From an uncultured bacterium (GTDB taxonomy: Bacteria; Sysuimicrobiota; Sysuimicrobiia; Sysuimicrobiales; Sysuimicrobiaceae): DNA of 64,000 nucleotides. The position numbers and the translations under genes are program-made. The stretch lies in the NCBI GenBank assembly GCA_938028835.1, contig CALIMJ010000027.1:6959-70958 (forward strand), given 5' to 3'. Below are positions 1 through 64,000 of the stretch, one piece after another. Every line of letters starts with the position of its first letter. The stretch's first letter is position 1. The notes under the pieces were generated by a model that worked only from the letters and a program-made list of their open reading frames with translations, did no database searches and was not told where the DNA came from.

Positions 1-767
1 CGGTGCTGGGACAACCATCTGTGCAGCCCGCCCGCGTGACGGTGCAGGGCCCTAGGTCGCTGGTCCAACAGGTGCAGCGGGCGTGGGTGGCTGTGGACGT
101 CACCGGGCTCCGCACCTCCCTCACGCAGAGCCTGCGCGTGCGGGTGGAGGACCAGAACGGCGCGGAGCTCCAGGGGGTGACTTCCCAGCCCCCGAACGTC
201 CAGGTCACCTTGCCGGTTGGAGAGGGCGCACTGGTCAGAGCCGTGCCGGTGGTGCCCACCATCATCGGACGCCCCAGGCCAGGGCTTTCAGTGGCTCTGC
301 TGGAGGCCAGCCCTCCCGTGGTCACGGTTCGCGGGCCGCAGGAAGCGGTGCTGAACGTGTCGGTGCTACTCACGGACCCGGTGGACGTGAGCGCCGTGGA
401 AGGAGAGGTCCGGCGCACCGTACGGCTTCGGCTCCCGCCCCGGGTCCGGGCGGACGGCGGCCCTACGGTTTCGGTGCGGGTGGTGGTGCTGCCTACGCCC
501 GTCTCGCGGGAGCTGGAGGTAGCGGTGAGCGTGCGGGCGGAAGCGGGGCTGGAGGTGAGATTGGAGCCGGGTACGGTGCGGGTGGCGGTGGTAGGGCCCA
601 AGGAGGCCGTGGAGCGCCTGCAGCCGGACCAGGTGGAGGCCTTCGTGACCGTACCGCCTCAGTCAACCGCAGGCACGCGGCTTCCCGTGCGGGTGAGCGT
701 GCCCGAGGGCCTGGTGGTGGCCTGGGTGGACCCGCCCGAGGTTTCAGCCCGTGCGACCCGCAGGTAG
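1..767 (+). CDS. cdaR: CdaR/YbbR-family protein (5' truncated)
   Basis: Repeated YbbR-like units (P..VTV.GP...V); directly upstream of glmM as in cdaA-cdaR-glmM operons. Confidence 0.8.
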   Translation, partial: VLGQPSVQPARVTVQGPRSLVQQVQRAWVAVDVTGLRTSLTQSLRVRVEDQNGAELQGVTSQPPNVQVTLPVGEGALVRAVPVVPTIIGRPRPGLSVALLEASPPVVTVRGPQEAVLNVSVLLTDPVDVSAVEGEVRRTVRLRLPPRVRADGGPTVSVRVVVLPTPVSRELEVAVSVRAEAGLEVRLEPGTVRVAVVGPKEAVERLQPDQVEAFVTVPPQSTAGTRLPVRVSVPEGLVVAWVDPPEVSARATRR

Positions 768-780
768 GAGGGAGGACGCC

Positions 781-2169
781 CTGGAGAGTCCACACATTGC
801 AGAGACGGCCTGCGCAGACCCCGGGATCCCCGGTGGCCCTGCAAAGCTGTTCGGTACGGACGGGATCCGCGGGGTCGCCAACGACAGCCTCAGCCCGGAG
901 CTGGCGCTGGCCGTGGGCCGTGCCGCTGCTCGGGTCCTGGGCGGCGGGACTTTCCTGTTGGGTCGGGACACCCGTGTGTCCGGCCCCATGCTGGAGGCCG
1001 CCCTGGTGGCTGGTCTGTGCTCTGCCGGGGCGCGGGTCCTGCGCGCCGGGATCCTACCGACTCCGGCGGTCGCGTACCTGGTCGGGGAGGTGCGGGCCAA
1101 CGCGGGCGTGGTGGTGTCTGCTTCCCACAACCCCATCGAGGACAACGGGATCAAGTTGTTCGGCCCAGACGGCCACAAGCTCCCGGACTCGGTGGAGGCA
1201 GAGGTGGAGGCCGCGCTGGCCGAACGGGGCCCGCGGCCTACCGGGGTGCAGGTGGGGAGCGCGGAGGACTTTCCGGAAGCGCAGGAGCTGTACCTGCGCC
1301 ATCTCCTGCGCCACGCACCCACCGTCCGGGGGCTGCGGGTGGTGGTGGACTGCGCGTTCGGAGCCGCGTACCGGCTGGCTCCCCGGCTGTGGGAGGCCCT
1401 GGGGGCTAGTGTGCTGGCGCTTCACGCGGAGCCCGACGGCTCGAGGATCAACGTGGGCTGCGGGTCGACTCACCCTGCCGCCCTCCAACAGGCCGTGGTC
1501 CAACACCGGGCGCACGTGGGGTTCGCGCACGACGGGGACGCGGACCGGGTGGTGGCGGTGGACGAGACCGGGGGCGTGGTGGACGGGGATCTGATCCTCG
1601 CCGCCTGCGCCCGTCACCTGCGCGCCCGGGGACAACTGGACCCGCCGGTGGTGGTGGTCACCGTCATGACCAACCTGGGCGTGGAGCGGACCCTTGAGGG
1701 AGAAGGAATCCGGGTGGAGCGGGCCCCGGTGGGCGACCGGTACGTGCTGGAGCGCATGGAGGAGTTGGGTGCGGTCCTGGGTGGGGAGCAGAGCGGCCAC
1801 GTGATCTTCCGCCAGCTCGCCACCACGGGGGACGGGCTGCTCACGGCCCTGCAGCTGGTGCGGGTGATGCAGGAGTCGGGCCGGTCGCTGGCGGAGCTCG
1901 TGGCAGGAATCCCCCGCTACCCTCAGGTCCTCGTGAACGTGCCGGTTCGTTCCCGGGAGGGCGTGCTCCAGGATGCCGCGGTGCGCCGGCGCGTCGAGCT
2001 GGCGCGCCGCGCCCTGGGCAAAGAGGGGAGGGTCCTGGTGAGGGCGTCCGGTACGGAGCCGGTGGTGCGGGTGATGGTGGAGCACGAGGACGCGGACCGG
2101 GCCCGTGAGACCGCGGAAGAGCTGGCCGCGTTCCTGCGGGAGAGGGCAGGGGGAGCCGGTGGGCCGTGA
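781..2169 (+). CDS. glmM: Phosphoglucosamine mutase
   Basis: LFGTDGIRG, SASHNP, DGDADR and GGEQSGH motifs; start uncertain (CTG 781 after GGAGG; ORF open from 751). Confidence 0.93.
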   Translation: MESPHIAETACADPGIPGGPAKLFGTDGIRGVANDSLSPELALAVGRAAARVLGGGTFLLGRDTRVSGPMLEAALVAGLCSAGARVLRAGILPTPAVAYLVGEVRANAGVVVSASHNPIEDNGIKLFGPDGHKLPDSVEAEVEAALAERGPRPTGVQVGSAEDFPEAQELYLRHLLRHAPTVRGLRVVVDCAFGAAYRLAPRLWEALGASVLALHAEPDGSRINVGCGSTHPAALQQAVVQHRAHVGFAHDGDADRVVAVDETGGVVDGDLILAACARHLRARGQLDPPVVVVTVMTNLGVERTLEGEGIRVERAPVGDRYVLERMEELGAVLGGEQSGHVIFRQLATTGDGLLTALQLVRVMQESGRSLAELVAGIPRYPQVLVNVPVRSREGVLQDAAVRRRVELARRALGKEGRVLVRASGTEPVVRVMVEHEDADRARETAEELAAFLRERAGGAGGP

Positions 2170-2519
2170 GCGCGTCCGATGGTGCTCGCTCGGGCGACCT
2201 GTGGCGGGTCTGGGCCTTCGCGTGGATGGTTGCGGTCGGGGTCGGGGGCCTCCTGCCTCCCCTGGGGCCCCACGGGTTCCAGGCCGGGGGCCCTGCCTAC
2301 CACCTGGTGGGCTTCTCGGTGCTCACGGTGCTGTTTTCCCGGGCCATGCCGGCCGGTCGCGCGGCGGCTCTGGCGTGGGTGTACGGGCTCGCACTGGAAG
2401 GGGTGCAGGGCTTCCTGCCCTACCGCGGGGCGGAGCTGGGGGACCTGGCGGTGAATCTGGTAGCTGTGGCCCTGGGGATGGTGGCGGTAGCCGTTCGGAG
2501 GCTGGCAGGGACCCGGTAG
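2166..2519 (+). CDS. Small VanZ-like membrane protein
   Basis: Hydrophobic 117 aa with E.VQGFLPYR...GDL.VN, resembling VanZ family. Confidence 0.65.
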   Translation: MSASDGARSGDLWRVWAFAWMVAVGVGGLLPPLGPHGFQAGGPAYHLVGFSVLTVLFSRAMPAGRAAALAWVYGLALEGVQGFLPYRGAELGDLAVNLVAVALGMVAVAVRRLAGTR

Positions 2520-2612
2520 GGCGGCTTTGCTAGGCTGACTGTCGTGCACCGCGGTGCCCCTGCGGTCCTCTGGATCCACCGTTCGGATGAGGTGAATCCG
2601 CCGACCGGCCGG

Positions 2613-2641
2613 TTGCGCGAACCCCCCGGGTCTGGTACACA
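2613..2641 (+). promoter_or_regulatory. Putative sigma70 promoter for the ribozyme/fbp/glmS transcript
   Basis: TTGCGC-17 bp-TACACA with TG extension, ~47 nt before the ribozyme. Confidence 0.45.
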
Positions 2642-2687
2642 ACAGGCAGGGCTTGCCAGGGAGGTGAGAGGGGAACACCTGGGTGGA

Positions 2688-2872
2688 AGCGCCAGGACCC
2701 GCAGCCGGTCAGGTTGCGGGTTGACGAGGCGGGGGATCTCGACGGGGAGCGGCAACTCCCTGCTCGGCGGGTGACCCCAGGCCCACCGGCGGGCCTCCGG
2801 AAACCCATCCGGTCTGCAAAAGGTAGCTGACAAAGCCCGGGGGTGACCCCGGGACAAAAAGCTGCCGGCCGG
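2688..2872 (+). ncRNA. glmS ribozyme/riboswitch (GlcN6P-activated)
   Basis: AGCGCCAGGAC core, P1 stem, GTTGACGAGG, TCGA..TCGGCGGGTG, and P4/P4.1 (GGTAGCT GACAAA GCCCGGGG-GTGA-CCCCGGG ACAAAA AGCTGCC); predicted cleavage A2688/G2689. Confidence 0.92.
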
Positions 2873-3014
2873 CGCCGTTCCTGAGCTGACCGTCGCGCCA
2901 GGCGTCCCACCTGGGCGCGAGGGGTCCCACGAGACAGTCCAGCCATTCGACCTCCCGTCCGGCTGCTTGCGGGCGGGACGGAAACCTTGCGCGCTGCGCG
3001 AAAGGAGGGAGCGT

Positions 3015-4145
3015 ATGCGTACCACCCTGAGCGTGATCAAGGCCGACATCGGGAGCGTGGGCGGGCACACCCTGCCCAGCCAGCGAGTCCTGGAAGTGGT
3101 GCGCGAGCGGGTGTTCGCCGAGCGCGGGAAGTTGCTGGTGGACGCTTACGTAGCGCACACCGGGGACGACGTGTGTCTGATCCTGTCCCACCGCCACGGG
3201 GTGGGGCATCCGGACGTCCACGCCCTCGCCTGGGAAGCGTTCCGGGCAGGCGCGGAGGTGGCCCGGCAGCAGGGCCTGTACGGCGCGGGCCAAGACCTGC
3301 TGAAGGATGCCTTTTCGGGCAACGTGCGGGGTCTGGGACCCGCGGCGGCGGAGATGGAGTTCGAAGAGCGCCCCAACGAGGCGGTGGTGGTGTTCGCCGC
3401 GGACAAGACCGAGCCCGGTGCTTTTAACCTGCCGCTGTACCTCGCCTTCGCGGATCCCATGTACTCCTCCGGCCTGCTGTTGTCCCCGGACCTGCACCAG
3501 GGCTTCCGGTTCCGCATCATGGACGTGGACTACACGGAGGGAGACCGCACCATCACCCTGGACGCGCCCGAGCGCCTGTACGACATCGCCGCGCTGCTCC
3601 GGGACACGCACCGCTATGTCATCGAGTCCATCTGGTCCCGCAAGTACCCGCACGAGCAGGCGGCTGCGGTGTCCACCACCCGGCTGCGCAACATCGCGGG
3701 GCGGTACGTGGGCAAGGACGACCCGGTGGCGGTGGTGCGGGTGCAGAAGATCTTCCCGGCCACCGAGGAGTTCGGCCCGCCCTTCGCGGTGGTGCCCTTC
3801 GTGGCCGGGGACACCCGTGGCAGCCACAACCTACCCTTGATGCCGGTGCCCATCAACACCCCTGCCAGCACCTTCTTCTGCGTGCCCATGGTCTCGGGCC
3901 TCGCCTTCTCCGTGCACGAGGGCCAGTTCACCGAGCCCACGGACCTGTTCGCGGATCCCTTCTGGGTCCACGTACGTGAGCGGGCGGCGGCCAAGGCTCT
4001 GGAGATGCGCCGGCAGGGGTTCTTCGGGCCGGCCATGCTGCCCATGTCGGAGCTCGAGTACGGAGGGATCGTGGCGCGTCTGGAGGCGCTGGAGAAGGAG
4101 TTCGTGGTGAGCCGCGAGGCGGAGCCCGCGGCCGCCGGGCAGTAG
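3015..4145 (+). CDS. fbp: Fructose-1,6-bisphosphate aldolase/phosphatase (class V, archaeal type)
   Basis: SVIKADIG..GGH, GDD, LYGAGQDLLKDAFSGNVRG, DKTEPGAFN, YVGKDDP motifs; AGGAGG RBS. Confidence 0.93.
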   Translation: MRTTLSVIKADIGSVGGHTLPSQRVLEVVRERVFAERGKLLVDAYVAHTGDDVCLILSHRHGVGHPDVHALAWEAFRAGAEVARQQGLYGAGQDLLKDAFSGNVRGLGPAAAEMEFEERPNEAVVVFAADKTEPGAFNLPLYLAFADPMYSSGLLLSPDLHQGFRFRIMDVDYTEGDRTITLDAPERLYDIAALLRDTHRYVIESIWSRKYPHEQAAAVSTTRLRNIAGRYVGKDDPVAVVRVQKIFPATEEFGPPFAVVPFVAGDTRGSHNLPLMPVPINTPASTFFCVPMVSGLAFSVHEGQFTEPTDLFADPFWVHVRERAAAKALEMRRQGFFGPAMLPMSELEYGGIVARLEALEKEFVVSREAEPAAAGQ

Positions 4146-4208
4146 GCCGCGGCTGCAGGAGCGGTTGCCGCGGGGCGATGGGTGTCGGTCCCCGGGCGGG
4201 AGGCGAGT

Positions 4209-6035
4209 ATGTGCGGCATCATGGGCTACATCGGAGAACGGGCGGCGGTCCCCCTCCTGCTGGACGGACTGAGCCGGCTGGAGTACCGGGGCTACGACTC
4301 CGCGGGTGTGGCGGTGGCCCACAACGGCACCGTGCAGGTGCGCAAGGCCGCGGGGAAGCTGTCGCGCCTGCGGGAGATCCTGGAGCGCGACCCGATTCCC
4401 GGCACGGTGGGCATCGGCCACACTCGCTGGGCCACCCACGGCCAGCCCACGGACATCAACGCCCACCCCCACACGGACGAGTCGGGCCGCTTCGTGGTCA
4501 TCCACAACGGGATCATCGAGAACTTCCTGTCCCTCCGGGAGGAGCTCGCCTCCCGCGGTCACCGTCTGCGCTCGGACACCGACACCGAGCTGCTGGCCCA
4601 CCTCATCGAGGAGGAGTACCGGGGGGACCTGGTGGAGGCCACCCGCCGGGCGGTGCGACGGGCCTCCGGCGCGTACGCCCTCGTGGTCCTGTGCGCTCAC
4701 GAGCCCCACCGGATCGTGGCGGTTCGCATGATCAGCCCCCTGGTGGTGGGCTTCGGGCAAGGCGAGATGCTGCTGGCCTCTGACATCCCCGCCCTGCTGC
4801 CGTACACCCGCGATGTGCTGGTGGTGAACGACGGAGAGCTGGTGGTGTTGACGCGGGAGGGGGTGCAGCTGGAGAGCCTCGAGGGGGGGCCGGTGTCGCG
4901 CAGCCGCATGCACGTCACGTGGACCGCGGATCAGGCGGAGCGGGGCGGCTTCCCCCACTTCATGCTGAAGGAGATCTACGAGCAGCCGCGCGCGCTGCAG
5001 GAGACCCTCATGGGCCGGCTGGACGGCGACGGGCCCGTGGTCCTGGAGGACGTCCACCTCGACACCGCCTTCGCCCGGGCCCTGAACAAGGTCTGGATCA
5101 CGGGCTGCGGGACCGCCTACCACGCGGGGCTGGTAGGCCGGTACCTGTTCGAGCGGGTCCTGCGCCTTCCCACGGAGGCCGACTACGCGCACGAACTCCG
5201 CTACCGGGACCCCACGGTGCGTGCCGGGGACCTGGTGGTGGCCATCAGCCAGTCCGGCGAGACTGCGGACACCTTGGCCGCCGCGCGGCTGTGCCGATCC
5301 CGGGGTGCCCGGGTGCTGGCGGTGACCAACGTGGTGGGCAGCACCCTGAGCCGCGAGGCGGACGACGTCCTCTACACTCGGGCGGGCCCCGAGATCGCGG
5401 TGGCGTCGACCAAAGCGTACCTGACCATGCTGGTGGGGCAGGTCCTGCTGATGCTGCACCTAGGCTCCCTCCGCGGGAGCCTGCCCGCCGACCGGGCCCG
5501 GCAGCTGGTGGAAGAACTCGCGGTGCTGCCCCGGAAGGTCCAGGAGATCCTCAACCACCCGGCGCCGGTGGAGGCTCTGGCGCGGGAGGTGGCGGACAGC
5601 GAGCACGTGTATTTCATCGGGCGCGGCCTGGACTACGCGGTGGCCATGGAGGGTTCCCTCAAGCTCAAGGAGATCTCCTACGTTCACTCGGAGGCCATGC
5701 CCGCGGGCGAGCTGAAGCACGGCACCCTGGCCCTGGTGACTCCGGGGACTCCCGTGGTGGTGGTGCTGACCCAGGCGCACGTGTACGAGAAGACGGTCTC
5801 CGGGCTCCAGGAGGTGAAGGCCCGGGGGGCCAGGGTCATCGCCGTGGCCTACGAGGACGACCCGGAGATCGGGAAGCTGGCGGACCGGGTACTGCGCATC
5901 CCGCGTACCGACGACCTGCTGAGCCCGGTACTGGCCGCGGTCCCCCTGCAGCTGCTGGCGTACTGGGTGGCGCGAGAGAGAGGGCACGACATCGACCAGC
6001 CCCGGAACCTGGCGAAGAGCGTGACGGTGGAGTAG
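4209..6035 (+). CDS. glmS: Glutamine-fructose-6-phosphate transaminase
   Basis: MCGI N-terminus, LEYRGYDSAG, GHTRWATHG, C-terminal PRNLAKSVTVE. Confidence 0.97.
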   Translation: MCGIMGYIGERAAVPLLLDGLSRLEYRGYDSAGVAVAHNGTVQVRKAAGKLSRLREILERDPIPGTVGIGHTRWATHGQPTDINAHPHTDESGRFVVIHNGIIENFLSLREELASRGHRLRSDTDTELLAHLIEEEYRGDLVEATRRAVRRASGAYALVVLCAHEPHRIVAVRMISPLVVGFGQGEMLLASDIPALLPYTRDVLVVNDGELVVLTREGVQLESLEGGPVSRSRMHVTWTADQAERGGFPHFMLKEIYEQPRALQETLMGRLDGDGPVVLEDVHLDTAFARALNKVWITGCGTAYHAGLVGRYLFERVLRLPTEADYAHELRYRDPTVRAGDLVVAISQSGETADTLAAARLCRSRGARVLAVTNVVGSTLSREADDVLYTRAGPEIAVASTKAYLTMLVGQVLLMLHLGSLRGSLPADRARQLVEELAVLPRKVQEILNHPAPVEALAREVADSEHVYFIGRGLDYAVAMEGSLKLKEISYVHSEAMPAGELKHGTLALVTPGTPVVVVLTQAHVYEKTVSGLQEVKARGARVIAVAYEDDPEIGKLADRVLRIPRTDDLLSPVLAAVPLQLLAYWVARERGHDIDQPRNLAKSVTVE

Positions 6036-6075
6036 CGGGAATCCCCCAAGCCCACGCCGAAGCGTACCATCTCGG

Positions 6076-6264
6076 ATGGACGGCCCGGGCCACCCCGTGG
6101 ACTCCGCACTTTTGGAGCTGCTGGCCTGCCCCGCCTGCCACGGGCGGCTGCGGCAGGAGCAGGACCGCTTGGTGTGTGCGTCCTGCGGCCGCCGCTATCC
6201 CATCCGGGACGGCATCCCGGTCCTGCTGGTGGAGGAGGCGGAGGGTCCGGAGGGGGCGATGTAG
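6076..6264 (+). CDS. Trm112/YcaR-family small protein
   Basis: LLELLACPAC..L...C..C.RRYPIRDGIPVLL. Confidence 0.85.
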   Translation: MDGPGHPVDSALLELLACPACHGRLRQEQDRLVCASCGRRYPIRDGIPVLLVEEAEGPEGAM

Positions 6265-6657
6265 GTGGTACTGGGCGTCGGGGTGGACGCGGTCGAGGTG
6301 GCGCGTATCCGGCGGGCGGTGGACCGCTGGGGCGAGGCGTTCCTGACTCGGGTGTACACGCCCGTGGAGCTGGCGCGGGCGTCGGGTCGAGACGGCCCCG
6401 CGCGGCTGGCTGCCCGGTTTGCCGCGAAGGAGGCTGTCATGAAGGCCCTAGGCTGCGGGTGGGGCCGGGTACGGTTCCGGGACATCGAGGTCACCCGCGA
6501 CCCGGGGGGCCGGCCGCGGGCCAGGCTGTCCGGCGCCGCGGCCCGGCTGGCCGAGCGGGCGGGTGTCGTGGCAGTGCACCTGTCTCTGTCCCACGCGCGG
6601 GGCTACGCGGTCGCGGTGGCGGTGGCGGAGGGGCGGCGTGAAGCTGGTGACCGCTAG
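6265..6657 (+). CDS. acpS: Holo-ACP synthase
   Basis: GVGVDAVE, ARFAAKEAVMKALG, SLSH motifs. Confidence 0.93.
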   Translation: MVLGVGVDAVEVARIRRAVDRWGEAFLTRVYTPVELARASGRDGPARLAARFAAKEAVMKALGCGWGRVRFRDIEVTRDPGGRPRARLSGAAARLAERAGVVAVHLSLSHARGYAVAVAVAEGRREAGDR

Positions 6658-8233
6658 CGAGATGCGGGAGCTGGAGCGGCGGGCCACGCAGGAAGCGGGG
6701 CTGCCCACGCTCGTGCTGATGGAGCACGCCGGCCGCGCAGTGGCCCAGGTGACCTGGAGGCTGTTGCGAGAGCGCGGCGGGAGCAGGGTCGTGGTGGTGT
6801 GCGGAAAGGGCAACAACGGGGGGGACGGCCTGTGCGCGGCCCGCCACCTCGCCAACGCGGGGCTGTCGGTGCGGGTGTACCTGCTGGCCCGTGATCAGGA
6901 CCTCGAGGGAGACGCTGCCACAAACCTGCGGGCCCTCCGGGCGGGGGGCGTCGAGGTGGACAACGTGGTGGGCGCAGTAGACACCGCCCTGCGGGCCGTG
7001 GGGGTGGGTACGGACGTGGTCGTGGACGCCATCTTCGGCACGGGTTTCCGGGGCAGCCCCATGGGCCTGGCGGCCCGCGCCATCGAAGCCATCAACGACA
7101 GCCGGCTGCCCGTGGTGGCGGTGGACGTCCCGTCAGGCCTGGACGCGGACACCGGTAGGGTGGAGGGCCCGTGCGTGCGCGCGCAGGTAACGGTGACCAT
7201 GGGCCTGCCCAAGGTCGGCCTTTTGGTGTACCCGGGCGCCGCGTACTGCGGGCAGGTGCTGGTCGCGGACCTGGGGCTTCCGCGCCGGCTTCTCCTGGAA
7301 GGCGTCCCCCTTCCCACGGAGGTGGCCACCGCAGCGCAGGTGGCCCGGTTGCTACCGCCCCGGGCTCCGGAGACCCACAAGGGCACCTACGGCAGGGTGC
7401 TGGTGGTGGCCGGGTCCGCCCGGTTCCCCGGTGCGCCCAAGTTGGCGGCCCTGGGCGCGCTGCGGTGCGGGGCGGGGCTGGTACGGCTGCTGGTACCGAG
7501 CTGTATCTTCCCGTCCGTGGCCGCCTCTGCCCTGGAGTTCATGCCGGCCGCTTTGCCGGACGCGGACGGCGCCCTCGATCCTTCGGCCCTGGACCCCGTG
7601 ATGGAATACGCGCAGGACGCGGACGTGGTGGCCCTGGGGCCTGGCCTCACCACGGGGGAAGGGGTGAGCCGGGTCGTCCGGGCGGTCCTGGAGGCCTGCG
7701 ACCGCCCCCTGGTGTTGGACGCCGACGCCCTCAACGTGCTGCGCGGCCAGCACGCTGCCTTGCGCGCGGCCCGGGCGCCCGTGGTCATCACCCCGCACCC
7801 GGGAGAGCTGGGCCGGCTGCTGGGGGTTTCCACGTCGGAGGTGCAGCGCGCGCGCCTGGAGGTGGCGCGGTCCGCGGCCCGCCTCACGGGTGCGGTAACC
7901 CTACTGAAGGGCGCTCGCACCGTGGTGGCGTCTCCCGAGGGCCGGGTGGTGGTGAATCCCACAGGCAACCCCGGAATGGCGTCCGGGGGGATGGGAGACG
8001 TACTCACAGGCGCGGTGGCCGCTTTGCTGGGCCAGGGCCTGGTGCCGTTCGACGCCGCTTGGGTGGCGGCGTACCTGCACGGCCTCGCCGCGGACCTCCT
8101 GGCGGAGGAGTGGGGCGACCGAGGGTTGCTGGCCCACGACGTGGCGGAACGCATTCCGGACGCCATCTACAGGGTCCGCACCGGACGGGCCAGAGAAGCG
8201 TTCAGCTACCTCCATGCGGCCAGCGTGGGTTGA
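6638..8233 (+). CDS. nnr: Bifunctional NAD(P)H-hydrate epimerase/dehydratase
   Basis: LMEHAG, GKGNNGGDG, DAIFGTG, HKGTYG, LDADAL, TPHPGE, GMGDVL. Confidence 0.92.
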   Translation: MKLVTASEMRELERRATQEAGLPTLVLMEHAGRAVAQVTWRLLRERGGSRVVVVCGKGNNGGDGLCAARHLANAGLSVRVYLLARDQDLEGDAATNLRALRAGGVEVDNVVGAVDTALRAVGVGTDVVVDAIFGTGFRGSPMGLAARAIEAINDSRLPVVAVDVPSGLDADTGRVEGPCVRAQVTVTMGLPKVGLLVYPGAAYCGQVLVADLGLPRRLLLEGVPLPTEVATAAQVARLLPPRAPETHKGTYGRVLVVAGSARFPGAPKLAALGALRCGAGLVRLLVPSCIFPSVAASALEFMPAALPDADGALDPSALDPVMEYAQDADVVALGPGLTTGEGVSRVVRAVLEACDRPLVLDADALNVLRGQHAALRAARAPVVITPHPGELGRLLGVSTSEVQRARLEVARSAARLTGAVTLLKGARTVVASPEGRVVVNPTGNPGMASGGMGDVLTGAVAALLGQGLVPFDAAWVAAYLHGLAADLLAEEWGDRGLLAHDVAERIPDAIYRVRTGRAREAFSYLHAASVG

Positions 8234-9314
8234 GGTCGACCTGGACTCCGTGCGATCCAACGTGCGCGCTACGCTGGGGGTGCTCCGCCGCTCCACCCAG
8301 CTGCTGGCCGTGGTCAAGGCGGACGCGTACGGACACGGCGCCGTGCCCGTGGCCCGGGCGGCGGTGGAGGCGGGTGCCACGTGGCTGGGGGTGGCGCTGG
8401 CCGAAGAGGCCCTGCAGCTGCGCGCCGCGGGGGTGGGGGTACCCGTGCTGGTCTTCGGCTACAGCGCCCCTGAAGCCGTCGTGGAGGGAGCCTGCCAGAG
8501 GGTGTCCTTCACGGTGTTCTCCGCCGGGAGCCTGCAGGCCGCGGTGGAGGCCAGCAGCCGGTCCCCGGTGGGCGTGGCGGTCCACCTGAAGGTGGACACG
8601 GGCATGACCCGGGTCGGGTTCGCGCCGGAGGAGGCCGCAGAAGTGGCGGACCGGATCGTCGCCACACCCGGACTGCACCTGGAGGGCGTGTACACCCACT
8701 TCGCGTCCGCGGACACGGACCGGAGCTTCACCCTCTCCCAACTGCGACAGTTCCTGGCGGTGGTGGAGGCTCTCCGAGCCCGGGGACACCACGTGCCGTT
8801 CGTGCACGCGGCCAACACCGCGGCCACCTTCACGCTGCCAGCCAGCCACCTGGACCTGGTACGGGTCGGCATCGCCCTGTACGGGCTGTCGCCCGGGGTG
8901 CCGACGCCTGGGCTGCGGCCGGCCATGCGGGTGGTGGCCCGAGCTGTGCAGGTCCGCCGTGTGCCCGAGGGGACGCCGGTCAGCTACGGCGCTAGTTACA
9001 GGACCTCGCGGGCGACCACCATCGTGACAGTCCCAGTAGGCTACGGGGACGGCATCCCCCGCAACCTGTCCAACCGAGGATTCGCGAGCCTGCGGGGACA
9101 CCGGGTGCGGTACGCGGGAGCCGTGTGCATGGACTTCCTCATGCTGGACGCGGGCGACCTGGAGGTGGAGGAGGGAGAAGCCGTGGAGCTGGTGGGCCCC
9201 GCGGCCCCAGCGGAGGAGCTGGCTTCCCTGTGCGGGACCATCCCGTACGAAATCGTCACGCGCCTGGGCCCGCGTCTGCCCCGGGTGTACCGCGGGCCGT
9301 CCCCGCGGGTCTAA
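8214..9314 (+). CDS. alr: Alanine racemase
   Basis: AVVKADAYGHG, HLKVDTGM.R, SYG, GYGDG, CMD, TIPYE. Confidence 0.95.
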   Translation: MRPAWVEVDLDSVRSNVRATLGVLRRSTQLLAVVKADAYGHGAVPVARAAVEAGATWLGVALAEEALQLRAAGVGVPVLVFGYSAPEAVVEGACQRVSFTVFSAGSLQAAVEASSRSPVGVAVHLKVDTGMTRVGFAPEEAAEVADRIVATPGLHLEGVYTHFASADTDRSFTLSQLRQFLAVVEALRARGHHVPFVHAANTAATFTLPASHLDLVRVGIALYGLSPGVPTPGLRPAMRVVARAVQVRRVPEGTPVSYGASYRTSRATTIVTVPVGYGDGIPRNLSNRGFASLRGHRVRYAGAVCMDFLMLDAGDLEVEEGEAVELVGPAAPAEELASLCGTIPYEIVTRLGPRLPRVYRGPSPRV

Positions 9315-10834
9315 TGGAAGTCCTGCCCTTCGGGTCCCGGGCGCTCCTGGTGCGGCTGGGCACCGAGGTGGATCCCGGGTTGCTGGCCCGGGTGCTGCAC
9401 CTGGACCGGTGGCTGGGGAGGCTTCCCGGAGTGGTGGAGACGGTGCCTGCCTACGCGTCTCTGCTGGTCCACTTCGACCCGCAGACGGTGACCGCGGAGG
9501 CGCTGGCGGCAAGTGCACGCCAGGCCCCCCAGGGCCCCGAGGCCCCGCCAGAAGGACAGCGGCACGAGGTGCCCGTGGTGTACGGGGGCGAGTTCGGCCC
9601 GGACCTGACAGGAGTAGCCCGGTGGGCGGGTCTTTCGGAGCGAGAGGTGGTGGAGCTGCACGCGGGGACCGAGTACCTGGTGTACATGCTCGGCTTCTCG
9701 CCCGGCTTCGCGTACATGGGGACGGTCCCTGACCGCATTGCGGTGCCACGCCTGCCGCAGCCAAGGCCGAGGGTGCCGGCCGGGTCGGTGGCGGTGGCAG
9801 GCCGACAGACCGGTATCTACCCGTCGCCCAGCCCGGGAGGGTGGCGGATCCTCGGGCGCACGCCCCTGCAGGTGTTCGACCCCGCACGCCGGCCGCCCGC
9901 GCTGTTCGAGGTGGGAGACCGGGTGCGCTTCGTGGCCGTGGAGCGGGCGGACTGGCAGGCAGCCCGCCCGGTGCTGGAACCGGAATCCGACGGCGTACCG
10001 GCCTTTGTGGTGCTCGACGGCGGCCTGCTGTGCAGCGTCCAGGACCTGGGCCGGTTCGGCTATCGGCGCTACGGGGTTCCGCCTTCCGGTGCCATGGATC
10101 CCGAAGCCTTGCGGGAGGCAAACGGCGCGGTGGGGAACAGCCCGGACTGTGGCGCGCTGGAGTTCACCTGGCCCGCGCCGGTGCTGGAGGCGCTGGTGGA
10201 CGTGGAGGTGGCCCTAGCGGGTGCAGACTTCGCCCCGGAGGTCGATAGTTCGCCTGTGCCCCTGGGCAAGGCCGTGCGGGTGCGGCGGGGCCAGGTCCTG
10301 CGCTTCCGCAGGCCACGGTGGGGTAACTGGTGCTATCTGGCGGTGGCGGGTGGGGTGCAGGCACCGGAAGCTCTCGGGAGCCGCAGCACGCACGTGCCGT
10401 CGGGGATGGGCGGGAAGGTGTTGCGCCGCGGTGACCTGGTGCGCCGGGCCCGCCGGATCCCGGGCGTAGCCAGGCCGGCCGCGCCGCGCCGCTCCGGGTC
10501 CGTGAGGGTGGTGGCGGGCCCGCACCTGGCGGCCTTCGAGCCAGGAGCCCTGGACCGCTTCGTGGCCGAGGAGTACGTGGTCAGCGCCCGCAGCGACCGT
10601 TCCGGCTACCGCCTGGAGGGGCCCCGGATCGCCCACGGGGGTACCGGCGAGATCCTGTCGGAGGGCATGGTGGTGGGCGCGGTGCAGGTCCCGCCATCTG
10701 GCCAGCCCATCGTGCTCATGCCGGACGGCCCCACTACAGGTGGCTACCCGGTCCTGGCGGTCGTGGTAGAGGAAGACCTGCCCCAGCTGGCGCAGAAGCG
10801 TCCGGGCGAGCGCGTGCGTTTCCAGCTGGCCTGA
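9314..10834 (+). CDS. Fused 5-oxoprolinase subunit B/C (KipI/KipA-like)
   Basis: N-half GFSPGFAY, SPGGW; C-half VQDLGRFG, SDRSGYRL, TTGGYP; ATG overlaps alr stop. Confidence 0.85.
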   Translation: MEVLPFGSRALLVRLGTEVDPGLLARVLHLDRWLGRLPGVVETVPAYASLLVHFDPQTVTAEALAASARQAPQGPEAPPEGQRHEVPVVYGGEFGPDLTGVARWAGLSEREVVELHAGTEYLVYMLGFSPGFAYMGTVPDRIAVPRLPQPRPRVPAGSVAVAGRQTGIYPSPSPGGWRILGRTPLQVFDPARRPPALFEVGDRVRFVAVERADWQAARPVLEPESDGVPAFVVLDGGLLCSVQDLGRFGYRRYGVPPSGAMDPEALREANGAVGNSPDCGALEFTWPAPVLEALVDVEVALAGADFAPEVDSSPVPLGKAVRVRRGQVLRFRRPRWGNWCYLAVAGGVQAPEALGSRSTHVPSGMGGKVLRRGDLVRRARRIPGVARPAAPRRSGSVRVVAGPHLAAFEPGALDRFVAEEYVVSARSDRSGYRLEGPRIAHGGTGEILSEGMVVGAVQVPPSGQPIVLMPDGPTTGGYPVLAVVVEEDLPQLAQKRPGERVRFQLA

Positions 10835-10876
10835 CGCCTCGCGGCGCTCAGAACCGCCCCGGTGGCTTGGGCCCAG

Positions 10877-11308
10877 TCAGCCGTCCCCTGGAAGACGCGC
10901 GAAAACCGCCTCGGTCCAAGCCAGTACCCGTTCCGCGTCCGCCAGGGCCCGCTCCGCGTCGGACTCCCCGTAAAGGTCCTGGGGCGGGGTGTCCGTCTCC
11001 TCGTCCCCGTAAAAGGCGAGCTCACGCTCCCGGGTCAGGCGTCGGGAAATGGCTGCCAGCTCGGTGACTTCTCCCCTCAAGGGATCCGGAAAACGCGCCG
11101 CGTGGGCGCGAAGGGTGGCTCCCACGTCGTGCAGTCGAGGGACCTCCACCCCCGCAGCGCGCAGCGCGGCCTTCAGGCAGAGCTCCACGGCCTCCTGACA
11201 CCGGCGCACCACCAGGTTCCACGCTCCGCGGCGGCGCAGGGAGCGCGCTTCCTCCAGGACCAGCGTGGCCTGGTGCAGGAAGGCCCGGGCGGCGGTCCGG
11301 TTGGTCAC
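10877..11308 (-). CDS. HEPN domain protein
   Basis: CQEAVELCLKA.L, PRLHD; GTG start overlaps the MNT stop. Confidence 0.82.
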   Translation of the reverse strand: MTNRTAARAFLHQATLVLEEARSLRRRGAWNLVVRRCQEAVELCLKAALRAAGVEVPRLHDVGATLRAHAARFPDPLRGEVTELAAISRRLTRERELAFYGDEETDTPPQDLYGESDAERALADAERVLAWTEAVFARLPGDG

Positions 11309-11814
11309 AGCTCGAACACCTCGCCGGGCCGGTAGTCGGGCTTGAGGTCCCAGTACCAAACGCGGCCGATCCGGAGCCTGCGCGCCCCCAGCCGACGCAG
11401 GGATTCCCGCATGCGGTCCAGCACGGACCGAAAAAAACCGTCCCGATCGTGCAGCAGGACCGCGTCCTCCACCATGTCCAGGTAGAGCAACCGCAGCCGG
11501 CGGGCCTCCTCCGGGGTCTTGAGGATCGGGTACACGTCCGTGTGGATCCCGTCCCTGCGCAGCGCCTCCAGCAACGGTTCCACCGCCTCGTCCGCTTGCG
11601 TCAGCACGTCGTGGCGGGCGAGCCGGGAGGCGGGTAGGCCCTCCACCACCACCAACAGGTCCACGTCCGAGGTCGGCCCGGCTTCGCCCCGGGCCACGGA
11701 CCCGAAGAGCACCGCGGACACCAGGGATGGCCCCAGGCTGCGCTGCAAGGCCCTCACGTACGCCTCCGCCAGCTCCCGCAGGCGCGCGCTCACCGTCTTC
11801 GGGTCGGCGCTCAC
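11305..11814 (-). CDS. Minimal nucleotidyltransferase (MNT)
   Basis: LFGSVARGE...SDVDLLVV (GS-x10-DxD). Confidence 0.87.
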   Translation of the reverse strand: MSADPKTVSARLRELAEAYVRALQRSLGPSLVSAVLFGSVARGEAGPTSDVDLLVVVEGLPASRLARHDVLTQADEAVEPLLEALRRDGIHTDVYPILKTPEEARRLRLLYLDMVEDAVLLHDRDGFFRSVLDRMRESLRRLGARRLRIGRVWYWDLKPDYRPGEVFEL

Positions 11815-13034
11815 GGCACCAGCCTAGCACGCCCGGCACGACGCGCCGCCGAGCCCACAGCGCCCAGGCTCCACCCGGCCACCAGGACGGTGGCCAGCGC
11901 GGCTCCGTAGGACGCGGGTCCGGACAGCACCGGCCACAGGGCCGACCACGGCGGGGTCGCGTACTGCGGGAAACTGGCCACGTAGCCGAACCCGTACGCG
12001 AGGTTGGCCAGCAGCACCGCGGACAGGGCGACCCAGAATGCCGCGCCGGTCTGTCCGAGAACCCAGCTAGCAAGGGCTAGGGGCAACGCCGGAAACAGGT
12101 ACCGTTCGTGCATGCGGGTGGCCAGGGCGAAGGCGGCCACGCACACCGCGGCAGCGCCGAGGGCGGCCAGGCCCGGGTCGCCACGGCCCGCCACGCGCCA
12201 GGTCACCCAGGCTACGGCCAACGAAGCCAGCAGCAGCCCCCACACGGACGCCATAAGCCCCAGGACAGGAAGCGTGTCGGGCCTCCAGTTCAGGCCGGCG
12301 AGGTACCAGAGGTTGAGGGCGTTCACCGAACCATAGGGGTAGGTGGCGGAGGCGGAAAGGGCCAGGCGCGCGAGCCCCACGGGTGAGAGTCCGAACAGCA
12401 GCCCCCCTGCCGCGGTGGTGAGCGCGCAACTCCCCGCACTCCACACGAGCGTCCGAAGCCCGGCCCGGCCGCACGCGAGGCCCAGCAGCAGCACCGCGCC
12501 GGCTGCAGCGTACTGCGGCTTGGTGAGGGCCGCCCACCCGAACAGCACTCCCGCCCACCCGGGCCTTCCCCCGTGTAGCGCGACGGCGCCGCCCAGTAGC
12601 CACGCCACCGACACGGACTCCGCCTGCCCCCACCAGGCTCCGGCCAGTAGGACCGCAGGGTGCAACAGGTAGGCCAGGGCCGCCACCTGGCCCCGGGCTC
12701 CTCCCAGGCGCCACAGCAGCGCTGCCACCGCGAAGTCCGCGGCCGCGGGGACCGCTTTGACGAGCTGGCCGGCTGCGGACGGCCACGCGCGCACCAGGAA
12801 CCCCAGCGGCCACAGGAGCGTGAGGTAGCCGGGCAGGTAGTCCGCGAACAGCCCCGGCGCGTAGAAGCGCCAGGGCCCCACCTCCGCCAGCCGCAGCGCC
12901 CAGGCGTGAAAGGCCGCCAGATCTGCGGGGTGGCCGGGGGCCCAGAGCAGCGCGGCCCGCACCGCCGCGGCGGCGGCCCACGGTACGGCCCGCAGGACGC
13001 GCGACGTCCCCGGTCCGGCCACGGCGTGTCCCAT
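11811..13034 (-). CDS. Polytopic membrane GT-C-type glycosyltransferase
   Basis: Multi-TM protein with DY.PGY, WGQ.ES, KPQ, MHERY motifs. Confidence 0.7.
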   Translation of the reverse strand: MGHAVAGPGTSRVLRAVPWAAAAAVRAALLWAPGHPADLAAFHAWALRLAEVGPWRFYAPGLFADYLPGYLTLLWPLGFLVRAWPSAAGQLVKAVPAAADFAVAALLWRLGGARGQVAALAYLLHPAVLLAGAWWGQAESVSVAWLLGGAVALHGGRPGWAGVLFGWAALTKPQYAAAGAVLLLGLACGRAGLRTLVWSAGSCALTTAAGGLLFGLSPVGLARLALSASATYPYGSVNALNLWYLAGLNWRPDTLPVLGLMASVWGLLLASLAVAWVTWRVAGRGDPGLAALGAAAVCVAAFALATRMHERYLFPALPLALASWVLGQTGAAFWVALSAVLLANLAYGFGYVASFPQYATPPWSALWPVLSGPASYGAALATVLVAGWSLGAVGSAARRAGRARLVP

Positions 13035-13108
13035 CGGTCCCTCCGGTACTCGGGGTCCGGGCCGATGGTACCACCAGGAGGGCCGCCGACCCGCGTGGAA
13101 GCTTAGAG

Positions 13109-14230
13109 GTGGCCATGAGGGTGGGAGTGCCGAGGGAGCGCAAGGACGGTGAGTACCGGGTGGGCCTCACCCCGGCGGGGGTGATGCAGCTGGTGGAGGC
13201 CGGATGTGAGGTGGTGGTCGAGTCCGGCGCGGGCGAGGGGAGCGGGTTCTCGGACGAGGAGTACGTGCGCCGGGGAGCCCGCGTCACCCGCGACCGGGCG
13301 GAAGCGTGGGGCTGCGAGCTAGTGATGAAGGTCAAGGAGCCTCTGCCCGAGGAGCAGGGGTACCTGCGCCGGGGGCTGGTGCTGTTCACCTACCTCCACC
13401 TAGCTGCGGACGAGGCGCTCAGCCGCGCGCTGCTGCGTTCCGGGGCGGTGGCGCTGGCGTACGAGACCGTCCAGCTCCCCGACGGAGAGCTGCCCCTGCT
13501 CACGCCCATGAGCGAGGTGGCGGGCAAGCTGGCCGTACAGGAGGCCAGCTACTACCTCAAGCGCACGCAGGGCGGGAAGGGTACCCTGCTGGGAGGGGTC
13601 ACGGGCGTGGCTCCCGGGACGGTGGTGGTGCTGGGCGGCGGGGTGGTAGGGACCAACGCCGCCAGGGTGGCCCTGGGCATGGGCGCGCAGGTCACCGTCC
13701 TGGAGCGGAACCCGCGGCGCATGGCTCACCTGGACGACGTGCTGCACGGTCGCATCCAGGTGCTCGCCAGCAACCCGTACACGGTGGAACAGGCGGTGGC
13801 CTACGCGGACGTGCTCATCGGCGCCGTGCTGGTCCCGGGCGCCCGCACCCCCAAGCTGGTGTCCGCGGACCTGGTCCGCGCCATGAAGCCGGGGTCGGTG
13901 ATCGTGGACGTGTCGGTGGACCAGGGCGGGTGCGTGGAGACCATCCGGCCCACCACCCACAGCCAGCCCGTGTACGAGTGGGGCGGGGTGATCCACTACG
14001 GGGTCACCAACATGCCCGCGGCGGTCCCGCGGACGTCCACCGTGGCGCTCACCAACGCCACCGTGGGCTACGCGGTCGCCCTGGCCCGGAAGGGTTGGCG
14101 GGAAGCGTGTCGCCAGGACCCGGCCCTGGCGCGGGGGCTGAACGTGGTGGACGGCCGGGTCACTCACCCGGGCGTAGCGGAAGCCCACGGCCTCCCGTTC
14201 ACGCCCGTGGAGGAGGTCCTGCGGGCCTGA
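13109..14230 (+). CDS. ald: Alanine dehydrogenase
   Basis: GVPRE.K.GEYRV, KVKEP, FTYLHLA, PMSEVAG, DQGGC.ET, ALTNAT. Confidence 0.95.
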
Positions 14231-14257
14231 ACCGGCCCGGGGCCAGGGTTTTCGACG

Positions 14258-14488
14258 CTAGGGGGTGGGCAGGTTGGCGAAGATGGCCTCCACGGACTCG
14301 GGCGTCTCCGGCCGGATCCGTCCCGCCGCGATCTCCTCCAGGGCCACGGTGACCGGGTTCTGGGAGTCCACGTCCACCAAGGGTAGCTGTCCGGACCGCA
14401 GCTCCCGGGCCCGCTTGGCGGCCAGCATCACCAGCAGGTACTTGTTGGGCACCCGTTCCAGCAACGTCTCGATGGGCGGACGGATCAT
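14258..14488 (-). CDS. rpoZ: RNA polymerase omega subunit
   Basis: NKY.LV..AAKRAREL, NPVTVALEEI; strong RBS. Confidence 0.93.
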   Translation of the reverse strand: MIRPPIETLLERVPNKYLLVMLAAKRARELRSGQLPLVDVDSQNPVTVALEEIAAGRIRPETPESVEAIFANLPTP

Positions 14489-14526
14489 GGCGTCTCCCTC
14501 CCGACCTCCAAAGGGTATTCTACCGG

Positions 14527-16392
14527 GTGGAGGAAATGCAAGCCGTCCGGGACGGCGGGTGGGGTGAGGCTGACGTGGCGACCCTCGAACTCCAGCAGGT
14601 CATCACGGGTACTGTGCCGGAGCACTTCCTGCGGGCGGTGCGGGAGCGGGACCGGCGGGTGGCCCTGTGGCACAAGCGCAGGGGACTGTGGCACCCGGTC
14701 ACGTGGGCGGACTACGGCCGAGCGGCGCAGGAGGTGGCTTGCGGGCTAATCGCCCTGGGCTTCCAGCCCGGCCAGGCCGCGGCCATCATCGGCAACAACC
14801 GGCCCGAGTGGCTGTTCTGCGACATGGGGATCCTGCTGGCCGGGGGCCTGTCGGTGGCGGTGTACGCCACCAACCCGCCCGAGCAGTGTGCGTACATCCT
14901 GGGACACAGCGAAGCCCGGGTCTTCTTCGTGGAGGACGAGGAGCAGCTCGATAAGGCCCTGGAGGTCCGCGGCCAGCTCCCGCAGCTGGAGCGCATCGTG
15001 GTCATGGATCCGGAGGGGCTGGCCGGGTTCTCCGACCCGCAGGTCCTCACCCTGGACGAGCTACGCACCCTGGGCCGCGCCGCGTGGGATCCCGAGGGGC
15101 TGGAGCGCCTCGCCCGGAGGGCGTCCGAGGAGCAGGTGGCCATCCTGCTGTACACCTCGGGCACCACAGGGCCGCCCAAGGGGGCCATGCTGACCCACCG
15201 GAACCTCCTGTGGACCGCGCAGGCCCTGGGCCAGGCCAACGCCCTGTACCCCACGGACAGCGCGCTGTCCTTCCTGCCCCTGTCGCACATCGCGGAGCGC
15301 ATGCTGAGCGTGTACCTCCCCCTCGTGTGGGGGTACGCGGTGTACTTCGCGGAGAACCTGGACACCCTGTTCCAGAACCTGCAGGAGGTGCGTCCCACCA
15401 TCCTGTTCGCGGTGCCGCGGCTGTGGGAGAAGCTCCACTCGCAGCTCACCCTGCACATGCGGGAGGTGGACGCCTTCAAGCGCGCCGCGTACGAGGCGGC
15501 CCTCCGGGTGGGGCGGCGGTACGCCCTGGCGCGCCTGGCGGGTGAGCCCATCTCCCCGGCCCTCCGGGCCGCGCACGCGCTGGCGGAGCTCGCGGTGCTG
15601 CGTCCGCTCCGGCGCCGTCTGGGGCTGGACCGGGTGCGGTTCGCGGTGTCCGGGGCCGCTCCCATCGCTCCGGAGATCCTGGAGTTCTACCACGCCCTGG
15701 GGGTGCGGATCCGGGAGGTGTACGGACAGACGGAAGGCAGCGGTCCCACCACCATCCACCAGGGAGACCGCATCCGGCTGGGTACCGTCGGGCAGCCCCT
15801 CCCCGGAGTGGAGGTCCGCATCGCCCCCGACGGCGAGATCCTGGTCCGCGGCCCCAACGTGTTCGCCGGCTACTTCAGAGACCCGGAGGCTACCGCGCAG
15901 GCGTTGCGGGACGGCTGGCTGCACTCCGGGGACGTGGGGGAGATGGACGGAGACGGCTTTTTGCGGATCACCGACCGCAAGAAGGACCTGATCGTGAACG
16001 CCTACGGGAAGAACATCGCGCCCGCGTACGTGGAGAACCTGCTGAAGACCAGTCCCTACATCCAGGACGCGGTGGTGATCGGCGACCGGCGGCCGTACCT
16101 GGTGGCCCTGATCGTCATCGACGAGGACAACGTGACCCGCTGGGCCCAGGACCGGCGGATTCCCTTCTCCACCTTCGCGGACCTGAGCGGCAACGAGCAG
16201 GTGCGGGAGCTCATCGCTCAGGAGGTGGAGCAGGTGAACCGGTCGCTGAGCAACCCCGAGCAGGTGAAGCGGTTCGCCCTGCTGCCCAAGCGGCTGTACC
16301 AGGAGGACGGGGAGGTCACCCCCACCCAGAAGGTGAAGCGTAAGGCCATCGTGGAGAAGTACTGTGACCTGATCGAGAGCCTGTACCGTTAG
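14527..16392 (+). CDS. Long-chain acyl-CoA synthetase (AMP-binding)
   Basis: YTSGTTGPPKG, YGQTE, GWLHSGD, DRKKD, TPTQK; start may be GTG 14575. Confidence 0.9.
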   Translation: MEEMQAVRDGGWGEADVATLELQQVITGTVPEHFLRAVRERDRRVALWHKRRGLWHPVTWADYGRAAQEVACGLIALGFQPGQAAAIIGNNRPEWLFCDMGILLAGGLSVAVYATNPPEQCAYILGHSEARVFFVEDEEQLDKALEVRGQLPQLERIVVMDPEGLAGFSDPQVLTLDELRTLGRAAWDPEGLERLARRASEEQVAILLYTSGTTGPPKGAMLTHRNLLWTAQALGQANALYPTDSALSFLPLSHIAERMLSVYLPLVWGYAVYFAENLDTLFQNLQEVRPTILFAVPRLWEKLHSQLTLHMREVDAFKRAAYEAALRVGRRYALARLAGEPISPALRAAHALAELAVLRPLRRRLGLDRVRFAVSGAAPIAPEILEFYHALGVRIREVYGQTEGSGPTTIHQGDRIRLGTVGQPLPGVEVRIAPDGEILVRGPNVFAGYFRDPEATAQALRDGWLHSGDVGEMDGDGFLRITDRKKDLIVNAYGKNIAPAYVENLLKTSPYIQDAVVIGDRRPYLVALIVIDEDNVTRWAQDRRIPFSTFADLSGNEQVRELIAQEVEQVNRSLSNPEQVKRFALLPKRLYQEDGEVTPTQKVKRKAIVEKYCDLIESLYR

Positions 16393-16403
16393 ACGGGCTA
16401 CCT

Positions 16404-17177
16404 TCACGCCCACCGGCGGCGGGGCCGCCACCGGCGGAATCCCTTGGGGGACGGCTCTTTCTGGATCCCCAGGTACAGCTCCTGCACGTTGGGGTCCTCC
16501 CGCAGCCGCTCCGCGGGCCCCTCCAGCACCAGCCGGCCCGCCTCCAGAACGTACCCGTAGTGGGCCACCTGGAGGGCCATCCGGGCGTTCTGCTCCACGA
16601 GGAGGAGGGGGATCCCCTCCCGGTTCAGCGACTGCAGGATGGAAAAGATTTGCGCCACCACCCGCGGCGCGAGGCCCAGGGACGGCTCGTCCAGCAACAG
16701 CAGGGACGGGCGCAGCAGCAGGGCGCGGGCGATGGCCAGCATCTGCTGCTCGCCCCCCGAGAGGGTCCCCGCCTGCTGCCACAGCCGCTCCCGGAGCACG
16801 GGGAACCGGTCCAGCACCGCGTCGTACTCCGTCCGGGTGTACCGACGGGCGTAGCCCACCAGCTGCAGGTTCTCTTCCACCGTGAGTTCCGGGAACAGCC
16901 CGCGGCCCTCGGGTACTAGGGCCAGTCCCATCCGGGTGATGGCGTCCGGCTCCTTTCCGTTCAGGCGCACCCCGCGGAAAGTGACCTCGCCCTTCTCGGG
17001 CTGGTCCGGGATCAGCCCCATGACGGTCCGCAGCAGCGTGCTCTTCCCCGCGCCGTTGCTGCCCAGGAGGGCCACCACCTGGCCCTCCCGCACCTGCAGG
17101 GAGACCCCCCGCAGGACCACCAGCCCTTTCCGGTAGCCCGCCTCTACGTTCCTGACGGACAGGACCTCTGTGGTCAT
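16404..17177 (-). CDS. LIV-type ABC transporter ATPase (LivF-like)
   Basis: GSNGAGKST, LSGGEQQML, DEPSLGLAP. Confidence 0.9.
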   Translation of the reverse strand: MTTEVLSVRNVEAGYRKGLVVLRGVSLQVREGQVVALLGSNGAGKSTLLRTVMGLIPDQPEKGEVTFRGVRLNGKEPDAITRMGLALVPEGRGLFPELTVEENLQLVGYARRYTRTEYDAVLDRFPVLRERLWQQAGTLSGGEQQMLAIARALLLRPSLLLLDEPSLGLAPRVVAQIFSILQSLNREGIPLLLVEQNARMALQVAHYGYVLEAGRLVLEGPAERLREDPNVQELYLGIQKEPSPKGFRRWRPRRRWA

Positions 17178-17947
17178 GCCCCCACGCCCAGGTATGCCTC
17201 CACCACCTTCGGGTCCCGCTGCACCGCCTCCGGCGGCCCCTGGGCGATGACCTCCCCGTGATCCAGGACGACCACGCGTTCCGAGAGATCCATGACCATG
17301 CGGAGGTCGTGCTCCACCAGCACCACGGTGAGCCCGAAGACCCGCCGGGCGTCCTGCAGCCGGTACTTCAGCTCGTCCTTCTCCTCCGCCACCAGCCCCG
17401 CGGAGGGTTCGTCCAGGAGCAACAGGCGCGGCTGGCTCGTGAGGGCCCGGCCCAGCTCCACCACCCTCTGGACCCCGTGCGGCAGCGCGGCCACCGGACG
17501 GTCGCGGTACGCCTGGAGCTCCAGGAACTCCAGGATGGCCTCCGCCCGCTCCCGCTGCCGGACCTCCTCCTCCCGGGCGCGGCGGCTCCACACCGCCACC
17601 TCCCACACGGGGGTCCGGAAGTGGCGGTGGCACCCCAGCAGGAGGTTGTCGAGCACCGTCATCCCGCGGAACAGCTCCAGGTTCTGGAAGGTGCGGGCCA
17701 CACCCGACCGGGCGATGACGTCGGGCGAGGCTCGGGTGACGTCCTGGCCGTCCAGCAGCACCCGGCCGCGCTGCGGCCGGTACAACCCGCAGATGCAGTT
17801 GAACAGGCTGGTTTTCCCGGCCCCGTTGGGTCCGATGACGCTGACCAGCTCACCGGCCCGGACCTCCAGGCTGACGTCCTGCAGGGCAGCCACCCCTCCG
17901 AACCGGAGGGTCACGCCCTCCACCTGGAGGAGTGGCCGCCCGTCCAC
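17174..17947 (-). CDS. LIV-type ABC transporter ATPase (LivG-like)
   Basis: GPNGAGKTS, ARTFQN, LLDEP, EHD, V.EAYLG. Confidence 0.9.
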   Translation of the reverse strand: MDGRPLLQVEGVTLRFGGVAALQDVSLEVRAGELVSVIGPNGAGKTSLFNCICGLYRPQRGRVLLDGQDVTRASPDVIARSGVARTFQNLELFRGMTVLDNLLLGCHRHFRTPVWEVAVWSRRAREEEVRQRERAEAILEFLELQAYRDRPVAALPHGVQRVVELGRALTSQPRLLLLDEPSAGLVAEEKDELKYRLQDARRVFGLTVVLVEHDLRMVMDLSERVVVLDHGEVIAQGPPEAVQRDPKVVEAYLGVGA

Positions 17948-17955
17948 GCCGGTAC

Positions 17956-19128
17956 TCAGAAGCCCGTGGGGTAGCTGATCCAGTCCGTGAGCCGCGTGTA
18001 CCGGCCGCCCTCCGCCCGGGTGAGGAACACCCGGTTGATGCCCTGCCGGCGGTCCGGCCCGAAGGTCACGCCCCGGATCACCTGGCCGTCCCAGTTCCGG
18101 ATGCTCTCCATGGCGGTCACGAACCGCTCCTTGGTGAGCTCGCGGCCCGCCAGGCGGAGGCCCTCCACGAAGGGCTCCATGAACGCCCAGCCAGCCAGGG
18201 CGTTGAAGGGGTTGGTGCGCAGCGCGGGGTCCACGCGGGTGAGGATGGCCAGGGCCTCGTCCACCCGGCTGTCGCCGGTGCCCGGCAGCGGGAAGAAGGC
18301 GGTGGAGATCACCCCGTTCCACGCCTCCCCCGCCAGGGCGAACATGATGGGGTCTCCCAGGGTGAAGGAGCTCAGCAGCCTGGGGGTGTAGCCGATCTTG
18401 GCCATCTCCCGCACGATGAGGGCACCGTGGCGCGGGGTGGCGTACAGCAGCACCGCGTCCGCCCGGGACTCGCGCAGCTTCACCGCCTCCGAGCTCACGT
18501 CCGCCTGGGTGACCTCGTAGGGGACCTGGGCGGTGATGCGAACCCGCGACCGCACCGCCCCCTGCTTGGCGCCCAGCAGCCCTTTCTGCCCGTACAGGTC
18601 GTTCTGGTAGAAGACCGCGATGCTCTTGGCACCCAGCTGCCGGGCTGCGTAGTCCACCAGGATCTTGGCCTCCTCCACGTAGGAGGGGTAGGTGACGAAC
18701 AGGTACTTCTTGTCGCGGAACCCGTACCACATGGTGGCGTCCGCGGTGGGGCTGATCCACACGACCTGGTTGCGCACGAGGTAGTCGCGGACCGCGAAGG
18801 CGTTGGCGGTCCCGATGAGGCCGACGATGGCGAACACCCCTACCCGTTCCACCAGCTCCCGGACGTTGGCCGCCGCCCTCGGAGGCAGGTAGCTGTCGTC
18901 CCGCAGCACCACCCGCAGCCGCCGGCCGTGGATCCCTCCCTGGTCGTTCAGGTACCGGGCATACGCCTCCATGCCGCGGCCCACCGCGCCCCAGTACGCC
19001 GCAGGGCCGCTCAGGGGCATGGACGAACCGATGACCACCTCGTCGGCGGTCACGCCCCGTTCCTGCGCGCCGGCGCTCAAGGGCAAGGCCAGCAGCACCA
19101 CCGCACACAGCCACGCCGCCGTCCGCAT
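17956..19128 (-). CDS. LIV-type ABC substrate-binding protein
   Basis: Signal peptide; PLSGPAA, GGIHGR, DD.Y.P, YQND.YG. Confidence 0.88.
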   Translation of the reverse strand: MRTAAWLCAVVLLALPLSAGAQERGVTADEVVIGSSMPLSGPAAYWGAVGRGMEAYARYLNDQGGIHGRRLRVVLRDDSYLPPRAAANVRELVERVGVFAIVGLIGTANAFAVRDYLVRNQVVWISPTADATMWYGFRDKKYLFVTYPSYVEEAKILVDYAARQLGAKSIAVFYQNDLYGQKGLLGAKQGAVRSRVRITAQVPYEVTQADVSSEAVKLRESRADAVLLYATPRHGALIVREMAKIGYTPRLLSSFTLGDPIMFALAGEAWNGVISTAFFPLPGTGDSRVDEALAILTRVDPALRTNPFNALAGWAFMEPFVEGLRLAGRELTKERFVTAMESIRNWDGQVIRGVTFGPDRRQGINRVFLTRAEGGRYTRLTDWISYPTGF

Positions 19129-19193
19129 GATCTCCCTCCCCCTTTCCGTTTCTGCTCTTCTAGACTAACGGGCGCCGCCCCCCCGCGCGAGGG

Positions 19194-20069
19194 CTAGACC
19201 CGTCGGTGGAAGGGCCGGCCCAGGAGCCCCTCGGGTCGGAACAGCAGCACCGCCACGATCACCACGAAGCTCAGGGTGGCCTTGTACTTCACCGACACGT
19301 ACCCCGCGAACACGCTCTCCGCGACACCCAGGATCAGGCCCCCGGCGACCGCGCCGGGCAGGCTGTCCATACCACCGAGGACCGCTGCGGCGAACCCCTT
19401 GAGGAAGGGGTCCAGCATCATGAAGGGGTCCAGCAGCACCGCGGGGGCCAGCAGCATCCCCGCGGCCGCGCCCAGAGCGCCGGCCACGGCCCACGTGGCC
19501 GCCAGCACCTGACCCGCCGGCACGCCCAGCAGCTGCGCGGCGACCGGGTTCTGCGCCACCGCCCGCATGGCCAACCCCAGCCGGGTCCTCTGCACCAGGG
19601 CGGACAGCCCCGCCACCAGCACCAGACCTACCGCCAGGGAGCCAGCGGTGAGCTCGCTCACCACCACCCCACCCAGACGGAAGACGCGGACCTCGGACAG
19701 CGGGAAGGGGAACACCTTGGTGTCCGTGCCCCACACCCACACCATCACGCCGCTCAGGAACAGGGCGAACCCCAGGGTGGTGATGACCAGGCTGAGGGCC
19801 GTGGCCTGCCGGACCGGCTTGATCAACAGGCGGTAGAAGGTCGCGGACACCGCCGCCGCCCCCGCGAGACCGGTGAGGAGGGCGAGGCCGTAGGGCCAGC
19901 CCCGTGCCACCCCGCTGAATGCGAGGAACACCCCCAGCGTGGCCAGGTCGCCGTGGGCGAAGTTGAGGACCCGCGAGCACCGGTACAGCAGGACGATCCC
20001 CAGCGCCACCAGGGCGTACAGGCTGCCCGCGGCCAGACCGTTTGCCACGTACTGCAGCAGCAGGGTCAC
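19194..20069 (-). CDS. LIV-type ABC permease (LivH-like)
   Basis: GSLYALVALG, NFAHG, GLAMRAVAQN, LGG.DS..GA. Confidence 0.88.
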   Translation of the reverse strand: MTLLLQYVANGLAAGSLYALVALGIVLLYRCSRVLNFAHGDLATLGVFLAFSGVARGWPYGLALLTGLAGAAAVSATFYRLLIKPVRQATALSLVITTLGFALFLSGVMVWVWGTDTKVFPFPLSEVRVFRLGGVVVSELTAGSLAVGLVLVAGLSALVQRTRLGLAMRAVAQNPVAAQLLGVPAGQVLAATWAVAGALGAAAGMLLAPAVLLDPFMMLDPFLKGFAAAVLGGMDSLPGAVAGGLILGVAESVFAGYVSVKYKATLSFVVIVAVLLFRPEGLLGRPFHRRV

Positions 20070-21049
20070 AGGGGCCAGGTCCTCCAGTACCGCTGGATCC
20101 GCAGCCACCGGGCAGCTAGCCCGCCCGGCTCGAAGCGCAAAACGAGGATCACCGCGGCCCCGTACAGCACGTTGAGCACTTCCCCCATCCCCGACAGCGC
20201 CTGGGGCAGCAGGGTGAGGAGGACCGCCCCCAGGATGCTGCCGCTGATGGAGGCGAGTCCGCCCACCACCACCATGGAGAAGAAGTACACGGACTCGAAC
20301 AGGGTGAACAGCTGGGGCTCCAGGAAGCCCACCACGTGCCCCATGAGGGCTCCCGCGACCCCCGTGTACAGGGCGCTGAGGGCGAAGGCGAGGGTCTTGT
20401 AACGGGTAAGGTTCACCCCGGACACCTCCGCCGCCAGGTCGCTGTCCCGGATGGCCACCCACGCACGGCCCACGTACGACCGGACCAGCCGCACCGCTAC
20501 CCACACCAGCAAGCCGGCCACCACCAGCACCGTCCAGTACAGCGCCCGCTCGTCCTTGAGGGAAACGCCCAGCAGCTGCACGTCGGGTAGGAACAGCCCT
20601 GACCGGCCGCCGGACAGAGCCTCCCAGTTCACCAGCACCTGGTGCACCGCCAGGCCGAAGGCCAGGGTGGCCACGGCCAGGTACGGTCCCGTAAGCCGTA
20701 GGGCCGGCAGGCCCACCGCGTACCCGAACAGGGCGCTCGTGACTGCGGCGCCGACCAGGGACGGCAGAAAACCCCATCCCAGGCGGGTCAGCAGCAACCC
20801 GTGGGTGTACGCACCCACCGCGAAGAACCCAGCGTGACCCAAAGAGATCTGACCCGTGTACCCCACCAGCAGGTTCAGCCCGACCGCCACCACCGCGTGC
20901 ACCGCGGCCAGGGTGACCACGTAAAGGGCGTAGCGCGGGGCGACCAGGGGCAGGAGCACCAGCCCGCCGGCTAGGACGAGCAACCCCGCCCAGCCCGTCC
21001 AGCCGGAGACCAGGCGCAGGTCCTGCGCGTAGGAGGTACGCAGCTCCAC
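20066..21049 (-). CDS. LIV-type ABC permease (LivM-like)
   Basis: GLNLLVGYTGQISLGHAGF, YLAVATLAF, AIRD, VVGG; start approximate. Confidence 0.88.
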   Translation of the reverse strand: MELRTSYAQDLRLVSGWTGWAGLLVLAGGLVLLPLVAPRYALYVVTLAAVHAVVAVGLNLLVGYTGQISLGHAGFFAVGAYTHGLLLTRLGWGFLPSLVGAAVTSALFGYAVGLPALRLTGPYLAVATLAFGLAVHQVLVNWEALSGGRSGLFLPDVQLLGVSLKDERALYWTVLVVAGLLVWVAVRLVRSYVGRAWVAIRDSDLAAEVSGVNLTRYKTLAFALSALYTGVAGALMGHVVGFLEPQLFTLFESVYFFSMVVVGGLASISGSILGAVLLTLLPQALSGMGEVLNVLYGAAVILVLRFEPGGLAARWLRIQRYWRTWPL

Positions 21050-21128
21050 CACGTAAGCGAACACTTCGGCTCTGTCCGTAGCTTCCCTGCCGCAGGACCC
21101 CGAGCCCGGACCCGCGAAGCGAACCTCC

Positions 21129-23060
21129 GTGCGGCTCCTGTGGGCGGTCCTGTGGGTCGTGGCGGTGGCGCTGTCCCGGGCGTGGGCACAGGCTGGACCC
21201 CCTGACTTGGCCGGCAGCTGGGCCGCCTCGCGGATCCAGGGGCTCCTGGAACGCCGGGTGGTCGACACCGACCCGGACGGCCTGTTCCGGCCGGAGTCCA
21301 CCCTCACGCGCGCGCGGTTCGTCCGGTGGTTGGTGGCCGCGCGGGGGTTGCCCGCGGTGCGCCCAGACCGGGCCAGCTACCCCGACGTATCTATTTCCAG
21401 CCCGGAGGCAGTTTTCGTGGAAGCGGCTGCGCGGTACGGGCTGCTGCCGGAGGAAAGCCGGTTCCGGCCGCAGGAGCCCCTGCGCCGGGCTGAGGCGGTG
21501 GACTGGGTGGTGCGGGCTCTTGGCTACGCGTGGGAGGCCAGCTGGCTGGCTGCCCGGACGAACGCACAGCCCTCCCGTGCTCCCCTCCTCCTGGCCGTCC
21601 GCACCGAACCGCCCCTGCTGCAGGAGCCGTGGGGTGACCTCCGGCCTGACCGCTTCATCACCCGCGCGGAGGCCGCGAGCCTCCTGTGGGCCTACCTGCG
21701 GGCCGTGGAGGAGGGGGTGCGGCTGCGCTACGAGGAAGAGCTGGCGCCGGGGCTGTTCCTGCTGGCCGAAAAGCGGGGCGCCCTGCGTGCGCTGCCCATC
21801 TGGCGGGTGCAGGTAGGGGCCTTCGCCAACCCTGACAACGCTCAGCGGCTGGCAGCCCGCATGCGGTCGGCTGGCCTGGTGGCGTTCGTGGACGAGGTGG
21901 ACGGGCTGTACAAGGTCCGGGTAGGCTCCTTCGCCACGCGTCAGGAAGCAGGGGAGCTGGCACAGCGCCTGAGGGTGGAGGGGCTGCCCACATGGGTGCT
22001 GTCCACGGTGCGGGACCTCGATCGACTTCCCGTGCCGCAGTGGATCGTGGCTCTGCGGGTGGATCCCCGGAGGTTCGAGGTGCGGCCGGCGCTGGCTCGG
22101 GATCGGGTCCCGGGACGGGAGCGCACTTCGGACATCGCCAGGCGTGCGGGCGCGGTGGCGGCTACGAACGGCGGCTTCTTTGCTCCCGACGGCGACCCGC
22201 TGGGAGGACTGGTCGTAGACGGCGAGTGGGTCAGCGAGCCCGTACCGGGTCGCTCCTGCCTGGGGCTGGGGGACGGCGTCGGGCTGGTGGACGCCCTGGA
22301 CTGGTACGGGGAGGTGCTGACACCGGCCGGCGCGCTGCGGCTTTCCGGCGTGAACCGCAGGCGCAGGCCGGGCGAGGTGATCCTGTTCACGCCTCGCTAC
22401 GGGGACCTCACGCCCGCCGACCCCTCCGGGGTCGAAGTGGGGGTGGTAGGGGGGATCGTCCGCGAAGTCAGGTCTGGCGGCAGCAGTCCGATCCCCTCCG
22501 ACGGGTTCGTGCTGTCCAGTAGTGGCTCCGCGGCCCCCGCCCTGGAGGTTCTCCGCCCTGGCGATCCGGTGCGGGTGTTCCTGTCCCTGCGGCCCGCCTC
22601 GGGCGACCCACGCTGGCAGAAGGTCCGCCACGTGGTGTGCGCCGGGCCGCGCCTGGTTTCCGGAGGCGTGGCCGGCCCCTCCCACGAGGGCTTCCCGGAA
22701 GGTTTCCGGGATCGCCGGCACCCGCGTACCGCGGTCGGCGTGGCCGCGGACGGCAGCCTGCTGCTGGTGGTGGTGGACGGCCGGTGGCCGGAGCACAGCC
22801 TGGGCATGACCCTCTCCGAGCTGGCCCGGGAGCTGGTGCGCCTGGGTGCCGTGGACGCGGTCAACCTGGACGGCGGCGGGTCTGCGACCCTGGTGGTGGG
22901 AGGAGCGGTGCTCAACCGCCCCTCGGACGAGGGGGGCGAGCGGCCGGTGAGCGACGCCCTGGTGGTGCGGCCGCGGGGCTCGTCTATCCTGCCTTCGCGG
23001 CCAGCTGGAAGATGGGCAGGTACAGGGAGATCACCATGGCCCCCACCACCAGGCCCATGA
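21129..23060 (+). CDS. Exported SLH + SPOR + phosphodiester glycosidase (NAGPA-like) protein
   Basis: Signal peptide; SLH-like FRP...TRA; SPOR WRVQVGAF; NGGFF, HPRTAVG, VDGR, NLDGGGS. Confidence 0.82.
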   Translation: MRLLWAVLWVVAVALSRAWAQAGPPDLAGSWAASRIQGLLERRVVDTDPDGLFRPESTLTRARFVRWLVAARGLPAVRPDRASYPDVSISSPEAVFVEAAARYGLLPEESRFRPQEPLRRAEAVDWVVRALGYAWEASWLAARTNAQPSRAPLLLAVRTEPPLLQEPWGDLRPDRFITRAEAASLLWAYLRAVEEGVRLRYEEELAPGLFLLAEKRGALRALPIWRVQVGAFANPDNAQRLAARMRSAGLVAFVDEVDGLYKVRVGSFATRQEAGELAQRLRVEGLPTWVLSTVRDLDRLPVPQWIVALRVDPRRFEVRPALARDRVPGRERTSDIARRAGAVAATNGGFFAPDGDPLGGLVVDGEWVSEPVPGRSCLGLGDGVGLVDALDWYGEVLTPAGALRLSGVNRRRRPGEVILFTPRYGDLTPADPSGVEVGVVGGIVREVRSGGSSPIPSDGFVLSSSGSAAPALEVLRPGDPVRVFLSLRPASGDPRWQKVRHVVCAGPRLVSGGVAGPSHEGFPEGFRDRRHPRTAVGVAADGSLLLVVVDGRWPEHSLGMTLSELARELVRLGAVDAVNLDGGGSATLVVGGAVLNRPSDEGGERPVSDALVVRPRGSSILPSRPAGRWAGTGRSPWPPPPGP

Positions 23061-24201
23061 ACACGATCATGGCAGGTTCCAGGGTGCTGGCCAGGGTGGC
23101 CACCGCGGCCTCGACCTCCGTGTCGTAGAAGTCCGCCACCTTCACCAGCATCTCGTCCAAATTCCCGGCCTCCTCGCCCACCTTCACCATCTGGACCACC
23201 ATGGGCGGGAACAGCGCCACCTGGGACAGGGGGATGGCGATGCTCTCGCCTTCCCGGATGCTGGCCCGGACCTTCCGGATGGCCTCCTCCACCACCACGT
23301 TGTCCACCGCCTTGCTGGTCACTTCGAAGGACTGCAGCAACGGCACGCCCGCGCCCAGCAGGGTGCCCAGGGTCCGGGCGAACCGGGCTAGGATGGTCTT
23401 GTGGATGACGGGCCCGAACACCGGGAGTCGCAGCTTCGCCCGGTCCCACCACGCTCTGCCGATCGGCGTGCGCAGCCACCGGAGGAAGCCCCACACCGCG
23501 AGGGCGATCCCCGGGATCCACACGTACCAGAAGGTCCGGAGGACGTAGCTGATGGCCATGACGATCTTGGTGGGTACCGGCAGGTCGCCCACGTTCAGCT
23601 CCTGGAAGAAGACCACGAACTCCGGGATGATGACCATGGTCATGAACAGCAAGGCGCCCGTGGCTGCCAGGGTGAGGATCACGGGGTACACCATGGCGGA
23701 CTTGATCTTCTGTCGCAGGGCGAACTCCTTCTCCAGGAAGGTCGCCAGGCGCTGCAGCACGTCGTCCAGGACTCCGCCCGCCTCTCCCGCCCGGACCATG
23801 TTCACGTACAGGGAGCTGAAGGCCTGCGGGTGCTTGGACAGCGCCTCTGCCAGGGTGCGCCCCTGCTCCACGTCCGCCCGGACCTTGCTCAGGATCTCCC
23901 GCAGGCGGTGGCTGGTGGTCTGCTGTTCCAGGATGGTCAGGGACCGGACCAGGGTGAGGCCGGAGTTCACCATGGTGGAGAACTGTCGGCTCATGAGGGC
24001 CAGGTCCCGCAGGGAGATCCCGCGGAACAGGTCGAAGAAGCTGCGGGCCTCTCCGGGTCCGGCCTTGGCGCGCTCGATGGCGGTGATGAAGAAGCCCATC
24101 TGGTGGAGCTTCTCCGCCACCTGGGTGTCGTTCTCCGCCTCCAGGGTTCCGGTGACCACCCGGCCTGTCTGGTCGCGGGCGGTGTACTGATAGACCGCCA
24201 T
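22984..24201 (-). CDS. pilC: Type IV pilus platform protein (GspF family)
   Basis: RQFSTM..SG, AGEAGG.L, SAMVYP, GEEAG.L..ML, LEP..I. Confidence 0.92.
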   Translation of the reverse strand: MAVYQYTARDQTGRVVTGTLEAENDTQVAEKLHQMGFFITAIERAKAGPGEARSFFDLFRGISLRDLALMSRQFSTMVNSGLTLVRSLTILEQQTTSHRLREILSKVRADVEQGRTLAEALSKHPQAFSSLYVNMVRAGEAGGVLDDVLQRLATFLEKEFALRQKIKSAMVYPVILTLAATGALLFMTMVIIPEFVVFFQELNVGDLPVPTKIVMAISYVLRTFWYVWIPGIALAVWGFLRWLRTPIGRAWWDRAKLRLPVFGPVIHKTILARFARTLGTLLGAGVPLLQSFEVTSKAVDNVVVEEAIRKVRASIREGESIAIPLSQVALFPPMVVQMVKVGEEAGNLDEMLVKVADFYDTEVEAAVATLASTLEPAMIVFMGLVVGAMVISLYLPIFQLAAKAG

Positions 24202-24217
24202 GGGTACCCTCCTCCCT

Positions 24218-25372
24218 TCACGCGATCATCTTGCGCAGCTCCTCGGGGTGGATGGCCTTCCCGATGGCGTCCTCGAAGGAGATCAGGCCTCGATGGTACA
24301 GGTCGCGCAGGGACTGGTCCAGGGTCTGCATCCCCCACTCCGCGCCGGTCTGGATCGCGGACTCGATCTGGTGCGTCTTGCCCTCCCGGATGAGGTTGCG
24401 GATGGCGGGGGTGGCGAGCATGACCTCCACCGCGGGCACCCGCCCGATCTCCTCCAGGGTGGGCCAGGTTCGCCGTAGGGTGGCCACCGCGCCGGACCGG
24501 CGGGCTGCCGCGTAGCCCTCCTGGCTGCCGAAGCGCCGCAGGAACAGCTGGTTGGGCAGGAGGATCTGGCTGACGACCGCCTCCAGCACCGAGCTCAGCT
24601 GCACCCGCACCTGCTGCTGCTGGTAGGGCGGGAACACGTCGATGATGCGGTCGATGGACTGGGCGGCGTTGGCGGTGTGCAGGGTGGCGAACACCAGGTG
24701 ACCGGTCTCCGCGATGGTGAGCGCCGCCGCGATGGTCTCCAGGTCTCGCATCTCGCCGATGAGGACGACGTCGGGGTCCTCCCGCAGGGCGGCCCGCAGG
24801 GCGTTGGGGAAGGACTGGGTGTCGAAGCCCAGCTCCCGCTGGTTGATCACGCTGCGCTTGTGCTCGTGCAGGTACTCGATGGGGTCCTCGATGGTGACGA
24901 TGTGGCAGCTGCGCTCCTCGTTGATCTGGTTGATCATGGCCGCCAGGGTGGTGGACTTCCCCTGGCCCGTGGGTCCCGTGACCAGGATCAGCCCCCGTGG
25001 CTTGCGGGTGAGCTCCACCAGCACGCTGGGGAGGTTCAGATCCTCCAGGTGCGGGACCTCGTGGGGGATCACCCGGATAGCCACCCCCACCGCCCCCCGT
25101 TGCCGGTACACGTTCACCCGGAACCGGCCCAGACCGGGGATCCCGTACGACAGGTCCAGCTCCCAGTTCTTCTCGAACTTCTGCTTCTGCAGGGTGTTGA
25201 GCATGCTGTAGGCCAACTGGTAGGTGTCCTCCGGGGTCAGCACGGGGTAGCCCGCGAGGGGGGTCAGCTTGCCCCACACCCGCATGATGGGGGGGACCCC
25301 TGCCGTCAGGTGCAGGTCGGACCCCTGGTGGTCCACCACCTCCTTCAGGAGCTGCTCGATGTTCATGCGCAC
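24218..25372 (-). CDS. pilT: Type IV pilus retraction ATPase
   Basis: SDLHL, GPTGQGKSTT, TIEDPIE, LREDPD, AETGH, AIRNLIRE, GMQT. Confidence 0.93.
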   Translation of the reverse strand: MRMNIEQLLKEVVDHQGSDLHLTAGVPPIMRVWGKLTPLAGYPVLTPEDTYQLAYSMLNTLQKQKFEKNWELDLSYGIPGLGRFRVNVYRQRGAVGVAIRVIPHEVPHLEDLNLPSVLVELTRKPRGLILVTGPTGQGKSTTLAAMINQINEERSCHIVTIEDPIEYLHEHKRSVINQRELGFDTQSFPNALRAALREDPDVVLIGEMRDLETIAAALTIAETGHLVFATLHTANAAQSIDRIIDVFPPYQQQQVRVQLSSVLEAVVSQILLPNQLFLRRFGSQEGYAAARRSGAVATLRRTWPTLEEIGRVPAVEVMLATPAIRNLIREGKTHQIESAIQTGAEWGMQTLDQSLRDLYHRGLISFEDAIGKAIHPEELRKMIA

Positions 25373-25390
25373 GACCCCCTTTCCGGATCC

Positions 25391-26947
25391 CTAGCTGCCG
25401 GCCACCAGGGCCTCCCGCGGCCCATGGAGCAGCCCGGCCTCCTTGAGCTGGCTGTAGATCTCCACCACCTTCGAGAAGCCCCGGAAGTCCGCCCGGTACT
25501 CCTTCTCGTGCTTGTAGCCCAGCTCCACGAACTTGTTCAGGGTGATGAAGAAGGCGAACTGCACGATGTTGGCCTCCGCCTCCGGCGCGTCCCGGTTCTT
25601 GTCGACGAACAGGTTGAGGATGTCGATCTTCGGCAGTTCCTCCGGGTCCAGCCCCTCCTGACGGGCCTTGGACTCCAGGTACTCCCGCAGGTCCCGGGTA
25701 GCCTTCCAGTCCTTGACCAGCACCATGGCCACGTCCAGGTCGTACTCCAGATCGCCTGAACCCACGCTGTGGTGCATGGTGGGCCGCTCGTACAGATCCG
25801 ACTCCCCGTCGTCCTCCGCGGGCCGTTCGTCCAGGCGGCAGCCCTCCTTGTCCAGGGGCGAGATGGCCAGAATCGGGGCTCGCAGCTCCAGGCTGAGCTC
25901 CGCCAGCTGCGACGAGATCAGGTCGGTACGGGCCTTGTCGTCCGCGACGGGCTCGTCCAGGGGGATCTTCTGCAGGTAGTCCAGGCAGATGAGGATCCGG
26001 TCGGTGTCGTGCTCCTGCATGACGTTGTAGGCGTGGGCCTTGATCCGGTCCAGGGTGTCCCTGCGTCCGGCCTCCACCAGGTACAGGTAGGGCGCAAACC
26101 GGTACACCTCCTCCTCCGCGGCCCGCAGCTTCGCCAGGCTGAGCGGGGAACGGTCCACGGTCCCCGCCAGGATGTCCGCCGGGCTCACCAGCATCTCCTT
26201 GGCCAGAAGCCGGGCGCTCAACACCTTCACCGTCTGCTCCCAGGAGTAGAAGAGGACGGGGATGCGGTGGTTGCGGGCCACGTAGCTGGCCAGCTGCAAC
26301 GCCAGGTTCGTCTTGCCCCGCCGGGGCGCCCCGGCCAGCCCGTAGTAGAAGCCCGGCCGCAGCCCTGAGAGCAGTCGGTTCAGCCGATCGAAGGGCGAGA
26401 TGGAGTACCCCAGGAGTCCCCCCGCGGAGGGATTCTGGACGTTCTCGATGAGCTCCGCCACCACGTCCCCGACGGGGACCAGCCGCTGCCGCAGGCGCCG
26501 CTTCTGGATCTCGAACAGCTCGCCTACCACCTCGCCCACAAACCGGACCAGGTCCCGGGAGCCCGCTCGTTCCCCCTGACGGAGGAAGTCCTGGATCCGG
26601 CGCTGGACCGCCTCCAGCCTGCGGCGGCTCTCCCGGGCCTTGAGCACGTCCAGGTAGCTGGCCATCTGGGCGGCGGAGGGCGGACGGGTCAACCGCACCG
26701 CCTGCAGGAGGCGCTCCATCTCGGGGGTCAGCAGTCCCCGCTCCTGCACCTCGTGACGCACGCTCAACTCGTCCAGGGAAGCGGCCCGAGCCATAGCCAG
26801 CTCCAGCACCACCTTGCTCAGCCGCTGCGCCACGGGGCTATCCAGCATCTCCGGCGCGAACCCCTCGTTGAGGGCCAGGCTGATCAGGTGTCGGTCGGCT
26901 ATCAGCCCCGCCACGATCGCCACGTCCAGCTCGTGCCGTGCGTCCAT
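25391..26947 (-). CDS. Divergent DnaB-like (SF4) helicase/ATPase
   Basis: Walker A GAPRRGKT, FYSWEQ, LDYLQ, SGDLEYD.D, DKNRD parallel the DnaB H1-H4 motifs. Confidence 0.7.
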   Translation of the reverse strand: MDARHELDVAIVAGLIADRHLISLALNEGFAPEMLDSPVAQRLSKVVLELAMARAASLDELSVRHEVQERGLLTPEMERLLQAVRLTRPPSAAQMASYLDVLKARESRRRLEAVQRRIQDFLRQGERAGSRDLVRFVGEVVGELFEIQKRRLRQRLVPVGDVVAELIENVQNPSAGGLLGYSISPFDRLNRLLSGLRPGFYYGLAGAPRRGKTNLALQLASYVARNHRIPVLFYSWEQTVKVLSARLLAKEMLVSPADILAGTVDRSPLSLAKLRAAEEEVYRFAPYLYLVEAGRRDTLDRIKAHAYNVMQEHDTDRILICLDYLQKIPLDEPVADDKARTDLISSQLAELSLELRAPILAISPLDKEGCRLDERPAEDDGESDLYERPTMHHSVGSGDLEYDLDVAMVLVKDWKATRDLREYLESKARQEGLDPEELPKIDILNLFVDKNRDAPEAEANIVQFAFFITLNKFVELGYKHEKEYRADFRGFSKVVEIYSQLKEAGLLHGPREALVAGS

Positions 26948-27186
26948 GGGTGTCAACACTTCCCTCCTGCCCCGGTGGGGTCCTTCAGGGAGCTGTTGGA
27001 GCAAGTTTCGTTCCAGGAGGCGGGGTTGCCTTGCGGGCCCCGGGGACCTGTGCTACTGTCCCGTCATCCCGGGGCCGTGGCCTAGGGCGACGGGCGGCGG
27101 GGTACAATAATTGCTCTTTGCGTAAACTGAGAGGCAGGACGGCGGTGGCCGGGGGGGCACCGGTGGCGAGGAGCCGGGAGCGGACC

Positions 27187-29607
27187 ATGAAGGCAAGCGG
27201 GACCAAGGCCGAGCAGGCGGAGACGGAGCTGGCCGCCCTCCGGGAGTACAAGGCTTCTTTGGGGATTCCCGCCAGCAACCAGACCCTGGAGTGCGCGTGG
27301 CGGTACCACCAGGCCATCCGGCACGCGCACGCCGGCCGGCTGCAGGAAGCCATCGCGGAGTACAAGAAGCTCATCGAGCTGGCTCCGGAGGAGCCCGTCC
27401 ACTACCTGGACCTAGCGGACCTGTACCAGTCCGGCGGCTTCATGAAGGAAGCTGCGGTGGTCCTTCTGGCGCTGGGCGAGGTGTACGAGAGGCTCGGCCT
27501 TCCCCAGGAGGCAGCCAGCGTCCTGGAGCGCGCGGAAGCCCTGGAGGCGAGGGCGGACGGGTACGCGAAACGGGCCCACGGGCCGGACGTCTCGCCGTCC
27601 GCCGGGGCGGCGCAGCCGGAGGCTACGCCCGAACCGGCTGAGGGGCAGCACGCCCAAGCCTCTCCAGTCGCGGGGGAGGGCCCGGAGCCGGAGGCCCCTC
27701 ATGCACCCCCTGAGGCTGCCGCCGCGCGCGGGCAGCTAGCCCAGGCGGAGCCCGAGGCCACCGAACTGAGCTCCGCCGAAGTTCCGGGCCGCCAGGCGGT
27801 CGAGCCGGCCGCGCCGGCTTCCGCGGGCGCCCTTCCGGTGCCGGACCCGGCGGCCTCAGCTCCCCCAGCACCTCCTTCCGGACCCCGGGCCGCGGCGCGG
27901 CCCGGCGCCCCCACCCTGGTCCGGCGGGAAGCCCTGGGCGGAATTCTGGTTCGCATGGGACTGCTGAACGAGGCACAGCTGCAGCAGGCCCTGGAGATCC
28001 AGGCCCGCACCGGCGAGCGGCTGGGCCGCATCCTGGTACGCATGGGGCTCATCTCAGAGGAGGACCTGGCCAAGGCCATCGGGGTGCAGTGGGGGTACCC
28101 GTACGTCAGCTTGAGCAGCACCCCTGTGGACCCGGAGGTGGTGCGCCTGGTGCCTCAGCACATCGCCTCCCGTCACAAGGTACTGGCCTTCGGCCGCAAC
28201 GGGGACCGGCTCCTGGTGGCCCTGGTGGATCCTTTGAACCTGCTGGCTCTGGACGACGTCCGGCTCGTCACCGGGATGGACGTGGAGGCCCGCATCACCA
28301 CCGAGGACGAGCTGATGCAGGCCGTCAACAAGTACTACCACGTGGGCTCCATCTTCGAGCAGGCCCTGGTCACGGAGGAGGAGGCGGCCGCCGAGGAGGA
28401 GGTGAGCATCGACCGGCTCCGGGAGATGGTGGACGAGGCCCCGGTGGTGAAGCTGGTCAACGTGATCCTGGACCAGGCCATCCGGGAGGGGGCCTCGGAC
28501 ATCCACATCGAGCCCCACCGCCATGGGTTGCACGTCCGCTACCGGATCGACGGGGTCCTTCACGACGTCATGTCGCCCCCCAAGAACCTCAAGGCGGCGC
28601 TGACATCCCGCATCAAGATCGTGGCGAACCTGGACATCGCGGAGCGGCGCCGGCCTCAGGATGGCCGGATCCACCTGAAGGTGGATGGCCGGGACATCGA
28701 CCTCCGCGTCTCCACCCTCCCCACCATGTTCGGGGAGAAGGTGGTGATGCGCATCCTGGACCAGTCCAACGCCCTCATCAGCCTGAACCGGCTCGGCATG
28801 GCCAGTGATGTCCAGGCCCAGTGGGAGGAGCTATCGAGCAAGCCGTACGGCATGATCCTGGTCACCGGACCCACCGGTAGCGGCAAGACCACGACGCTGT
28901 ACGCCACGTTGAGCAAGATCAACACCCTCGACAAGAACATCATCACGGTGGAGGACCCGGTGGAGTACCAGCTCCCCCGGATCAACCAGGTCCAGGTGAA
29001 CCCGAAGGCGGGGCTCACCTTCGCCACGGGCCTGCGGAGTATCCTCCGGCAGGACCCGGACGTGATCATGGTGGGGGAGATCCGCGACCGGGAGACAGCG
29101 GAGATCGCCGTGCAGGCGGCCCTCACGGGCCACCTGGTGCTCAGCACCCTGCACACCAACGACGCCCCCAGCGCCTTCACCCGCCTGATTGACATGGGCA
29201 TCGAGCCCTTCCTCATCACGTCGTCGGTGATCGGGGTCCTCGCCCAGCGATTGAGCCGGACCATCTGCCCGAAGTGCAAGGAGTCGTACCGGCCGCCCCG
29301 CGAGGCGGTGCGGCGCCTGTCGGAGGAGCTGGCGGAGGAGGAGGACCTGGTGCTGTACCGGGGTGCTGGCTGCGACTTCTGCCGCCAGACGGGGTACAAG
29401 GGCCGGACCGGGGTGTACGAGCTGCTGGTGGTGACCGACCGGATCCGGGAACGGGTGGTCCGGCGCGCCTCGGCCAACGAGATCCGGGACGTGGCCCGCT
29501 CGGAAGGCTTCCGGACCATGCGGGACGACGGGATCCGCAAGGTGCTGGAGGGGGTCACCACCATCGAGGAGATCCTGCGGGTGGTGTACGTGACGGAAGG
29601 CGCCTGA
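27187..29607 (+). CDS. pilB: Type IV pilus assembly ATPase with N-terminal TPR and MshEN domains
   Basis: ASDIHIEP, PQDGR, GPTGSGKTTT, LRQDPD, CPKC..C..C; TACAAT at 27103 upstream. Confidence 0.9.
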   Translation: MKASGTKAEQAETELAALREYKASLGIPASNQTLECAWRYHQAIRHAHAGRLQEAIAEYKKLIELAPEEPVHYLDLADLYQSGGFMKEAAVVLLALGEVYERLGLPQEAASVLERAEALEARADGYAKRAHGPDVSPSAGAAQPEATPEPAEGQHAQASPVAGEGPEPEAPHAPPEAAAARGQLAQAEPEATELSSAEVPGRQAVEPAAPASAGALPVPDPAASAPPAPPSGPRAAARPGAPTLVRREALGGILVRMGLLNEAQLQQALEIQARTGERLGRILVRMGLISEEDLAKAIGVQWGYPYVSLSSTPVDPEVVRLVPQHIASRHKVLAFGRNGDRLLVALVDPLNLLALDDVRLVTGMDVEARITTEDELMQAVNKYYHVGSIFEQALVTEEEAAAEEEVSIDRLREMVDEAPVVKLVNVILDQAIREGASDIHIEPHRHGLHVRYRIDGVLHDVMSPPKNLKAALTSRIKIVANLDIAERRRPQDGRIHLKVDGRDIDLRVSTLPTMFGEKVVMRILDQSNALISLNRLGMASDVQAQWEELSSKPYGMILVTGPTGSGKTTTLYATLSKINTLDKNIITVEDPVEYQLPRINQVQVNPKAGLTFATGLRSILRQDPDVIMVGEIRDRETAEIAVQAALTGHLVLSTLHTNDAPSAFTRLIDMGIEPFLITSSVIGVLAQRLSRTICPKCKESYRPPREAVRRLSEELAEEEDLVLYRGAGCDFCRQTGYKGRTGVYELLVVTDRIRERVVRRASANEIRDVARSEGFRTMRDDGIRKVLEGVTTIEEILRVVYVTEGA

Positions 29608-29668
29608 CCCGGGGCACCTGCCGGAGCGGGCTCAGGCGCGACTCCTTCGGGGCCGCGGGAGGTTCGAG

Positions 29669-30721
29669 GTGCAGGCGGCGGTCCTCGTGCAGTTCAGCGT
29701 CCCTTTGGAAGTGCGGGAGGTCGGGGAGCCCGTGTGCGGCCCCGCGGACGCCGTGGTGCGGGTGGAGGCGTGCGGGGTGTGCCGCAGCGACTGGCACGTG
29801 TGGCGCGGGGACTGGGGCTGGGTGGGGGTGCGGCCGAGGCTGCCGCTGGTGCTCGGGCACGAGTTCGCGGGGGTCGTGGAGGCGGTGGGGGACACGGTGG
29901 AGGGTTTCCGCCCGGGCGACCGGGTGACCGTCCCCTTCCGGATTGCCTGCGGACGGTGCGAGTTCTGCCGCAGCGGCCGGTCCAACCTGTGCCCCCGGCG
30001 CGGGGTGCTGGGGGTGGACCTGGACGGTGCGTTCGCGCGCCGGGTTCGGGTCCCCGAGGCGGAAGTCAACCTCGTAAGGCTGCCGGAAGCGGTGGACTTC
30101 GTGTCCGCGGCGAGCCTGGGGTGTCGGTACACCACCGCGTACCACGCGGTGGCCAACCGCTCCGGGGTCCGTCCGGGCGAGTGGGTGGCGGTGTTCGGAG
30201 CGGGAGGGGTGGGGCTGTCGGCGGTGCAGATCGCTTCGGCCCTGGGAGCGCAGGTGGTGGCCGTGGACGTGCGGGAAGCAAACCTCCGGCGGGCCGCGCG
30301 GGAGGGTGCGGTGGCCTGCGTGGACGCCTCCGCGGAGGATCCCGTCCGACGTGTCCGCGAGCTGGCGGACGGGGAGGGGGCGCACGTGGCGGTGGAGGCC
30401 GTGGGCCTGGCGCAGACCGTCCAGCAGGCGGTGCGCTGCGTCCGCCGCGGCGGCCGGGTGGTGCAGGTGGGCCTGACGGGCCGGGAGGATCAGGGCTCCG
30501 TGCCGATCCCCGTGGACCGGGCGGTGCTCCTGGAGCTCAGCTTGCTGGGCAGCGCGGGCTGTCCGGGCTGGGCCTTCGGAGGCCTGCTGGCCCTGGTGGC
30601 CTCGGGGCGGCTGTCACCCGCGCGCCTGGTGGCGCGCACGATCCGCCTGGAGGAAGTCAACGACGTGCTGGAGGCCATGAGCCGGTTCGAGACGTCGGGC
30701 TTCCACGTGATCACCTGGTAA
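29669..30721 (+). CDS. Zinc-dependent alcohol dehydrogenase
   Basis: CGVCRSD.H, GHE, CGRCEFC..G..N.C, GAGGVG. Confidence 0.9.
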   Translation: MQAAVLVQFSVPLEVREVGEPVCGPADAVVRVEACGVCRSDWHVWRGDWGWVGVRPRLPLVLGHEFAGVVEAVGDTVEGFRPGDRVTVPFRIACGRCEFCRSGRSNLCPRRGVLGVDLDGAFARRVRVPEAEVNLVRLPEAVDFVSAASLGCRYTTAYHAVANRSGVRPGEWVAVFGAGGVGLSAVQIASALGAQVVAVDVREANLRRAAREGAVACVDASAEDPVRRVRELADGEGAHVAVEAVGLAQTVQQAVRCVRRGGRVVQVGLTGREDQGSVPIPVDRAVLLELSLLGSAGCPGWAFGGLLALVASGRLSPARLVARTIRLEEVNDVLEAMSRFETSGFHVITW

Positions 30722-30729
30722 GGGACGGC

Positions 30730-31869
30730 GTGGGCAGTCGCCTCGTGCTGGCGGCGGGCGTGGTGGTGGCTCCGGACCGGAACCTGGTACCGGGCTACGT
30801 GGTGGTGGAGGGCGAGCTCATCGCGGAGGTGGGAGAGGGCACGCCACGTGGCGCGGACCGGGAGTTCCGCCATGGGGTGCTGGCCCCTGGCCTCGTGGAC
30901 CTGCAGGTGAACGGGGCCGCCGGCGCGGACTTCCTCTCGTGCACGCCCGAACAGTTCGCCGCGGCACGGCGGTACTTGGCGTCCACAGGCACCACCAGCT
31001 TCCTGCCAACCCTGATCACCGCGCCCGTGGAGGTGGCGCGGGCGGCTGCGCGGGTCGTGGCCTCGGGTGCGGGAGCCGGGGCCCAGCCGGTAGGGGTCCA
31101 CCTGGAGGGGCCGGCCCTCAGCCCGAACCGGGCCGGGGCGCACGACCCGCGGTGGATCGTGGCCCCGGGCGATCCGCGGGTGAGGCAACTGGTGGCTGAC
31201 CTGGGGGACCTTGTGCGGGTCGTCACCCTGGCTCCGGAACAGCCGGGCGGGCTGGAGCTGGTGGGCTGGCTCGCGAGCGCGGGGGTCGTGGCGTCGGTGG
31301 GTCACTCGGACGCCACCTACCAGCAGGCCCGGCAGGCCTTCGAGGCTGGTGCCGGGATGGTCACCCACCTTTTCAACGCCATGCGGGGTCTGCACCACCG
31401 GGAGCCAGGAGTCGTGGGCGCCGCTCTGGAGGAAGGCTCCTGGGTGTGCGGGTTGGTGGCGGACGGGGTGCACGTGCACCCGGCGGCATTCCGCCTGGCC
31501 TACCGGGTGCTGGGGCCGGAACGGGTGGCCCTGGTGACCGACGCCATGGCCGCCGCAGGGGCTCCGCCGGGTCGGTACCGCCTGGGCGGAGCCGTGGCGA
31601 CTGCCCCAGCCGGTGAGGCTCCGCGCCTGGCGGACGGGACCCTGGCGGGCAGCGTCCTGCGGATGGACGAAGCGGTACGCAACGCGATCCGGTGGGGCGT
31701 ACCCTTGCGAGACGCCGTCCGCATGGCCAGCACCACTCCCGCGCGGGTTTTGGGTCTCGAGGATCGCGGGCTGCTACGGCCGGGTCTGCGGGCGGACCTG
31801 TGCGTGCTGGTGGAGGGCCGGGCGGCCTTCACGGTGGTGGCGGGGGAGGTGGTGTGGGACCGGGTTTGA
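30730..31869 (+). CDS. nagA: N-acetylglucosamine-6-phosphate deacetylase
   Basis: PG.VDLQVNG, HLEGP, LAPE, GHS, THLFNAM, VTDAM, LAGS. Confidence 0.9.
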   Translation: MGSRLVLAAGVVVAPDRNLVPGYVVVEGELIAEVGEGTPRGADREFRHGVLAPGLVDLQVNGAAGADFLSCTPEQFAAARRYLASTGTTSFLPTLITAPVEVARAAARVVASGAGAGAQPVGVHLEGPALSPNRAGAHDPRWIVAPGDPRVRQLVADLGDLVRVVTLAPEQPGGLELVGWLASAGVVASVGHSDATYQQARQAFEAGAGMVTHLFNAMRGLHHREPGVVGAALEEGSWVCGLVADGVHVHPAAFRLAYRVLGPERVALVTDAMAAAGAPPGRYRLGGAVATAPAGEAPRLADGTLAGSVLRMDEAVRNAIRWGVPLRDAVRMASTTPARVLGLEDRGLLRPGLRADLCVLVEGRAAFTVVAGEVVWDRV

Positions 31870-31912
31870 AGGGCGGCACGGAACTTGCTTTGGGTACCCG
31901 CGGAGGTGCGAG

Positions 31913-32716
31913 GTGGCGGAGGCCCGGGTCGTGGTGGTGGGGGTAGAGGCATCTGGCCTGGTGGTGGCCAGCTGCCTGGCCGGTCCCAGCCGTCACGTCC
32001 TGGCGGTGGAGCCCGACCGCGCCCGACGCGCGGCGCTGCGCCGGGGTTGCCTGCCGTTCTTCGAACCCGGGTTGGAGCCGCTGTTCCGGGAAGCCCTGGG
32101 CTGCGGGTGGCTGGAGCTGGCGGAGGATCCGCCTTCAGACGCAGCCCTGTGGTGCGTGGCCACGGACCCACGGCGGCAGCCGTGGGCGGACAACCTCGTG
32201 AGTCGACCGGCGCCGGACAGCGTCCTGGCCCTTCAGACCCCCGTACCTGTGGGGACTGCCCAGTGGCTTCAGCACCGGCTGCGGGAGCGTCGGGGCGAAG
32301 GCTTTCCCGCAGGCGTGGTCTCCAACCCCCTGCTGCTCCGCCGGGGCCAGGCGGTGCGGGACTTCCTGCGGCCCCGGTGGGTGCTGCTGGGCGGAGACCA
32401 TCGCTGCGCCGTGGACGCGGTGGCGGAGTTGTACCGCGGAACCGGGGCGCTGCTGGTGCGGACCGACCACCGCACCGCGGAGGCCGCGGCGCAGCTGGCG
32501 GACGCGCTGCCCGGCGTCTTCGCTTCCCTGCTGGACGCCGCCCGGGAACGCGCGGAGGCCTGGGGAGCGGACTTCGAGCTGTTGAGGCGGCTGGTGCTCT
32601 CGGAGGCAGTGGACGGAGCGTTCCGGCGGTACGTGCACGGCCTCGCGCACCGGCCGGCTCACCCGCGTGACCGCGCGCTGATCGGTGACGGAGCCGTCCC
32701 GTCGGGTGCGCCCTGA
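31913..32716 (+). CDS. Degenerate UDP-glucose/GDP-mannose dehydrogenase-like protein
   Basis: PFFEPGL, TPVPVGT, VSNP..LR.G.AV.DF..P match the family N-domain; no GxGxxG and no C-terminal domain. Confidence 0.6.
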   Translation: MAEARVVVVGVEASGLVVASCLAGPSRHVLAVEPDRARRAALRRGCLPFFEPGLEPLFREALGCGWLELAEDPPSDAALWCVATDPRRQPWADNLVSRPAPDSVLALQTPVPVGTAQWLQHRLRERRGEGFPAGVVSNPLLLRRGQAVRDFLRPRWVLLGGDHRCAVDAVAELYRGTGALLVRTDHRTAEAAAQLADALPGVFASLLDAARERAEAWGADFELLRRLVLSEAVDGAFRRYVHGLAHRPAHPRDRALIGDGAVPSGAP

Positions 32717-32842
32717 CCCCGGAGGGCCGTCAGGGATGTGGGCTTGGGGGGTACCCTCGGACGCACACCGGGTGGAAGCGCGCCGCGCGGACCTCGGGGG
32801 GTAGGGTCCGCACGCGCGCGCTTCCCGCCCGGTGCCCTCTGC

Positions 32843-32878
32843 AGAACAGAAGGCCCGTGCGCACCGCGCGAACGGGCC
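32843..32878 (-). terminator. Intrinsic terminator-like expression platform of the riboswitch
   Basis: Minus strand GGCCCGT-TCGCGCGGTGCGC-ACGGGCC followed by TTCTGTT. Confidence 0.55.
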
Positions 32879-32890
32879 CAAAAACGAAAC

Positions 32891-32982
32891 CACCGTTTTC
32901 GGCAACCCGGCCGACCTGTTCCTCACAGGCCCCGTTGGCTTTGCGTCCCCGCGTTACCGCGGGTTTGCCCTTTCGAACGGTG
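32891..32982 (-). ncRNA. c-di-GMP-I (GEMM) riboswitch
   Basis: Minus strand CACCGTT-CGAAA-GGGCAAACCCGCG-GTAA-CGCGGGGACGCAAAGCC...GGGTTGCCGAA-AACGGTG; P1, P2 with GNRA loop, P3 present. Confidence 0.9.
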
Positions 32983-33004
32983 CGCGGTTCAGTTTTGTAC
33001 GCGC

Positions 33005-33033
33005 AAGATAGCGCCGGCCCACCCGGTTGTCAA
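33005..33033 (-). promoter_or_regulatory. Near-consensus sigma70 promoter upstream of the riboswitch
   Basis: TTGACA-17 bp-TATCTT on the minus strand. Confidence 0.75.
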
Positions 33034-33068
33034 TCCCCCGACCGGACGAAATTCCACAAAGGACCGCG

Positions 33069-33097
33069 TTGCATCCGCGGAGCGGTCCATCTAGTCT
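33069..33097 (+). promoter_or_regulatory. Putative promoter of the DNA ligase gene
   Basis: TTGCAT-17 bp-TAGTCT. Confidence 0.5.
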
Positions 33098-33120
33098 GGA
33101 GGCGCCGCAGGAGGTGGGCG

Positions 33121-34761
33121 TTGGCGCGTTGGGCGGAGTTCGCGGCCACCCTGGACGCAGTGTCCCGTACGCCGTCGAAACGGGAGAAGGTCACCCTGCT
33201 GGCGGCGTACCTGCGCCGGCTCCCGGAGGACGCGCTGCGGGTCGCGTGTACGTACCTGACCGGTCGCGTGCTGCCGCCCGGGGATCCCGACAAACTGCAG
33301 ATCGGCTGGTCCACCCTCGTGGAGGTGCTGCAGGAGCTGTCCGGGGCTACGGATCGGGAGGTCTCGGAGCTGTACCTGCGCTGGGGCGACCTAGGAGACG
33401 CAGCCGCGGAGCTGGTGGCCCGGCGGCGCACCGTCCCCCTGTTCCGCGAGCCCCTGACCCTGGAGGCTACCCACGCGCAGCTGCGGCGCGCAGCGGCCGT
33501 GCGCGGGAAGGGAGCTGCGGAGTTCCGGGCGGCGGTCCTGCGGGCCCTCCTGGAGCAGGCGCAGCCCATGGAGGCGAAGTACCTGGTCCGGGTGCTCACC
33601 GGGGACCTGCGGATCGGTCTGAAGGAAGGGTTGCTGCAGGAGGCGGTGGCGGAGGCGTTCAGCGCTCGGCCGGCAGCGGTGCGCCGCGCGGACCTGCTGT
33701 GTTCGGACCTCGCAGAGGTGGCGTGTCAGGCGCGCCGGGGCGAGCTGGCCGCTAGCTCCCTGCGCTACTTCCGCCCCTTCCGCTTCATGCTGGCCGGCAC
33801 CCTCGCCGACCCCGCGGAGCCTTTCCGGGGGGGCTCACAGGAGGTGCTGGCGGAGGACAAGTACGACGGGGTGCGCGTGCAGGTGCATCGGCTGGGCGAC
33901 CGGGTCACGCTGTACTCGCGCACCCTGGACGACGTGACGGACAGCTTCCCGGAGCTCCGACAGCCTCTGCTGCAGCTCGGCCCCGCGTACATCGCGGACG
34001 GCGAGCTGGTGGCCTGGGCCGGACAGCAGCCGGCCCCGTTCCAACGGTTGCAGCAGCGCCTGCGCCGGCTCGATCCCCTCGAGGTGGCGGAGCAGGTCCC
34101 CGTGGTCCTGTTCCTGTTCGACCTGTTGAGGGTGGAAGGGCAGGATCTGGTGGACCTCCCCCTGGTCGAGCGCCGGCAGCGCCTCGAGTCCCTGGGCTTC
34201 TCCGGACCGGTCCGCCTGGCGAATGCCCGGCCCGTGCGGGACGTGGCCTCCCTGCGGGAGGCCTTCCAGGCTGCCCGGGAACGTGGCAACGAGGGCCTGG
34301 TGGTGAAACGCCTGGACGCGCCGTACCGGCCGGGGCGGCGGGGCGGGCTGTGGTTGAAGTGGAAGGAGCCGCTGGCGACCCTGGACGTGGTGGTGGTAGG
34401 TGCGGAGTACGGCCACGGCAAACGGGCGGGGTGGCTGAGCGACTACACCTTCGCCGTCCGGGACGGCGACCGCCTGCGCGTGGTGGGCAAGGCCTACTCC
34501 GGCCTGCAGGACGCGGAGATCGCGCAGCTCACGGAGTTCTTCCTCCGCCACACGGTGAGGGACTTCGGGCACTTCAAGGCGGTGGAGCCGAAGGTGGTGC
34601 TGGAGGTGGCGTTCGACGCGGTGACGCGCAGCGACCGGCACGACTCCGGCTACGCGCTGCGGTTTCCCCGTATCGTCCGGGTGCGCGCCGACAAGACGCC
34701 GCAGGAGGCCAGCACCCTGGAAGAGGTGGAGGCCCTGTACCGCCAGCAGCGGCAGGGTTAG
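33121..34761 (+). CDS. ATP-dependent DNA ligase (LigB/archaeal-like)
   Basis: EDKYDG.R, DGE, FDLL, EGLVVK, WLKWK, LRFPR..R.DK; TTG start after AGGAGG. Confidence 0.92.
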   Translation: MARWAEFAATLDAVSRTPSKREKVTLLAAYLRRLPEDALRVACTYLTGRVLPPGDPDKLQIGWSTLVEVLQELSGATDREVSELYLRWGDLGDAAAELVARRRTVPLFREPLTLEATHAQLRRAAAVRGKGAAEFRAAVLRALLEQAQPMEAKYLVRVLTGDLRIGLKEGLLQEAVAEAFSARPAAVRRADLLCSDLAEVACQARRGELAASSLRYFRPFRFMLAGTLADPAEPFRGGSQEVLAEDKYDGVRVQVHRLGDRVTLYSRTLDDVTDSFPELRQPLLQLGPAYIADGELVAWAGQQPAPFQRLQQRLRRLDPLEVAEQVPVVLFLFDLLRVEGQDLVDLPLVERRQRLESLGFSGPVRLANARPVRDVASLREAFQAARERGNEGLVVKRLDAPYRPGRRGGLWLKWKEPLATLDVVVVGAEYGHGKRAGWLSDYTFAVRDGDRLRVVGKAYSGLQDAEIAQLTEFFLRHTVRDFGHFKAVEPKVVLEVAFDAVTRSDRHDSGYALRFPRIVRVRADKTPQEASTLEEVEALYRQQRQG

Positions 34762-34861
34762 ACGGGTCGAAGGGGCCGGTCGTCCTCCCGGTCGGCTGCT
34801 CCACGCACACGGCGCGCGGTGGTGTCTTTCGCGGCAGCGCGCGGGTGGGGTACCGTAGGGG

Positions 34862-36169
34862 GTGGAGGTCCTGGTGGTCTACCGGCTGCTCCTCCTACTG
34901 CTCCTCGTCCTCGGGTCCGGCCTGGGTCTGGCCGCCCCGCAGGGGCCCGTGGTGTACCGGATCCGGGTGGAGGGGGTCATCTCCCCCGCCTCCGCCATGT
35001 ACATCAGCCGCGGGATCCGGGAGGCGCACGCCGCGGGAGCGGTGGCCCTGGTGGTGGAGCTCGACACCCCGGGCGGCCTGTTGAAGTCCACGGACGACAT
35101 CACCAAGGCGATCCTGGCCTCACCCGTCCCGGTGATCGTGTACGTGGCGCCCCCCGGTGCCCGTGCAGCCTCCGCGGGGGTGTTCCTGGTGTACGCGGCG
35201 CACGTGGCGGCCATGGCGCCCACCACCAACCTGGGGGCGGCCACCCCGGTGGCCGTGGGCGGCGGAGAGCAGGAGACGGAGAGCCAGAGGACCATGATCC
35301 GCAAGGCCACCGAGGACGCGGTGGCCAAGATCCGCACCCTCGCCCGCCGACGCGGGAGGAACGCGGAGTGGGGCGAGCGGGCCGTACGCCAGGCGGCGGC
35401 GCTGCCCAGCGAGGAGGCGGTGCGGATGGACGTGGTGGACCTGCTGGCCGCGGACGTGCACGAGTTGCTGGCCCGGGTGGACGGGCGCACGGTGGAGGTC
35501 CTGGGCGGGCCTCGGGTGCTGCGGACCCGAGGCGCCCGGGTGGTAGACCTGGACATGGACCTCCGGGAGCGGTTCCTGGACCTGCTGGCGGAGCCCAACG
35601 TGGGCCTGATCCTCATGACGGTGGCCATCTACGGCATCCTGTTCGAGCTGAACAATCCGGGAGCGGTGGTGCCGGGGGTGGTGGGGGCCATCGCCCTCAT
35701 CCTCGCGCTGGCGTCGTTCGCCATCCTGCAGGTGAACTACGCAGGCCTGGCGCTCATCGCCCTCGGGATCGCCCTGCTCATGGCGGAGCTGTTCGTCCCG
35801 GGGTTCGGTGTGCTGGGGGTGGGCGGCATCGTGGCGTTCATCCTCGGCGGTATCTTGCTGACCAGCAACCAGGAGCCGTACCTCCGGGCGTCGGTGCCCC
35901 TGGTGGTGGCCCTGGGACTGATGACCGGAGGCTTCTTCCTCTTTGCCCTGGGGGCGGCGGTCCGGGCGCAGCGCAGGCAGCCCGTGTCGGGCCGGGAGGC
36001 TTTGGTGGGGCGTGTGGGCGTGGCGAAGACCGACCTGGACGGACAGGGTCTGGTCCTGGTAGCGGGGGAGGACTGGACCGCGGAGTCGGACGAGCCGGTG
36101 CGGGCGGGCGAGCGCGTGCGGGTGGTGGGGGTCGAGGGGCTGCGGCTGCGGGTCCGCAGGGAGGGATGA
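34862..36169 (+). CDS. NfeD-family membrane serine protease
   Basis: LDTPGG, AASAG, GAATPV, TM region, C-terminal GEDW.A OB fold. Confidence 0.9.
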   Translation: MEVLVVYRLLLLLLLVLGSGLGLAAPQGPVVYRIRVEGVISPASAMYISRGIREAHAAGAVALVVELDTPGGLLKSTDDITKAILASPVPVIVYVAPPGARAASAGVFLVYAAHVAAMAPTTNLGAATPVAVGGGEQETESQRTMIRKATEDAVAKIRTLARRRGRNAEWGERAVRQAAALPSEEAVRMDVVDLLAADVHELLARVDGRTVEVLGGPRVLRTRGARVVDLDMDLRERFLDLLAEPNVGLILMTVAIYGILFELNNPGAVVPGVVGAIALILALASFAILQVNYAGLALIALGIALLMAELFVPGFGVLGVGGIVAFILGGILLTSNQEPYLRASVPLVVALGLMTGGFFLFALGAAVRAQRRQPVSGREALVGRVGVAKTDLDGQGLVLVAGEDWTAESDEPVRAGERVRVVGVEGLRLRVRREG

Positions 36170-36675
36170 AGCCCGCGGAGGCGGCCGCGGGCCGCCAGTG
36201 GACCAGTTCCAGCGAGGCCCGGACCCGCGGCCTGGGCGAGGCCCTCGGGCAGGTGCTGCGGCCGGGCGACGTGGTAGCGTTGGTGGGCGAGCTGGGCGCC
36301 GGAAAGACCACCTTCGTGCAGGGCGTGGCCCGGGGGTTGGGAGTGTCGGGCTACGTGGCCAGCCCGACCTTCACCCTCGTGCGAGAGTACCGCGGCAGGG
36401 TGTACCTCTACCACGTGGACCTGTTCCGGATCGGGCCGGAGGACCTGGACGGTATCGGGTTCGACGAGCTGATGGAGTCCAAAGCCGCGGTGGTGGTGGA
36501 GTGGGCGGATCGCGCATCCGACCGCCTGCCCGCGGACTGCCTCTGGGTTTACATCCACGGGACCGGCTCCCAGGTCCGCAGCCTTCACGTGCGGGCTACG
36601 GGAAGCTCCAGCTCCCAGCTGCTCCGGCTGTGGGAACGGGAGGCGGAGGCCGAACGTGCGGGTGTTGGGGGTTGA
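36166..36675 (+). CDS. tsaE: t6A ATPase TsaE
   Basis: GELGAGKTT, SPTF, HVDL.R, VEW. Confidence 0.92.
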   Translation: MKPAEAAAGRQWTSSSEARTRGLGEALGQVLRPGDVVALVGELGAGKTTFVQGVARGLGVSGYVASPTFTLVREYRGRVYLYHVDLFRIGPEDLDGIGFDELMESKAAVVVEWADRASDRLPADCLWVYIHGTGSQVRSLHVRATGSSSSQLLRLWEREAEAERAGVGG

Positions 36676-37348
36676 GACGGCCACCGACACGGCCAGCGTG
36701 GCCCTGGTGGACGGCTCCGGCCTCCTGGCGGAACGCACCGTGCGAGGGCCTGGAAGGTCTCTGGAGTGGTTGGCCCCCGCCATCTGGGGACTCCTGCAGG
36801 ACGTGGGCTGGGGTCCAGACGTCGTGGAGGGGGTGGCGGTGTCCGTGGGCCCCGGATCGTTCACGGGGCTGCGGGTGGGGATCGCCACGGCGGTAGGATG
36901 GGCACGGGCACGGAACCTGCCCGCCTGCGGGGTTCCGACCCTGGAAGCTCTGGCCGCAGTCGTGGAGGCTTCCACCGTGGGGGTGCTAGTGGACGCCAGG
37001 CGCGGCGAGGTGGCGGCAGCGCTGTTCCAGCGCCGCGACGGCCGCGTGGTCCGGCTGGTGGAAGAGCTGGTGGCACCACCGGAGGAGGTACTAAACGCCT
37101 TCCGCGCAGCGGGCGACGCCGCCAGAGGCTGCGTGCTGGTCGGGGACGGGTTGGCGCGGTGGGCCGCGGTGTTCACGCGGGCACTGCCGGACAGTCGCCT
37201 GGCGGACCCGACGTCCTGGAGCCCGAGGGCGGCTTCGGTGGCCTGGCTCGGCCGGCAGCGTCTGCTGGAAGGCCGAGCACAGCCGTTGGTGCACATCCAG
37301 CCGTGGTACGGCCGCACGCCTGCGTTCCGGCAGGTGGGACGAGGATGA
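36656..37348 (+). CDS. tsaB: t6A biosynthesis protein TsaB
   Basis: LGVETAT, GPGSFTGLRVG, DARRGEV. Confidence 0.92.
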   Translation: MRVLGVETATDTASVALVDGSGLLAERTVRGPGRSLEWLAPAIWGLLQDVGWGPDVVEGVAVSVGPGSFTGLRVGIATAVGWARARNLPACGVPTLEALAAVVEASTVGVLVDARRGEVAAALFQRRDGRVVRLVEELVAPPEEVLNAFRAAGDAARGCVLVGDGLARWAAVFTRALPDSRLADPTSWSPRAASVAWLGRQRLLEGRAQPLVHIQPWYGRTPAFRQVGRG

Positions 37349-37857
37349 AGCTGGTGGCGTCGGTTCAGATCGAGCCCATGCGGCTGCAGGACCTCCCGCG
37401 GGTCCTGGAGATCGAGCGCCAGTGCTTTTCCACCCCGTGGCCCCGGGACGCCTACCGCCGGGAGCTGCAGGAGAACCGCAGCGCCTGCTACCTGGTGGCG
37501 CGGCAGAACGGAGTGGTGGTGGGCTATGCGGGCATGTGGGTGATCCTGGAGGAGGCCCACGTGACGACCCTCGCGGTGGAGCCGCGCTGCCGGAGGCGGA
37601 AGATCGGGGAGCGGTTGCTTGCAGCCCTCATCGAGGAGGCGCGGGCGCGCGGGGCGCGGTGGGTGACCCTGGAGGTCCGGCGGTCTAACCACGCGGCCCA
37701 GGCCCTGTACCGTAAGTACGGCTTCCGGGAGGTCCACGTGCGGCCGCGGTACTACAGCGACAACGGCGAGGACGCCCTCATCATGTGGACCGGGAACATC
37801 TGGGAGGAGCCCTTCCGATCGCAGTTCGAGGCCCTGAAGGGGGCCCTGCCGTGGTGA
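37345..37857 (+). CDS. rimI: Ribosomal-protein-alanine N-acetyltransferase
   Basis: F.TPW, LEVR.SN..AQ.LY.KYGF, YY.DNGEDA..M. Confidence 0.9.
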   Translation: MKLVASVQIEPMRLQDLPRVLEIERQCFSTPWPRDAYRRELQENRSACYLVARQNGVVVGYAGMWVILEEAHVTTLAVEPRCRRRKIGERLLAALIEEARARGARWVTLEVRRSNHAAQALYRKYGFREVHVRPRYYSDNGEDALIMWTGNIWEEPFRSQFEALKGALPW

Positions 37858-38966
37858 GGGGGCGGGAAGGCGCGCAGCGTCCTCCGGTGTACGGGCAGCC
37901 GGTTCTGGGGATCGAGACGTCCTGCGACGAGACCGCGGCCGCGGTGGTCCAGGGCACGGAAGTGCGGTCCAACGTGGTGGCCTCGCAGGTGGACCTGCAC
38001 CACCGCTACGGCGGGGTGGTGCCCGAGCTGGCGGCGCGCCGGCACGTGGAGCGCCTGGTGGCGGTGGTGGACGAGGCCCTGGAACGCGCCGAGGTGGAGG
38101 TGGCGGACCTGGGGGCGGTGGCGGTGACGTGCGGGCCGGGTCTGGTGGGCGCACTCGCCGTGGGCGTGGCGTTTGCCAAGGCCCTGAGCCTGGCCGCCGG
38201 TAAGCCCCTTGTGGGCGTGAACCACCTGGAGGGGCACATCTACGCCAACGTCCTCGTTTACGGGCCTTTCCCCACGCCCGCCCTGGCCCTGGTGGTGTCC
38301 GGGGCCCACACCGACCTGTTGTGGATCCCGGAGTACGGCCGGTACCGCGTGCTCGGGCGAACCCGGGACGACGCCGCGGGCGAAGCCTTCGACAAGGCCG
38401 CCCGGGCTATGGGCCTGGGCTACCCGGGTGGACCGGAGATCGACCGGCTAAGCCAGAAGGGAGACCCTGCCCGCGTCCCCATGCCGGAGCCGCTGGCTTC
38501 GGAGGATGGGTACGACTTCAGCTTCAGCGGGCTGAAGACCGCGGTCCTGCGGGCACTGCAGCAGAGCCCACCTCCGGAGGTGGCGGACCTGGCCGCAGCG
38601 TTCCAGCAGGCGGTGGTGTCCCACCTGGTCCGCAGGACGGTACGGGCCGCCCGGGACCTGCGGCCAGCCTGTTTGCTCCTGGGCGGGGGGGTGGCGGCCA
38701 ACCGGGCCCTGCGGGAGCGGCTTTCACGGGAAGCGGACCGCCTGGGCATCCCCCTGTGGTTGCCGCCGGCGTGGCTGTGCACCGACAACGCGGCCATGAT
38801 CGCGTGCGCGGGCGCGTTCCGGCTGGCCCGCGGCGAGCGGGCCCCCCTGGACCTGGGGGCGTGGGCCGACCTCCCCTGGCAAGACGGCACAGGCGGGCGC
38901 GTGGGCCCTTCACATCCGCCGCAGCAGCCGGGACGAGTTTCCGAGGATAAACAGGTCCGGCAGTGA
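37854..38966 (+). CDS. tsaD: t6A transferase TsaD
   Basis: LGIETSCDET, GGVVPE, HLEGH, DDAAGEAFDK, FSFSGLKT, CTDN. Confidence 0.95.
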   Translation: MRGREGAQRPPVYGQPVLGIETSCDETAAAVVQGTEVRSNVVASQVDLHHRYGGVVPELAARRHVERLVAVVDEALERAEVEVADLGAVAVTCGPGLVGALAVGVAFAKALSLAAGKPLVGVNHLEGHIYANVLVYGPFPTPALALVVSGAHTDLLWIPEYGRYRVLGRTRDDAAGEAFDKAARAMGLGYPGGPEIDRLSQKGDPARVPMPEPLASEDGYDFSFSGLKTAVLRALQQSPPPEVADLAAAFQQAVVSHLVRRTVRAARDLRPACLLLGGGVAANRALRERLSREADRLGIPLWLPPAWLCTDNAAMIACAGAFRLARGERAPLDLGAWADLPWQDGTGGRVGPSHPPQQPGRVSEDKQVRQ

Positions 38967-40973
38967 CTGGGCCGCGGCCGCCAGGGGCGGGGACAGCACG
39001 CCCCCCGCGGCCAGCGTAAGCCCGGCGACGTTGTAGGCGGCCGTGAACAGCAGGTTCAGCCACACGGTCCCCATGAACCGCCGCGCCAGGCGGAACAGCT
39101 GGGGGATTAGGGACCAGTCCTCGCGCAGGAGCACCACGTGGGCCGCCTCCACGGCCACCGCGGTCCCCGCCGAGCCCATGGCCACCCCGACGTGCGCCTG
39201 CGCGAGGGCCGGAGCGTCGTTGACCCCGTCACCCACCATGACCACCACGTGCCCCTTCCTCTGGTAGTGGCGGACCACCTCGATCTTGTCTTCCGGCAGT
39301 AGGCGCGCCCGCCACGCGATACCGAGCTGTCCGGCCAGCTCCCGCGCGGCGGCCTCGCTGTCCCCCGTGAGGAGTTCCACGCGCTGCACTCCCAGGGCCA
39401 CTAGCTGCTTCAGGCACTCCGCCACACCCGGACGCGGCCGGTCCGCCAGAGCCAGAAGGCCTGCCGCCCGGCCGTCCACGGTTACCACCACCACGGTCCT
39501 GCCCTGCTGCTCGAGCTGGCCTGATGGGCCGTCGGGAGCCGGTCCCTGCGGCTTCCCCACCGTGACCTCCCGACCCAAGACGCGGGCCCGCACGCCGACC
39601 CCAGGTAGCGCCTCGAACGTTTCCGGAGGGATCACGTCCAGCTGGCGGGCCTGCGCGGCGCGCCGGACGGCCTCCCCGAGGGGATGCTCGGAGTACCACT
39701 CCGCGGAAGCCGCCAGGGCGAGGACCTCCTCCGGTCGCTGTCCGTCCAGGGCCACCACGTCCACCACCTCCGGCCGTCCCACGGTGAGGGTGCCGGTTTT
39801 GTCCACCAGGACCACGTCCGCCCGTGCCAGGAGCTCCAGGTAACGACCTCCCTTCACCAGCACGCCCCTGCGGGCCGCGGCGCCCACGCTGGCCAGCACC
39901 GCCACGGGGGTGGCCAGGGCGAAGGAGCACGAGCAGGCCACCACCAGCACCGCGGCGGTGGCGAGGGGGTCCTTCCGGAGGAGGAACGTTAGCAGGGCCA
40001 CCGACGCCACGACGGGCAGGTACCAGCCGGAGAACCGGTCCGCAGCCAGCTGCACAGGCCCCCGGTCGCGCTCGGCCTCCTGGACCATGCGGATCACGCG
40101 GCCGAAGGTGCTCTCCGGCCCCACGGCGGCGGCACGGACCCGGAGGTAGCCGGCCCGCACCACGCTGGCCGCGAAGACCTCGCTGCCGGGCTGCACGTCC
40201 ACGGGCATGGGCTCTCCGGTGATCGCCGCCTGGTCCACCGTGGCGGTCCCCTCCACCACCCGTCCGTCCACCGGCACCGCTTCCCCGGGCGGCACCACCA
40301 CCACTTCGCCCACCTGCACCGTGTCCGCGGGGACCACCACCTCTGCCCCGTCCCGCTCCACCCGGGCTGTCCGGGGGCTCAGGCGGGCGAGGTGCGCCAC
40401 CGCCTCCCGCGCCCGCTCGGTGGTGAAACGCTCCACGAACTCCCCCACCCGCATGAAGAACACCACCACCGCGCCAGCAGCCCACTCCCCCACTGCCGCC
40501 GCGGCCAACAGGCCCACGGTCATGAGGGTGTGAGCCACCACTTGGCCTCGCAGGGCCGCCCGGAGCACGTTGCAGAACACCGGCCATCCACCCGCCAGAA
40601 TGACCGCCATCCAGATCGGCGGGGGCACGCGTCGGGTCAGAGCCTGGAGGAGCCCGGCCCGTTCTCCGAGGACGACCGCCACCAGCACTGCCCCGAACAG
40701 CGCACCCAGCAGCCGCATCAAAGCTCGCCCGTAAGCGGGAGCGGACGGGGGGCGGGCCGGGCCGACCTCGTAGCCTGCACGGCGGAGAGCGTCCTGCAGC
40801 TGCCCGACTCCCGTACGGGAGGGGTCGTAACGCACCACAGCCACACCGGAGGCCAGGAGGACCTCCACCTCCTTGACCCCCGGCACCGCGGCCAGAGCCC
40901 GCTGGACGTGGCGGGCGCAGTCCCCGCAGTCCATGCCGCGGACGGGCAGCTCGGCGGTGGAGGGTGCTGTCAT
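38910..40973 (-). CDS. Heavy-metal P1B-type ATPase (CSC motif)
   Basis: N-terminal GMDCGDC HMA, TGE, ACSCS, DKTGTLT, SEHP, GDGVND. Confidence 0.92.
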   Translation of the reverse strand: MTAPSTAELPVRGMDCGDCARHVQRALAAVPGVKEVEVLLASGVAVVRYDPSRTGVGQLQDALRRAGYEVGPARPPSAPAYGRALMRLLGALFGAVLVAVVLGERAGLLQALTRRVPPPIWMAVILAGGWPVFCNVLRAALRGQVVAHTLMTVGLLAAAAVGEWAAGAVVVFFMRVGEFVERFTTERAREAVAHLARLSPRTARVERDGAEVVVPADTVQVGEVVVVPPGEAVPVDGRVVEGTATVDQAAITGEPMPVDVQPGSEVFAASVVRAGYLRVRAAAVGPESTFGRVIRMVQEAERDRGPVQLAADRFSGWYLPVVASVALLTFLLRKDPLATAAVLVVACSCSFALATPVAVLASVGAAARRGVLVKGGRYLELLARADVVLVDKTGTLTVGRPEVVDVVALDGQRPEEVLALAASAEWYSEHPLGEAVRRAAQARQLDVIPPETFEALPGVGVRARVLGREVTVGKPQGPAPDGPSGQLEQQGRTVVVVTVDGRAAGLLALADRPRPGVAECLKQLVALGVQRVELLTGDSEAAARELAGQLGIAWRARLLPEDKIEVVRHYQRKGHVVVMVGDGVNDAPALAQAHVGVAMGSAGTAVAVEAAHVVLLREDWSLIPQLFRLARRFMGTVWLNLLFTAAYNVAGLTLAAGGVLSPPLAAAAQSLPDLFILGNSSRLLRRM

Positions 40974-41332
40974 GGGGCGTCCTCGTGTTCGGCGTAGCGG
41001 GTGCACTGGTACACGCCGCGCGCCACCTCCGCCAGGATCCGGTCCGCGAGGCGCAACAGGGCGTCCACCCGGCCGTCCGTCAACCGGTAGCGGACGAACC
41101 GGCCGTCCCGCTGCCGCTGTACGAGGCCGCAGTCCCAGAGGCACTGCAGGTGGTTGGACACGTTGGGCTGGCTCAGCCCGGTGGCCTGGACGATCTCCCC
41201 AACGGTTCGCGGGCCTTCCCGAAGGCACTCCAGGATGGCTAGGCGGGATCGGTCCGCGAATCCCCGGAACAGCTTGGCCTTGAGGGCCAGGGCAGTGGGG
41301 TTTGCCTGCAGTCGAGCTGCCAACGAACTCAC
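40970..41332 (-). CDS. ArsR/SmtB repressor, CmtR-like
   Basis: [23 protein letters not shown]-terminal Cys. Confidence 0.88.
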
Positions 41333-41338
41333 TCGATC

Positions 41339-41385
41339 ATATCGTTATCTGATGATATCATGCCCGGCGTAGGAGCCCTCGTCAA
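41339..41385 (-). promoter_or_regulatory. Promoter and probable ArsR operator
   Basis: TTGACG-17-CATGAT on the minus strand overlapping the imperfect AT-rich palindrome ATATCGTTATCTGATGATAT (41339-41358). Confidence 0.6.
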
Positions 41386-41392
41386 GGAGGGC

Positions 41393-41459
41393 TTGCGGGG
41401 ACGCACCCGTCCGCCTACACTTAGGGCTTGGATTAGCACTCTCCGGGTGAGAGTGCTAA
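41393..41459 (+). promoter_or_regulatory. groESL promoter with CIRCE (HrcA operator)
   Basis: TTGCGG-17-TACACT followed by perfect TTAGCACTC-N9-GAGTGCTAA at 41433-41459. Confidence 0.95.
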
Positions 41460-41500
41460 TCCCGCACGCCAAATTCCACGGCCAAGGAGGGAGGGTCGCC

Positions 41501-43421
<1,921 letters not shown>

Positions 43422-43441
43422 GCGTCCACGATGGACACGGG

Positions 43442-43479
43442 GCGGGGGAGGGCCGCAGGGCCCTCCCCCGCGTCCTTTT
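43442..43479 (+). terminator. Rho-independent terminator after groEL
   Basis: 13-bp stem GCGGGGGAGGGCC-GCAG-GGCCCTCCCCCGC, then GTCCTTTT. Confidence 0.75.
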
Positions 43480-43526
43480 GCGTATTCTCTGCAGGTGCGC
43501 GGCGCCGGGCGTCGAACTCCGGGGGT

Positions 43527-43922
43527 ATGATTTCTGCCGTACACGCCTTCCGGACCCTCCTGTGGACTGCGGTAGCCCTTCACGCCGGGGTGTTCCTGGT
43601 GGCGTTCGTGCTGGATCTCGCCGGGCGGCGCCTGCCCGGCTGGCTGTGGGGCGTCTACCTGCCCGCGGCGGCGATGGTGGTGGTCCAGGGCCTTTCCGGT
43701 GTCGCGTTGTACGTGTCTGGGTTCAGGCCACCGGACACACTCCACCTGGTCTACGGGCTGCTGTCTCTTGTGGGGGGGGTGGCGGCTTTCGGGCTGCGAC
43801 CCGGGGGCTTCCTCCGCGGGACGGTCCCTGCGCGCCGCGAAGCCCGGGCGGTGGCCCTGGTGTCCCTCACGGTGGCGGCCTTGATGCTGCGGAGCTACCA
43901 GACGGGGACCTTGGCTCGGTAG
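43527..43922 (+). CDS. Small 4-TM membrane protein
   Basis: Hydrophobic ORF with QG..G..L and LHLVYG; start approximate. Confidence 0.65.
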   Translation: MISAVHAFRTLLWTAVALHAGVFLVAFVLDLAGRRLPGWLWGVYLPAAAMVVVQGLSGVALYVSGFRPPDTLHLVYGLLSLVGGVAAFGLRPGGFLRGTVPARREARAVALVSLTVAALMLRSYQTGTLAR

Positions 43923-44000
43923 GAGCCACAGAGCGCGTCGAGCACAGCCTTCCCGCGCGAGCGTGGCCGGTAAGAGGCATCCCCCGATTCCCCTTCCGCT

Positions 44001-44016
44001 TTAAGCGCCCGTTAAG
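44001..44016 (+). promoter_or_regulatory. TTAAG-N6-TTAAG direct-repeat site 1
   Basis: TTAAGcgcccgTTAAG upstream of the amine oxidase. Confidence 0.7.
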
Positions 44017-44087
44017 GGCGGCTGCCGTTGACTCGAAACCGGCCGGGCCCGCAGGGCGGGACGGGTACAGCCGTCAGGAGGAGGTCC

Positions 44088-45674
44088 ATGCGCGCAAGGA
44101 GTGGCGGTCGGACGGTCACGTTCTTTTGGGTCCGGCGCTGGCTGCGGCTTGCGGACCTAGCCAACCGACCCGGAGCTCCGGGGTTGGAGGAGCTGGTGGA
44201 GAGAGGCCGGGAGCGGCGGGTGGGGCGGCGGGAGTTCCTGCGCGCCGCGGGCGGTGCCGCCCTGGTGGCAGCCGGCGAGCTGCTCCGCCCCGTGGAAGTC
44301 CTGGCGGGACCTCAGGCCCCCCGGGTGGTTATCGTGGGCGCGGGGATCGCCGGGCTGGTGGCCGGCTACCACCTGCGTCGGGCCGGGATCCGGGCACGGA
44401 TCTACGAGGCCAGTACCCGTACAGGGGGCCGCATGTTCTCCGTGGCAGGGGCCGTCGTCCCGGGCCTGGTGACCGAATTCGGCGGGGAGTTCATCGACAC
44501 CGGCCACGAAGACATGCACCGTCTGGTGCGCTCGCTGGGTCTGCAGCTAATTGACCTTGAAGGGGGTCCGGAGGCCCGCCTGCGCCCCACCTTCTACTTC
44601 GACAGCCGCCCCATCGCAGAACCGGAGGTGGTGCGCGCGTTCCAGCCCCTGGCCCGACGGATCCGCCAGGACCAGGACGCCGTGGGCGACGTGGTCACCT
44701 ACCGCCAGCACAACCCGCGTGCCCGGGAGCTGGATCGCATGTCCGTCTCCGAGTACCTGGACCGGATCGGGGCGTCCGGGTGGATGAGGGAACTGCTGGA
44801 GGTGGCCTACGTGACGGAGTACGGGCTGGACGCGGCCGAGCAGTCCGCCCTCAACCTGGTACTCCTGATCGGTACGGATCCGGGGTCGACGTTCGAGGTG
44901 TACGGAGACAGCGACGAGCGCTACAGCGTGCGGGGGGGAAGCGGGCTGATCTGCGAGCGGCTGGCCGCCCTCCTCCGGCCTTCCCTGCACCTGGGCCACC
45001 GACTCGTGGCGATCCGGCAGCGGGGCAGCGGTTACCGCCTGGTGTTCGAGCGCAGGGGAGCCGGGACCGTGGAGGTGGACGCGGACTTCGTCATCCTCAC
45101 CGTTCCCTTCACCCTCCTGCGACAGGTGGAACTGCAGGTCGACCTGCCACCCGCCAAGCGGCGGGCCATCCAGGAACTGGGCTACGGTACCAACAGCAAG
45201 CTCATCCTGGGGTTCCGGCAGCGGGTGTGGCGCGCCGGAGGCTCCTCCGGCGAGCTGTTCACCGACCTGCCGTTCCAGAGCGGGTGGGACAGCAGCCGGG
45301 GCAGGCCTGGCACCGCGGGCACGTACACGATTTTCCTCGGCGGCCGGGCGGGGGTGGAGGTGGGCGACGGCCTGGCCGCGGAGCAGGCACAGAGGGCGCT
45401 GCCGGACCTGGAGCGGGTCTTTCCCGGGGTCCGGAGCGCGTACACGGGCCGGGTGGCCCGCTGGCACTGGCCCTCGGATCCCTTCGCGCGGGGCAGTTAC
45501 GCGTGCTGGAAGGTGGGACAGTACACCACCATCGCAGGCGCCGAGTTCGAGCCCGTGGGTCGGCTGCTGTTCGCGGGCGAGCACACGAGCCTGAACTACC
45601 AGGGCTACATGAACGGCGCTGCGGAGACCGGAAGGCGGGCCGCACAGCGGATCCGCAGGCTCGTGCGCAGGTAG
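44088..45674 (+). CDS. Flavin-containing monoamine oxidase family protein
   Basis: GAGIAGL, EA..R.GGR, GGEFID, GSY, FAGEH, GYMNGA; GRREFL Tat-like motif; GGAGG RBS. Confidence 0.88.
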   Translation: MRARSGGRTVTFFWVRRWLRLADLANRPGAPGLEELVERGRERRVGRREFLRAAGGAALVAAGELLRPVEVLAGPQAPRVVIVGAGIAGLVAGYHLRRAGIRARIYEASTRTGGRMFSVAGAVVPGLVTEFGGEFIDTGHEDMHRLVRSLGLQLIDLEGGPEARLRPTFYFDSRPIAEPEVVRAFQPLARRIRQDQDAVGDVVTYRQHNPRARELDRMSVSEYLDRIGASGWMRELLEVAYVTEYGLDAAEQSALNLVLLIGTDPGSTFEVYGDSDERYSVRGGSGLICERLAALLRPSLHLGHRLVAIRQRGSGYRLVFERRGAGTVEVDADFVILTVPFTLLRQVELQVDLPPAKRRAIQELGYGTNSKLILGFRQRVWRAGGSSGELFTDLPFQSGWDSSRGRPGTAGTYTIFLGGRAGVEVGDGLAAEQAQRALPDLERVFPGVRSAYTGRVARWHWPSDPFARGSYACWKVGQYTTIAGAEFEPVGRLLFAGEHTSLNYQGYMNGAAETGRRAAQRIRRLVRR

Positions 45675-45681
45675 CGCCTCC

Positions 45682-47559
45682 TCAGAGGAGGAGCCGGTTC
45701 CACAACGCCCACAGCAGGGCCGCGCCGGCCCAGCCCGCCCGGCTTCGAACCCCGAAAGCGGCTCCAGCCAGCGCGGCCCCTGCCCAGGCCACCAGCTGGG
45801 CCCGGCTGAGCATCTCCGTGGCCCGCACCTCCCCCAGCCTCTGGATCACCAGGTCCGTCCAGGGTGCGAAGGGCACGGGCAGGGGCAAAGGTTCGTAGAA
45901 GAACGCCAGCGTCCCGCTCGCCAGCAGGACGCCTGCTCCCAACCGCAGTCCGGTAGGACCGGCGACGGCCCACCCGCTGGCGCGCAGCGCCACGGGCCAC
46001 AGGAGCACCGCCACAGCCGGCGACCCGGTCCGGAGATCCGGGAGGAGCAGGGCCGCCGGCAACGCGGAGAAGTAACCCGCGAGGAACAAGCGCGTCGAAG
46101 GGATCTGCACGCCCCACCCCGCGACCAGTCTCGTCAGCAGGTGTGGTACCCCCCACAGCAACATGCCGAGGAAGGGGTAGAGGGTCGTGGTCCGCACAGC
46201 GTCCCCGGGCTCTGCGGCGAACCGGAAGCTGGTGGCAGTGATCCCCAGGAGCGCCACCGCCAGGACCGTCAACGCCCCGGCGGCTGTGCCTCGCCCGACA
46301 CCCTTCGCGGTCTGCTTGAACTCCTCCAGCAGCACCGGCGCAGACGCCAGAACGAGGGGCCACCAGCCTGAAGGCTCCTCCACCTCGGACAGCCCCGTCC
46401 AGGCCTGGGCGCCGGCCCAGTACACGAGCGCCAGGACCACGCCGGAGGCCAGCCCGTCCGCCGCTGCGTCCACGGGGTCGGGTGCCCGGGTCCCGCGAAG
46501 CCACGTCACAGCTCCCGCGAGCAGCATCAGAGCACCGCACACCACCAGCCCGTCTATCCACGCACTGCGCAGGAAGCCGCCCACCAGCCAGAGGACGGAC
46601 AGCGGCAGGGGTTCCAGCACGGCCCGGGGCAGCAAGGCTGCCAGCAGGGCCGTGCTTCCCACAACCGTCAGTGTCCCCGCAACCCCATAGGGGACCCAGC
46701 GGCGTGCCAGCAGGCCGCGCAGCCGGCCCACCGCCCGCTCCGCGAGCTCTGAGGCGTCGTCCACCAGGTCCGCGGCCAGCCACATCCAGAACAGGCCCAG
46801 GAACGTGAACAGAGCGCCGTAACCCAGGTGCAGGGCCTGCGCGAGCCGCGCGGGGTTCTGCAGGACGCCCCATGCGTAGACCACCGCCATGCTCCAGAAC
46901 AGGGCGGCCCGCTCCCGCTGAAAGGCGCCGGGGGGCCTGCGCACCAGCGCCCAACCGACAGCCGCGTACACCCCCGTCCACACGAGGACCGAAATCCACA
47001 GGGGCTGCAGGATGACCGGGCTCAGCCGCCCGAGGAGCAGGGCCCACGGGAACAGCCACGTGGCGCGAGCCCGGTCCTCCGCGATCCGTCTGGCTTCCAC
47101 CGCGTAGAGGACCCAGGCGGGCAGGAGGGCCACGACGCGGGGAAGCGCCATTACGGGCGCCAGGAGGAGGTACCAAAGCACGTACAGGCCCGCGGCGAAC
47201 CGCACCACAGGGTGCCGGCCCCGGATCTCCGACAGCCCGAGGGCGAAGGCCAGCGCGGCGACCCCTCCCAGGAGGGCCAGGGCGGCGGGTGTACCGAGCA
47301 GGCGGGAGCGCTCGGTCGCGGGCGCGGAGACGACGAGCCCGAACCCGGCCAGGGTACCCGCGAAGAGTACGAACCCTAGGATTCCCCAGGGCCCCAGCCG
47401 CAGCAGCAGCACCCAGGCACTGGCCGCCTGCCGTAGGTCCCTCCACTTGACGGGCAGGCCGAGGTACTGTGCCACCGCGTCGAGTCCCCTGGCGGCTACG
47501 GACGTGAGCCGGCGAAGCCGCGTTAACGGGGCCGCGCGGCCCTCACCCGGTCCCTCCAT
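45682..47559 (-). CDS. Large polytopic membrane protein of unknown function
   Basis: 625 aa with many hydrophobic segments; overlaps the upstream PrsW-like gene end. Confidence 0.7.
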   Translation of the reverse strand: MEGPGEGRAAPLTRLRRLTSVAARGLDAVAQYLGLPVKWRDLRQAASAWVLLLRLGPWGILGFVLFAGTLAGFGLVVSAPATERSRLLGTPAALALLGGVAALAFALGLSEIRGRHPVVRFAAGLYVLWYLLLAPVMALPRVVALLPAWVLYAVEARRIAEDRARATWLFPWALLLGRLSPVILQPLWISVLVWTGVYAAVGWALVRRPPGAFQRERAALFWSMAVVYAWGVLQNPARLAQALHLGYGALFTFLGLFWMWLAADLVDDASELAERAVGRLRGLLARRWVPYGVAGTLTVVGSTALLAALLPRAVLEPLPLSVLWLVGGFLRSAWIDGLVVCGALMLLAGAVTWLRGTRAPDPVDAAADGLASGVVLALVYWAGAQAWTGLSEVEEPSGWWPLVLASAPVLLEEFKQTAKGVGRGTAAGALTVLAVALLGITATSFRFAAEPGDAVRTTTLYPFLGMLLWGVPHLLTRLVAGWGVQIPSTRLFLAGYFSALPAALLLPDLRTGSPAVAVLLWPVALRASGWAVAGPTGLRLGAGVLLASGTLAFFYEPLPLPVPFAPWTDLVIQRLGEVRATEMLSRAQLVAWAGAALAGAAFGVRSRAGWAGAALLWALWNRLLL

Positions 47560-48458
47560 CTCTCCACCGCTACAGGGTTAGCCAGACCGCGGGCCACCCA
47601 CCACTTGGCCGCAGCCAGTCTCAGAAGGGCGTGACGTACGGCCGAGGGCACCCCTCTGCCGTCGGCGAGGAGGGTGTAGAACTCTTCCTCGGAGACGAGC
47701 CCCGTGGCCACCTCCTCCCGAAGGAGGCTCCATAGGACGCGCTGCCGGCGCGCCCGCCATCCGTACAACCCTGCCAGGACAGCCAGGCCGGTGGACTCGA
47801 GCAGGAGCAGGCCCCCGGCTGCAGCTGGGGACCAGGTACCGGGCTGCCGGACGGCGGCAACCAGTGCCAGATAGGAGGCCTGAGCCGCCACGGGCAGAGC
47901 CAGGCCGAGGAGCGCGCCCGCGGCCAGAAAGACCCGCTTTCTCTGCCACAGCTGGTGACTCCAGACCAGAAGCGCCCCGGAGGCCGCGCCCGTGACCGCG
48001 TGGAAGATCCACCCGGCGAGCAGGTGAAGCAGCACCCCGACATCCCCCGGTGTAGCGGGAGCGTGCCGGACCAGGACCCACAGAGCCCAGAGGCCGTAGC
48101 CAGCTCCCGCAAACACACCGCACAGGGCTCCGTCGAAGACGTCCGCCAACCTGCGGCGCTGCGGCCAGACCACCGCGGCCAGCACCAGCGCCTTCGCCGC
48201 TTCCTCGGCGGCTCCAGCCCACGGCGACCCGCCTGCGGCCAGCCAAGCGGGGACGAACCCCGGCCACGGCAGACTGGAAAGGCCCGGGACAGCCGCAGCG
48301 CCCCGGAGCACCAGGGGGACCCCGGCCCCGCCGGCGAGCAGCGACCGCCAGAGCAAGGCCAGGTCCCAGCCCACCGCTGCCCGCCAGGCCAGCAGGCCGT
48401 AGGCCAGCGCCCCCGCACTCAGGAACAAGACCGCTACCGTTTCGGCCACCCTAGCCAC
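47523..48458 (-). CDS. PrsW-family protease paralog 1 (degenerate)
   Basis: AEEAAK, FDG...G, FH motif and shared C-terminal tail; lacks FxxxEN and the second His; start approximate. Confidence 0.7.
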   Translation of the reverse strand: MARVAETVAVLFLSAGALAYGLLAWRAAVGWDLALLWRSLLAGGAGVPLVLRGAAAVPGLSSLPWPGFVPAWLAAGGSPWAGAAEEAAKALVLAAVVWPQRRRLADVFDGALCGVFAGAGYGLWALWVLVRHAPATPGDVGVLLHLLAGWIFHAVTGAASGALLVWSHQLWQRKRVFLAAGALLGLALPVAAQASYLALVAAVRQPGTWSPAAAGGLLLLESTGLAVLAGLYGWRARRQRVLWSLLREEVATGLVSEEEFYTLLADGRGVPSAVRHALLRLAAAKWWVARGLANPVAVERWRDRVRAARPR

Positions 48459-48493
48459 CGGCTTGGTTTGGACCGAGTGTCTTGCCCTGCGGG

Positions 48494-48509
48494 TTAAAAT
48501 CGCCTTAAG
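48494..48509 (-). promoter_or_regulatory. TTAAG-N6-TTAAC direct-repeat site 2
   Basis: Minus strand TTAAGgcgattTTAAC in the divergent gap between PrsW-1 and the regulator. Confidence 0.65.
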
Positions 48510-48533
48510 CACACCGCTGGAGTTCGCGACTCC

Positions 48534-51239
48534 GTGGGCCATGCCCGGTGGATCCTCCGTCGCCGGCTCTTGGAGCGTTTGCCCAAAGAGCCGGGCCACG
48601 TAGTCTGGCTTCGTGCTCCGTACGGGTACGGCAAGACCGTCCTGCTCCAGCAGTGGGCGGACCGGATCAGGGCCTCCGGCTGGCGGGTTCTGTGGGTGAG
48701 CGCCGGCTCGTCCAGCCTCCGCGAACAGCTCGGGCGGATCCTGGGTCTGGGACCTACCCCGAGCGGGAGGGTCCTCCAGGCCCGACTGAGCCAACAGCCC
48801 ACGCTCCTCGTCCTCGACGACGTAACGCCCGCGGAGATTGCCGATCTGCGTCTCCTCCTGGACGGTCTGCTCCTGGGCCTCGCCAGCCGGGCCGACCTCC
48901 CGTGGCCCGAACTCCCCAAAGCTCGAACCCAGGGACGCTTGGTCCTCCTCACTGCGGAGGATCTGCGGTTCACGCTCCAGGAGGTCCAGGAGCTGGTCCG
49001 GGATGACCACAGGGCGTACGAGGTCTGGGAGAGGGCGGGCGGATGGCCCATCGCGGTGCACACCGCAGTGCTGGCGGGAAGCCTGGAGTTCCAAGCTGCC
49101 CTGGTCCGTGGCGTCCGGGATTCCCTGGGCCCGGAGGAGTGGGAGTTCCTCCTCCTGCTGTCCTGCGTTCCGGCTCTCTCTGGCGAGCAGGCAGCAAGGC
49201 CCGTGGAGCGCCTCGTGGAGTCCGGGTTTGCCCAGCGCACGCCCGCAGGGGTTCAGCTCCATGCTCTGTTCGCGGAGGTCCTGCACAGCTCCTACCCGTC
49301 TGAGGTACAGGAGGTGGTGAGGCGCCGTGCGCCCCAGCTGCCCGCCGAGCTGCGGGCCGAGGCCTACCTGCGCTGCGGTCTGTGGGCCGAGCTGGACCAG
49401 CTTCTCGACAGGCCTCAGGCGGTGCATCTGGCGTCCCAGACTCCCTCCGGCGTACTGCGCTGGTGCCGGGCTCTACCGGGCAGGGGAGGGCCCTGGAGGA
49501 GGCTGGCGCACGGCATGGCCCTCTGCCTGGCCGGGCGGTTGAGGGAGGCCTTCGCCCGCCTGGAAACCCTCGCCCGGGATGCGGACTATTCCCATCCCGA
49601 GGTGGCTATCCGGGCGTGGGGCCTGATCGCCTACCACGCTCCGGAAGTGGACCTGCAGCTTGCGCTTCGGGCCGTGGAGGAGGGGTGGCGCCTGGTCGAC
49701 CGGGTAGACCCACGCGCCGCTGCCCGGTTTCTGAACTGGACCCTGTGGTCCCTGTGGAAGGCGCAGCAGCTCGATCGGTTTCAGGCAGCCCTGGAAGACG
49801 CCCGGCGCAGGCTTCCGCCAGACGACCCCTACCTCTTCCACCCGATCGGGTACAACCAGGCCTTCCTCCGCTGGCAGCGGGAGGGCAGCCTGGAACAGTA
49901 CCTCGCCTACAACCGGCGGACCGCGGAGGTGCAAGAGCGGGATCGCTCCCACGACCTGCCCCTGACCCTGCTGCAGACAGGGCGCCTGCTCCTGCTCGTG
50001 GGAGAGCGACAGGAGGCCCTGGCCTGTTTCCGCAAGGCGCAGGTGCGTTCCGGGTGGAACGTCTGGGCCGAGGTGCTGGCAGCCGCTTGGCAGGCGTACG
50101 TGGAGGGCGACCGGCCAGCCTTCCAGCGCCTGTTGAGTCTGCCGGAGACGCAGGAAAACCCCGACCTGGAGGATCAGGTGCGGGGCCTGTGGGCGAGGAC
50201 GCTGCGGGAAGCCGGTGCCCCGCGCGAAGCGCTCGCGGTGGCCCAGCCGGCCCGGGGGTTCTGGACCCGCGTGGAGGCGGCTTTGAGCCTTGCCGCCCTG
50301 GGAAGACGACAGGAAGCCGCAGCCCTGCTTCCCCCGCAGCCCTGGGATCGGGAGGAGCGGGCCGTGTGGCACGCCGCCAGGTTCCGGATCCTGCGCAGGG
50401 AGGAGGACCTGGACGCTCTGGTGGGCCTCACCACCGTTGGCGCTGCGATCCTCCCGGCCCTCATCCCCGTCCGGGAGCTACCGCGCGGTCGGCCCGAATA
50501 CGCGGACGTCTACCCGATCCAGGAGGTTTTCCGGTCAGGCTGGAAGGAGGCCATCCAGCGGCGCGCCGCCGACGTGCCACCCCTGGAGGTAGAACTGCTC
50601 GGCCGGTTCCGCGTGCGGAGACTGGAGGAGGAGGTCGTCCTCCCGCCCACGGCCCGAGCCCTCCTGGCCTTGATGGTGCTGGGGTACGCACCGGAGGAGG
50701 CGGCGGAACACCTGTGGCCGGAGGCTGACCTTGAACGGGCCCGGAACAACCTGCACGTCCAGATGCACCACCTGCGCCGGGCCCTGCAACCGTGGGGCGT
50801 TCCCACTTATCTGACGTCCGACGGGCTTCGCAACGCGCGGGTGGATCTCTGGAGCCTCGAGGCAGCGCTGGAGCGAGGGGACGCCGACGAGGTGCTGCGG
50901 CTGTACCGGGAGCCGGTGGCTGCCGGGGTGGACCTTCCAGCGGTGGATCAGGTCCGGCACGTGCTCCACCGCCGCGTGGTGGACTTCCTGTTTTCACGGG
51001 GACGCGAGGCCCCGCCGGAGCGGGGAATTCTTCTGCTGGAGCGGGTACTGGAGCTGGAGCCCCTGCACGAGCCGGCCCTTCGGGCCCTGCTCACACACCT
51101 CGGCGCTGTCGGCCAGCCGGGCAGGGCCCTGGAACTGTACCGGTCGTTCGTTCACCGCCTGAAGGAGGACCTGGGGCTTGACCCTCTCCCGGAGACCCAG
51201 GCCCTCTGCAGAGAACTTCTCCCCTCCATCTCCGCCTAG
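48534..51239 (+). CDS. Large MalT-like ATPase-TPR regulator with C-terminal wHTH/BTAD (SARP-like) region
   Basis: APYGYGKT, LVLDD, DLRFT..E, GGWP; C-terminal LLG.F, LWPE..RNNL....LRRAL, LEPLHE, L..DLG.DP.PET. Confidence 0.85.
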   Translation: MGHARWILRRRLLERLPKEPGHVVWLRAPYGYGKTVLLQQWADRIRASGWRVLWVSAGSSSLREQLGRILGLGPTPSGRVLQARLSQQPTLLVLDDVTPAEIADLRLLLDGLLLGLASRADLPWPELPKARTQGRLVLLTAEDLRFTLQEVQELVRDDHRAYEVWERAGGWPIAVHTAVLAGSLEFQAALVRGVRDSLGPEEWEFLLLLSCVPALSGEQAARPVERLVESGFAQRTPAGVQLHALFAEVLHSSYPSEVQEVVRRRAPQLPAELRAEAYLRCGLWAELDQLLDRPQAVHLASQTPSGVLRWCRALPGRGGPWRRLAHGMALCLAGRLREAFARLETLARDADYSHPEVAIRAWGLIAYHAPEVDLQLALRAVEEGWRLVDRVDPRAAARFLNWTLWSLWKAQQLDRFQAALEDARRRLPPDDPYLFHPIGYNQAFLRWQREGSLEQYLAYNRRTAEVQERDRSHDLPLTLLQTGRLLLLVGERQEALACFRKAQVRSGWNVWAEVLAAAWQAYVEGDRPAFQRLLSLPETQENPDLEDQVRGLWARTLREAGAPREALAVAQPARGFWTRVEAALSLAALGRRQEAAALLPPQPWDREERAVWHAARFRILRREEDLDALVGLTTVGAAILPALIPVRELPRGRPEYADVYPIQEVFRSGWKEAIQRRAADVPPLEVELLGRFRVRRLEEEVVLPPTARALLALMVLGYAPEEAAEHLWPEADLERARNNLHVQMHHLRRALQPWGVPTYLTSDGLRNARVDLWSLEAALERGDADEVLRLYREPVAAGVDLPAVDQVRHVLHRRVVDFLFSRGREAPPERGILLLERVLELEPLHEPALRALLTHLGAVGQPGRALELYRSFVHRLKEDLGLDPLPETQALCRELLPSISA

Positions 51240-51261
51240 AGACCCCTCCGTACGGGGGAGT

Positions 51262-51277
51262 TTAAGCGGGCTTTAAG
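51262..51277 (+). promoter_or_regulatory. TTAAG-N6-TTAAG direct-repeat site 3
   Basis: TTAAGcgggctTTAAG upstream of the 51322-57672 operon. Confidence 0.75.
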
Positions 51278-51321
51278 CCCGCCGGTGCTACCCAAAGGCA
51301 AAAGCGACCCGAGGGTGGCCG

Positions 51322-51672
51322 ATGGAGCGTCCTGAGGCGGATCTGACCCCCACCCAGCGGTGGGTGGCCATTGGCGGGTGGTGGGTTTGGTTTGTGGCCC
51401 TTGCGGGGCTGCTCCTGCGTCCCCCGAACCCCTTCCTGCGCAAACACGCCATCTGGGCCATCGGGTGGGGGCTTGGTCTGGCGGTGGTGTTCGGCGGGTT
51501 CCCGCTGTTCCTGCTGATGGTAGCCGCGGCCGTCCGCAGCGAGGCGGTGAGGGCGATCGCCACCCTCGGAGGGCTGGGCTGGAGTTCTCTGGGATTCCTG
51601 GTTTGGGTGGCCGGTGGGGTGGTGAACACCCTGGCCGTGCTGCAGGGCAAGGGGCCGTGGATGAAGATGTGA
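51322..51672 (+). CDS. Small 3-TM protein (DUF4870-like)
   Basis: NPFLRKHA..A followed by two TMs ending in QGK. Confidence 0.6.
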   Translation: MERPEADLTPTQRWVAIGGWWVWFVALAGLLLRPPNPFLRKHAIWAIGWGLGLAVVFGGFPLFLLMVAAAVRSEAVRAIATLGGLGWSSLGFLVWVAGGVVNTLAVLQGKGPWMKM

Positions 51673-51688
51673 AGCTCAGGCGGAGGGA

Positions 51689-52753
51689 GTGAAGAACATG
51701 GGATCCGTGCTAACCGTACCACCCCGCCCGTATTCACCGTGGCCTATCGAGAAGTCTCCACCCCCCGACGCGGTGACCACGGGTGCTGCCCTGGGCGGCT
51801 CGGACATCGTCGTGGGGGCGCTGATCGTCCTGCTCCTGACAGCCCTCTACGTGGTGGCCCTGTACTGGGTGGACCGGCACGAAAAGGAGCCCGGCAGCGT
51901 GCTGGCGGCCGCCCTGCTGGGCGGGGCGGTGGCAGCTCCCGTGCTGACGGTGCTGGTGGAGCGGCTCGCGGGCATCCGCATGTCCGTGTACCCCGCGGCC
52001 TTCCACGCCCTCAACGCTGCCTTCTTCGGCGGGCCCAACCCCGCGGGAGCGTTCGTCGAGGAGGGCGCGAAGGCGCTGGTGCTCCTCCTGCTGTTCCGGG
52101 CTCTTCCGCGGGAGTTCGACGGGGTCCTGGACGGCGTGGTGTACGGCGGGGTGGTGGGGGCGGGCTTCGCTCTGGCGGAGTCCGCGGTGTACCTGTGGGA
52201 CTTGGCCCGGGCCGGCAGTTTCGCGGGCGTGGGGACAGGGCTGTTCTTCGGGGTCCTCGTGACCGGGCTCACCCACTGCGCGTTCAGCGCCGTCTTCGGC
52301 GCGTCCCTGGGCGCGGTGCGGGAGTTCGGGCTTGAGGGCTCCTCCGCGTGGTGGCTGCCTGTGGGAGGGTTCTTTGCCGCAGCCCTCTACCACGCTGCCT
52401 ACGACGCTCTGGCAGCCCTGCGGGTTTCCGGGATGGGGCCTGCGGGGCTGGTGTCGCTCGCCCGCACGGTGGCGGACTGGCTGGGTGTGATGGTGCTCGC
52501 GGTGACGATCCTCTGGGCGCTCCGTCGGGAACGGGAGATCTTCCGCTCGTACCTGCCTGCTGAGGCGGCGGAGGGCCACGTGCCCCGCGAGTACGTGGAC
52601 GCCGCGGTGCAGGGACGGTGGGGATCCATCCCTAAGGTGGTGCGGCAGCCGCTCGCGGAGCTGGCGTTCGCCCGCCGCAGGCTGGAACGGGGCCTCGCAA
52701 ACGAGGCGGAGCTGGAGCTGTATCGGAACCGGATCCGGGAGGCCACGCGATGA
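51689..52753 (+). CDS. PrsW-family intramembrane protease paralog 2
   Basis: DRHEKEP, VEEGAK, DGVVYG, FALAES, THC, YHAAYD. Confidence 0.87.
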   Translation: MKNMGSVLTVPPRPYSPWPIEKSPPPDAVTTGAALGGSDIVVGALIVLLLTALYVVALYWVDRHEKEPGSVLAAALLGGAVAAPVLTVLVERLAGIRMSVYPAAFHALNAAFFGGPNPAGAFVEEGAKALVLLLLFRALPREFDGVLDGVVYGGVVGAGFALAESAVYLWDLARAGSFAGVGTGLFFGVLVTGLTHCAFSAVFGASLGAVREFGLEGSSAWWLPVGGFFAAALYHAAYDALAALRVSGMGPAGLVSLARTVADWLGVMVLAVTILWALRREREIFRSYLPAEAAEGHVPREYVDAAVQGRWGSIPKVVRQPLAELAFARRRLERGLANEAELELYRNRIREATR

Positions 52754-53442
52754 ACCGGAACCTACTCCTCGGCGGGGGGCTTGGATGCGGGTGTCTCACC
52801 CTGCTGGCCGTGGTGGCACTGGTCGCGGGGTACCTGGCTTTCGGACGGCCCAGGCCTGCGGCAGCCCCGCCCCCACCTCCGCCGGGTCCGGCTCAACCTG
52901 CGCCCGGCCCGGCCCAGCCCGCGCCGCCACCTGGACCGGCCCAGCCTGCCCCGCCGGGCCAGCCGGCGCCGGCCCAGCCCGCGCCGCCAGCGGGACCGAC
53001 TCAGCCGGCGCCGGCCCAGCCCGCGCCACCACCGGGGCCGCAAGCGGCAGGTTGCCCCCAGGCCCTGCCGCAGGGGCCGGAGGCCCTGGGCAGGGGGATG
53101 TGCCCCCAACAGGTGCCGGGTGTCGAGGTGACTTTTGGGTTCACCGCCCGACCGGGCCCCGACGGTCAACCCGGGGAGCCTACGGGTACCTTCCGGGTCG
53201 GCGAGACCGTGGGGGTGTACTTTGAGGTGACACGCCTGGAGAGCCCGTTGGTCATGGTCTTCGTCCGCGTGGAGTCCCAGGACCGTGTGTTCCCGGTGGG
53301 ACAGCCGCAGCCTCTGGACCGTCCCGGCCGGCACGCGGTCTCTCTGAACACCCAGGGGGGGAGTCCGGGCCTGCACGCCTTCGCGCTCGCGTCGCCGCAA
53401 TCGCAGGCGCTGGCGTTCGTGGTGCCGTTCCTGCTGCAGTAG
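52750..53442 (+). CDS. Membrane-anchored Pro-rich protein with C-terminal beta-rich domain
   Basis: GCGCL + TM, PAQPAP repeats, CPQALP..CPQQV domain; paralog of 57801. Confidence 0.75.
   Translation: MNRNLLLGGGLGCGCLTLLAVVALVAGYLAFGRPRPAAAPPPPPPGPAQPAPGPAQPAPPPGPAQPAPPGQPAPAQPAPPAGPTQPAPAQPAPPPGPQAAGCPQALPQGPEALGRGMCPQQVPGVEVTFGFTARPGPDGQPGEPTGTFRVGETVGVYFEVTRLESPLVMVFVRVESQDRVFPVGQPQPLDRPGRHAVSLNTQGGSPGLHAFALASPQSQALAFVVPFLLQ
52861..53040 (+). repeat. Coding tandem repeats (PAQPAP linker)
   Basis: About six imperfect CCGGCCCAGCCCGCGCCG units. Confidence 0.7.
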
Positions 53443-53467
53443 GGGGCTCAGCACGTCGATCTCCGGG

Positions 53468-54616
53468 ATGCGAGGGCTTGGTACCGACAGCTTCCTGAAG
53501 GCCGCGGCCCTGATGGCGGCCGGTCTTTTCCTGTTCCTGCTCGCCCTGGTCCAGATGGTCCTCTTCTACCGAGCGGCCGGGGGATTCGGGCAGTTCCTCG
53601 TGGCCAGCCTCGCCGCGGTGTCCGTGCTGCCCTTCTACACCGGGCTCATCCTGCTCCTGGACCGCCACGAGAAGGAGCCGGGTTGGCTGCTCCTGGGCGC
53701 GCTCCTGTGGGGCGGAGTGGTGGCCACGTTCTTGAGCCTCTGGCTGAACACAGCGGGCGGCTGGATCCTGCGGGCGCTGGCGGGACCCCAGCTGGGCAGC
53801 CGGCTCACCCCGCCTCTGGTCGCTCCGCCCGTGGAGGAGACCAGCAAGGGGCTCGCCGTCCTGCTCATCTTCCTGCTCTGGCGTCGGGAGTTCACCAACA
53901 CCGTGGACGGGCTGGTCTACGGGGCCCTCACAGGCCTCGGGTTTGCCGTCACGGAGAACATCCTGTACTTCGCCCGCTTCGTACGTGAGGGCGGCCTGGC
54001 GGGCCTCACCGTGGGGTTCGTGATCCGCGCGGTGCTGGGCGGCCTTTCCCACTCCGTCTACACCGCGTGTACGGGCGCCGGCCTCGGCTACGCCCGGGAG
54101 GCGAAGGGAGCGGCTCGTTTCGTGGCCCCGGTGGTCGGCTACTTCTGCGCGATGTTCCTGCACTTCCTGTGGAACTTCTCCGCATCCTTCATCCTCCCCG
54201 CGGTGGCGAGGTCCGCGGGATCTGTCGCCTTGCTTCTCCTGCCCGTGATGTCGTTCCTCCTGGAGGGAATCCCGCTGGTTCTCCTGTTGGTCATCGCGTA
54301 CTTCGCCTGGAAGCGGGAGGTCCTGGCCATCCGGGAGGGCCTGGCGGGAGAAGTGGAGGCCGGGAGGCTGACACCCGAGGACGTGGAGTTGCTCACGCGT
54401 CCCCGGTCCCGAGGGCGCAGGCTGTGGGCCGTGCTGACCTCCAAGGGGCCGCTCGCCTGGAACCTCCTGCGGCAGCTTTACGACACGCGGGTGGACCTCG
54501 CCTTTGCCCTGTGGCGCGCGAAGCAGGGGGAACCCGCCGCCCCAGACGTGGAGGCCCTCCGCCAGCGCCTTTCAGCTCTGGAACGGCGGGCGCGGGAGCT
54601 GGGTGTGCTGACGTGA
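53468..54616 (+). CDS. PrsW-family intramembrane protease paralog 3
   Basis: DRHEKEP, PPVEETSK, FAVTEN, SHSVYT, LHFLWN. Confidence 0.9.
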   Translation: MRGLGTDSFLKAAALMAAGLFLFLLALVQMVLFYRAAGGFGQFLVASLAAVSVLPFYTGLILLLDRHEKEPGWLLLGALLWGGVVATFLSLWLNTAGGWILRALAGPQLGSRLTPPLVAPPVEETSKGLAVLLIFLLWRREFTNTVDGLVYGALTGLGFAVTENILYFARFVREGGLAGLTVGFVIRAVLGGLSHSVYTACTGAGLGYAREAKGAARFVAPVVGYFCAMFLHFLWNFSASFILPAVARSAGSVALLLLPVMSFLLEGIPLVLLLVIAYFAWKREVLAIREGLAGEVEAGRLTPEDVELLTRPRSRGRRLWAVLTSKGPLAWNLLRQLYDTRVDLAFALWRAKQGEPAAPDVEALRQRLSALERRARELGVLT

Positions 54617-55440
54617 GGCCCGCGGCGACCGGCGAGGCCGGGGTGACCGCCTGGGCGGTGGTGGTCCTCCTAGCCGCTGCGGCAATCGGGTTCCTGTTCC
54701 TCCTGGGTGTGGGTGGGGTCGTATGGTATCTGGCGTCCCAGCGGCCTGCGTCGCAGCCCCCCGCCGGGCCGCCTGCTTCGACACCCGCGCCGCCTGCACC
54801 GCAGCCACCTCCGGCTGCCCCAACGGCTCCAGGGCCTGTTCCCCAGCCGGCACAGCCCCCGCAGCCTCCGCCCGGCGCGCCCCAGTGGCCTTCGTCCGGG
54901 GCTCCGGCCCCCGCGCAGGTGTCGTACGACACGTACTTGGATCCGGAGGGTGAGTTCTGCGTCAAGTACCCGGTGGGGTGGCAGGTCCTGACCCACGGGG
55001 TCCCGGGCGTGTTGTTCACACCCCGGGGCGAGGATCCCCGGGAGGGTGCTAGCGCGGTGTTCACGCGCATGCTGGGCGTCACGGGACGTGTGATCCCCGC
55101 CCGACAGGATCTCGAACATCATCTTGAGGCCATGCGCAGGCGGTACCCGGACCTGCGGATCGTCTCCTTCTCGGTGGAACCCATGCCCCAGGAGAGCGAG
55201 CGGGCGTTCGTGGAGGCCACGTGGACGAACCTCCGCCGGGAACCCATGCAGGCCGTGCTGCTGGGACGGTACCTCCACTCCCGCGTGGCAAACTTCACCA
55301 TGAAGCAGTGGCGGGTGTTCCAGGCACAGCAGGTGGCCTGGAGGAGCCTGGAGCCCGTGTTCATGGCCATGGCGCGTTCCTACACGCCCCTGCCGCGGAA
55401 CCGGGCGCCCTCCGAGGCGGACACCGCCCCCTGCCGGTAG
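54613..55440 (+). CDS. Membrane-anchored Pro-rich protein with PsbP/DcrB-like domain
   Basis: TM, Pro-rich linker, YLDPEGEFCVKYPVGWQV. Confidence 0.7.
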   Translation: MRPAATGEAGVTAWAVVVLLAAAAIGFLFLLGVGGVVWYLASQRPASQPPAGPPASTPAPPAPQPPPAAPTAPGPVPQPAQPPQPPPGAPQWPSSGAPAPAQVSYDTYLDPEGEFCVKYPVGWQVLTHGVPGVLFTPRGEDPREGASAVFTRMLGVTGRVIPARQDLEHHLEAMRRRYPDLRIVSFSVEPMPQESERAFVEATWTNLRREPMQAVLLGRYLHSRVANFTMKQWRVFQAQQVAWRSLEPVFMAMARSYTPLPRNRAPSEADTAPCR

Positions 55441-55450
55441 GGAGGTTCGC

Positions 55451-55987
55451 GTGGCGTACCTACTGGCGGCCCTGCTTTTGCTCGCTCCGGTCCCGCCCGG
55501 CTCGGACTGGGTCCTGTACTTCGACCCTTCCGGCCGCTTCTCCATGAGCTACCCGAGGGGGTGGCAGGTACGGGAGGATCCCGTAGAGGGGTCGGTGGCC
55601 TTCGTGCGGGACAGCCTGGAGGAGGGCACCTCCTTCTCCGTTTTCCCCCGCCGCTTTGTGCAGGGAGACCCCGGGCCGGAGGCCACCGCCCGGGAGGTCC
55701 TCACGACGTTCGCGGGACTGGGCCAGTACCCGAATCTGCGTGTCCGCCAGCGCGTGGAACACCTCGGGTCCGGAATCTACTCGGTGCGGGGCGAGGCGCG
55801 GTGGACGAGCGCGTCCGGGCAGGCCCTGCGGGCCGTGTTCGTGTGCGTCCTGGCCCGCCCACCCGTGCACGGCTTCGACACCCAGGTCTTCTACCTGCTG
55901 CTGGGTCGGGCACCGGACCGGGAGTGGAGTCGGTGGGAGGCTACCCTTACACGGATGCTGCGGGAGTTCCGCTGGCTGGGAGGTTAG
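55451..55987 (+). CDS. Exported PsbP/DcrB-like protein
   Basis: Short hydrophobic N-terminus, YFDPSGRFSMSYPRGWQV; GGAGG RBS. Confidence 0.7.
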   Translation: MAYLLAALLLLAPVPPGSDWVLYFDPSGRFSMSYPRGWQVREDPVEGSVAFVRDSLEEGTSFSVFPRRFVQGDPGPEATAREVLTTFAGLGQYPNLRVRQRVEHLGSGIYSVRGEARWTSASGQALRAVFVCVLARPPVHGFDTQVFYLLLGRAPDREWSRWEATLTRMLREFRWLGG

Positions 55988-55990
55988 CAG

Positions 55991-57142
55991 GTGACAACCC
56001 TCGGAGTGAATCGTCTGGACACCGCTTACCGCCTGTTGCCCGTGGGTGTGTTGTCCTCCTTGATTGTCATGGGGCTACTCGTGCTCGCGCTCCTCCTGGG
56101 CAGTACCGGGGGGATCGTGCCGTTCGCCCTGGGACTGCTGTTCTCGGTCCTCCCGGTCCCCGCCTACGTGGCCTTCCTGCTGTGGCTGGACCGTCACGAG
56201 AAGGAGCCCGGGTGGCTGCTGCTGGCTGCCTTCCTGTGGGGGTCCACGGTTTCCATCCTGGCCGCGTTCGTGTTCAACGGGATGGGGCAGTTTCTGCTGC
56301 AGTTGCTGTTCGGGCCCCAGTGGGCTCTCCGGGTCACCATGGGGCTCGTGGCTCCCGTGGTGGAGGAGACGGCCAAGGCCGTGGGGGTCCTGGGAATCGC
56401 GCTGCTGATGCGCGGGGAGTTCGACAACCTGACCGACGGCCTGGTGTACGGGGCGCTGGTGGGTCTGGGGTTCGGGGTGGCCGAGAACGTGCTCTACCTG
56501 GGCCGGGCTTTTGCCGCGGGCGGGTTCGCGGGCCTCGCGATGCTTTTCCTCCTGCGCGTCCTGCTGCTGGGGCTGATGCACTCGGTCTGGACGGGTTGCA
56601 CGGGCGCCGGGCTGGGCTACGGGCGCGAGCGGGGCGGGGCGGCCCGTTTCGTCGCACCGGTGGCGGGCTACGTCTGCGCCATCGCCCTCCACGCCCTGTG
56701 GAACTCCACCAACATCGGCCTCGATGTCGCTGCAGGCACGGGGGCGGGGCGCCTCTTCCTGGTGCCCGTGACCTTCGGCGTCCTCCTCCTGCCGCCCATG
56801 GCGGTGCTGGGGGTGCTGGCTTTCGTCGCGGGACGGCGAGAGCAGCAACTCATCCGCACCCGGCTCGTTGACCTGGTGGCGGCGGGGTGGATCACGCAGG
56901 AGGAGTTGCAGGCGGTGGCTACCGTCTCGACCAAGGGGCGCCGGCTGTGGGAGGCACTGGCGCGTAGGGGTCCGGGGGGCTGGCTGACCCTGCGGCAGTA
57001 CTACGACGCCCTCGCGGAACTGGCGTTCGTCCGGTGGCGCCTGGAGCGCGGCAGGCCCGGCGGCACTCCGGAGGAAACCCTGAAGGCTCGGATCGCCGAA
57101 CTCCGGTCGCGCCTGGACAGCCTGGGGATCGCCTACACGTGA
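55991..57142 (+). CDS. PrsW-family intramembrane protease paralog 4
   Basis: DRHEKEP, PVVEETAK, FGVAEN, MHSVWT, LHALWN. Confidence 0.9.
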   Translation: MTTLGVNRLDTAYRLLPVGVLSSLIVMGLLVLALLLGSTGGIVPFALGLLFSVLPVPAYVAFLLWLDRHEKEPGWLLLAAFLWGSTVSILAAFVFNGMGQFLLQLLFGPQWALRVTMGLVAPVVEETAKAVGVLGIALLMRGEFDNLTDGLVYGALVGLGFGVAENVLYLGRAFAAGGFAGLAMLFLLRVLLLGLMHSVWTGCTGAGLGYGRERGGAARFVAPVAGYVCAIALHALWNSTNIGLDVAAGTGAGRLFLVPVTFGVLLLPPMAVLGVLAFVAGRREQQLIRTRLVDLVAAGWITQEELQAVATVSTKGRRLWEALARRGPGGWLTLRQYYDALAELAFVRWRLERGRPGGTPEETLKARIAELRSRLDSLGIAYT

Positions 57143-57672
57143 CCGGTGGACCGACGGTGGCTGTGGTCGTCTTGCTGCTCGCCGGCGCCGCGCAGACAGC
57201 TGCGGTGCGCCTGCAGCCCTACGCCGACGCGGAGGGTTCCTTCCGCATCCTTCGGCCGGTCGGCTGGAGGGTCCACCGGGCCCTGGACGTGGGGATGGTG
57301 GTCTTCTACCGGGACGACCCCTTCCGGGGAGCGCGCTTTGTCGTGCTCCCCGAGCTGCCGGTCCGCGGCCGGCTCACAGTCCCCCAGGCAGCACGGATCC
57401 TTCTGGTGGAATTCCTCCCCGTTGGGAAGCAGCCAGCCTTCCGCTGGCACCTGACCCGTGAGGACGCAGAGCGAGGGGAAGGGGAAGCGCGCTGGCGGGA
57501 AACGTCCTCCAATACGCGGATGCTGTTCTGGCTGCGCATCCTCTACGGAGGAAGCGACGTGACGGGGCTGGAGCTCCTCGCCGGGCTGGCCCCGGAGGCG
57601 GAGTTCCGCCCCCTGCTCTCTTTGTTCCGCGCAATGCGGGCCTCCTACACTTCGGGGCGAGCACGCAGGTGA
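57139..57672 (+). CDS. Exported PsbP/DcrB-like protein
   Basis: Hydrophobic N-terminus, YADAEGSFRILRPVGWRV; GTG start overlaps the PrsW-4 stop. Confidence 0.65.
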   Translation: MTGGPTVAVVVLLLAGAAQTAAVRLQPYADAEGSFRILRPVGWRVHRALDVGMVVFYRDDPFRGARFVVLPELPVRGRLTVPQAARILLVEFLPVGKQPAFRWHLTREDAERGEGEARWRETSSNTRMLFWLRILYGGSDVTGLELLAGLAPEAEFRPLLSLFRAMRASYTSGRARR

Positions 57673-57754
57673 CACCCCGCCCGGCGAAGGGCGGCTGCCT
57701 GATTGGGGTGGGCGGGGTGCGGCGGGCCTTTTTCCTGGCGGCGAAGGGTTGGCT

Positions 57755-57770
57755 TTAAGCCTGGCTTAAG
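57755..57770 (+). promoter_or_regulatory. TTAAG-N6-TTAAG direct-repeat site 4
   Basis: TTAAGcctggcTTAAG upstream of 57801. Confidence 0.75.
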
Positions 57771-57800
57771 CGCCCTCCCTGCAGGCTTTGCGGTAGAGCG

Positions 57801-58340
57801 ATGGTCTCCCGACCTTTTTGGGGGTGCGTCGGTTGCGGCTGTCTTACGGTAGCCGGGTTGGGTGTGCTGGCTGCTGTGGCGATCGTGGTCCTAGGCTTTT
57901 CCTTCAGCCGACCCGGCCCGCTGACGGGGAGGTGCCCGCAGGCGCTACCCGAGAGTCCGGAAGCCCTCGGCCGGGCCACCTGCCCCCAGCAGGTGTCCGG
58001 CGTGGAGGTGAATGACGCGTATACGTTCCGGCCCGGCGGATCCCGCACACCCACGGGGACTTTCCGGGCTGGTGAGGACCAGAGCGTGGGCGTGTACTTC
58101 GACCTCACCCTCCGCGACTATTTTGGCCAGCTGGACGGGCTCGTGGTGCAGATCAGGCCCCAGGGCAGCGTGGTCCCGGTGAGCCGCCGGGAGCCGGCGG
58201 TGAAAGGCGGGGGCGGATCACAACGCACAAAAAAATTGGCTCGATACACCGGCAACTTCCCGCAGGGGTTGTACGGCTTCCAGCTCGTGGAGCCAGGGTC
58301 GGACAGAGTGCCGTTGAGGATCCTGTTCAGGTTCGAGTAG
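57801..58340 (+). CDS. Membrane-anchored protein, paralog of 52750 without the Pro linker
   Basis: GCVGCGCL + TM, CPQALPESPEALGRATCPQQVSGVEV, PTGTFR.GE..VGVYF. Confidence 0.75.
   Translation: MVSRPFWGCVGCGCLTVAGLGVLAAVAIVVLGFSFSRPGPLTGRCPQALPESPEALGRATCPQQVSGVEVNDAYTFRPGGSRTPTGTFRAGEDQSVGVYFDLTLRDYFGQLDGLVVQIRPQGSVVPVSRREPAVKGGGGSQRTKKLARYTGNFPQGLYGFQLVEPGSDRVPLRILFRFE

Positions 58341-64000: not shown

Follow-up and report, generated by a model that had tools for sequence, protein, structure and literature searches.

A c-di-GMP-I riboswitch of an uncultured Sysuimicrobiota bacterium, read from the minus strand of the window (the whole stretch of 64,000 nt that was analysed), combines its own promoter with a conserved switching platform, and the only conserved feature found beyond its terminator is a hairpin whose stem arms are identical in all the related sequences. 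We hold, with slightly better than even confidence, that the regulated product is a noncoding RNA gated by the riboswitch and that the hairpin is its functional module, which would act in trans with or without an additional antisense action; these two modes do not exclude each other. A bolder version, in which this would be the first trans-acting RNA gated by a c-di-GMP riboswitch, its C6-loop hairpin binding G-rich mRNA sites or sequestering a protein, is advanced only tentatively and receives distinctly less credence.

According to the proposed mechanism, the strong promoter would start a minus-strand RNA near position 32998. At low c-di-GMP, the 5' flank of the aptamer would pair with the 5' arm of the terminator while the 3' strand of P1 would be held in a hairpin of its own, and the polymerase would read on to give an RNA of about 240-380 nt. 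The sole conserved feature of the additional, read-through part of this RNA would be the very stable hairpin with its invariant stem and C6 loop. When c-di-GMP is bound, P1 would close, the terminator T1 would form and the RNA would stop short of the hairpin. The hairpin RNA would thus be the regulatory product: most likely, its C-rich loop would pair with G-rich RNA sites, or else a protein would recognise the hairpin. It may also be antisense to the convergent dehydrogenase-like gene, since the RNA would run towards the 3' end of this gene. The direction and ends of the transcript, as well as the function of the hairpin, are here predicted from the DNA sequence. The features concerned are listed in Table 1.

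Table 1. Features of the riboswitch locus and of its neighbourhood (positions in the window)
Feature	Position	Strand	Evidence or description
PilB ATPase gene, TPR and MshEN domains	26938-29607	+	Pfam, GC3
Zinc ADH gene	29669-30721	+	Pfam, GC3
Amidohydrolase gene	to 31869	+	Pfam, GC3
UDPG_MGDP_dh_N protein gene (convergent, 266 aa)	31916..32716	+	Pfam PF03721, E 1.7e-13; GC3
Small hairpin	32711..32735	.	At the stop codon of the convergent gene; seen in sequence and fold
Putative output hairpin	32766..32834	-	7-bp base stem, 20-bp upper stem with one bulged G, 11-nt loop
Putative terminator T1	32843..32879	-	Stem of 7+4 pairs (32879-32852), then U-rich tail UUCUGUUCU
Anti-P1 hairpin	32878..32902	-	CCGAAAACGG / UCGUUUUUGG; holds the 3' strand of P1 when no ligand is bound
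c-di-GMP-I (GEMM-I) aptamer	32897..32978	-	RF01051, 67.9 bits (cut-off 35)
Antiterminator 5' strand	32967..32985	-	GCGCACCGUUCGAAAGGGC; pairs with 32879-32859
Sigma-70-type promoter	33005..33033	-	TTGACA 33033-33028, 17-nt spacer, TATCTT 33010-33005
ATP-dependent DNA ligase gene (divergent)	33121..34761	+	Pfam DNA_ligase_A_N, _M, _C; upstream boundary

The promoter motif matches the consensus at 10 of 12 positions. It had already been read by the earlier note as TTGACA-17-TATCTT on the minus strand, and it proves to be the sole promoter-like site on either strand in the 2.5 kb between 31500 and 34000 (shuffled sequence gave a mean of 0.0 sites). The TTGACA hexamer is kept in 14/14 related sequences, whose promoter spacers are unalignable.

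The intact GEMM aptamer claimed by the same note is confirmed by Infernal with a score well above the cut-off (Table 1), the match to RF01051 spanning model positions 1-87. Its two-helix fold includes P2, which is capped by a GNRA tetraloop (GUAA), P3 and a closing P1 that exists in an extended form (32981-32974 paired with 32901-32892). These three helices are 96-100% paired in the 14 sequences, with one compensatory pair in P3. The aptamer also scores 59.0 bits with RF03167 (c-di-GMP-I-GGC, cut-off 59), which is the label reported at Rfam gathering thresholds, and 65.8 bits with RF03168 (c-di-GMP-I-UAU, cut-off 65.9), which is the top scorer under permissive settings. The names of these variants presumably encode the residues at the three binding-site positions. 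At the three columns that separate the GGC and UAU consensus sequences, the aptamer reads G, A and C instead of G, G, C or U, A, U, and both variant identities were rejected. By our own mapping of these columns, the three residues would be the equivalents of G20, A47 and C92, the c-di-GMP-contacting residues of Vc2 according to the part of the source consulted (PMC4744006). Because of this match, the aptamer is probably a canonical c-di-GMP-I aptamer that binds c-di-GMP. The Rfam variant models would therefore name a canonical aptamer "GGC" at the gathering threshold, and automatic annotation could be misled.

The expression platform has mutually exclusive helices, and T1, an antiterminator and an anti-P1 hairpin are each conserved. 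The stem of T1 is 94% paired in the 14 sequences and two of its pairs are compensatory, one changing from CG to UA in four sequences and the other from UA to CG in two. This upholds the terminator-like hairpin described earlier (32879-32852), at which termination is predicted. The U-tract is imperfect, and a simple terminator scan did not call T1 because of its 13-nt loop or its bulge. The 5' strand of the antiterminator covers the ligand-binding junction as well as the 5' strand of P1, and its partner consists of the 5' arm and the loop of the T1 hairpin. This helix has 17 pairs that are 95.3% paired over the 14 sequences, and four of them are kept by G-U pairing at the very positions at which the terminator arm differs. 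The pairing of GCGCACCG with CGGUGCGC, which the earlier note had described as an alternative overlapping the P1 5' strand, is part of this antiterminator. As for the anti-P1 hairpin, its 10 pairs are 100% paired in the 14 sequences. The minimum-free-energy fold of the RNA from the window consists of the antiterminator plus the anti-P1 hairpin, instead of the aptamer plus the terminator. The antiterminator fold also has a lower energy than the bound-like one in all 13 evaluable sequences (the fourteenth was not evaluable), a comparison that ignores ligand and tertiary energy and in which the free-like structure has more helices. Structure and covariation thus support the layout of a transcriptional c-di-GMP OFF switch, as had been suggested from the alternative pairing.

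In an alignment of the locus from six genomes of the same genus, the highest conservation, above that of the aptamer, is found in the hairpin block behind the terminator. This block, the core of the putative output hairpin, is an invariant stretch of 51 nt (32825-32775). The hairpin is GC-rich, has a folding energy of -63.7 kcal/mol and occurs as a single copy in the genome. Both stem arms are identical in 14/14 sequences, and its loop, CUACCCCCCGA at 32804-32794, contains the C6 run. Variation is confined to the 5' side of the loop in two sequences, one of which has GACUCCCCCCGA and the other an extra U. Behind the hairpin, the sequence is unalignable, and for the convergent protein the identity is down to 48-51% in the genomes that are most distant. 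This hairpin had been overlooked in the first examination of the sequence.

The riboswitch does not lie in the 5' leader of a protein-coding gene, no conserved ORF being found downstream. The earlier claim that the next 5.7 kb past it hold only plus-strand genes (ugd-like, nagA, adh and pilB) agrees with both Pfam and GC3. The nearest of them encodes a truncated UDP-glucose/GDP-mannose-dehydrogenase-like protein, reduced to the N-terminal NAD domain alone; its relatives in other genomes of the phylum mostly have frames of 430-500 aa and are at most 38% identical to it. On the other side of the riboswitch, the ligase gene, which has orthologues across the family, begins with a TTG start behind AGGAGG, as read from the sequence. 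A minus-strand ORF of 263 codons that starts inside the aptamer was rejected as an antisense shadow of the dehydrogenase-like gene, and it has no Pfam match. Furthermore, the region of the terminator contains indels (2 and 4 nt) that exclude longer frames on either strand.

The riboswitch unit was found in seven of the eight genomes of one Sysuimicrobiota genus. The search for an exact 21-mer and a covariance model of the hairpin built from the 14 sequences (90-103 bits) gave strong matches in just these seven genomes. In the other 86 genomes of the phylum, the covariance model gave matches at chance level only (E of at least 0.018 per genome), and a pattern search allowing up to three mismatches gave, outside the genus, matches only at the level of a reversed-pattern control. 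These tallies of the phylum include two unpublished genomes (G023 and G076), which matter for the counts alone. An exact search of 185,579 species genomes led to six records, all of them falling on the contigs and coordinates of this genus (g1, genomes G001-G006) already identified by the pattern and covariance searches, and none outside it.

The order dehydrogenase-like gene, riboswitch unit on the opposite strand and ligase gene is the same in 6/6 loci of the genus and in the four metagenome loci tested, and the layout without a downstream gene is seen in 6/6 genus loci and 7/7 metagenome loci (three of these seven are near-copies of genome loci). The synteny check proposed earlier thus speaks against a lost downstream gene. 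The dehydrogenase-like gene was found only in the seven genomes with the hairpin. Genus g2, which belongs to the same family, has neither the riboswitch nor the dehydrogenase-like gene, and its nagA is immediately adjacent to the ligase gene. In the eighth species of the genus (G007), a single deletion has removed the dehydrogenase-like gene together with the hairpin, the terminator and the 3' half of the aptamer; what is left is the promoter with the 5' half of the aptamer, and nagA abuts this remnant. From this shared presence and absence, including G007 and g2, the gene and the unit entered the genus together and were lost together in one lineage.

This joint history is also what would be expected if the riboswitch acted purely as a cis-antisense element, i.e., if read-through into the 3' end of the convergent gene affected this gene by transcriptional interference or duplex-dependent decay, the hairpin being a stabiliser, a processing site or a roadblock and not a trans-acting module. 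We consider this pure form rather unlikely, although it is the alternative that survives best. Antisense riboswitches are known, for example a SAM riboswitch at ubiG-mccB-mccA of Clostridium acetobutylicum and a cobalamin riboswitch opposite pocR of Listeria (PMC9943018). In the part of their survey consulted, Serrano-Gutierrez and Merino (2023) take as antisense a riboswitch whose transcription proceeds towards the 3' end of a gene that converges on it and is at most 500 nt away, and count 152 antisense against 2,554 sense c-di-GMP riboswitches (P 4.6e-62), the strongest antisense-placement bias among the riboswitch families (PMC9943018). The present riboswitch resembles them by its own promoter, the lack of a gene of its own and the 3' end of a convergent gene, the aptamer end (32897) being 181 nt from the end of the convergent stop codon (32716), within those 500 nt. 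It differs from the cases described in the same part of that survey by the invariant structured module placed between the terminator and the convergent gene, and by its phylum (PMC9943018).

RNA data bear on the same point. Parts of the stretch are contained in five RNA libraries, four of which were examined, and contigs from three studies cover the riboswitch and the hairpin; these are assembled contigs only, which do not show strand, ends or level. One contig of 380 nt, which comes from a relative and has a depth of 6, has an end at 32986, i.e., 12 nt away from the predicted start. After T1 and the hairpin, it extends by a further 159 nt and enters the relative's convergent gene by about 37 nt, as a cis-antisense RNA would, but it could also be a merge of two converging transcripts. 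Another contig of 1,165 nt extends from the dehydrogenase-like gene across the promoter and could result from plus-strand read-through or from DNA carry-over. Taken together, these contigs give a weak hint that a read-through RNA exists. The matches of RNA run X3 and parts of those of X1 and X2 were rejected, as they are limited to 32929-32976, the conserved 5' half of the aptamer, and probably come from other riboswitch loci. The uncovered stretches, 32670-32743 and above 33150, carry no meaning for expression. Enrichment cultures that contain this genus, and RNA data for them, have been described (PMC11604079). As for the small hairpin over the stop codon of the convergent gene, either of the two transcripts could end there; its conservation is poor, and it is unalignable beyond the closest relatives.

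Pure cis-antisense action does not require that a 51-nt block stay identical amid diverging surroundings while the adjacent terminator stem covaries freely, and the co-occurrence with the convergent gene may reflect merely one insertion and one deletion. The antisense read-through suggested earlier keeps some credit as far as the convergent gene is concerned, given the 181 nt and the joint gain and loss; its extension as far as pilB, 3.3 kb away, finds no support. It is this same contrast between the invariance of the hairpin and the free covariation of the terminator beside it, together with the C6 run at the apex, that speaks for an action in trans, and the sRNA option of the earlier note survives with the invariant hairpin as the only conserved feature downstream.

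The invariance can be read in other ways. An invariant stem is at least as compatible with a protein partner, or with a constraint acting at the DNA level, as it is with base-pairing. The upper stem shows no covariation across the 14 sequences, so that its structure is supported only by complementarity and by the base stem, in which one pair is compensatory (G-C to A-U in four sequences); this invariance could reflect a constraint on the DNA. It is thus conceivable, although improbable in our view, that the hairpin is not the output of the riboswitch at all: it could be a site in the DNA (a protein-binding palindrome) or an element of the plus strand, for instance forming the 3' terminus of the mRNA of the dehydrogenase-like gene or acting as a bidirectional stop, while the riboswitch would make a short RNA only, e.g., as a ligand sink or a relic. 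In line with this, the hairpin co-occurs as tightly with the plus-strand gene as with the riboswitch, and a transcription factor binds the DNA encoding the Bc1 dual terminator in Bacillus thuringiensis (PMC11218506, consulted in part). Against a plus-strand element, the upper stem has one pair that is G-C in some sequences and G-U in others, as well as one U-G pair that never changes, and these two positions become A-C mismatches on the plus strand, which mildly favours the minus strand as the strand of the hairpin RNA; moreover, inspection of the sequence found no U-tail behind the hairpin on either strand. The link between riboswitch and hairpin also appears in the metagenomes, where the loci were fetched with an anchor of 24 nt from the 3' part of the aptamer only, so that the hairpin was not selected for: 7/7 carry it, at a fixed distance from T1. 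Finally, the clear constraint on the promoter, on the aptamer and on the two alternative helices is not what a relic would show.

Weighing against an action in trans, the target searches came up with nothing convincing. Exact k-mers of the loop complement gave no site standing out, and the 575 runs of 10, 158 of 11 and 30 of 12 obtained in an ungapped scan with G-U pairs permitted amount to noise. Two matches located 75 nt apart on contig C8 were rejected, as they correspond to a stretch resembling a ribosome-binding site and to glycine/valine codons of an ABC ATPase.

The lost gene envisaged by the earlier note, i.e., a decaying remnant in which nothing functional is left, is very improbable. 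It is true that G007, by retaining only the promoter and half of the aptamer, shows that the unit can be lost. Nevertheless, the unit is near-identical in the 13 other sequences, which come from lineages with 50-90% identity between neighbouring proteins, the terminator is upheld by compensatory changes, and the conservation of the promoter, the aptamer and the switching helices argues against a relic. The gene-less layout is that of every genus and metagenome locus inspected, and sister genera, which have no riboswitch here, show nagA directly beside the ligase gene without any trace of a lost gene.

That the switch controls a small unannotated protein, the other option raised earlier, is scarcely credible. 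Such control has lately been demonstrated for c-di-GMP riboswitches of Clostridioides difficile, and a family of small proteins behind c-di-GMP riboswitches is on record (PMC13724677, consulted in part). In the window (G+C 71%), a frame of 27 codons starts at a GTG within the hairpin, and its upstream extension gives a 44-codon ORF (32730-32864). This frame, the sole ORF through the conserved block, was rejected as a gene because its length varies from 16 to more than 100 codons across the 14 relatives, loop indels shift it in two of them, the relatives have in common no more than the 12-13 residues that the invariant block encodes, the start codon is buried in a 20-bp GC-rich stem, and the long shadow ORF is interrupted by the upstream indels of 2 and 4 nt.

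Some known systems are comparable to the gated hairpin RNA that we favour. One of them is EutX/Rli55 of Enterococcus and Listeria, which senses adenosylcobalamin and whose ANTAR-type hairpin pair sequesters a known protein. Both systems have, in this order, a promoter, a riboswitch, a ligand-dependent terminator (predicted here) and a hairpin module present only on read-through, with no coding sequence. Unlike EutX/Rli55, the unit described here would respond to c-di-GMP, and its candidate module consists of a single hairpin, long and GC-rich, with the C6 run in its loop.

C-rich loops are also the seeds of sRNAs other than 6C. The 6C RNA of Actinobacteria binds mRNAs through such loops (PMC6486639, consulted in part), and the present stable hairpin likewise exposes a run of six C in its loop, the seed feature of 6C. 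Unlike 6C, it is one hairpin and not two, it belongs to a different phylum and its RNA would be under riboswitch control, which 6C is not. Assignment to the 6C family (RF01066) was rejected: the match at 32756-32816, a single hairpin, reaches 20.3 bits for a cut-off of 47 (E 5.8), and the best score of a genome-wide search for 6C, 19.3 bits, is below the cut-off.

Two c-di-GMP-I riboswitches share other aspects of the arrangement, as far as the consulted parts of the reports describe them. In Bc1 of Bacillus thuringiensis, whose expression platform is long, the aptamer is also followed by two successive strong hairpins, but Bc1 precedes genes and both hairpins are typical terminators with U-tracts (PMC11218506), whereas the second hairpin here has no U-tract, is invariant in sequence and is not followed by a gene. 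Vc2 of Vibrio cholerae is likewise tied to the amount of a small RNA; however, this sRNA lies upstream, the riboswitch acts on its stability and tfoY lies downstream (bioRxiv 10.1101/617340), whereas the candidate RNA described here lies downstream of the terminator, with no gene.

If a noncoding RNA is indeed the output, c-di-GMP would join the very short list of ligands, i.e., cobalamin and SAM, whose riboswitches gate regulatory RNAs. Moreover, c-di-GMP riboswitches are known as leaders of protein genes, and the limited collection of literature searched yielded no report of one with a conserved effector hairpin or gating a downstream sRNA. In the consulted part of the survey cited above, the antisense-placed ones are counted rather than dissected, none with a defined output (PMC9943018). 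In the present case, the output would be identifiable as a discrete invariant hairpin predicted on read-through only, and the unit, about 240 nt long, could serve as a testable model for many orphan or antisense c-di-GMP riboswitches. If the action in trans is also true, it would wire a second messenger into post-transcriptional control without a protein receptor, and the unit would be a genus-specific invention in an uncultured thermophilic phylum.

Within this phylum, c-di-GMP-I aptamers are common, 60 of 61 related genomes having at least one. With a crude GC3 filter on fetched loci, a plausible coding start was found within 600 nt behind 33 of 52 aptamer matches, a tally that includes overlapping loci, some counted up to three times, and in which at least one "miss" has a gene when inspected by eye. 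The genes found behind these aptamers include those of small secreted proteins, PilT-like ATPases and pilin-like genes. The genome of the window itself (an assembly of 2.16 Mb in 52 contigs, 94.7% complete) has another copy of the aptamer, on contig C43, located before prepilin-like genes. As the other aptamers, including this second copy, mostly precede genes, the gene-less unit is an exception in the phylum. A run of at least six C occurs in 9 of 45 distinct regions downstream of c-di-GMP riboswitches of the phylum, compared with 7.7% of random windows of 260 nt; a general link between C runs and these riboswitches was rejected, since most of the runs sit in terminators or in coding sequence. 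A similar arrangement of the C run is seen only for the first of three tandem riboswitches in genome G009.

Under Rfam clan competition, the aptamer of the riboswitch unit, which carries G, A and C at the three predicted ligand-contact positions, is called the GGC variant (RF03167), exactly at the threshold of that family. Its score against the parent family (RF01051, c-di-GMP-I) is 33 bits over the parent's own threshold. The aptamer would be mislabelled under automatic annotation.

A natural deletion allele of the riboswitch locus is found in the eighth species of the genus (G007, locus L060, 1440-1600). What remains in this allele is the promoter plus the aptamer 5' half; the aptamer 3' half, the terminator, the hairpin and the convergent dehydrogenase-like gene are absent. 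The latter is genus-restricted, yet its reading frame is still open at 51-91% identity. The glycine-rich motif of its product looks degenerate by eye.

Features of the window discussed here
Feature	Coordinates	Strand	Details
glmS ribozyme/riboswitch match	2677-2876	+	53.6 bits; cut-off 37
DnaB_C-domain helicase-like gene	25391-27004	-	longest ORF
PilB-type ATPase gene	26938-29607	+	TPR repeats at N-terminus, MshEN domain
UDP-glucose-dehydrogenase-like gene	31916-32716	+	truncated, 266 aa, N-terminal NAD domain alone
c-di-GMP-I aptamer	32897-32978	-	
tRNA gene	60920-60993	-	66.8 bits

MshEN is a domain that binds c-di-GMP; thus, the PilB-type ATPase and the riboswitch would make two putative c-di-GMP-sensing devices 3.3 kb apart. 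The 5' ends of the longest ORFs of pilB and of the helicase-like gene overlap by 67 nt, and the actual starts may differ.

The sole other c-di-GMP-I aptamer of the same genome (contig C43, 23671-23749, + strand; 67.6 bits) is associated with a strong terminator and lies upstream of a series of prepilin-like genes (GFTLLE-type N-termini). In a sister genus (G009), three c-di-GMP-I aptamers are arranged in tandem upstream of a secreted protein gene (locus L062, 1450-2010). The first of them resembles the riboswitch unit of the window in the design of its P1 and terminator. Behind it comes a hairpin-like stretch containing seven consecutive C, and these could pair with seven consecutive G located immediately 5' of the second aptamer. 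Other families of the phylum harbour paired c-di-GMP-I aptamers with a spacing of 110-240 nt (loci L003, L004, L006, L009 and L019), downstream of which are encoded secreted proteins that resemble one another at the N-terminus and are about 127-140 aa long. Further aptamers are found upstream of genes encoding PilT-like ATPases.
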